Positions 1-64,000 of a stretch of DNA of 64,000 nucleotides are shown here, piece by piece. The position numbers were made by a program, and so were the translations under genes. The DNA is from Macrostomum lignano (taxonomy: Eukaryota), in assembly GCA_002269645.1 (NCBI GenBank), contig NIVC01001965.1, forward strand, positions 22,855-86,854, read 5' to 3'. Below the pieces are notes generated by a model, which was not told the DNA's origin, did not search any database, and worked only from the letters and a program-made list of their open reading frames with translations. How positions within the stretch are numbered: the stretch's first letter is position 1; each line of letters opens with the position of its first letter.

Positions 1-248
1 GCTTTGCGTTTAGAAATTTACTTTCAATATGCTACTATTAGTGGTATTAGTGACTAAGGTACCATGGTATTAGTGAATCTCCGACTTTTGTTCGTAGAAA
101 AATCTAATATCTCTACGTAAGGTTTTCAAACTAGACATCAATTGCAAAAATAGACTTCCAACACTTTAGAATAAGGTCGCTGACTTAATACTCTGTAGTT
201 TTAGGAATCAGTGTACTGCATACCCCAGAAATTTTATAAGACCGAAAT

Positions 249-388
249 TTCACAAGACCGAAACTTCATAAGACCGAAATTTCACAACGCCGGAAACTGC
301 TGCACGATCCTTCACAAGACCGAAACTTCATAAGACCGAAATTTCACAACGCCGGAAACTGCTGCACGATCCTTCACAAGACCGAAAC
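249..388. repeat. 62-bp tandem duplication (about 2.3 copies) built on AAGACCGAAA sub-repeats
   Basis: TTCACAAGACCGAAAC recurs at 249, 311 and 373. Confidence 0.85.
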
Positions 389-394
389 ATCTTT

Positions 395-555
395 TAACCT
401 ACGTCAATTTATCTGTAACTGGAAAATTTCTGATCGAACGGTGCAAATTTGAAGAAAATCGGTTGAGACGTTTTTCTGAAATCTATTAAATACCTACCCA
501 CAGACAACTCATTTTTATATATTGAGATAGTAAGGTAGATAGAGATAGAGATAGT
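395..555 (+). mobile_element. Probable 3' end of a short non-autonomous (Helitron/HINE-like) interspersed element
   Basis: TTTTTCTGAAATC...CAGACAACTCATTTTTA.TATAT is shared with 45581-45640. The classification rests only on general resemblance to non-autonomous Helitron 3' ends. Confidence 0.35.
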
Positions 556-882
556 ACTTAGTAAGGTAGCGAGCTTAAGGTAGCCATTTTTGACAGTGAT
601 TTAGTACCGAGTTCTGACCGTGATTTACATGTACGAGCGTAGTACCGAGTTTTGACCTGTAAAACTACCGAGCTTCCAGTTCTGATGCTTCTCGCTCAGA
701 AAGTGTCCGTAGCAAGTTTTTTAAACCAAAAAATCGAGCTGCCAATTTGACTCGGTTACCGAGTTCGTTTTAGCGAGTTTCTCGCTCAAAATTTTCAGCC
801 GGGAGAAACACGCTCCCGCCCACCTCCCGTAGTTCTCGCGCGACGCTTCACCACGCCGTCGTGTAAACTTTTTTTCACCTGG

Positions 883-2202
883 CTAACTACAAGTACAAGA
901 ATGCATCATCCTTACATCAGCGCAGAACTTCAGGTCTTCAACAAACTCACCAGAGAAATCAAACACGTAGAATTTCAGGCTAACCAGCTTAGGACACTTC
1001 GGAATGAAGTGAAGCAGGTTACCACAATTATCCTCAAGATCATCGCCATAAAAATCAAAAGACAAGTTGGCCAGTCGGGCAACCAGCTGGTTGAGAAGCT
1101 GCCTGTTCTGCGAATCTGCGAGCGAGTACAGGGGTATCATAGTGCGATAGAACCATTTTCCAAGAATTTCCATCAGCGACAGGCGGGGACAGCCGGTCAG
1201 CAGGCTGCTCAGCGCATCGTCCGAGAGCGCATTGTCGCAGTGACTGACGCTCAGTTCCTGCAGGCTGTGGCAGCTGCGGCCCACGGCAATCAGCGCTGAG
1301 TCACCATTGACGCCAAACAATCTGAGGCTGGTGAGGTTCACGGATGCGGCCAGCACCTGGGGCAGCTTTTGTGGGTCAGTCATTGAGTAGCCATCAATCT
1401 CCCGCACAACGTCCCTCAGAAAGCTGGTAAACGATACCGTCAGTTCGACATTTGAGGAAGTGCCAAAGCCAATGCGGATTTTGCGCCACAGCTGCGGCTG
1501 CGTGGCCAGCCGATGCCAGCGCCTGCTCAGCTGAGCGCACCGGCCGCGGCTGGCCTGGTCCAGCTCGGACAGGATCCGCGTGAGCAGCACTTCTGGTAGA
1601 GTTTCGATCGCGCAGTGGCTCGTAGAGGTCGACTGCGGGATTCAATAAGTTATATCGCTTCTAGCCTAAAGTCGCAGACACGGGACGGATGATGTCCAGC
1701 ACTAGATCGCTACAACCCCAAGCGCATTCATCTGGGGCTTGTGTGCGCGAAAATTGGCCAGCGAGTTGTGCGATCCACACACATGAGGGCCAGCCTCCCA
1801 GGGACAGTGTAGATGCCTGAGGAAGTCAGGGGCCACTGTACACCCTGAGTGAGCGTGTGCATGAGTGCCGTGCGCGCAGGAGTCAGACGAATGAGCAGAA
1901 TTGCCTCACCACTGGTTGTAAGACAATGTTGCTGAAGGCGGTGCGAAAGGGTACACGCAGCACTACTGCGGATGTTTGATTTATCCTAATTTATCCAACA
2001 GGGTCACGGGCAAGGAACCTGTAGAATACCTGGTTTACCCTCTTGCATGCTAAAAGCTATTTGGGACCCGGATGGCTTCCAGAGCGTGCAAAACTTCACA
2101 AAAATGCAGGAGCAGCAAAGGCAACAACAGCAGTCTTACATCCTGCTCGGACTCCGAGCCACTTTGAGGCCTCGTTGACTCGGCACCCGCCGCCTGGGCC
2201 AT
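883..2202 (-). CDS. F-box / leucine-rich-repeat protein; exons 2202-2140 and 1632-916 (runs to stop at 883 if the 915 donor is unused)
   Basis: F-box signature IETLPEVLLTRIL...CAQLSRRWHRLA..PQLWRKI followed by LRR-like repeats (LTSLRL, LQELSVSHC, LSSLLTGCPRL). ATG at 2202; phase-0 donor GAT|GTAAGA (2139) joins phase-0 acceptor CGCAG|TCG (1632). A further donor GAT|GTAAGG at 915 suggests downstream exons. Confidence 0.75.
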
Positions 2203-2842
2203 CTGCAATGATCGGCGCTGACTCAGCTGATCAATCTTGCACGAGAATGAGAACTTATGAATTTCTATGGGGAGAGAGAACAAGAAAGGGGAGATGAGAG
2301 GAGAGAAGATGAGAGGGAAGAGGAGAGGAGAGGAGAGTAGAGAAAAAAAGAGAAGAAAAGAGAGGAGATAACTTAGAAGATACACAAATCCGAACTATAT
2401 TGTTATAGATATATTGCTATTGTGAAGTTTCAAAGGACCCGAGGTCCGGATAGAGAGGCTTCGCGGACCGGAGGTTGCCGACCCCCGCTATAGCGGCTAA
2501 GCTAAAAATTAACGAAAAAGACGAGAGAAAAAGACTGCGCAAAATTGATTTTACTATCTGCAAAATAGCGGCAGGTGAAACCATTGGCTGACAAGTGCAA
2601 AGCTTATTATTGAAGTGCAGTTTAGCATTGAAATGAGCGCCGCGACACTTCACGCAATAAAGCTGTACATGCAAAATTCGCTGCTCATAACTGGTAACAG
2701 GGGTAAGTTGACCAGTTGCTCATCACTTTTTATTTAAACTGAGCTTCTTAAGTCGGCATTGCGATCGAGTATTCAACGTAAATATGGGTCTGCTAAGCTA
2801 ACATAGCAACAACGGGTAACTACGGTAAAGAATAGGAAAAGG

Positions 2843-3865
2843 GAAAGGAGGATGGGAGAGGAAGGAGAAGAGAAATATAGGAGGGAGGATAGAGGGGAGG
2901 GGGGAGGATAGCGGGGAGGGGGGATAGAGGGGGAGGATAGAGGGAAGGGGGGATAGAGGGGATGATAGAGGAGGGAGGATAGAGGGGGGGAAAGAGGGAG
3001 GATAGAGGGGAGGGTAGAGGGGAGGGGGGATAGAGGGGAGGATAGAGGGGAGGATAGAGGGGAGGATAGAAGGAAGGGGGGATAGAGGGATGATAGAGGG
3101 GGCAGGATAGAGGGATAGAGGGGGGGGAAAGAGGGAGGATAGAGGGGAGGATAGAGGGGAGGGGGATAGAGGGGAGGATAGAGGGGGATAGAGGGGAGGG
3201 TAGAGGGAAGGGGGATAGAGGGGAGGGTAGAGGGAGGGGGATAGAGGGGAGGATAGAGGGGAGGGGGATAGAGGGGAGGGGGATAGAGGGGAGGATAGAG
3301 GGATAGAGGGGAGGATAGAAGGGAGGGGGATAGAGGGGATGATAGAGGGGGGAGGATAGAGGGGATAGAGGGGGGAAAGAGGGAGGATAGAGGGGAGGAT
3401 AAAGGGGAGGGGGATAGAGGGGAGGATAGAGGGGGATAGAGGGGAGGGTAGAGGGAAGGGGGATAGAGGGGAGGGGAGAGGGGGATAGAGGGGAGGATAG
3501 AGGGAGGGGGATAGAGGGGGGATAGAGGGGAGGATAGAGGGATAGAGGGGAGGATAGAAGGGAGGGGGATAGAGGGGATGATAGAGGGGGGAGGATAGAG
3601 GGGGGGAAAGAGGGAGGATAGAGGGGAGGGTAGAGGGGAGGGGGGATAGAGGGGAGGATAAAGGGGAGGGGGATAGAGGGGAGGATAGAGGGGAGAGGGA
3701 TAGAGGGGAGGATAGAGGGGAGGGGGGATAGAGGGGAGGATAGAGGGGAGAGGGATAGAGGGGAGGATAGAGGGGAGGGGGGATAGAGGGGAGGATAGAG
3801 GGGAGAGGGATAGAGGGGAGGGTAGAGGGGAGGGGGATAGAGGGGAGGGGGATAGACTAGATAGA
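2843..3865. repeat. Purine-rich degenerate minisatellite (GGATAGAGGGGA(G)n)
   Basis: About 1 kb composed almost entirely of G/A with recurring GGATAGAGGGG; the 373-aa Pro/Ser/Leu ORF on it is an artefact. Confidence 0.95.
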
Positions 3866-4010
3866 GGTAAAACAGAGGGGAGACCAGGAGACAATATACT
3901 GAAGGTTGGATTTCTGAAACAGACTCAAAAAGGTAAATTCCGACCAGTCTCAGACTGAGAGCGGAACAAAAGCAGGTGGAATAGCATCGCCAGTCAAATG
4001 CAGGTGCAGG

Positions 4011-5957
<1,947 letters not shown>

Positions 5958-6479
5958 GGCGCAGCGGGCGAGCTCTGCTGCGGGACAGAGTTGAGCAACT
6001 CGGGACTGCGATAAAATACCCAAAAATATGTCTTGCCAAAAAACATGTTTTCACCTCAAAACACATACATGCGCAATGAGGTTCTAGAGGGTAAAAACCA
6101 AAGGGGTAAGGTAGAGGTGGCTTTGTTTTTGCAAAAAGTTGCTTGGTTCCTTTCTGTTTTTTCAGGTTTCTATATAAGGGAGGGGCAACTACCCCATAGT
6201 TATATAACTATGTATATTAATGCATTGGGCATTTAAAAACATTAATTGGTTATAAAAGGAAAATAAAGCCTTATGAATTATGCTTATAAAATAAGAAAAC
6301 AAAATATTTAAATTGAATTGATGAAAATATTAAAATTTATAAATCTAGATATTAAGTGCTACTTATATATTTTATAACTACAACTTAATTGCATTTGACT
6401 TATATTATAACTATTGACTTCTTAGAAGACTAGCATAGATATTTTTTGTATTAGTTGTCACCATATAAGCTAGAATATA

Positions 6480-7257
6480 TGTCGTAGGGGTTACTTCTGC
6501 CTCTATTAATAATATCCCACTATTGCCACCAAAGTTGACGTAGGGCTTCGTCTCTCTATACAATTTCAACCGCTGACACCAAAGTTGTACCAGGGGTGTT
6601 CCTTCTTGTCAATATTGCTGGGTATTACTTGCTTTTTACTCGTAGCGCATGTACTTCTATTGGTAGCGTCTGTACTTCTATTGGTAGCGTATGTACTTTT
6701 ACTGGTAGCGTCTGTACTTCTATTGTACTTTCGGGCCTGAGCGGTCTCTTAGGCACTGTCTATTCTATTCCTATACTCTAAAGATTCAGTCCTGGGCGTT
6801 CCCGGGATCAGAGGGTCACAGCGCACTTCGCTGGGTATTCTGCCCTGAGGCGGGTTTCTCAGACTCTGAGTCTGGACTTCTCTACCCTGTGGTAGGATTT
6901 CTGCCTTCTACAGGCGATTTCTCAGATTCTAGATCTGGTTGTCTCGTTCACTAAGAACGGGTTGAACTCTCTCAATTTTGAGGCTTCTGATGCTTTCTAA
7001 AATAACTAAGTCAGTGAGTATTGAGCAATATACTAGAACAGTTTTAGGCTTGAAGCCAACGAAGCACAAGTTGCTCTCCTTCTTATTCAGCTCGTGTATT
7101 TATACTCCTCTCGATTTGGTCTTTTAAACAAATAAAATTTCATAATATTTAAAATATTTACAATATTACTAATATTATACGTATTAAAACAAAATAGTCT
7201 AGTTTCAAATACACTATTTTCTAGGAAACGAACAATGCTAAAATAAGGCCTACCTCA
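6480..7257 (-). repeat. 3' LTR (778 bp), containing four 21-bp internal repeats at 6642-6725
   Basis: Direct repeat of 11341-12118; TG...CA termini. Confidence 0.95.
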
Positions 7258-7270
7258 ACTGCCTTCCCTA
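7258..7270 (-). promoter_or_regulatory. Polypurine tract
   Basis: Minus strand reads AGGGAAGGCAGT immediately before the 3' LTR. Confidence 0.7.
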
Positions 7271-7410
7271 AGACAATATTTATGAACAAAAATTTACAAA
7301 AATTTGACGTGAGTAAAATTGTCAACATGTAAGTAAAATATTTAAGCAGTACACAAAATGATAAATTGATATTTTCAAGGCAAAAGTAAGTATGTCAAGC
7401 AGTACACTAA

Positions 7411-8629
<1,219 letters not shown>

Positions 8630-9009
8630 TAGAATTTCTAGCGGTTTGACTCTTGGCTTAGCAAGGTGTGATTGACGGGTCTGAGGAGCCTCAGGGGTTT
8701 TGTTTATATATTCGGAAAACTGGACCGCATCTTCGTGTTCGCTCTCGGGGAGGGGTCTGAGCTTCACTTTTGACACTTTGGTTCCGTGGGGAACTTCGAT
8801 TCGATTTTTACATGCATATAACTTTCTTAATATAATGTTGAGCAATATACCATTTTATAGATAATTATTTACAGATTAATTTGATGTTTTTGTATTTTTT
8901 GTAGCTTTTATAGTTTTTATTTTATTGAGCTTTTTGTAGAGTCTATTTACAAATGGAAACATTTTTACACTGATTCTAATGGGGTTTTGGTTCGCTGATT
9001 ACGTCATCT

Positions 9010-9750
9010 TTACTTTCGATAGTGAGAATAGCGCCTCCGGGGAACAAAGCCTGTGGTGACTAAGCTCTCTCTCCGGGGTCTCAGATTATAGCTATGCCTT
9101 TGTTCGGCCCTCTCGTTCTCACTTCTATCTTGATTTGGCTCTGATGTGTCACCTATTTCGACTGGCTCGGTTCTCTCACTGTCTAATGATTCATGCTCAA
9201 ACTCTTCTTCATTCTGCTCAATTCCTTCCTCATTTGGCTCGTTCTGTTCGATTTCTCGCACTCTCCATTGAATTCTCTCTTCTTCTGAGCTATTGTCTAA
9301 AATTATTGGTTCCAAATGGTTATTCTTATCGATCGGCTGATGTCGTTGCCTTCCCTTACTTTTCGGCTCTCTCTTTTTCTGTTGCTCTCGCTGCCTTCCC
9401 CTATTTGTAGGTTCCGTCTCTTTATTTGGTAAGTTGGTTTAAATTTTTCGAACATCTACCTTCCGAAATTACACTGCTCTTAGGATCAGGCTGAAATTTG
9501 GCTGCCAATGGGCTACCTTGCTTTCACCATAAGGCAGAGTACTCTTTCAGTAGTTCCATCTATCAAATTTCTCTTTCAGCTTTCAAGATCCTTGAGAGAG
9601 GACTTTAAATGATTAAATCATGCCTTTCTAAGCGGGATCAAGAAATTTCATTCTTGGCTTTCTCAATTTAATTGGATTATCTCTCTTTCTAAAAGAGGAC
9701 TTTTAAATTATCTCTGACAATTTCTCACTTCGACTTTCTCTCATTTCTAC
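9010..9750 (-). pseudogene. Decayed pol C-terminus (integrase GPY/F-like region plus acidic tail)
   Basis: The frame of 9010..9315 is open back to about 9438 and ends ...HSYNLRPRR (the YNLRPR tail is common in Gypsy pol). Upstream in frame, GS*KLKEKFDRWNY*KSTLPYGESKVAHW resembles the GPY/F motif with stops. Confidence 0.5.
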
Positions 9751-10636
9751 TCAGTAGTGGCACACAACGTTTTCTAGCTGCTAATTTCTTGATGCGGAAT
9801 TTCCTCGTTTACGTCTTTTCACCAATTTCTCACGATTTTCAACATGCTCTACTTAGTTCGGTCACTCAGTAGTGCCTTTGACATTTTCGAGCTTCTATCT
9901 ACACAGTCTTCTCAAATTCTGCTCTATTTTTGTTCTTCACAGTCTATCGCATCCTTTTAGAAAGCAATGAAGTCTTTATCTAAAGAGGGACACACGAAGA
10001 TAGCTGATCAGATTTTCTCAATTTTCTCATCAAATTCTCAACTCTTCTCCAAATTCTCTTCTTCAAATTCTCTTCTCGTCTCAATATCTCCTGAATTCTT
10101 CTCTTGAATTCACTTCTACAACTTCAACAGCTTCTATCGCTCCTTCTTAAGTGTCTATCAGCGTTTCGAGGGTGCGGCTAGGCTTTCCCTAGTCTACCTC
10201 TGCTTCTAGTACACTTGCTTTGATTTTACTTCTCGTCTCAATTCTCTTCAAAACTTCTCAACTTCGCAACTCTTATCTCGCTTCTATTCCTGTTTGTAAG
10301 AGTTTATTCTCAATTATTTCTTTCCGCAGAGCCTTTTATTAATACTCTGGAAGGACTTTGGCTAATTAGTTATGCTTCCTATCTTCTGAGCAACTTCACT
10401 ATCCCAAATTAAGCCTATATCTGAATTTTAGTAAAACGGCCCTTCTAAGGGTTAATTTGCAAAACGGCCCCTTTGAGGGCTCTAATAAGCAATTAAGTGC
10501 ATTTTATACGTTATATAGTGCTAATTCAAACATTTTTATTTTCTTTTTCGAAGCTTTTTATAAATTTTTATATTTTTATGGATACTATGTACACTTTTCT
10601 GAGCTTTAACTGAATCGTGCTTTACAGACTCAACTC

Positions 10637-11224
10637 TCATCCTTTCTCCTGGGCTCGCTGTCTGGCTTCTCCCAAGTTAATTCTGCATCTGTGGCCTGCC
10701 TGTGGTCTTATCGAACCTGGCTGCCCACAGAAGAAGCAATGGCCGGGTTTTGGCTCAGGTCTGGCGCCACTAAATCGGTGCCTGAACTGGGGACGCGGCT
10801 TTGGCATTGGCTGGGACTGCTGCTGCCGTTCCGGGTTTGAGTTCACGTTGATACTAGTGAAGATAGTTATCAAGGTGACCAAGCACTCCACTAGGGCTTC
10901 AGTTCCTCCTTTCTGGTTCTGCTGTTTTGGCTTAAACTCCTCAATGATCTGCCTCCTAATCTCCTGATAATGCTGCTGATCTTTCCTATGGCTCATCCTC
11001 CGCTTCAGTCCTTCTGGAATGTCCAGATTGGCGAAGAGGGCTTCCTTCCGCTTTTCTTCGTTAAATCCTTGCATCCTGCATTGCTGCTCGAATGCGTTGA
11101 GCCACTGCCTGATGTTCTTGTCAGACGTGTACTTTTCTACTTCTACCTGCTTCAGTGATCCTAGTTCTACCCTGTTTCTTAGCTCTTCGGCTAGCATCGC
11201 AATCGCATCATTTGCATTGGCCAT
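10637..11224 (-). CDS. gag: Short Gag-like protein (195 aa) with atypical zinc knuckle
   Basis: First ATG after the PBS; capsid-like KY...IRQWLNAFEQQC...KRKEALFANL; C-terminal CFFCGQPG. Confidence 0.8.
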   Translation of the reverse strand: MANANDAIAMLAEELRNRVELGSLKQVEVEKYTSDKNIRQWLNAFEQQCRMQGFNEEKRKEALFANLDIPEGLKRRMSHRKDQQHYQEIRRQIIEEFKPKQQNQKGGTEALVECLVTLITIFTSINVNSNPERQQQSQPMPKPRPQFRHRFSGARPEPKPGHCFFCGQPGSIRPQAGHRCRINLGEARQRAQEKG

Positions 11225-11317
11225 CTCTGATCTTGTCAGGTTCTGCTATTTCTCTAGTCTTCTAACCGTTTCTCTAATTCTGGCCATTTCTCTGATCTAA
11301 TTCTCGCCGTTTCTCTG

Positions 11318-11335
11318 ATCCCACCGCTGCCACCA
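11318..11335 (-). promoter_or_regulatory. Primer-binding site, tRNA-Leu
   Basis: Minus strand TGGTGGCAGCGGTGGGAT, 5 nt after the 5' LTR; complementary to ATCCCACCGCTGCCACCA, the 3' end of metazoan tRNA-Leu(AAG) as I recall it. Confidence 0.85.
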
Positions 11336-11340
11336 AAAGT

Positions 11341-12118
11341 TGTCGTAGGGGTTACTTCTGCCTCTATTAATAATATCCCACTATTGCCACCAAAGTTGAC
11401 GTAGGGCTTCGTCTCTCTATACAATTTCAACCGCTGACACCAAAGTTGTACCAGGGGTGTTCCTTCTTGTCAATATTGCTGGGTATTACTTGCTTTTTAC
11501 TCGTAGTGCATGTACTTCTATTGGTAGCGTCTGTACTTCTATTGGTAGCGTATGTACTTTTACTGGTAGCGTCTGTACTTCTATTGTACTTTCGGGCCTG
11601 AGCGGTCTCTTAGGCACTGTCTATTCTATTCCTATACTCTAAAGATTCAGTCCTGGGCGTTCCCGGGATCAGAGGGTCACAGCGCACTTTGCTGGGTATT
11701 CTGCCCTGAGGCGGGTTTCTCAGACTCTGAGTCTGGACTTCTCTACCCTGTGGTAGGATTTCTGCCTTCTACAGGCGATTTCTCAGATTCTAGATCTGGT
11801 TGTCTCGTTCACTAAGAACGGGTTGAACTCTCTCAATTTTGAGGCTTCTGATGCTTTCTAAAATAACTAAGTCAGTGAGTATTGAGCAATATACTAGAAC
11901 AGTTTTAGGCTTGAAGCCAACGAAGCACAAGTTGCTCTCCTTCTTATTCAGCTCGTGTATTTATACTCCTCTCGATTTGGTCTTTTAAACAAATAAAATT
12001 TCATAATATTTAAAATATTTATAATATTACTAATATTATACGTATTAAAACAAAATAGTCTAGTTTCAAATACACTATTTTCTAGGAAACAAACAATGCT
12101 AAAATAAGGCCTACCTCA
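11341..12118 (-). repeat. 5' LTR (778 bp)
   Basis: Direct repeat of 6480-7257; followed on the minus strand by the PBS. Confidence 0.95.
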
Positions 12119-14243
12119 TATACATGCACAATTTCTGGCCAACCTAGCTGATCTGGTCACTATAAATTATGATGGTCTAGTGATAGTCATAAAAATGCCC
12201 ACCTAAAATAATATAAATATAGCATTAATTGCATGATGAGGCATTTAGCCTTAATAATGAATTAAATAAATTATATAATGGAAATATAAATCTTAACAAA
12301 ATAACTACAACCAAATATTATGAAATGTCTCTTATCACTAAAATGACAATACTCATGAAATCTTTGATTTTTCATTGAAAACGAAGTGTGTCTATCACAA
12401 TAGCAACTTGTGACCAAAAATTAAAATGACTATTTGTCACCAAAATGACTATTTGTCACCGAAATGACTGGTACCCTTAATAAGACAATCATAGTTAAGC
12501 CTACTCCTGGCAGTTATCCAAAATTGCATTAATTTTGTGCTTTTTTAGGGTTTTTTTTCAATTTTCACAAGTAAGTTGCATGGCCAGTGTAAATCAAGGC
12601 AAGGGGGTTGTGCATATATAAGTTAGAAGAAACCATTAGCTAGGCCTAAGAGTAGTAAACTTTGTTAGCATAGGGCCTAACCATTGCTCTAAGCAGTTGG
12701 CAACTTAGCATCAGGTTCAACCTTTTTATTTTGTAACAGGAAAGATATTAGGCTACCTTATTAGCCTATTATTAGGCCTAATTCTAACTAATATAATAGG
12801 CATATTGAAAATCTCATCTTAGGCCTAATATTAATTTAAGTTTTTAAATAAATGCCAAACTTATAAACATTTAGTATAATTTCAAATCCAAAATCAAACT
12901 TGTAGGCCTAAATTTATGCTTATTTACAGCTAGCTAGGCAAAAAACCTAGGCTTACCACTTACAGTTACACCTATATCTGACAAAAAGAAAATGATAAAT
13001 ATGACACTAGTTACTACTAGTAGTTATTGTAGCAACAATGTATTTATTGATTCATTAGGCCTATATACCCATGTATATTTATTTCATAACTATGATGTCT
13101 ATGAGTACGATGAGGCCACAAGAGGAACTAGACGTTTGTAGTAAATTGCAGCGACGTGAAGTAGTAGTAGTAAATTTGCTCAGGCCAGTAAGAACTATAT
13201 ATTTGAGATATTTTTGAGACGAAAGTTTATTTAGATGTGGATTTAAATTCAGCCCCGGCTTTACGCTTTACAATATGTTAAACAAACAATCTTATAATCC
13301 TAGTTAAATAATCTGGTATAAAAGTCGTTTTATAAAAAAGTAATATAAATGTATTTTATGCTTAAATTATCTATAAACTTTTTACAACAAATTTCTGTCT
13401 TTCCATCGATTTTGATTTTGATTTTTTGTAAGAAAGCAAGTGTAAATATTCCGCCCTTGGGGTAGAATAAATGCTGATATATGACTTTAATCTGTTTATT
13501 TTATTATTAATCTGTTGTTTAAAATGTAAAGAAGCTAGCAAAACTGACACTATAGTATCATTTACTTCTTATAGATATTGTAGACCTGCATAATGTCTAA
13601 AATAAATATTAATTGCTAACTTACAATTTACATTAGTATAATGTAGATTATATAGCTTAGATATGTAACTTCGAAAGTCTGTGGTAGTATTATATTTGTA
13701 GGATTTAATTTTAAGTGCTATTAGTTTGTTTTGATATAAACTGTAGACATTTAAATTATATGTAAGCTTAGTTAAAATAAATGAACTATATATGGTACTA
13801 AATTGATTTGAAATGCCTAATTTGGCTTCTAGTTTGTTTTTATGTTTTACTACTACATACTAGCTAGTTTCTTTTGGGAAATGATACTTTTTATTTTTTT
13901 AATTATTTTTAGTACAATATAGGCTTCTATATTCTTAAATAAAGCATATCATTTTTAAAGGATTATAAAAAGCATAGTTTTTTGAGGTTCTAATATGAAT
14001 AGATTTATATGTTATTGTTTTGTTACCATATTTATTATCTTTATAAACTATGAGCTTTCTAGATGCTCTCTTAAGTTATTTTTCATAATATTTAGCAATA
14101 TCAACTTTATGTATAATCATAGTTTATATATACATTATAATAAGCTACAAAACTGAAAATACAATTATCAAATCTATCTTGAACTTAAATTAATTTACTT
14201 GCATGCTTCCAGAAGATAGAAAGTCATATTTTATAAAGGCTAA

Positions 14244-18005
<3,762 letters not shown>

Positions 18006-18277
18006 CCCGTCTCTGGTTGGGGCATTGTTGGGAAACTATTTTATAAGAGGGCCGATTCACTTAAGCACATGTAACTTCTCAACTAGACTTTGATCTTGAG
18101 TATAGTTTGCCCGTTGAAAATGGTACCTAAGCCAAGAAACGCCCCAGAGTCGTTGCAGGTAACACAGGTAAAATGGGAAAGAAGTGACTCTAAACGCGGA
18201 GATGTCACGGCACAAGTAGTCAAAGAGTCGCCTAAGAGTCAATTTGAAGCGTTTTTTTGTCTGCGACTCAGGACTAC

Positions 18278-19445
18278 TCTGGGGACTCTATAGTGACCCT
18301 GGGGCGCTTCTATAGTGACCCTGGGGCGCTTCTATAGTGACTCTGGGGCGCTTCTATAATGACTCTGGGGCGCTTCTATAGTGACCCTGGGCGCTTCTAT
18401 AGTGACTCTGGGGCGCTTCTATAGTGACCCTGGGGCGCTTCTATAGTGACCCTGGGGCGCTTCTATAGTGACCCTGGGGCGCTTCTATAGTGACTCTGGG
18501 GCGCTTCTATAGTGACTCTGGGGCGCTTCTATAGTGACTCTGGGGCGCTTCTATAGTGACTCTGGGGCGCTTCCATAGTGACTCTGGGGCGCTTCTATAG
18601 TGACTCTGGGGCGCTTCTATAGTGACTCTGGGGCGCTTCTATAATGACTCTGGGGCGCTTCCATAGTGACTCTGGGGCGCTTCTATAGTGACTCTGGGGC
18701 GCTTCTATAGTGACTCTGGGGCGCTTCTATAGTGACTCTGGGCGCTTCCATAGTGACTCTGGGGCGCTTCTATAGTGACTCTGGGGCGCTTCTATAATGA
18801 CTCTGGGGCGCTTCTATAGTGACTCTGGGGCGCTTCTATAGTGACTCTGGGGCGCTTCTATAGTGACTCTGGGGCGCTTCTGTAGTGACTCTGGGGCGCT
18901 TCTATAGTGACTCTGGGGCGCTTCTATAGTGACTCTGGGGCGCTTCTATAATGACTCTGGGGCGCTTCCATAGTGACTCTGGGGCGCTTCTATAGTGACT
19001 CTGGGGCGCTTCTATAGTGACTTTGGGGCGCTTCCATAGTGACTCTGGGGCGCTTCTATAGTGACTCTGGGGCGCTTCTATAGTGACTCTGGGGCGCTTC
19101 TATAGTGACTCTGGGGCGCTTCCATAGTGACTCTGGGGCGCTTCTATAGTGACTCTGGGGCGCTTCTATAGTGACTCTGGGGCGCTTCTATAGTGACTCT
19201 GGGGCGCTTCCATAGTGACTCTGGGGCGCTTCTATAGTGACTCTGGGGCGCTTCTATAGTGACTTTGGGGCGCTTCTATAGTGACTCTGGGGCGCTTCTA
19301 TAGTGACTCTGGGGCGCTTCCATAGTGACTCTGGGGCGCTTCTATAGTGACTCTGGGGCGCTTCCATAGTGACTCTGGGGCGCTTCTATAGTGACTCTGG
19401 GGCGCTTCTATAGTGACTTTGGGGCGCTTCTATAGTGACTCTGGG
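18278..19445. repeat. 22-bp tandem repeat CTATAGTGACTCTGGGGCGCTT
   Basis: About 52 near-identical copies downstream of PCMTD. Confidence 0.97.
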
Positions 19446-20567
19446 ACCGCAGAGTCGTATCTGAGGCGTGCTTGAGTCGCTGTAGAATCGCTGATTTGCT
19501 TTAAAAAGCCACAAGAGTCGCCCCATAGTCGCTAGAGTCACTGGTGAGCTGTTTGCAATCACTCTTAAGCTATTCTTGTCACGGCGACGCTTTCAATGGA
19601 TCGGGTTCATGGGACTGAATCCTCAAGCGGATTTTTCATTTCCACCCTTTGCTCCCCTCGCAGCGCAGGTGGTTTCTGCAGTACATTAAAATTTTTGAGA
19701 ACACTTCTAGCTACTTTACTGTAAGTAGTGCAATGCGTCCGCTGCAACTGCTAGGCTTCTTTATTGAGATTTTCCGGATGGAAGTTCTGTAACGGAAGGA
19801 TTTCTTCTGAAATTTGGGGAAAAAATCTTCAGATACAAAATGTACTTTTGTACACGTAAATTTTTTACCCTCTGGACTTGAGTTGACTTTGGCTGTTGTG
19901 TTTTGAAGAAATCTTGAGACTCTCAGACTGAATTTGTGTGTACAGCTCCCACCATTCGCACCGTCCCTCATCGTCCCCTTCACCCTACACCCGGCACTCT
20001 TTGTTCCTGTCTTTGACCCTTCGTTTTTTGCTTATAATCGTCTTTCGTTTTGTCGAAAATCTGCTTCGGTGTTTCTGTGCATCATCAAGGCTTTAGCGAA
20101 CTCGCGCAACTGAGCTGATTTTATCTCACACTTGGAGTTTGCAAAGATGAGGAGACGTCAGCAGGTATTTCACCGCAGGTATTTTACACTAGCCAGCCTT
20201 GATGATTGACAGATAAACAGTGATCAGTTTGTTGCATCAAATGAATATCCTTTTTATCGTTTATCGTACATGTAAAGTGTTCACGCCCCAGCTTTGACTA
20301 AAAGTACCCCCAGTGAAGAGTCATTTTGTAAATATATCAAAACACAGGCGCAGTTTCCAACTCCGGATTTACTCAACTTCTTGTCAGATTCGTTTTTTTG
20401 CCTCATCAAATATTTAAATCCAACAGCTAATCTTGCCTGCTGTGGTCCTTTCCCGCGTTGTTTATTTACTCGTATTTATCTCCGCGCGCGTGCCGGTCAG
20501 GTGAAAACCGCCCCATCTCTAGTCTAGTAGCCATCTCATGACCTTCAATATAATTGTTCCAACAGCA

Positions 20568-22506
20568 TCAAATCCTGTCGCGAAATCCGAGAGCACAGAT
20601 GCAGAGCGCCGCGATGGCGATTCGGGCGCTCGGCTGCTCAGCTGCATTCGCCGCAATGCTGGCACTCTCTGCCTTCTCTGTCGGGCAGCTTTCGAACCGA
20701 GCGTCGCTTGCTGACGTCGCCAGAAAGTCCTGCAGCAGCTGCAGCCCGATCTCCGGCCGGTCCGTCGCCACGGAGTGTCCGGCGCCAATCACCGTCCGGT
20801 ACTTGATTCGGCCGCCAAGGTAGGACCTCTGGACGCCTCCGATCTGCAGTCCGTAGCCCGGCTCATTCAGACAGTACAGCCAGACGTCCTGGCTGCTCAA
20901 TGGGTCCGGATCTGGTGGTAGCCGCTCCAGCAGCTGCTGTGTGATCCCCACCGGAAACAGGTAGTCCAGGGCTCCGTGGTACAGCAGCACCAAGACGCTG
21001 TGGTTCGCCATGCGAACAAAGTCTTCGAGAACGTCTCGTTTGAGTTGCTTGTAGGCATGGAAGACGCTTTTGTGGCAAATTGAGTACTCTCTGGCGACAG
21101 TGTCATTCAGGCCGAGGGCCGCCTGAGCTGCCTTGTCATTCAGGTAGCTGACGAGTGCAGTCGAGTTGAGACACGGGTAGCCGCTGACGTCTTCTTCATA
21201 GTAGCAGGGCTGCACGATGTTGTAGGGTTCAGTGTCCGCATGCTGTTGTTCTGCGGATGGATTATGAGATATGATATTTTGTGATCCGAATAAACTCGGC
21301 AACGGCTAATCACTCCCATTAACTGACGCTGTCACGCGGCAAAAAGTTAAGCAATTGATGTCTTTAATGCTACTTTTAGTAGCTCATCGTGTGTAGGAAC
21401 CACGAGCATGCAAAAGTACCATCGCTCGTCCCGGCATCCTGATCACCAGCCGGACGGAGTTGATGAACTCTTGGGGCAGTCGCTGCTGTCAGGCATTCAG
21501 AACCGCCAGTCGTAACTGTTCAGCATTGTGCGGGACGGGACTTCCTGCTGAACTCTTTGCCCCAAAAGTCCCAAACATGCTCGATGGGGTTCGTGTCTGG
21601 AGACTGAATATGCGCAACAACCCCTCCCTAGTTCCCGTCTGGCGGCGGTGTGCAACTGTACGACAGGGTGGGGTGCGATATGACGTGAACCAGGTAAACG
21701 TACGTTAGCGAAAACTGGAGAGGTGGGGCTGTCTGGGAAGGTTGGGGCGAGGCACGACGAAATGACGCGGCAGCACAACATACCTGCACTTTCACGCTGT
21801 AAATCTTTGTGCGCCCGAGGCTGGCACCCAGGGCGTCAGTCAGCGCCCTGCGAGAAGCCTCAAATGCTGACCGATCAAAGGGCACGTGCAGGCCGTTGCC
21901 CACGGCGATGCCCTTCAGGTTGATGAGGCCGGGACGGTGCCCGCCCTCGATGATGGCGCTGGCCAGCAGCGGGATGTAGATCCCCGCGTAGCTCTCTCCC
22001 GCGATGTAGAAGGCCCGGCCTCGGTACTCGGGGAACAGGCTGTAGAAGTGGAGCAGCGCTCCCAGGTTCAGCCGCGTGGTCGCGTTATCGTTGAGCTCGG
22101 TCGGGTCGGTGGGTCCGGGCTCGCTCAGGCCGACACCGCTGGGCGAGTCGATGTACAGCACGTTGGCCAGCCGGTTCCACGCGAAGTCGTTGCGCTCCAG
22201 CTCGGCGCGGTCGTTCGCCAGGAACGGCCCGTTCGTCATGAGCAGGCCACCGACCGAGGAGCAGCCGGGACCGCCGTTCATCCACAGCACGAGCGGAGCC
22301 GTCGCGGCGTCCACGTGGGAGCTCTCGACCAGCCAGTAGAAGAGGCGCCGGCTGCCGCCGCTGCCGCTGCTGGAGGTCAGGTAGCCCGAGTACTGGGTGA
22401 AGTTCGGGCGGAACAGCAGCCGCGGCAGCTCCTCGACGCGGCGTCTCTGGCACTCGGCGAGCGCGCAGCAGCAGAGGCAGAGCGCCAGGCTCAGAACGGG
22501 CCGCAT
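20568..22506 (-). CDS. Serine carboxypeptidase S10 (cathepsin A-like), copy A; exons 22506-21784 and 21242-20568
   Basis: Signal peptide MRPVLSLALCLCCCALA; QYSGYL; LFYWLVES; PLVLWMNGGPGCSS; NVLYIDSPSGVG; GESYAG (Ser); GALDY (Asp); GAGHSVATDRP (His). Donor CAG|GTATGT; phase-0 acceptor CAG|CAT (exact acceptor less certain). Confidence 0.9.
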
Positions 22507-23081
22507 GGTTGGCGATTCCAGTTGGGCCTGTGCGGATCTTAAATTCTCAGATACAGCCGTCAGTCAGGCTTTGACCTCGGCCGTCTTCGTGACTTTCGCT
22601 TGTTTTCGCTAGCTGCTGGGGTGCCGCATCCTGCAGTGTGTGATGTATTTATGGTCTGTAGCGCATTGCTTTTGCTTGCTGCCATTTTATGTTTCCTTCA
22701 TTTTTGCGCGAACCTTTGCCCGGTTACTGGTTCGGTCCCTAATATTCTCTGGACTCCTAGCGAATGTCACGGTGCGCTGGCCTGGATTGGCACTGTTGAT
22801 TTGCTGCGCAGATCTGGCAGCATTGGAAGCAGCTCTGGTACTGTGTTTGTAGCAATTTTGAATGTGTTTGAAGCTGTTATTACAAAATATTAACCCAAAA
22901 CAACATCAAAACATCAAAACAACATAATGATTTGTCACTGGTAAGCGGCTGGTTCATAAAACTAACGAATCAAGATAGATGCTTGATGGTAACAAAGAAC
23001 GAAACAAGGAGGGCAGAGGAGAGTGAGAGATAGATAATCGCTCTCTGTAGACACTACAGTGAGTTTATATCGATTTTCATA

Positions 23082-23472
23082 GACTGAAGGCACAACCACG
23101 GGCCATGGACTTCTATACTTAGCATCTGGACTGGAAGCGAAAAAATTATCGCAAAAAAATTACCACATGAGGCCAATTGTTTCCTAACATAGAGAAATCA
23201 TCAGCAATGAACTGCGCAGAAGGCTGCTGACCGCGCCCAACCAGATGCAACTGTTCTGTCACATTGTTGACAAGATGATGGAGGACAGCATTTACCTGGA
23301 ACATTTCATGGGTCAGATGATGTGCACGGCTGGCCATGATGTAAAAGAGGGAATTATTTGCGCATTTTTCAACTGCATGATGAAAAATTTGGTCAAAGAT
23401 ATTTCGGTTGGTGGAGCTGGAGCCAAAAGTAAGCGAAAGTCGGCTAAACTTTCCAGTGGCAGTTCATACTAA
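23082..23472 (+). pseudogene. Isolated C-terminal coding fragment, possibly of a P-element/THAP9-like transposase
   Basis: Acceptor CCTAACATAG| opens EIISNELRRRLL...CTAGHDVKEGIICAFFNCMMKNLVKDIS...KRKSAKLSS*. The transposase resemblance is from memory only; no catalytic core is visible. Confidence 0.3.
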
Positions 23473-24028
23473 CAACTTTGATTTGTTTCGATGATGCTTT
23501 TCAATCTGTCTGACACGCCACTGACCTGCTTTCGTGTCACATCTAAGCTGTTCAGTCCTTTGTTAATACTGCCTACTCTCGTTTCTTACCGATTTGTTCA
23601 AGTACATATGCACACATGCATCTGTTTCTCTGCACACTGCTAATATATATAACAACATGTATATAATTCGTTCCCAATCACAAGTAGTCCTGCCTGAATA
23701 TAAAATTAATCAGTTTGAATTTGCGTCGTTGCCTCGCGATAAAAAATTAAATACATTTCTGATGGCCTCATGTGGTAACGCGAATTTTTTCGCTTCCAGT
23801 CCAGATGCTAAGTATAGAAGTCCATGCACGGGCCAAAGTGATACTAGTCTATGGTCAGCCATGCATTTGGCACAGTACACTCAGAGTATTGACCATAGGT
23901 TTCGACCATAGACGAACTTTTTTACTCTTGAGCTTGAAGTTTCCTATCCAGACTCAAATTCAATCTGAGCTGGAAATGCTATAGTGCTACGCCACAGGCA
24001 TTCTCTGCCATAGATATTTGTTTTTCAG

Positions 24029-24909
24029 TACGGGTGCCGGCAGCCGCGTGTGCAAAACCATTCAGGTCAGTCACGGCGGGTACGCCGCTCACAGAAATTT
24101 CAGCAGCCTGAACGCCCGGCTGGCAAGCACCGTGGCCGGCTGCCAGCACGTGTTCAGCGTCGAGAACTTTAGCGCAACTCAACTGCACAGGTGTCACGCC
24201 AGCTGCAACTCGCAGGCCTCGGGAAGGCGGCTGTGCTAGTCAGGCGGGCCCGATGGCTGCCAGCGCTTTCATGGCTGCATTGAGCGGCTGCAGTGCGACA
24301 GTTGCTACCGCCATCCCGACTCGGGTAGGGAAGTGTGCTGCGGCAGACAGTGCGTGGGCGGCTGCTCCGGCAGGCGCGGCTGTTCGCGCCTTGAAACTGG
24401 AGCGTCCGGCCTGAAGCAACTGGAGCTGCATTTGCGTGAAGCAGTGCGACAGGAATTTCCCAACCAGCTCTGACGGTCGCCACTGCTCAGCCAAGTGCCC
24501 GCCAAATGAGATTCCAGCTGACGGTGCCTGTCAGCTGTGCTCTGCGCCTGCGCTCTGCAAAGCGTGCTCAGTGGAATCTCCGCTGCTCAACGATGCAGCG
24601 GCGATGTCGCTGAGCAACCGCGGCTGCGTGATTTGGGAGTCAAGCTCGGCTCTGACCGTGAAGGCTCCGATTCTGGCAAGCCAGGCCAGCCTGCAGGCTC
24701 TGGAATCTCTGCAGGTTTTCTCCGGCCGCCTCTTCATCATGCGGACGAACCGGCTGGGCGCCGACAACCTGCGCTGCCTTCGCAACCTGCGATTCGTGTC
24801 GGGCAGTTTCGGCATCGCTTTTTTGAAGGCTCGGTACATCGGGCTGGCCCGCCTGCGGCACGCTCAGCACCTGCTGCTGAGAGACATCAGCGGCCTGTGC
24901 AAGGCCTAG
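24029..24909 (+). pseudogene. Decayed exon of an EGFR/insulin-receptor-like protein (furin-like Cys-rich domain plus receptor L domain)
   Basis: CHASC...LC*SGGPDGCQ...CCGRQCVGGCSG...CICVKQC...CSAKCP...C..C...CKAC, then GCVIW...LQALESLQVFSGRLFI...LRCLRNLRFVSG. In-frame TAG at 24237-24239 where Trp is expected and a frameshift near 24390-24415. Acceptor TTTTTCAG at 24028. Confidence 0.6.
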
Positions 24910-24962
24910 TATCCCAGCAACAGAATTCGCTAAATTCAACAAGTCACCAAGGACTTCCCGAT

Positions 24963-25934
<972 letters not shown>

Positions 25935-26894
25935 CTGCGCTTTATTGAGCTATCATTTGTATTCATATTCATATTTCTTAGCGAAAATTAGATTCTTATG
26001 GCAATTATTATTGCGGAAATTTGATCTGCCACAATAGCAGAAAAATGATGCAGCTGGGACAGACGCATATTTTGCACCGGAACAACTACAACTACTTACT
26101 GAAATACACTACTGCAAGTAGAAAGCACCATTTAAGTGTAGCAGTGATGAAAAATGGAATTGTGCAAGCGCGCCGTTTAAAATTGTGAAATATTTCAAAT
26201 TCGGTTCAAAGCAAAACTGAATCCCTTTCAAGGACTCTCGGGAGACTCAAAAGTACTCAGAATGTGCACCGGTACATGTACATCTTCTCTACGTTTCATC
26301 CAAGCCGTCATCAACGCTCAGCTGCCGCTCAAGCCATCGTTTCGTTCACCCGCAGCTCCTCGCTCTCCTCCGGCAGGCCGCCGAAGCCGCCGCAGCCGAT
26401 GACAATCAGCGGAGGCTGCCGACGTTTGCCGACGTTTAGCAACGCCAGTCGGACGTAACCCAGTGGTAAGCCAGCGGGTTTTGCCAAGTTCAGGGACTGC
26501 TGCTCAGGACTGCTCAAGCTGCAGTGATCCGCCGTTATGATCAGAGCTTGCGGAAGTTATCATAGGGCAACTCAGTCTCCTGAACACTTTCTGGGTGGCA
26601 CCCAACGCCAAAAAGCGTGCTCAGAAGCAGCAACTCAAACTCCAGGTAGATTCTACAAACCGCGAACTAAGAGCAGGGTTATTATGAAAGAGACAATGTT
26701 CCCCTCCCTGATCTCCCAGTCGGGAAATTATCAACTGATCCTCTGTTAGTGCAGCTGATTCCTGGAATGAGGAAATTTTTGACAATAACTCTTTTACAGC
26801 TGCCCGCTTGAAGTTCTCCATCAAGTTCGCTTCCCAATGCACCAGTCCTGACTGATTGCCATCTTCTGCACTTTCAGTACGCATGTAATATATT

Positions 26895-27520
26895 GTGTCA
26901 CTGTGTGTCACTGTGTGTCACTGTGTGTCACTGTGTGTCACTGTGTGTCACTGTGTGTCATTGTGTGTCACTGTGTGTCATTGTGTGTCACTGTGTGTCA
27001 CTGTGTGTCACTGTGTGTCACTGTGTGTCACTGTGTGTCATTGTGTGTCACTGTGTGTCACTGTGTGTCATTGTGTGTCACTGTGTGTCATTGTGTGTCA
27101 CTGTATGTCACTGTGTGTCACTGTGTGTCACTGTGTGTCACTGTGTGTCACTGTATGTCACTGTGTGTCACTGTGTGTCACTGTGTGTCATTTTTGTGTC
27201 ACTGTGTGTCATTGTGTGTCACTGTATGTCACTGTGTGTCACTGTGTGTCACTGTGTGTCACTGTGTGTCACTGTATGTCACTGTGTGTCACTGTGTGTC
27301 ACTGTGTGTCACTGTGTGTCACTGTATGTCACTGTGTGTCACTGTGTGTCACTGTGTGTCATTTTTGTGTCACTGTGTGTCATTGTGTGTCACTGTATGT
27401 CACTGTGTGTCACTGTGTGTCACTGTTTGTCACTGTGTGTCACTGTGTGTCATTGTGTGTCATTGTGAGTCACTGTGTGTCATTGTGTGTCACTGTGTGT
27501 CACTCTGTGTCGCTGTGTGT
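26895..27520. repeat. 10-bp tandem repeat GTCACTGTGT
   Basis: About 60 copies with T/C variants. Confidence 0.97.
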
Positions 27521-28844
27521 CTTCAGGTTCTGTGGCAGACAATCATGAAGCTCTGCAGATTTGCGAAGCAGAGTATGCGGCAGGCAGAATCCTCCATGCG
27601 GCCGCCACGGTATCCAACGCGCACAGTGCTGCGGTCGCGTGCTCACTGGTACCTGTTGCCCCACGCCGAGTTCAAAGCTTCGAAGGTGCGATTCGTGATG
27701 CCCAAGCATCAGCAGCTCTGGTGGAGGCAGAACGAACAGAATCTCGGCTTCATCGTCTTTAGTTTTAGAAATGCTTTGCGCTGCTTTTCTCTTTGCCGTT
27801 GCTGGCGAAGTCCAAGGCCATCTGCCGCATTCTTCCAACAGTTCTCTTAGATCCGCATTTTTGTACAGGTTGCTGCGGGCAATCTGGCAGATCTGGCATC
27901 TTGGTCACAATAATGAATATTTAGCCCAATGCTTCTCTCATTCGTTCTTGTCAACCCAGTTAAGGCTATCGGCACTATGCAAGAAAATTCATTCATTTAA
28001 AACTACTAGGATAGACGAAACTTTACTAATTTAAGCTCTCCATACAATTGGGGGCGTGATTGCGTGATTTGAGACAGTGAGTTGAGTTCAACCATTCCCT
28101 CACTTTGAAGTTATTGTACTGTACTTTGTCTCATAAACGATTACACTTGAAGTTCTACAGGTGAAGTACAAAGAATTACAGCCATTTTGAAATCGTACTA
28201 CTGAAGTATAAGTGTTAAATAAGCAAGACAAGCACTTATGATTCTTTTAAAATATGTTTTACACAGCTGAGACACTCTAGTTTGCAACATTGATAATCAT
28301 TTTCTTCTTTGTAATACCATGTTGTATTTGATGTTCATAATCTCAGATGTCTAACAAAAAATCAAATACAAGAGAGGTGGTGTTCCAATTAAGAAGCTCG
28401 ATTAACTCCAGTTTATGGTAGATACTTACTCGGGTGAACCGAAGGTTCGGTCTGTTGTAGGGAAAGCGTCGGTTATCGGTTTATGTTCAGTGGGTCAATT
28501 TATCAGTTTAGGTAATTAGGTTGGGTTGGAATACGATCTGTTTCAATCAAGAGTAACACTCCAGCAACGAATGAGCTGGGAGGTGAGGGATCGAGACAGG
28601 GGGCGATCGGGCAAGCGAGCTTCTTGCTTGATTTCAACATTGTTTTTATAGAATTCTAAGCCTTTCGGATTGGGGAGTAATTAAGATGGCACATGACTAC
28701 TTTTCATTGGCTGAGACTGGGGTCGCGTCCTCAGCTTTTGCTTGTGGAACGCATTGATTGGTTGGAAACACTCTCGTACATTCAGACTGGATAAAAACTT
28801 TCAAAACCTAAATTTATCATTTCTTCCCCAATTACTGTAATTCT

Positions 28845-29495
28845 TCCCTCCCTGATTCCCTCTTCCCCTGCCCGATTCCCTCTTCCCCTGTCCGATTCCC
28901 TATTCCCCTCCCCGATTCCCTCTTCCCCTGCCCGATTCCCTATTCCCCTGCCCGATTCCCTCTTACCCTCCACGATTCCCTCTTACCCTCCCCGAATCCC
29001 TCTTTCCCTCTTCCATTCCCTCTTCACTTCCCTAATTCCCTTTTCCCTCCCGATTTCCTCTTCCCCTCCAAAATTCTTCATGTCCCTCCCCTATTCCCCT
29101 TCTCGATTGTTTATTCCCCTCCCCGATTCCCTATCTCCCTCTCCGATTCCCTATTCCCCTCCCCGATTCCCCATTCCCCTCCCCGATTCCCTATTCCCCT
29201 CCCCGATTCCCCATTCCCCTCCCCGATTCCCTATTACCCTGCCCGATTCCCCATTACCCTCCCCGATTCCTTATTACCCTCCCCGATTCCCTATTACCCT
29301 CCCCGATTCCTTATTACCCTCCCCGATTTCCTATTACCCTGCCCGATTCCCTATTACCCTCCCCGATTCCTTATTACCCTCCCCGATTCCCCATTCCCCT
29401 CCCCGATTCCCCATTCCCCTCCCCGATTCCCCATTCCCCTCCCCGATTCCCCATTCCCCTCCCCGATTCCCCATTCCCCTCCCCGATTCCCTATT
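28845..29495. repeat. 20-bp pyrimidine-rich repeat CCCCGATTCCCTATTCCCCT
   Basis: About 30 degenerate copies. Confidence 0.9.
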
Positions 29496-29517
29496 CCTAC
29501 GCCTACCCCCTCATTTA

Positions 29518-29872
29518 GAGCCAAGTAGGTCCCGTTATGCCGAAAACCGACTACTTTAGCATTTGGGGATCTCTATGGGGAGAAATGGGACAATGGGGAG
29601 TTCATGTTAGGCTTTAAATGCTTTAATGGCGAGATGACCATGATAAAATTTATTTTATATGTTTGCCTGAAGAATAGGAGCGATGGTAATGTTATATTAT
29701 GCTCTTAATAACCTTAGTGTTAGCCCCTCCCACTCCAGTGTTTCCCCGCCTTGGTGTTAAACCCTTAAAGCCTTAAGTTGACATGAAATCCCCATTTGTC
29801 CCATTTCTCCCCATAGAGATCCCCAAATGCTAAAGTTGTCGGGTTTTCGGCATAGCGGGAGCTTTTCGGCTC
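29518..29872. mobile_element. MITE, PIF/Harbinger (Tourist)-like, 355 bp
   Basis: About 80-bp terminal inverted repeats (GAGCC...CCCGTTATGCCGAAAACCGAC.ACTTTAGCATTTGGGGATCTCTATGGGGAGAAATGGGAC); 3-bp TSD TTA (29515-29517, 29873-29875). Confidence 0.8.
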
Positions 29873-30050
29873 TTAAGTTCACATCCCCTTTACCTTGCTA
29901 ACGTGCGCATAAGTCATTGTTCGGTATATCGATAGAAAAGGTTTGTGTAGCAAATTGGAGAAAAAAAAGTTTAGAGGTTTTCTTCTATAGGTGGCCTTCT
30001 ATAGTACGGACTTCTGCATCCCATTGCTTAAGTACAGTCATTATGAGTAG

Positions 30051-31003
30051 TTAGGGAAGGTCACTTCTAGCCTGCAAGTCATGCCATTTGACGTCATCGT
30101 CATCAAACACCTTTAAGTCACCGCTGCTGCTCCGCCAGTCTGAAATGCGCATTGATGAGTTGCTGACCGGCTGTCAGGGATGCTGACCGGCTGTCAGGGA
30201 TGCTGACCGGCTGTCAGGGATGCTGACCGGCTGTCAGGGATGCTGACCGGCTGTCAGGGATGCTGACCGGCTGTCAGGGATGCTGACCGGCTGTCAGGGA
30301 TGCTGACCGGCTGTCAGGGATGCTGACCGGCTGTCAGGGATGCTGACCGGCTGTCAGGGATGCTGACCGGCTGTCAGGGATGCTGACCGGCTGTCAGGGA
30401 TGCTGACCGGCTGTCAGGGATGCTGACCGGCTGTCAGGGATGCTGACCGGCTGTCAGGGATGCTGACCGGCTGTCAGGGATGCTGACCGGCTGTCAGGTA
30501 TGCAGTGGGTGTCAGGTATGCAGTGGGTGTCAGGTATGCAGTGGGTGTCAGGTATGCAGTGGGGTGTCAGGTATGAAGTGGGTGTCAGGTATGCAGTGGG
30601 TGTCAGGTATGAAGTGGGTGTCAGGTATGCAGTGGGTGTCAGGTATGCAGTGGGTGTCAGGTAAACGCATTTCGCACTTGGCCAAACCCCGCTGAGACCC
30701 ACCTGACACGCCGTCCCTGCTGCCTCTTCTTCCTGCGGGACTCGGCAGCGGCGCCGAACTCCGGCTGCCGTCCGCGCATGGCGCACGCGAAAGCTTCCTA
30801 TCGAGAGCTCCATTTGCCGGCTTCGATGACTTTGCAGTGCGAGATTCTCTGGCGTCTTCGAATTTCATGGCCTGCTCAAGTCGCATCTGTTGGAGCAGCT
30901 TGTACTCAGAGCTTCGCCTGCAGCTGCTGGCACGCCATGACGAGACATCAAAGACATGGCTGCATCGCTGTGTGAGGAAGCTTTTCGGCCCAGAGCCGCC
31001 GCC
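30051..31003 (-). CDS. Putative last two exons (31003-30703, 30139-30051) of an unidentified gene
   Basis: Open frame GGGSGPKSFLTQRC...EYKLLQQMRLEQAMKFEDARE...DGVS; donor CAG|GTGGGT (phase 1) joins CATTTCAG|AC in frame to DWRSSSGDLKVFDDDDVKWHDLQARSDLP*. The intron holds tandem arrays like the other introns here. No homology recognised. Confidence 0.35.
30160..30662. repeat. Two adjacent arrays: 20-bp TGCTGACCGGCTGTCAGGGA (about 16 identical copies) then 18-bp GTCAGGTATGCAGTGGGT (about 9 copies)
   Basis: Direct inspection; the two units share GTCAGG(G/T)ATGC. Confidence 0.95.
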
Positions 31004-31074
31004 CTGCTGACTTTAGTATGCTGTATTAAAAAAATAAAAAACATTACCTTGATTACTTAATGTGCAACTCAATG

Positions 31075-31720
31075 TGCTGCCGGGCGTGCCACCAAGTGTG
31101 GCGCCAGGTGTGCTGCCAGGTGTGCCGCCAGGTGTGCTGCCAGGTGTGCTGCCAGGTGTGCTGCCAGGTGTGCTGCCAGGTGTGCTGCCAGGTGTGCTGC
31201 CAGGTGTGCAGCCAGGTGTGCTGCTGGGTGCTGCCGGGTGTGCTGCCAGGTGTGCTGCCAGGTGTGCTGCCAGGTGTGCTGCCAGGTGTGCTGCCAGGTG
31301 TGCTGCCAGGTGTCCTGCCAGGTGTCCTGCCAGGTGTGCTGCCAGGTGTGCTGCCAGGTGTGCTGCCAGGTGTGCTGCCAGGTGTGCTGCCAGGTGTGCT
31401 GCCAGGTGTGCAGCCAGGTGTGCTGCTGGGTGCTGCCGGGTGTGCTGCCAGGTGTGCTGCCAGGTGTGCTGCCAGGTGTGCTGCCAGGTGTGCTGCCAGG
31501 TGTTGCTGCCAGGTGTGCTGCCAGGTGTGCTGCCAGGTGTGCTGCCAGGTGTGCTGCCAGGTGTGCTGCCGAGAATGCTGACAGGTGTGCTGCCAGGTGT
31601 GCTGCCTGGTGCTGCCGGGTGCTGCCGGGTGCTTCCGGGTGCTGCCGGGTGCTGCCGGGTGCTGCCGGGTGCTGCCTGGTGCTGTCGGGTGCTGCCGGGT
31701 GCTGCCTGGTGCTACCGGGT
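31075..31720. repeat. 12-bp tandem repeat GCCAGGTGTGCT grading into 10-bp GCCGGGTGCT
   Basis: Direct inspection. Confidence 0.95.
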
Positions 31721-32979
31721 TGTCTACTAGGTTTCTCGGCCAGGTGTGTACCGGGAAAATAAAAACTGGGGTGTACTGGTTAGTTTCTGTGATAGAATAT
31801 GAGACTGTTGGATTGAGAATAGTTTGTTGATTTGCAAATAAAATGAAGTTTTAGCAGGGCCACAGCAACTAAGCATTTCATCACAGACTCTACACTAGTG
31901 GGGGACGTTTGTTACTCGTGAACCCCAAACACGAGGAAGGTTGCAAGCAGCCATCTTAACTTTAGCTAGCGTAAAGCTATGATGAAAGAGCTCAGTATTT
32001 GCGGCCCGATATTTTACATTGGTGTAAGTGAGCTATAAATAAAAGTAGATAGGTGAGGTGTGTAGGTAGGTAAAGGTAGGTAATGTAAGTAGACAGGTCG
32101 GTAGATTAAATAGTTGAGCAGGTATATTTCTGGGTATTTAAATAGGTTGTAGGTAGGTAGGTAGGTAGGTTTGTAGGTAGGCAGACTGGTGGGCCAGCTC
32201 TCCAATTAGGAGTCTGGGGGATTCTGGGATGCGTGATGGAGCGGACAGCAGGTGGCTAGGCTGCTTTCTGTCCCATCAAGCATCGCCTGCTCTTCCCTTC
32301 GAACTCCGCTTCCCTCCATGACGAGAGGCGGAGAAAGTGAGGGAGAGTTTAGTATGGATCAGTTTTTTGAGGTGGCTCGGCAGAGCCAGCTGTTTTCTGT
32401 GAGTGGGTGACTGTTGAAGAGGAAAGGAATTTCAGGTGCTGAATTTGATAAATTTTCCGAATTCTCTAAAAATTTTTAATGAATTTGGACAGTTTGAAGT
32501 TACATGAATTACTAGATAAATGATTGTAATTGAAATACTATTAGTAATTAAAGATAAAAGTGTGATCGGTGTGCAATCGAGACGACAATCACGTATTATT
32601 TCATGTCAAGCTGCTTTTTAGAGCACTGCAGTTATTTTAATTTTATTGCTTGTAAAAGCAATCTAGAATCAAAGAATGCAATTCAAAATTTAGATATGAA
32701 TTTCATGTGTAATCTATTATAATTGGAAAACATCGGGTTTAAATTTTTTTGGTTTTTGTTATCGTTTGTTATTTTTTTGTTTTTTTGTGAGTTTTTGCAA
32801 TTAAAGCAAAAGTAAAATAATAAAGCAAATTTGGCCGACCAAGTCTCACCCGCACCGCCTCAGCCGGGAAGACGGACTTGCTGGCTGCCTGCAGACTCTG
32901 CTTCTCGGCCTCTTTCTCTTGCTTGCTCCCTGCTTCACAGCGCCTCTGGCTGGCAGCTTCCACTTGACTCTTCTTCTTG

Positions 32980-34300
32980 ATCGTTGCTTCCGCTTCACAG
33001 CTTGCTGCTTCCGCTTCACAGCTTGCTGCTTCCGCTTCACACTTGCTGCATCCGTTTCACAGCTTGCTGCTTCCGCTTCACAGCTTGCTGCTTCCGCTTT
33101 ACAGCCTCTCTACTTTCTTGCTGCTTCCGCTTCACAGCCTCTCTACTTTCTTGCTGCTTTCGCTTCACAGCCTGCTGCTTCCGCTTCACAGCTTGCTGCT
33201 TCCGCTTCACAGCTTGCTGCTTCCGCTTCACAGCTTTCTGCTTCCGCTTCACAGCTTGCTGCTTCCGCTTCACAGCTTGCTGCTTCCGCTTCACAGCTTG
33301 CTGCTTCCGCTTCACAGCTTGCTGCTTCCGCTTCACAGCTTGCTGCTTCCGCTTTACAGCCTCTCTACTTTCTTGCTGCTTCCGCTTCACAGCCTGCTGC
33401 TTCCGCTTCACAGCTTGCTGCTTCCGCTTCACAGCCTCTCTACTTTCTTGCTGCTTTCGCTTCACAGCCTGCTGCTTCCGCTTCACAGCTTGCTGCTTCC
33501 GCTTCACAGCTTGCTGCTTCCGCTTCACAGCTTTCTGCTTCCGCTTCACAGCTTGCTGCTTCCGCTTTACAGCCTCTCTACTTTCTTGCTGCTTTTGCTT
33601 CACAGCCTCTCTACCTTCTTGCTGCTTTTGCTTCACAACCTCTCTACTTTCTTGCTGCTTCCGTTTCACAGCTTGCTGCTTCCGCTTCACAGCTTGCTGC
33701 TTCCGCTTCACAGCCTCTCTACCTTCTTGCTGCTCCCGCTTCACAGCCTCTAACTTCTTGCTGCTCCCGCTTTACAGCCTCTCTATCTTCTTGCTGCTTC
33801 CGCTTCACAGCGTCTTTAACTTCTTGCTGCTTCCGCTTGACAGCCTCTCTACCTTCTTGCTGCTTCCGCTTCACAGCGTCTTTAACTTCTTGCTGCTTCC
33901 GCTTGACAGCCTCTCTACCTTCTTGCTGCTTCCGCTTCACAGCTTGCTGCTTCCGCTTCACAGCCTCTCTACCTTCTTGCTGCTTCCGCTTTACAGCGTC
34001 TTTAACTTCTTGCTGCTTCCGCTCTACAGCCTCTCTACCTTCTTGCTGCTTCTGCTTTACAACCTCCCTACTTTCTAACTTTAATTGATCTACAGCTGCT
34101 TTTGCTTCCCGCCTCACCTGATCTACAGGTGCCTTTGCTTCCCGCCTCATCTGATCTACAGCTGCCTTTGCTTCCCGCCTCACCTGATCTACAGCTGCCT
34201 TTGCTTCCCGCCTCACCTGATCTACAGCTGCCTTTGCTTCCCACCTCACCTGATCTACAGCTGCTTTTGCTTCCCGCCTCACCTGATCTACAGCTGCTTT
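32980..34300 (-). repeat. Compound 21/33-bp array with long minus-strand reading frames (KRKQQAV, EGREAVKRKQQ, REAKAAVDQVR)
   Basis: All unit lengths are multiples of 3. ORFs 33719-34384, 33037-33744 and 32846-33040 are separated by a 2-bp loss (~33750) and a 1-bp loss (~33041). Coding status uncertain. Confidence 0.85.
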
Positions 34301-34634
34301 TGCTTGCTGCCTCGCCTGCTGCACCAATCCTCTTGTTTCCTGTTGCTTCTGCTGCCGGTTGCTTACTGCTTTCGCCGCTATCATCGCCGTTCTGTTTTGC
34401 TTTCGCGTAGAAAATGGTTGCGCTTGAAGGAACTCGTGGTGAGTCAGCTGAGCTGAGAGCGCATTTAAGTCTCTCTTATGGGCAAAATCCTATCAGGATC
34501 GAGGAGCCTGGGCCATAGACATCTCGGCTTAGGCAGTGACTCAGCGCGTAAACTGAAGTGCAACAAGCAACTTTGCTTCCCGGTGGCTGGCCTTTGGCTA
34601 TGAAAATAGCCGCGCCTCACTGCTCCAGCTAATG

Positions 34635-35092
34635 TAGCTCATGACCCCAGTCTAGCTCATGACCCCAGTCTAGCTCATGACCCCAGTCTAGCTCATGACC
34701 CCAGTCTAGCTCATGACCCCAGTCTAGCTCATGACCCCAGTCTAGCTCATGACCCCAGTCTAGCTCATGACCCCAGTCTAGCTCATGACCCCAGTCTAGC
34801 TCATGACCCCAGTCTAGCTCATGACCCCAGTCTAGCTCATGACCCCAGTCTAGCTCATGACCCCAGTCTAGCTCATGACCCCAGTCTAGCTCATGACCCC
34901 AGTCTAGCTCATGACCCTAGTCTAGCTCATGACCCCAGTCTAGCTCATGACCCCAGTCTAGCTCATGACCCCAGTCTAGCTCATGACCCCAGTCTAGCTC
35001 CTGACCCCAGTCTAGCTCATGACCCCAGTCTAGCTCATGACCCCAGTCTAGCTCCTGACCCCAGTCTAGCTCATGACCCCAGTCTAGCTCAT
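34635..35092. repeat. 18-bp tandem repeat AGCTCATGACCCCAGTCT
   Basis: About 25 near-identical copies. Confidence 0.97.
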
Positions 35093-35192
35093 AACTCAGT
35101 TATTGCCTAATCGCTTGGTATCGAGCTAAATGCGCGAACATGTACAGGACGAAATTTCTACGCGTACATTATTTTCAGAATCCGTGTTTTAA

Positions 35193-35313
35193 TTTTGGCG
35201 CCGCAAGAACTCAATTTTGGCGCCGCAAGCACTCATTTTGGCGCCGCAAGCACTCATTTTGGCGCCGCAAGCACTCATTTTGGCGCCGCAGCCACTCATT
35301 TTGGCGCCGCAAG
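35193..35313. repeat. 21-bp tandem repeat TTTTGGCGCCGCAAGCACTCA
   Basis: About 6 copies. Confidence 0.9.
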
Positions 35314-35746
35314 CGCTATGCTTTGTCGCCCTGCAGCAAAATTATTGATTTCCTACTGCGCAGACCGGAATTTATGGGTGTATTACAAGTAACATAGATT
35401 TTAGGCAATAAGGGACTCGCCATTGTCTTTTTCAAATTGATTTCAGCTTCCATCCCAGCTCATGGTTTATTTCTGGTGTTCAAAACTCATTAAGAGCTGA
35501 ATTTTTATGATTTGTAACATTCCTAACATATTTATGGACTCAATTTTCGTTAAGTTTTGAAAAATGATTCGAAATATTATGAAGATATCTGCTGGCTCAG
35601 CCTACACTACCTTAAGTAGTAAAAAAGTTAGTTTGTAAAATACGAGACCCCACAACATGGTGCCCAGAACCTTCCTGTGATCATTATTTTCAATGCGAGG
35701 ATAAAAGCCAAGTTAAGTTTTGGGCCTCCTTGACACGAAAGTTTTG

Positions 35747-36465
35747 TTCTTTCTACATCTGATAGTAGGAGCATCCGGAATCTTTCTACATCTGATAGCA
35801 TGAGCATCCAGAGTCTTTCTACATCTGATAGCAGGAGCATCCAGAATCTTTCTACATCTGATAGCATGAGCATCCGGAATCTTTCTACATCTGATAGCAG
35901 AAGCATCCAGAATATTTCTACATCTGATAGCAGAAGCATCCAGAATCTTTCTACATCTGATAGCAGGAGCATCCAGAATCTTTCTACATCTGATAGCATG
36001 AGCATCCAGAGTCTTTCTACATCTGATAGCAGGAGCATCCAGAATCTTTCTACATCTGATAGCATGAGCATCCGGAATCTTTCTACATCTGATAGCAGAA
36101 GCATCCAGAATATTTCTGCATCTGATAGCAGAAGCATCCAGAATCTTTCTACATCTGATAGCAGGAGCATCCAGAATCTTTCTACATCTGATAGCATGAG
36201 CATCCGGAATCTTTCTACATCTGATAGCAGAAGCATCCAGAATATTTCTACATCTGATAGCAGAAGCATCCAGAATCTTTCTACATCTGATAGCAGAGAA
36301 GCATCCGGAATCTTTCTACATCTGATAGCAGAAGCATCCGGAATCTTTCTACATTTGATAGCAGGAGCATCCAGAATCTTTCTACATCTGATAGCAGAAG
36401 CATCCAGAATCTTTCTACATCTGATAGCAGGAGCATCCAGAATCTTTCTACATCTGATAGCAGGA
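35747..36465. repeat. 33-bp tandem repeat TCTTTCTACATCTGATAGCAGGAGCATCCAGAA with a 198-bp higher-order period
   Basis: About 22 copies; the variant order repeats every 6 units. Confidence 0.95.
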
Positions 36466-36923
36466 GTGTCCTGCTATCACCTGTCGCTTGTAAAAAGCTG
36501 TCGCTTGTCTCTAAACTGGGCACCCAATAAACTTTGCCAAGGTCTCTTCGGCTTCTGAATATTAAACTGATGGAAAGTACATAAAGAGCCGCTCTTCAAG
36601 CCAACCCAGCTTCAATGCGTTGACTACCACAGCTTCCAAGTCCATAATCCTTAGAGTGAAGCCTGGGAAAGTGTGGCGTATCAAAGCACGACATCAGTGC
36701 GGAAGCCACTGAACCTCTGCAGCAGTTGAAGCCATAAAGCCTTGAAGGTAACGCCGTAACACCGTTTCACCTCTGATTCCAGCGATTGATTCCATTCTTG
36801 TATTTGTGAACGAAATTGGACCGGCGATCCAATACTATGCAAGTTTTATGCTCCTTATGTCCAAAATATACCACAGAAATTCCGTTAAAAGTTTCGCGAA
36901 TTAGCCGCACTAAACAGGTTAAA

Positions 36924-38466
36924 TCAAGCAGCTGTTCCCTTGAAGCAAAGCACGAGCAGAGTCCCTAGCAGCAGGATCTGCTGTCCAAACTGTCTGCCCT
37001 GGCCATTGCAGACTTCTGCATTTTCACTTCCGAACTGCAAACAGCTCTGCGGCCAGATCCTCGATGGCTCCAGCAAGTCCTGCAGCAGCTGCAGCCCGAT
37101 CTCCGGCCGGTCCGTCGCCACGGAGTGTCCGGCGCCAATCACCGTCCGGTACCTGATTCGGCCGCCCAGGTAGGACCTCTGGATGCCTCCGATCTGCAGT
37201 CCGTAGCCCGGCCTCCTCAGACAGTAGAACCAGACGTTCTGGCCGCTCTCTGGGTCCGGGGGCAGCCGCTCCAGCAGCTGCAGCGTCAACCCCACGGGCA
37301 GCAGAAGGTCCAGGGCTCCGGTGTACAGCAGCACCGAGACGCTGTGATTGGCGAGTGTAACGAATTCACTGAGAACGTCACGCTCCGTCTTCCTGTAGAT
37401 TCTGTTTATGTCATCGTGGCAGAGGACGAATTTCTGTAAAGTTAATTCATTCACGCCCAGAGCACTTTGCACGTCCCTGTCGTTTAAGAAGCTGGAGAGT
37501 CCAGTTGAGTTGAGGCCGGGATAGCCATCGGCTTCACTTCCAGGGTACCACGGATGAGCGACGTTGTACTCATTCACTGATAGCCGCTGTGAGTGCTCTG
37601 AACCATTGGAACCCTGGTGGATTGTAAAGACTGGCTGAATAGATATCATTTCAGTGCTGTCACACCTGAGCTATCGTAATATCATGGAATATACTTGGTA
37701 TATAATATCAGACCGCGAGGCCGTTAAGCAAAAGCACTTCACTCACCACAGACAGCTCAAGAACACTGACGTTACCAAAAGTGATGCCCATCGCGTCCGT
37801 CAGGGCTCTCCGGTGCGATTTAAAAGCCGACTCATTGTACGGCATGTGCAGGCCGTTGCCCACGGCGATGCCCTTCAGGTTGATGAGGCCGGGACGGTGC
37901 CCGCCGTCGATGATGGCGCTGGCCAGCAGCGGGATGTAGATCCCCGCGTAGCTCTCTCCCGCGATGTAGAAGGCCCGGCCTCGGTACTCGGGGAACAGGC
38001 TGTAGAAGTGGAGCAGCGCTCCCAGGTTCAGCCGCGTGGTCGCGTTATCGTTGAGCTCGGACGGGTCGGTGGGTCCGGGCTCGCTCAGGCCGACACCGCT
38101 GGGCGAGTCGATGTACAGCACGTTGACCAGTCGGTTCCACGCGAAGTCGTTGCGCTCCAGCTCGGCGCGGTCGTTCGCCAGGAACGGCCCGTTCGTCATG
38201 AGCAGGCCGCCGACCGAGGAGCAGCCGGGACCGCCGTTCATCCACAGCACGAGCGGAGCCGTCGCGGCGTCCACGTGGGAGCTCTCGACCAGCCAGTAGA
38301 AGAGGCGCCGGCTGCCGCCGCTGCCGCTGCTGGAGGTCAGGTAGCCCGAGTACTGGGTGAAGTTCGGGCGGAACAGCAGCCGCGGCAGCTCCTCGACGCG
38401 GCGTCTCTGGCACTCGGCGAGCGCGCAGCAGCAGAGGCAGAGCGCCAGGCTCAGAACGGGCCGCAT
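36924..38466 (-). CDS. Serine carboxypeptidase S10, copy B; exons 38466-37747 and 37613-36924 (469 aa)
   Basis: Same motifs as copy A (GGPGCSS, GESYAG, GALD, GAGHSVATDRP); ATG at 38466; phase-0 intron GTG|GTGAGT ... CCACCAG|GGT; hydrophobic C-tail. Confidence 0.9.
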
Positions 38467-39331
38467 GGTTGGCGAATCCAATTTGATTTTTTCGGCTAAG
38501 GGCTGCGCAAAGTTTCGATCCTTCTTATACTTATTTTGGTGTCACCCTTAATTTACGACAGCCAAGCTGACTCAGCCCTGCTGTTTTTGCGTCGTGGGCC
38601 ATGGCACTTTGCTGCAGAGAAAGAACAGCGCTTTGCATTCGAGTTTGAACCCGACTTGCACTCACCCAGCTTTCTATCTATTCCAAAGCCCACATGCTCT
38701 CAGCGAACGTTTTTTCAGCGAACGCAAAACCTTCTCTTGCGTTTTTTCGTCTGAAGTATATCGATTAACAATGCAATGAATATTCAGTAGCCGCACGAGC
38801 ACTATGTGCAATTTTCGTTTCACCTTTACAGACAGCCTGGATGCAGTTTTATCACACGCCTGTAGGGTACAAACCAGTGCTTCGCGACCGAATGGCTCAG
38901 GTTTTAGCCAAGCAATTACGAGTATCTGCGCATTAAGGGTTAGGCACCTGTGCGAGTATTGAGTGGCTTCCGCAGTGCTGGCCTTATGCTGGTACTCGAC
39001 TCGCGAGGCTTGCTGTTTAGGCAACACGCTGCAGACTTTGAATGGCGCTATGTGTATTTGTTAGTACAGGACGCATACATCTAGCAGGAGCAAATGTTAT
39101 AATTTGAATAATCTAAAAGGTATGAAAACAAAAATGGCTAAATTTGTAAACGAAAAAATCGACTAACAGAATGCCATGCGGAACGCAGGTGCAAAGTTTA
39201 CTCCTCTGAGCAGCGCGAGGCCGCTTCCAGCACGGTGAACTGCGCTAAGACTCCCCCCCCCCACTGTCGCGTGCTCAAATCCAGAGAAATCAGCTGCCAG
39301 GCATCTGCGGCCGGGGAGCAGCGCAGCGGTG

Positions 39332-40920
<1,589 letters not shown>

Positions 40921-41926
40921 CTGTCAGAGCTTTCTGCCTGTCAACGGCGCTGATCACTTTATGCAGCAAAAATTGCTAATGTTGCAGAACAAGCCAATTC
41001 GAAAGGCAATTAACCGCAACTAGCGGGGCCGGTGGCTTCAGTTTCGACAGCTGATGCGGCGTTTTGACTTGCTTGAATCGGGGCGGCAATTAGCGGAGCC
41101 GCCTTGTCAGCGGCCACTTAAAGCCGCAGCGACCCCCGGCGGGGCGGACTGGCTTATCGCAAGCGAATCCGCAAAGTCGCTGCGCCTGTTCGCCCTGCAG
41201 CCCCTGGGTTGCCGAACTTTGTGACGCCTTGAATTCCCGGGGCTGCGGGGCTAGAAAAGTCGCCTGTGACCCCGAGGGTGTGAAAATTGCTTAGCGAAGA
41301 AGCCTAGTAGTGATAATGGACGGCCAGCCATTCACCGAACTCCGCTGTGCGGGGGCTGTGCGGCAGCCGCAGGCACCTGTGGGCGGGCCGGGCCGCAAGG
41401 GAGCGAAATGCGCTGTCAGCGCGGCGGGCGGCCTGGGCTTGACCTGGTTTGGCCAGGAATTCAATGCGAGAGAAAACCGTCAAATTCATGCGTCACGCGG
41501 AATTGCTTTTTGGCTTCAAAAATGAAACTTGCCGACATTGTCAATCTGGATTCTCCTCGCCTTTGCGCTTTCAAGATGTTTGCACTTGTTAGCTGTGTTC
41601 TGAAATTCCGCTTAGCGTCACATCTGAGATACTGTGAGGGACGTCAAAGCTTACATTCGGCATTCAACATAGCAAGTTGCGCCGCGAAATTTTCGACGCC
41701 GATGGCGATGAGTGTCGAGTACAGGGTTCACTTTCCAAAGACAACCAAGATCCAAATGAACTGTGTTCCCGCAAATCAATGCTTGGATTGTATACCTCAA
41801 ACCTGCATCGCTAAGTCCTCTATCATGTGTTTCAAACAGGTACCTGGGTCAACCACTGGGTCGCAAAATAGCTTAAATTAAAAAGATGGAATACTTCTAG
41901 TGCTCTCTTCATTTTAGCTGTAGAAT

Positions 41927-42785
41927 GAGAGTGAGTGTAATCCGAGTGAGTGTAATCAGAGTGAGTGTAATCAGAGTGAGTGTAATCAGAGTGAGTGTAA
42001 TCCGAGTGAGTGTAATCTGAGTGAGTGTAATCAGAGTGAGTGTAATCCGAGTGAGTGTAATCTGAGTGAGTGTAATCCGAGTGAGTGTAATCAGAGTGAG
42101 TGTAATCCGAGTGAGTGTAATCAGAGTGAGTGTAATCCGAGTGAGTGTAATCAGAGTGAGTGTAATCTGAGTGAGTGTAATCCGAGTGAGTGTAATCAGA
42201 GTGAGTGTAATCAGAGTGAGTGTAATCAGAGTGAGTGTAATCCGAGTGAGTGTAATCAGAGTGAGTGTAATCAGAGTGAGTGTAATCTGAGTGAGTGTAA
42301 TCAGAGTGAGTGTAATCAGAGTGAGTGTAATCAGAGTGAGTGTAATCCGAGGGAGTGTAATCTGAGTGAGTGTAATCTGAGTGAGTGTAATCAGAATGAG
42401 TGTAATCAGAGTGAGTGTAATCAGAGTGAGTGTAATCCGAGGGAGTGTAATCTGAGTGAGTGTAATCTGAGTGAGTGTAATCAGAATGAGTGTAATCAGA
42501 GTGAGTGTAATCAGAGTGAGTGTAATCAGAGTGAGTGTAATCAGAGTGAGTGTAATCAGAGTGAGTGTAATCAGAATGAGTGTAATCAGAGTGAGTGTAA
42601 TCAGAGTGAGTGTAATCAGAGTGAGTGTAATCAGAGTGAGTGTAATCAGAATGAGTGTAATCAGAGTGAGTGTAATCAGAGTGAGTGTAATCAGAGTGAG
42701 TGTAATCAGAGTGAGTGTAATCAGAATGAGTGTAATCAGAGTGAGTGTAATCAGAGCGAGTGTAATCAGAGTGAGTGTAATCAGA
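41927..42785. repeat. 15-bp tandem repeat GAGTGAGTGTAATCA
   Basis: About 57 copies; the variant pattern shows local 60- and 90-bp higher-order periods. Confidence 0.97.
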
Positions 42786-43334
42786 AAAATCCAATCGCAG
42801 AACAGCTTCTTGTTTGCCATCTTTGGGAAGGCTGTCTCAGTCTGATCTGGTCGGTCTTCACCGTCACCACTATGGGGCTGCCCCACTCTGAGGACGTCAC
42901 CTTCTTAACTGCGCCCTCCTTCTCCATCAGCTCCAGCTTCTTCTTCACCAGTGGATGCAACGCAGCGCCAGCTCTCTGGCTGGTTGGAAAATCGGCCTGG
43001 CTCCCGCCTTCCACAGAATCTCTGCCAACTGCTCCCTTGATGCCCTCAAGCTCTCGCACCTGTTGTTGCTGGGCGGCTTGGCCTCATCAGAGTGGTGAGC
43101 AGGCAGCGAGCTGAGAAGATCCCGGCCCAGCAACCCGAACTTCTGCTCGCATTCAATGAAGGGCAGCTCCGCCGCAGCGAAGCGGCCATCAGGGCCGCCA
43201 GTCTCCACCAGGCACTCCAAGATGCCGAGCTGCTTCATCACGTGCCCGTCGTTGGCCAGCATCCGAGACTTGGCCGAATTTAGTGGCGGCCTTCCGAGTT
43301 CCTTCCAGATCTTTCTCGAGATCAGCGAGAACAA
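42786..43334 (-). mobile_element. Degenerate Gypsy pol fragment (protease linker and RT N-terminus)
   Basis: LISRKIWKELGRPPL...QLGILECLVE...GLLGRDLL; then PLVKKKLELMEKEGAVKKVTSSEWGSPIVV..K.DQIRL; frameshifted. Confidence 0.8.
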
Positions 43335-43393
43335 GGCAAAAAATCGCTGCTAAAGTACAGTGCGTGTACTTAACCTCGTGCTGACCACCAGTC

Positions 43394-43510
43394 TCAGCAC
43401 TGAGTCTAGCACTGAGTCTAGCACTCTGAGTCTAGCACTGAGTCTAGCACTGAGTCTAGCACTGAGTCTAGCACTGAGTCTAGCACTGAGTCTAGCCCTG
43501 AGTCTAGCGC
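43394..43510. repeat. 12-bp tandem repeat GAGTCTAGCACT
   Basis: About 9 copies. Confidence 0.9.
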
Positions 43511-44079
43511 TGAGGATTTTGTACTTTTCAAACCTTGAAGCCGAATTGCTTGATATTTGACGAGTTGTCTTGCTGAATCCTGTAGCATTCTGTGCTCATA
43601 TAATGACATGCAGTCAGTTCCCGCTGTTTCAGCATGAAAGTCGATCTCAAAGCTAATGCAGACAATTTTTTTAAGATAAAATGTCGATTTAGTTAACTAC
43701 TCTTGATTCAGTAGCTGATGCGCGTTTTGCAGGAAAATTTATGCAACGCAAAGAATGCATTTCTTTGATACATACGACAGCAGGGGCAGCTGAAGCAGAG
43801 GGGCTGCATCCGTGAATTTGCCAATTTTCCCTGGAGGCCGCGCGAGTTTGCTATCCTAAGGGAAATGATGTTTAAAAGAAGAAAACTGCGATTACCTGCT
43901 GGAAGCTTCTTTGTTTTGTCTGTTTACATTTTAAACCAGAACCAGAACAGCAACAAAGAACTTCATATGTCAGCCCGCAGTGGCCAGAAAGGAGGGAAGA
44001 AGTCAGAGAGCGAGTCTTTGGTCCATTAACCTCAAAACGTCTCACCCCCAGCTTGGTCCGGGACGCCAGCATCAGTCAA

Positions 44080-46260
44080 GAGCCTGTTAGGATATCTCAC
44101 CGTTCGCCCTTGGCCTCGCCTGCGCGGTCCCTGCAGCTTGAGCAGCAGCACTTCCTGTAGCGGCTCAGGGCAGCGGGCCTCCGACCGAATGACGTGGCCA
44201 GCCAGTCGAAGTCATCGCCGGCGCAGCAGGTCAGAAAGCAGCATCAGGCGCGCCCTCGTGTAGAGCGCGGCGTTGGTCTCGCTGCCTGGACCGCTGCGCA
44301 CTCCGAACGCCGCACGCAGCATAGCCGCATCGTCCAGCTGCCTCTCCAAGGCGTCCGTCAGGGTCCAGGTTTCAGCTTTGTACAACAAGACAGTCTCAAC
44401 GACTGCCTGAAACAACAGAGCCCTGAGCCCGTCATTTAGGGCCTCAGAATGGAGCACGGGGCGCACAGAACGAAACGCGGCCTAGGCCAGTCCTCGTCGT
44501 TTCACCAAGTCGTCGGCGACGTCCGGCACGAGGTCGCCGAGGTACAAGAACCGCTGGCAGCGGGTAAGCATGATAGCATCTCCGGCAGCGTCTCGGTAAT
44601 TGATCTCGGCCGGCAGGTCGGAGGGCACCGTGAAGACTACCGTCTTCCGCGCGTTCAGCTTGAGGCCGACTCGCGATGCTGCTGTCGTCAGGCCGTCCAG
44701 CAGCCGCTGGGCGCCTTCAGCCGTCGATGAGAGCAGCGTGAGCTCATCCGCGTAGCCGAGAACTGAGAGCCGCTTCTCCGGGTTCCGCCGACTCGTGCGT
44801 CTTCTCAGCAGGAAGCCATCATCCTGGTCTGGCAGACCGGTCCTCAGCGCCAAATCCAGTGCCAGCACAAACAGGAAAGATGCCAGAGTGTCACCCTGCA
44901 GCACGCCTGACGACGCCTGAATTGGTCCGACAGTCTGTCTGGCGTCATCACCGAAGCGGTCGTATCCTTGTACATCGCCATGATGGCGGAAATCAGTTGC
45001 TCCGGTACATTGTATGCGCGAAGCACGAGAGGCAGCGCGCCGTGAACCAACGAGTCGAAAGCCTTGATTAAGTCAATGAAGATCACCGCGAGACTTGACT
45101 GATGGATGCGCGCCTCCACGAGGATGCGGCGGAGAGCTTGGATCTGCGTCACTGTACCGCGATATGGGCGAAACCCGATCTGCTCAGGGCGCAGAAACTG
45201 TTCCAGCACAGGCTGCAACCCAGCTAGCAGCACACGGTTGAACAGCTTCAGTGCTCCTCCTTCCGTGTCGTGCCAGGCATTTTCGGAATCGCGACGATGT
45301 GCGCTGTTGTATACTCGCAGGGCGCGGCACCTCCAGAGAGGACGTCGTTCATCACGAGGGCTACCTCAGTGGCGACCCTTGTGACTCGAGCGCCTCGATA
45401 GGCACCTCGTCCGGTCCGGGGGCGCGACCTCCCGGCGTTAGGCGAGCGAACTGCACTGCGTCGTTGCTGGTTACTGGCTGGGTGCTGAATTCCTCCTGCG
45501 ACGGCAGCGCCGTCTCGAGCGGCAATGGCATCGCTTCTAGCTGAGGCGGTGGCGGCGCGTTGACAATTTCAGCAAAGAAATTTTTCTGAAATCAATCGCA
45601 TACCCATATACATACAGACAACTCATTTTTAGTATATAGGAAGTCGCGCAGCTCATTTCTGCGCGCCTCTGGTGTATCGCCGGTCAGGTTTAGCGCCGTC
45701 TTCTTCTTGCGGCAGTCAGGGCGTTGATTGTAGGCCAGACGAGCCGATCCCGTTGGTTGAGTCCCGCAGAGGTGACGCTTCAGATGGCATCGTCAACCGC
45801 GACTTGCTGCTGCCTACCGGTAGTGTAGACGTCCGGTAGGGCATTTTCGGCTTCAGCCGTCGGTCGCCTGATCCGTCGCAGCCTCGATTGTCCGCCTCGC
45901 CTCCTGAACCTCCTTGCCACTCGCCCAGACGGGGAGACTACAGGCTGCAGGTTGCATCAGAGGCAGCGTCTTGTTAGCTATCGTCGCCACTGCCGTGCTT
46001 ATTTCGGAATAGTTGCCGGTGCTTGCGGACTCTCCGAGTACGGCGGCGAACGCGTAGGCGAACCTGCCGCGGGTGCTGGAGTCTCGCAGAGCCCTGTAAT
46101 AGCGGCGTGGGGGTCGCTTGGGCGGCCTCTAGAGCGGGTCCCGGGTGCGAAGGTTGCAGAAAGCAGGCGATGGTCAGATCGGATGGACAGCGGGGCCATC
46201 GTGTCGCAGTCTGTCACCCGTCTGCGTTCGCGGTAGTGAACTAGAATGTAATCGAGCTGG
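44080..46260 (-). mobile_element. Degenerate RTE-clade non-LTR retrotransposon (endonuclease remnant plus RT)
   Basis: RSDHRLL (APE end); LRPEQIGFRPYRGTVTQIQALRRI; FIDLIKAFDSL; LQGDTLASFLF; LGYADELTLL; GLKLNARKT; QAVVETVLLYKAETWTLT. Several frameshifts and stops. Confidence 0.88.
45581..45640 (+). mobile_element. About 60-bp truncated copy of the element at 395-555, inserted in the RTE
   Basis: Shares TTTTTCTGAAATC...CAGACAACTCATTTTTA; interrupts the RTE frame RDF|FAEIVNAPPP. Confidence 0.45.
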
Positions 46261-46418
46261 GCCCGGTGAGTCGTGACATTTCGGCTTCCGAAAGCTTCAG
46301 CTTCCTTCGCTTACGCTCGTACAGCCGGATTTGGTTTCCAATCGAAAAACTGGCTCGCGGAAACGCGTATTGGTCGACACCAAATCATGCGGCGACGTTC
46401 GTATCACACTGATTGAAA

Positions 46419-47120
46419 AAATGAAATAGGTGAGGTAAAAGGCGTTTTATAGAAACGTATAGAATGACGCGATCAAAAGCGAGGCAGACGGTTCATTCAA
46501 GCGCTTCTTTTCGATTGACGCAAAAATTGAAGCAAAAATGATTGCGCGGAAGGAAAGCAAAGTGAAGACAGAAGACCGTACGAGCCGTAAGCACAGTTGA
46601 GTAGCCATTCATTTTAGAGTTGGACGCAAAGGGGTGCGCTGAGACCTCTCCGCGACAGTGCTGAGTTCGCCAAGCACCACCAGGGTGGGCAGCTGTCGGT
46701 GCATACGCGTAGAAAAGCCGGGCGTGCCGCTAGATGCGCCGATGGAGACTCCGTTGCCTCGTCGGTTGCCTTTCCCGCTGCTTTTAGCAGCCGCAGCATC
46801 CGCATTAGCAGAGCGCGGCTCACCGTTCATACCTAGGCAAGCTGATGACAAGCATTGCCCGGAGGTCGCGGCATATAGGCACCAAAGTGCAAATTTAACA
46901 GAACCAGAACAACAACAAACTTATGATTGCTACTGACAAACCCAATACAAGTAGTATGACTCTAAACATAATGGAGTAAAATGAAATAGGTGAGGTAGAA
47001 GGCGTTTAATAGCTCGTAGAAACGTCAATAGCGAGGCAGACGGTTCATTCGAGCGCTTCTTTTCGATTGTCGCATAAATTGAAGCAAAAATGATTGCGCG
47101 GAAGGAAAGCAAAGCAAAGA
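46419..47120. repeat. Pair of about 150-bp diverged direct repeats (46419-46570, 46979-47120)
   Basis: AAAATGAAATAGGTGAGGT...GCGAGGCAGACGGTTCATTC.AGCGCTTCTTTTCGATTG...GATTGCGCGGAAGGAAAGCAAAG occurs twice. Confidence 0.85.
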
Positions 47121-47634
47121 ATACTGCGCACTTTGAGTCCACAGCAGCAGCGCCTGATGATAATTTAGCTGAATGGTTGCAATTCGGCAACGTAAATTCT
47201 TCAGCTCGTGTGATGGCGCATTTCACTTCGGTAATCCCCAGGTCGGACAGAAGGGTTCAGCCGACATACTGATTGCTGTTGATAAATATTTTGTTGCAAG
47301 ACAGATTTGTGCTCTAAAAAAACAAAATCTGGTTACTGCGCATCGATAACTAATGTCTAGTGTCTAGTGTCTAGTGTCTAGTGATCCACGGGCTATTTAT
47401 TTTTACATTACTAGCGCGAAACTGAGGCTGGTGCAAAACGAGATTTAACAGTTTTATAGGTAACGCCCATGTGTCTCATAATTTATATTAAATTCCATTA
47501 GCATACAAAGAAAAAGGTTTCTGAATAATGAACTGCGTGAAAGTTGAAATGTAATGCTCTGCTTTACATTCGGTTTGATGCTGCTGATTTTCCCCAAATA
47601 TCGTCAGTTCTGTTTCAAGTCAGGTTAGAAAAGT

Positions 47635-52571
<4,937 letters not shown>

Positions 52572-53862
52572 TTTGTAGGAAATGCACCGGCCTCCGCTAT
52601 TTATGACCTTATCTTTTTCTTCAGAAGCTCGTCAGATTTTCTTTCTGTTTAGTTGTTCAATACGCTGAACAGATATGCGACTCTATCATGTAAAAGTTGA
52701 AATAAACGTTAAAATCCTTCGAAAAATTATAACTACATGTAACTCATTTTGTAGGACATTCTAAATGCTTCAATGATAATATTATAGCAAAAAATACTTT
52801 GATACTTGCAGTACGACTTTTTAAGATGAAAAAAGGGACGAAAGATAAGTCCAAGATCTGAAAAGTTCCGTTACACTAACAAACCGTGGTTCGACCATTG
52901 ATTCAATTTCAAAAAATGCAGAACTTTTACACTATTCATAATGCAATTAAACAAAAAGTAAAAAATCTTAAAAGTTAGCAAACAATATGCAGGAAAACTA
53001 CAATAAAAAAAACAGAATAAAACAGCAAAAAGTTAAAAATTCTGTTTTAATGTAGAAATTCGTTTTTTGATCCTAAATGTTTAAACTAAAATCTATCTCG
53101 TCTAAAATTTTTATCACAATAAATACATACAGGGGCCTACTTACTCGGAGCTAGACTCGAAGTTGAATCTGACACTGATGTCTGTTCGTCAATTTGACTC
53201 ATGATACGCAAGCACAATATCCAGTAATGTAGTAAATATCAAGCCAAGGAGCTTCAATTTAAGTACAGCGAAGGTTATTAATCCTACTCTCGATTTTCAA
53301 AGTCTAGCTAGCAGTAGCTCTATAAAAAGTAAACAAAGATTTATTTATAAACAAAGATAAGCCAAATGAGGAACAGCTAATAATGCATTTTTATTCGAAA
53401 CTTTAATTGCCACATTTTGTTTTCTAGGCCTACTTCCAACTCCAAGACTATAGAGAAAAACTAGCCCTGGGCCTAGTTTTAAAAGTAGCAGATTAGTGGA
53501 TTTCAGGCCGTGACAATTAGAGATTAGCTATACAGGCCTTGAGATAAGTGAACTACTACTACTACTACTATTACGACTACTACTGACTTCCAACTGAAGG
53601 TAGCCACGAAATTTTTTAAAAACTTAGTTTACTTTAAGCTAAATACAAAATTTATTTTGCTAGGCCTTATTAAAGTTAGGCCTAGGCTTTTTATTTTCTA
53701 GTTGTGATTGTGATTGAATAAATAATTCTAAAATAACTGCAATGGATCATATGCTTTCTTATAAGTTTGTTTTTACTGTTATAAAATTATTGTTCTATAC
53801 TAATATATAGGGCCTATACAAAAAAAGGTTTTTTAGGGCCTAGATAGCAACCTTTTAAGAAT

Positions 53863-54243
53863 GGTAGTTGTTATTTGTCTGGTGACCAGATGAATAGCAA
53901 TGTGGTTATTTGTCTGGTTACTAGTAAAATTGATAATGCTAAAATATCTAGTTCATAAAAACCATAAGGGTAAATATTTCTAGACTACAAAGACTTCTTA
54001 CTCGTATCTTGATTATATCGTTATACTAGTGTGTCTTATACACCAAATTATGCCAAATCGAATACACTGCTTTGCTTACACCAAAGTAATACAAGAAAAT
54101 ATTAATCAGTATACGAGAAAAGGTCTTAAAAATCTAGAATATTCATCACAAAACAAATAATTGTAAGATATTTGTGTTAGCAATTTAACCAGACAAATAG
54201 CAAAAAGGCTATTCATCTGGTCACCAGACAAATAACAACTGCC
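53863..54243. mobile_element. MITE, Mutator-like, 381 bp
   Basis: TIR GG(T/C)AGTTGTTATTTGTCTGGTGACCAGATGAATAGC at both ends; 9-bp TSD TTTAAGAAT (53854-53862, 54244-54252). Confidence 0.85.
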
Positions 54244-54905
54244 TTTAAGAATTAGGCCCAACTTTATTAAGAATAGATAGCATTAAGTGTTCAGATTTAA
54301 GACTAATATTAATAAGCTTTTTAACCTAGCTTCTATTCTAAATTAGTGATAGATTGGAATATTTGGATTTATTTTTTTTCCAAATTTCTAAATATGCTTC
54401 TAAATATGAAAAAAATCAAGAAACCTTAAAGAAGTAAGACTTTTGAAACAAGAAAATATATGATGAAACAAATATGCAACATTTTATGTTATGTTGTTCA
54501 TTTTAATTTTTTTAAAATGCAAATGCATTGACCTACACTATATTATAGGGGCTTTAGTGAGATTTTGAAAGTTCTAAATTTCTAATTTTTTACTATCTAG
54601 TATGATAGATCTTGTTTGTATGAGAAAAATACATCTCACTTTTGAATTTAGATGAAAAATAAAAAAATGAAGTAAATTTTGTCATTTTTTTTCTTTATCC
54701 AATTTTTATATATGATTGTGATTTTATACCTCATTCTTTTACATTTTTTCTCTAGTTTAAAAATTTTTATGTTTAATTACATGTTCTCTCATATTTTTCA
54801 TTTGTATTCTTACACTTTATACTTACTACTTGCCTATCAAATAATTGTTTTAACCTGCCTACATGTGCACCAAATGTTAAAACATGCTTATTTGTTAATT
54901 GGTAT

Positions 54906-54961
54906 TGTGATAGTTTGGCCTGCGTGCACGCTGGGGATGGGGCTAGGTAGAGTTGTTTTGA

Positions 54962-54993
<32 letters not shown>

Positions 54994-55134
54994 CATGTAC
55001 TTGCTAGCGCGGGTTGGGGGGTGCGGTGAGTATGCTGATCAATATCAAATAGTTTAATATAAAGCAGGCTTTTTAGCTGGTAAAGTTTTTCGTGCTTTGG
55101 AGCCAAAATAAAGTTTTGTCTTGACTTTATTTCA
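54906..55134 (+). repeat. Putative 5' LTR of the Gypsy element
   Basis: TG...CA, TATAAA and AATAAA (55107), followed by PBS-like TGGTGATGAGGATGG (55136-55150) and gag. No partner LTR found in the window. Confidence 0.5.
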
Positions 55135-55137
55135 CTG

Positions 55138-56860
55138 GTGATGAGGATGGCCACTGGGCCACTGTGTAGCATAGGGCCGTTTGAGCCTGAGATGGAGGAC
55201 TGGTCGCAATACAAGGAGCACATTGAACAAGTGTTCATTGCAAACGAAATCAAAAGCAAAGAGAAGAAGCGAGCGGTATTCCTCAGCGTGTGCGGCAAGG
55301 ACACCTATAGGCTTGTCACCAGTCTTCTGGCCCCAGTTAAGCCTTCAGAGGCTTCCTTTGCTAACATCTGCAAAAAGCTTGACGATCACTGGGACCCAAA
55401 GCTGTCAGAGATTGTGCAAAGGTTCCACTTTTACCAGCGCATTCGAGAGAGCTCGGAGTCTGTGGCCGACTTCCTGGCGACACTGCGGCATTTGGCTGTC
55501 CACTGCAACTTCGGTAACAGCTTGAGCACCATGCTGAGAGATTGTCTGGTGCTTGGCATCCAGGATGATCGCATACAGCGCAGACTCCTGTCCGAGACAG
55601 AGTTGGACCTGGACAGAGCACTGGCAATCTACAGGTGCTACAGGTGTCTGTCAGCGAAACACCTGGCGGCGAAGTGCCCATTCATGAAGAATGCCTGTTT
55701 CAAGTGCGGCAAGATGGGGCACACTGCTGCAGCCTGTCAAGGAGGCGCGGATTCGGCTGGAGCTGAGCCGCAGTCGCAAGTCGCCGCTATGGAGGAGGAT
55801 AGCCAAGACGCCAAGACTGCAGCTCCCTGAACACCTTGCCCAGTGCAGCTGCCAAGGTACCGCCGTACATCACCACGGTCCTGCTCAACGGAGTGTCCTG
55901 CCAGATGGAGATGGACACGGGCGCGGCCGTATTGCTGATATCGGCTAGAGCCTATCATGACCTGCTGGGCGGGGCTCCTGAGCTCGAGCGGACCCCGATT
56001 CGACTGCGGAACTACTGTGGACAGCCGGTCAGCGTACTCAGTCAGATCAGCGTGTCTGCAGAGATTCCAGGTAAAGCCAAGCAGCTTCTTCCTCTTCTAG
56101 TGGTATCTGGATCTGGTTCCAGCCTCATTGGTAGGAACTGGCTGGCTGTGCTGCTGTTGAATTGGGGAAGCGTCAAGCAGCTGCACGAAGCGTCGGCTCC
56201 AAAGGATCAGCAAGTGCAGAAGTTGCTAGAGAGGTTCAGCCCCATTTTCTCGAGTGGCCTCGGCTGCTACATGGGTGAACCTCTGAAACTACGAGTGAAG
56301 CCCGGGGCGCGACCCAAGTTCATGATGGCGCGGCAGGTACCTTTCGCTTTGAAGTCCAAAATGGAAGAGCAGCTTGAGCGGGAGATCCAGCAAGGCATTC
56401 TGCGGCTGGTCTCCGATTCGGAGTATGCGTCCCCAATCGTGCCGGTGCTGAAGTCGGACAGCTCCGTCAGAATCTGCGCAGATTTCAAGTGCACGGTAAA
56501 CCAGGACGTGGAGATGGACTGCTACCCGCTGCCAAGGATTGAGGAGTTGTTCGCCAAGCTCACTGGCGGCCAAAATTTCACCAAGCTGGACCTCAGCCAG
56601 GCATACATGCAGCTTCCGCTCGACGAAGAGTCTCAGCGCCTGTGCACCATCAACACCTCGAAGGGTTTGCTGAGGTATACAAGGCTACCGTTTGGAATCT
56701 CACCAGCAGTTGGAATCTTCCAGAGAACCATGGACGGCCTGCTGCATGGTGCACAGCATACGGCAACCTTTATTGATAACGTGTTGGTGACCGGCGCCGA
56801 TGACGCTGAGCACCTCGAGAATCTGGAGACCGTCCTGCAGCGCCTGAAGGATGCCGGGCT
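55138..56860 (+). mobile_element. Degenerate Gypsy retrotransposon gag-pol (gag, protease, RT N-half)
   Basis: Gag FEPEMEDWSQYKE...KRAVFLSVCG...SESVADF..LRHLAVHCNFG..MLRDCLVLG with knuckle CFKCGKMGHTAAAC; protease MDTGA; RT RICADFK, LDLSQAY, RLPFG, FIDNVLV. Stop/frameshift at about 55830. Confidence 0.92.
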
Positions 56861-59800
56861 AGTGGACTGGTGTATCACCGTAAAGTCCGCAGGGGGGAGA
56901 CGGGCAACTCAATTGTCCTCGGCCTTTCCAGCACTTGGGCAAGTCGGTACCCTAATGGATCCTCTTTCCAGCTGGGTGCCCTCAAGCTCAAGATGCGCCG
57001 AGGAAAGTCTGCCAAAGGGAAGGCTACTGCCAACCCCGGCATCTCCGGCAAGAGTGGTGCGCAGTCTAAGGCCCAAGGAAAGGCGCAAGCCGATCCCAAA
57101 GCCAAAGCTGCATCTCGCCCCTCTGCTAGCAGCAGTTCGGCGACCGCGGTAATGGCTCTGGCCAAGCCCCGGGAACCAAACCTGCCAGTCGGAGAAGGAG
57201 TTGAGGACGAGGCCGGGTCTTCGGAATCTGAGCTCTCCTCGGCCACCCTGGTGGGGTCTGAAGGTAAAGATGCAGGTGAGGAAGCTTCCTCCATCCTGTC
57301 ATTAGAGCCTGAGGACTCTGCTGGGGGGGCCGGTGGGGGTGAGGAGGCCATGGACGTCAACCAACTCCCATCTCCCAGTCAAGCCCCAGCGGCCTGGGAC
57401 GAGGACAATCTGTTGTCCAAGTCTCCTTGATGGCCCTGGGCTCTAGCCAGAAATTGCATTTAATACAGTATGACTAAGCTCTACACTGCCAAAGGAGTGA
57501 CATTCTGTCTGCAAATTAATTTACAGCATTGCGTATCTGCGTCAGTAAATCTGATGAAGATTGCTGAGCTGTACAGGCCAGGCCTCATCCTGATCCAGGA
57601 ACCCTGGATGCGCAATGGTAAGTTGCCCAACATTCCCTCTGGCTACTCTGATTTTTATGTGTGTGGCCCGGGGAACAGCCGCCCTAGAGCGGCTATCCTC
57701 GCTGCTAGCCATCTCCAGGCTTGGCTGAGGACTGATCTCTCTGATAGAGACCTTTGTGTCATCCAATCTAATCATTTCTCTCCGCGTACGTGTCTTGTTG
57801 CCTCGGTTTATATCCCAGGCGACAGAGACCCTGCTCCTGAGAGTTTACTGTGCCTCGCGCAATACTGCGAGTCCCAGAATGCTGAGCTGTGCTTAGGGGG
57901 CGACCTCAACGCGCACCACAAGCACTGGGGCAGCAAAGATACTAACACTAGAGGAGAGGAGCTTCTGGCCCTCATCTCTAACACAAACCTCATGCTCTGC
58001 AACCGCGGCAGCACTCCTACCTTTAATAATGGCAGATGGACCAAGGTCCTCGACGCCACACTTGTTACTCCAAGACTCTTTGACAGAGTTGAGGAGTGGA
58101 GAGTCTGGTCTGAGGAGCCCTCCCTGTCTGACCATTGCTTTATCGCCTTTAACATTGCGGACACTAAAACCCAGTCTCCGATCACTTGGAGACGCAATAT
58201 CCGCAACACTGATTGGGCGGCCTACAAGGCTGCCCTTGATCTGCACCTGCAGGAACTCACGGACTTATGTCCAATTGAGACCTGCGAGGATGTGGATCAT
58301 ATGGCTAAGACGCTGACAGGTTGCATTATTGAAGCCTACGAAGCGGCTTGTCCTGCTCGCGCCTACAAAGGCAAGACCTTGGCGCCGTGGTGGAACCCAG
58401 AGCTGGGGAAACTCAGGCGGAAGGCCAAAAGCCTTCATCGCCGTGCCATGAAGACCGGAAACCCGGAGGACATGGAGCTTTTCCAGCAAGCCTCCCGCAA
58501 TTTCAAATCTGAAGTGTGCAAGGCCAAGGAATGTAAGTGGCGCCAATTCTGCAATGAATTGGATCAAGACAGACCTACTTCTAGGCTTGTCAAGGCCCTT
58601 ACAATGGACAAAATGTCCAAATTAGCCATGATCAAAAAAGATGATGGCTCTCTTACTAAAGACCCTGAAGAAGTGCTTTAGCATATGCTTAGCACATTCT
58701 TCCCGAGGGTACCTACTGCTAGACCGGAGCCCAACCATTCAATGGATGGAGCCACCCTAGCGGCGGGCATTGTCACTGAAGACCTAATCGCTCATGCGGT
58801 CAGAACCTTCAAACCTTTCAAATCTCCTGGACCTGATGATATCTACCCTGTTCTCCTTCGTGAAGCAGCCAAGATACCCTCGTTCCTGAGACTCACCCGC
58901 AATCTTATGCAGGCCTCTATCCAGCTGGGATACATTCCCAAATGCTGGACTGAAGCTTGGGTAGTCTTTATTCCCAAACCTGGGAAGGGTGACTACCAAA
59001 GCGTCAAGGCCTTCCGGCCTATTAGCTTAACGTCAGCAATGCTTAAGCTCACTGAGAGGCTTATTCTCTGGCGGCTGCTGTCCTGCGAGCTGACAACGAT
59101 GCCCCTCAGCAATAATCAGCACGCCTTCCATACCGGGAGGTCGACTGACAGCGCCCTGCATGCGATTGTCGAGAAGATTGAAAGGGCGGTACTGGGTGAC
59201 GATTACGCTCTGGCTCTCTTTCTTGACATTGTTGGTGCCTTCGACAACGTTATCTTTGAAGCGTTTCAGAGGGCCCTTCAAAATCGCAAAGCTCATGCTA
59301 CCCTCATACGGTGGATCATGTACATGATCTCCAACCGTACAGTCACTGCCCAACTTCTTGGGCAAACTGCCTCCACCAGAGTCTGTAAGGGTGGACCCCA
59401 AGGCGGAGTCCTCACCCCGATGCTCTGGAACCTGGTCATGGACGCTCTTTTGAGTGACTCCCAACCCGACCCCGTCTTCAAAGTCGGGTATGCTGATGAC
59501 ATCATGGCCATTGTGGCAGGACCATCTCCCAGCACGCTCAGGGATCTAATGCAGAGCTTTATCCGCAAAGCAGAATCCTGGGCCAATGACAATGGTCTGG
59601 AACTCTCTGAGCCCAAAACCGTTGCCATTATGTTTACCAGCAGACTACGCTGGAACATACGTCCTCTGCAGCTCTACGGCAGAGATATTGCCTTCGTGCA
59701 CCAGACCAGATGTCTTGGGGTCATACTTGACCACCGGCTCAACTGGTCCTCCCACGTGAAAGCAAAAGCCAAGCGTGCCTCAGCCATCCTGGCCCAGCTC

Positions 59801-61307
59801 CGACGAGCACTTGGCACTTCTTGGGGTCTATCCCCAAAGCAGCTTTGGTGGATCTATACTTCCGTAGTTAGACCTGCCATTACGTACGCCTCTGTTGTCT
59901 GGGTTAGCGCTACCCAGGTCAAAAGCCATGCAGACCTGCTCAACACGATCCAAGGCAGAGCGTGTAGGCTCATCTGCAACGCCACTAGGTCCATGCCCTT
60001 TGCTGGCATGGGGGCCTTCCTTAATCTTCCGCCTCTTGACCTCTTCATCAGGGGTGAGGCGGCTAGAACGACGCGGCGTCTAATTGATGCCGGCGTCAAA
60101 TTCATTTACATGAGAGCACCTGCTAAGCGGAACCTTGTCCCGCATAGCGATCTGTGCCTCAACTTTCTCAACGAGTGTCAGGCCAATCGCATCTTCACCA
60201 ATGGCATTGCCTCAATGCTCAACCTGAGACAGCGCTACTCCGTAGCTATTGACTCGCGCGATAACATCAATGACCATTGGAACCCTGGTGAGCTTCATTG
60301 CTACACCGACGGTTCTAAGCAGTCAGCCAACACCGGCTTTGGTGTTGGAATCTTTCTGAACAGGAGGGTCATCGCTACCCACACTCAATACACTGGGGTC
60401 AACTCCAGTGTTTTCCAAAATGAAGTTCTGGCCATCAGCTCCTGCACTGCAGAGCTTCTCGCCACTGGCGTTATCGGTAAGAACATCATTTTCTATTCGG
60501 ACAGCCAAGCTGCCTTGCACGCCATCAGTGGCTGCAGCACCAACTCTGCTACAGTCCTTGACTGTATCAAACTCCTAAATGTGTTGGGTTCCGCCAACAA
60601 AATTACCCTTAAGTGGGTTCCGGGGCATGTGGGGATCCGAGGAAATGAGTTGGCTGACACCCTTGCAAAAGTTGGTGCCTCCGGCTCCTCTCTCGGCCCC
60701 GAACCTCTTGTCCCAATTCCTTGCTGTGTCATCGACTTGCACATCAAAGTGTGGATCAGGACTCAGCACCACTCGACTTGGGCGAACCGCACAAATTGCA
60801 GGCAATCCAGAGGCGCTGTCCCTCAGCCCTCTCACCAGCTCCGGAAGCTCCTCTTGCGCCTCTCGCGCAGAGACATCCGGGCTGCCACCATGACCCTCTC
60901 TGGTCACGGCTGCTTCTCCAGGCACCAGCACCTGCAGGGCAACGCCACCAACGCCACCTGTAGCTTCTGCAACTCAGGTGACAAAACCGCTGAGCATTTC
61001 GTCAGCATCTGTCCCGCCTTCACGCGGGCCAGACTCACTTACCTTGGGGCCACACACATCTATTACTGAAGTGTGCAAACCCGAAAACTTTAATCAGCTC
61101 ATGCGCTACCTTCGGGCCACCCGCAGGGCTGAACTATCCTTTCCAGAGAGCACCATAGCTGCTGGTGACACTGGGGGACCTCCCTGGGCGGCGCCAACCC
61201 TCCGTCCATAGCGACGCATCGGCCGTTCAGGGACTAGCGGAATAGGCGCCCGCGCCTTCCCGCTGTGTCCCCTCCGGGACAGCCCTGCAGCTAAGTCAAG
61301 TAAGTAA
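56861..61307 (+). mobile_element. 5'-truncated LINE (LOA/R1-group-like): ORF1 C-terminus plus APE-RT-RNase H ORF2
   Basis: 8-bp TSD GCCGGGCT (56853-56860, 61308-61315); (TAAG)n tail. ORF2 has QINLQH, ILIQEPW, GDLNAH, SDH, RPISL, LDIVGAFD, PQGGVL, YADD, YTDGSK, SDSQAAL, WVPGH, GNELAD and C-terminal CSFC...EHF..C. Confidence 0.95.
57470..61069 (+). pseudogene. LINE ORF2 (endonuclease-RT-RNase H) with one in-frame TAG (58679-58681) and a terminal frameshift (~61045)
   Basis: ORFs 57470-58681 and 58685-61069 are in the same frame; the expected C-terminal ...NQLMRYLRATRR lies in another frame. Confidence 0.9.
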
Positions 61308-61315
61308 GCCGGGCT

Positions 61316-61390
61316 GAAGTGCCGGCTTGACAAATGCTGCTTCATGGAGAATTCGGTGACCTATTTGGGGCATCAGATTGACGCCCAGGG
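61316..61390 (+). mobile_element. Continuation of the Gypsy RT after the LINE
   Basis: Removing the LINE restores DAGL|KCRLDKCCFMENSVTYLGHQIDAQG in frame. Confidence 0.9.
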
Positions 61391-61499
61391 CCTACAGAAC
61401 CTGAAAAGCACTTGAAATCTTGAAAGCACTTGCAAGACAAAAGCAACAGAACTTGCAAAAAAAAAAGAAAAACCCAACACCCAAAAAAACTGTCAGTCT

Positions 61500-61897
61500 T
61501 TGTCAGATCAAGTTCACTCGTAGGTCAGTCGATCCGGTGCCCTTGTAGTCCTCTCCAAACGCTGCAGCATCGGGGGTGGCAGCAGCGGCGGCGCCGGCGG
61601 CGGCAGCGGGGGCGGTGGCGCTTCAGACGTTGTCACTGACGGAGTCAGAAGCTGTGGCGCCGCCCCACCTGACTGAGCCAATCCTGCCGCTTGCTCAGGT
61701 GAGATTGTCGTCGGAACCAGGTGGTCGCAAGCCGCCGCACAATGCACTCATCGGGCAGGCGGCACTTGTAGGACAGCGGCCCGGTCTGGCGGCTCACGGA
61801 GGCCGGCGCCCACTTCTCCAGACCATTAAAGTCGCGCACCAAGACACCGTCGCCTTCTTCGAAGTTGTGATCCCTGGCTTTCCTCAGGCGATCCTCA
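61500..61897 (-). mobile_element. Inverted Gypsy integrase C-terminal fragment
   Basis: FEEGDGVLVRDF...KWAPASVSRQTGPLSYKC..., then PPP-rich linker and RLERTTRAPDRL*. Confidence 0.75.
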
Positions 61898-64000
61898 GGC
61901 CTACAGAACCTGAGAAGCACTTGAAATCCTTAAATACTTTGTAATTATGTACAATTAAGAAGAAATAGACATGTATTCTGTTTTTTGCCATTCAAAATGA
62001 TGCAAATGTCTTAAAACTGTTATTCACTTGTTAATGTAGTAGGTACTCTAGGCTCTAAGCACAGAAAAATGCAGCTTATTATGAAAATGGCACTTATTCT
62101 ATCATGTTCTTCAATAAATTCTATATTAGAAAATCCATGGCCAGATCACAGATTTTGACATTGCCCATTTGAAAAAGTGAAACAAAGTAAATAAATATGA
62201 CTTTTGGTGGAATCTGAAACTTAAGAAAAAAATGGTCCTAAAATAGCCTTTTTGTATGTAGAATGTAGTTGAAATCACGATTTTATATAAAAATGTATTG
62301 TTTCTTAGAAAAATTAAAATATGAAACATTATTTTTATGACAGTCACAGTTGCAAAATTCTCTCAAAAATTGTGAAACTTTACTCCAATGTAACTTTTGT
62401 CAAATTTATCCAATCAATCTAGATTTTAAAGCATTTTTATTGCTCTTTTAAAATGTATTTACTCATTATTTGTATTCTATATTATATTACTTTTTTGCAT
62501 TTATAAACAGCACTGTTTTGGTCATATTTTGCATTTTTAATTCACACCACAATCTCATTAGAGTCCCTACTTATAGTAAAGTTTTCAAATTGCACAAATG
62601 TAACATTAGTTGGTATTAGTATTGATAATTAGAATTAGCTAGATTAGTTGTATAAAGATTAAGTTCAATTCAAACCTATTTACTCTTTATTAAATTTTAA
62701 TTCTTGCAATTCATTTGAAGAGTAGACTAGTTATTTTTTTAGATAACTCATTAAATAACAAGATATTATTGTTACTTCAAAATATTATAGTTACTCCCAC
62801 CATTTACCTTTTACTTTTTGCTTACATTTGGAAACACATTTGGATATTTGGATTTACATTTGGAATCTAAATTTGGATTTGGTTTTAGAAACTTGCAAAA
62901 ATCAACATTTGCTCTATTATTATTCTAAATATAATAAATTGTTTGACCTTTTGCTTTAGACCTTAATATAAAAGTAAAATGATTAGGAATAATATATATA
63001 AGTGATTTTTTATATCATTGACCTTATTTTTTCTTAAATATAATTTATTAGTATATAAAATTTATACAAATTAATATTAATAGAGGCATATAAAATCTCA
63101 ATGAGATAAGATTCAAGTTAAGGTCTCAATTTTTCTTGTCTCAAGAAATCTCTTAAGTTTCTTGAAAAAAATTCAAAACAAGATTCAATAATTTTTTTAA
63201 TATTTACATTTAAAATGGGGGATGAGAAATAAAAAGACAAATTTTTTTTATAAATATACCTGTTTGTTGTATTATGCTTAATATACATGTGCAACTTTTG
63301 ATTTACACTGGCCATGAAATTTAATTTTTGATCAAAATGCAAATTACCTACATATGTTTTAGCATGTATGATAATCGTAAGGTAAATTTTAAAAAAATCA
63401 AGTTCTGGCTAATGTTAGGCAGTTTTAGTCAATTAAAAACATGGTTATATATGTATTATTTTGGTTTGTGACAAGGTATATAATAGCAGATCAACAAAAT
63501 CTAAAAATGAATTTTAGAATTGCATCTTGTCTTGTATTGTCTTGAATCTTGTCTCAAATAAAATCTAAAATTTTGATAGCTCAGTATTAATTTTTATTAA
63601 CTTAATTAAACTGATATTATAATAATACTATATTCTGGAAGATGTAGTGAATGCTATCATTTTCTGTTGTACATTCTAAAACCTCCGCATGCATGGCATA
63701 CAAAAGGAAAAAGTATAATTTTCAACGTGCACAAAAGTCTTTGTGGTTATTGATTTTTTGCCATAAGTATTTGTCAATAGACAAATATTGTAAAAATGTT
63801 TTTTTTTGGAGTTTAATTTTTTAATTAGGAAAGGAAATAGAAAAATAGTAACATTCTAAAATGAGATATTGTTCCGATTTTGGTCTACAATTCTTAAGCA
63901 GTAAATTGTGGTATTTACATATGCCTTATGTTGTTGGTTTAGAGAGACAGCAAGTGCTAATCCATACTGCTTCAGTGTTTCTAAACCTCCAATCGATTCC

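What the first reader, a model, noticed from the sequence alone, without database searches (positions are those of the whole stretch)
6480..6600. LTR U5 carries two embedded copies of its own LTR-end + primer-binding-site junction
On the minus strand the LTR ends in three 51-57-bp related units: CCCCTGGTACA-ACTT-TGGTGTCAGCGGTTGAAA..., CCCTACGTCA-ACTT-TGGTGGCAATAGTGGGAT..., and the real junction CCCCTACGACA-ACTTT-TGGTGGCAGCGGTGGGAT. Two pseudo att/PBS modules therefore sit inside both LTRs (also 11341-11461), with divergence increasing away from the active PBS. Inference: the LTR grew stepwise. After a duplication of the end/PBS, priming at the downstream copy would put the older copy into strong-stop DNA and fix it in both LTRs. 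Alternatively the copies could be spare priming sites or decoys for tRNA-derived small RNAs that silence LTR elements at the PBS.
Basis: partly seen in the sequence, partly recalled or inferred. Interest (0 to 1): 0.78.

Follow-up and report, generated by a model that had tools for sequence, protein, structure and literature searches.

The report
Old primer junctions trapped in LTRs
A young jumping gene, probably from a flatworm, carries two decayed copies of its own copying-start site inside both of its end repeats, most likely leftovers of earlier start sites, and similar extra copies turn up in other animal jumping genes that use the same kind of primer.

Summary
Observation confirmed. A young non-autonomous Ty3/gypsy element (778-bp LTRs, 4 substitutions, TATA target duplication, tRNA-Leu PBS; nearest proteins from Macrostomum lignano) has two att+spacer+PBS copies 107 and 57 nt upstream of the real PBS, in both LTRs (0 of 3000 shuffles reach either score). 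Best reading: junction capture. The LTR end plus 18-nt PBS was duplicated, priming at the downstream copy wrote the older copy into both LTRs, and decay locked it in. Spacers align with LTR-end sequence, not leader. One contig from a sequencing run of the same organism shows two PBS copies in another order. A metagenome scan built to find such pairs gave 50 loci (25 clusters, 8 with retroelement coding evidence): whole-junction repeats of variable number, and a short 9-11-nt PBS 'echo' inside both LTRs of Gmr1-order elements, conserved where flanks are not. The echo is not universal (absent in the lennie/ta-TRIM records seen). tRF decoy is disfavoured: the seed-pairing half is what decays. No function is shown; two RNA-structure tests were not significant. 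New variant of a known kind; interest 0.55.

The parts
11341..12118 (-). 5' LTR, 778 bp, TG...CA
6480..7257 (-). 3' LTR, 778 bp, 99.5% identical to the 5' LTR (4 substitutions)
12119..12122 (-). 4-bp target-site duplication TATA, upstream copy
6476..6479 (-). 4-bp target-site duplication TATA, downstream copy
11425..11457 (-). Module A in the 5' LTR: att-like (8/11), 4-nt spacer, PBS-like (14/18; 12 of the first 13; T at position 6 as in another Leu-type PBS; 3' end lost)
11375..11406 (-). Module B in the 5' LTR: att-like (9/10), 4-nt spacer, PBS-like (15/18; three adjacent transitions at positions 9-11)
11318..11351 (-). Active junction: LTR end, 5-nt spacer, 18-nt PBS, an exact complement of the human LeuAAG 3' tRNA fragment
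   Evidence: tRF identity from PMC12452697 passage
6564..6596 (-). Module A copy in the 3' LTR, identical to the 5' copy
6514..6545 (-). Module B copy in the 3' LTR, identical to the 5' copy
11495..11586 (-). Three (plus one degenerate) 21-nt tandem repeats, antisense to spacer+PBS (13, 12, 12 of 16; 33 of 3000 shuffles reach 13); predicted to pair with the real PBS (P about 0.75) and module B (P about 0.7). Same array at 6634-6725
11960..11965 (-). TATA-like box at LTR position 154 (consensus match only)
10637..11224 (-). Truncated gag ORF, 195 aa, degenerate zinc knuckle; homologous to M. lignano gag-like proteins
9010..10600 (-). Region where pol would lie: no long ORF except a 142-codon piece at its end; no hit to pol proteins of the fetched loci
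7645..8610 (-). Extra ORF, 321 aa, Gln/Pro-rich repeats, no Pfam family; homologue in M. lignano (P0001)
7262..7269 (-). Short polypurine tract, 4 nt before the 3' LTR; AGT before TG mirrors ACT after CA

Best explanation
Modules A and B are former LTR-end/PBS junctions captured into the LTR. (1) A segment of about 50-57 nt, made of about 30 nt of LTR end, the spacer and the 18-nt PBS, was duplicated, twice in this lineage (duplication shown; route inferred). The unit ends at about the 3' end of the PBS, where plus-strand strong-stop DNA ends, so a misplaced second strand transfer is the likeliest route; ordinary slippage is not excluded. (2) tRNA-Leu priming at the downstream PBS copies everything upstream into minus strong-stop DNA, so the older junction enters both LTRs (textbook inference; presence in both LTRs shown). 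(3) Priming at an upstream copy would undo this. Only the primer-bound PBS is rewritten from tRNA each cycle, so upstream copies decay, lose the competition and become locked in: a ratchet (inferred). The captured copies may record earlier primer isodecoders. In this element they are most likely tolerated relics, possibly kept paired by the antisense 21-nt repeats.
For: Both modules are in both LTRs and far above chance. Each holds att, spacer and PBS in register, with the more distal copy more decayed. Spacer 2 is homologous to the LTR sequence before module A and not to the leader; L037 shows the same (p=0.001 vs 0.90), with homology starting 4 nt after the upstream PBS. In L037 the two PBS are perfect complements of two different tRNA 3' ends, both listed as tRNA fragments in PMC12025293. 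One contig in run X4 holds a perfect PBS, a 33-nt spacer ending in an att-like CA, then an A-type PBS (5c; 1 of 4 runs). Module number varies in the L008/L017/L040/L042 cluster, and runaway att+PBS arrays exist (L007/L023/L035, L029). This LTR family is repeat-prone: 21-nt repeats, variable leader repeats. A natural partial PBS duplication is known in the HIV-1 MAL leader (PMC3185550 passage).
Against: In other elements a short echo is conserved while its flanks are not: 12 contiguous invariant columns in 5 sequences, 4 of them not forced by my pattern, against 1 of 24 flanking columns. Identity to the own PBS falls from 10 of 11 at position 9 to 0.21 at positions 12-18. CA sits exactly 4 nt before the echo in 6 of 11 families, as in modules A and B, although the real spacers mostly differ (post hoc). 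Neutral decay does not predict this. None of the 40 variant rows shown for the family falls in 11287-11470 (182 rows not shown, so weak). Module counts per copy could not be made. No other whole-junction locus had its 3' LTR within the DNA fetched.
Confidence: 0.58

Rival explanations
1. The copies arose by capture but are kept by selection as a cis-element: a second docking site for the 3' acceptor end of tRNA-Leu (primer loading, RNA dimerisation, or bridging of the RNA ends if the site lies in R), or one arm of a switch in which an antisense stretch pairs either with the copy or with the real PBS.
For: The echo lies inside both LTRs in 3 clusters (L013 group, L036/L053, L051). It occurs in INT-before-RT and RT-before-INT elements, including L021, whose gag is the best match to this element's gag family (E 1e-21; hhalign 98.8%). 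The only LTR-type PBS in the loci not selected by my pattern also has a 10-nt echo, at -79 (1 of 1). The block is invariant where flanks are not. An 11-12-nt Leu PBS is the working PBS of flatworm lennie/ta-TRIM (PMC4558846 passages and supplement passages), so echo length could bind tRNA. Window repeats are antisense to the PBS and pair with it in folds. In L013 the echo precedes AATAAA, i.e. it lies in R or U3.
Against: The scan selected for the motif, and no denominator exists. No echo in the 4 lennie/ta-TRIM records seen (142 occurrences of the 9-mer in that file, about one per element) or in L061. Echo-leader stem not supported (Fisher p 0.13-0.19, 11 families). Local echo hairpin not supported overall (p 0.19, or 0.07 with L036 for L030; only L053 and the unselected element are below 0.05 in that clade, plus L024). 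Whole R-U5-leader fold z = -0.1. The antisense match is post hoc, p about 0.01.
Confidence: 0.27
2. Ordinary tandem-repeat slippage or unequal recombination in a repeat-prone LTR happened to span the junction, with no link to strong-stop ends; fixation in both LTRs as in the main model.
For: The same LTR and leader carry other short tandem repeats of variable number. Arrays L007/L023/L035 and L029 include sequence after the PBS in the unit.
Against: Spacers in the window and L037 carry no leader homology. A change of tRNA type between perfect copies (L037) needs a priming event between them.
Confidence: 0.1
3. The copies are decoys for 3' tRNA fragments that silence LTR elements at the PBS.
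For: The real PBS is the exact target of an abundant LeuAAG 3' tRF in mammals. Module B keeps the 7 nt that pair with the 5' end of the 18-nt tRF.
Against: Binding is much weaker than at the real PBS (-20 and -25 vs -39 kcal/mol). A and the short echoes have lost exactly the seed-pairing half. Sites in cis on the same RNA would add targets rather than divert them (inference). No small-RNA data were found.
Confidence: 0.05

Closest known systems
HIV-1 MAL-type 23-nt insertion (partial PBS duplication; PMC3185550, passage seen)
   Same: Natural duplication of PBS sequence that persists in a replicating lineage (14% of isolates per that review).
   Different: It lies downstream of the PBS in the leader, so it is present once and not in the LTRs; it has no att copy; it is partial.
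Engineered two-PBS retroviral vectors (Voronin and Pathak 2004; only the title seen in reference lists; paper not held)
   Same: Two PBS on one RNA; the title reports frequent dual initiation.
   Different: Artificial, both sites intact. That downstream priming puts the upstream site into the LTR is my inference from reverse transcription, not read from that paper.
lennie and ta-TRIM of Echinococcus (PMC4558846; passages and 4 supplement passages)
   Same: Flatworm LTR elements with a tRNA-Leu PBS, mostly 4-bp TSD and a PPT 3 nt before the 3' LTR; non-autonomous derivative.
   Different: A single short PBS (11-12 nt with the CCA complement) and no upstream copy in the records seen.
Gmr1-order Ty3/gypsy elements (INT before RT; Leu PBS noted for Abr1 in PMC11640988 passage)
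   Same: Leu PBS; fetched members carry a PBS echo inside both LTRs.
   Different: Their echo is 9-11 nt with little att similarity, and the TSD seen is 5 bp; this element has whole-junction copies, a 4-bp TSD, and a gag family tied to RT-before-INT polyproteins.
Sirevirus multiple-PPT signature (recalled, no call)
   Same: Reiteration of a priming signal with the adjacent LTR boundary.
   Different: Plus-strand primer, outside the LTR, Copia elements of plants.

Membership tests
Ty3/gypsy LTR retrotransposon, non-autonomous | Two TG...CA LTRs with a target-site duplication | tested here: met
   778-bp LTRs, 4-bp TATA
Ty3/gypsy LTR retrotransposon, non-autonomous | tRNA PBS after the 5' LTR and PPT before the 3' LTR | tested here: met
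   18/18 complement of the LeuAAG 3' end (human sequence, species tRNA set not available); 8-nt purine run
Ty3/gypsy LTR retrotransposon, non-autonomous | gag related to Ty3/gypsy gag | tested here: met
   Homologues carry Retrotrans_gag and zf-CCHC; profile reaches a PR-RT-RH-INT polyprotein
Ty3/gypsy LTR retrotransposon, non-autonomous | No intact pol | tested here: met
   No pol ORF or Pfam hit
Gmr1 clade | INT upstream of RT | tested here: inconclusive
   Own pol is unreadable; nearest gag relatives with pol (P0015, L021) have RT before INT, which argues against
Gmr1/Osvaldo cluster of M. lignano (40 families, PMC12801592) | RT phylogeny | not testable with these tools
   No RT in the element; the one published consensus of this cluster that I read (Mlig-id38) is a different family; a tree of 8 RT rows left L021 unresolved
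Captured (relic) LTR-PBS junction | att + spacer + PBS copy inside both LTRs | tested here: met
Captured (relic) LTR-PBS junction | Module number or order varies among relatives | tested here: inconclusive
   One contig with another order and spacer, and joints with unknown letters between LTR core and junction; no per-copy count
Functional alternative priming site | Copies whose LTR end or TSD falls at an internal CA | tested here: inconclusive
   None among the loose-end rows shown; 533 rows not shown; contigs only
3' tRF decoy | Retains near-full or seed complementarity to the tRF | tested here: not met
   A lacks the seed half; B has 3 central mismatches; echoes lose positions 12-18
Tf1-type self-priming element | PBS complementary to the first bases of the transcript, with no tRNA match | tested here: not met
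   The PBS is a full tRNA complement; the antisense repeats lie about 400 nt downstream of the TATA-like box

The most novel reading that the evidence does not exclude
A large group of tRNA-Leu-primed animal Ty3/gypsy elements keeps a second, shortened PBS 40-110 nt inside the LTR end as a working cis-element. It arises by junction capture and is trimmed by selection to the part that pairs with the tRNA acceptor end, losing the part that a tRNA-fragment seed would target. It would bind a second tRNA or toggle PBS access through an antisense arm. The window's element would show early stages of this process, and the stacked copies would be a dated record of primer switches.
Probability: 0.25. 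Interest if true: 0.78.

Novelty: new variant of a known kind. Interest (0 to 1): 0.55.

Why it matters
It gives a concrete, countable route by which LTRs grow at their right end and keep a record of past primer use, since only the active PBS is rewritten from tRNA. If the shortened echo seen in other Leu-primed elements is under selection, it is a cis-element of reverse transcription that my ten literature searches did not find described, and it bears on how retroelements keep tRNA priming while facing tRNA-fragment silencing. It also matters for annotation: internal CA+PBS copies can lead LTR finders to call the wrong end.

Tried and rejected
No whole genome is held and the metagenome records could not be searched by handle, so there is no per-copy module count and no denominator for the echo. 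No other family member or tRNA gene in the window. No RNA holder listed with certainty. Read laying used contigs only: most joints have unknown letters between their sides, so they show divergent LTR ends, not direct deletions; no joint shown has intron-type ends for the minus strand. Gag-profile scans of metagenome and viral contigs found no relative (0 of 34 and 0 of 15 candidates). Viral-contig patterns gave a chance hit, tRNA-Met genes or no tRNA, nothing, or six phage ORF matches and one retroelement without an echo. Echo-leader stem: not significant. Local echo hairpin: not significant overall. 5'-half versus 3'-half remnants at unselected sites: 5 vs 3, uninformative. Poly(A) downstream-element role: mixed, and against it the echo precedes AATAAA in L013. 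I first took the 'four bases' spacing in the ta-TRIM paper to match the CA-N4 spacing; the supplement shows 1 nt before TGG, so that link was dropped. Rfam: nothing near a gathering score. RT tree unresolved (L049, L030, L042, L024 left out for short or reversed hits, near-duplicates not included). One literature search was swamped by the buffer abbreviation.

Full report
The element. The finding lies in an LTR element on the minus strand, 12118-6480. The LTRs are 778 bp, start TG and end CA, differ at 4 positions and are flanked by a TATA duplication. Inside are a truncated gag (195 aa), no readable pol and an extra 321-aa ORF. The extra ORF has one homologue, from Macrostomum lignano; the three named gag hits among 8 are also M. 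lignano, one further hit is named only 'hypothetical protein'. The host is therefore probably M. lignano or a close relative (inference). Gag relatives carry Retrotrans_gag and zf-CCHC, and the profile reaches a PR-RT-RH-INT polyprotein. So this is a young non-autonomous Ty3/gypsy element. The PBS is the exact complement of the human LeuAAG 3' tRNA fragment (PMC12452697, passages).

The observation. Two copies of att + spacer + PBS start 107 and 57 nt upstream of the real PBS and are identical in both LTRs. B matches 9 of 10 att and 15 of 18 PBS bases; A matches 8 of 11 and 14 of 18. Scores of 44 and 36 compare with a maximum of 28 in 3000 shuffles. The gradient is real but small. The LTR has a TATA-like box at position 154 and no canonical poly(A) signal, so the modules may be in R rather than U5.

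What was duplicated. Spacer 2 aligns over 32 of 39 nt with the LTR sequence before module A (p=0.004) and with spacer 1 (p=0.001), not with the leader (p=0.57); spacer 1 alone is not significant against either. The unit is thus about 30 nt of LTR end, spacer and PBS, ending near PBS position 18. That is where plus-strand strong-stop DNA ends (textbook knowledge), which points to a misplaced second transfer. With so few clear cases (window, L037) this is only suggestive.

Relatives in the same organism. Twenty of 24 listed runs hold part of the stretch. I laid contigs of 4 runs from 4 studies. The LTR core 11510-11797 is roughly 10-50 times deeper than U3, so many subfamilies share it. Several contigs link the core to a junction-like sequence with unknown letters between, showing divergent LTR ends but not module counts. 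One contig (X4, 1 of 4 runs) reads, in element sense, a perfect PBS, 33 nt ending in an att-like CA, then an A-type PBS; its spacer begins like spacer 1 (by eye). None of the 40 variant rows shown falls in 11287-11470, but 182 rows were not shown. No end at an internal CA appears in the loose-end rows shown; 533 were not shown.

Other organisms. A metagenome scan for an 8-nt PBS start 33-63 nt before a full Leu PBS gave 50 loci, none with a tRNA gene, in 25 clusters. Eight clusters have retroelement coding evidence: RT or INT hits in 7 and a gag hit in L044. Beyond the forced bases, the ninth base is G in 22 of 25 representatives and the variable base matches the own PBS in 23 of 25 (this count includes satellite-like clusters, where a match is trivial). 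I set aside 5 satellite- or tRNA-like clusters and sorted the other 20 by eye into 9 whole-junction and 11 short-echo types, so the class statistics are post hoc. Whole-junction repeats vary from 2 to 3 copies in L008/L017/L040/L042 and form arrays in L007/L023/L035 and L029. L037 has two perfect PBS of different tRNA types (both 3' ends listed in PMC12025293, passages). For none of these was the 3' LTR fetched. Short echoes match the own PBS at position 9 in 10 of 11 and fall to 0.21 identity at positions 12-18. They lie inside both LTRs in 3 clusters, mostly INT-before-RT elements, and also occur in L021, the closest gag match. In L030, L036, L043, L052 and the unselected element in L006, 12 contiguous columns are invariant, 4 of them unforced, against 1 of 24 flanking columns. 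The one LTR-type PBS not selected by the pattern also has an echo. Against generality: none in L061 or in the 4 lennie/ta-TRIM records seen (PMC4558846 supplement passages; file 1 not searched). There is no denominator.

Structure. Three 21-nt repeats upstream of the modules are antisense to spacer+PBS (13 of 16; 33 of 3000 shuffles; noticed after folding, so post hoc). Folds pair repeat 1 with the real PBS (P about 0.75) and repeat 2 with B (P about 0.7), but the region folds no better than shuffles (z -0.1). Across other families neither an echo-leader stem (p 0.13-0.19) nor a local hairpin (p 0.07-0.19) was significant.

Mechanism. Shown: duplicated junctions in both LTRs, unit anatomy, recurrence. 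Inferred: duplication, downstream priming that writes the older copy into both LTRs, and a ratchet, because only the primer-bound PBS is refreshed from tRNA and upstream priming would shorten the LTR again. I put 0.58 on relics, 0.27 on capture followed by selection as a tRNA-docking or switch element, 0.10 on plain slippage and 0.05 on a tRF decoy. The decoy loses because the seed-pairing half is what decays and binding is 14-19 kcal/mol weaker. Spare priming is not excluded: A keeps 12 of the first 13 bases, and an 11-12-nt Leu PBS serves lennie and ta-TRIM.

Known comparators and novelty. A partial PBS duplication is known in the HIV-1 MAL leader (PMC3185550, passage). Engineered two-PBS vectors exist (title only). 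LTR motif surveys list att, TATA, AATAAA and GT-rich elements; the 12 passages I saw mention no PBS copies (PMC3601003). The M. lignano LTR paper has no occurrence of PBS or tRNA in its main text (PMC12801592: part 1 of 6, passages, supplement 1, supplement 5 parts 1 and 6). PMC3832253, PMC3902901, PMC4227088 and PMC11640988 were seen as passages only. Ten searches found no description of junction copies inside LTRs. The library lacks most subscription papers, including the original Gmr1 descriptions, and Repbase notes, so prior notice is possible. An earlier scan note reports reiterated iMet PBS in a leader (e1-7217750, unchecked).

Verdict. New variant of a known kind; interest 0.55.

Noticed in passing
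window 5957-6480: The element sits about 520 bp upstream of the start codon of an RNA polymerase Rpb3/Rpb11-domain gene on the same strand; its 3' LTR could drive or disturb that gene.
   Followed up: no
window 7645-8610 (-) and 10637-11224 (-): The truncated gag and the orphan ORF both have open homologues under one M. lignano gene number (Mlig008906 g1 and g2; 68% identity over the gag C-terminal part), so this non-autonomous family keeps two ORFs open across diverged subfamilies.
   Followed up: partly
window 11510-11797: LTR core far deeper than U3 and the modules in all 4 runs: a shared core with exchangeable ends.
   Followed up: no
window 55084-61300 (+): A broken gag-pol fragment (zf-CCHC, protease, part of RT) is interrupted by a non-LTR element with endonuclease, RT and RNase H.
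   Followed up: no
L007, L023, L035, L028, L031, L039, L054, L026: Tandem arrays whose unit is or contains a tRNA-Leu PBS, some with an att-like CA: satellites apparently born from LTR junctions.
   Followed up: no
L015 445-560: Tandem copies of the reverse complement of a tRNA 3' half including CCA, not called by ARAGORN.
   Followed up: no
window 11528-11575: The core of the 21-nt repeat resembles, by eye, the LTR end of ta-TRIM and of L037, so the repeats may themselves derive from an older LTR end.
   Followed up: no
L012 143-229 and 724-810: An 87-bp copy of the multi-PBS LTR end recurs about 500 bp downstream of the PBS.
   Followed up: no
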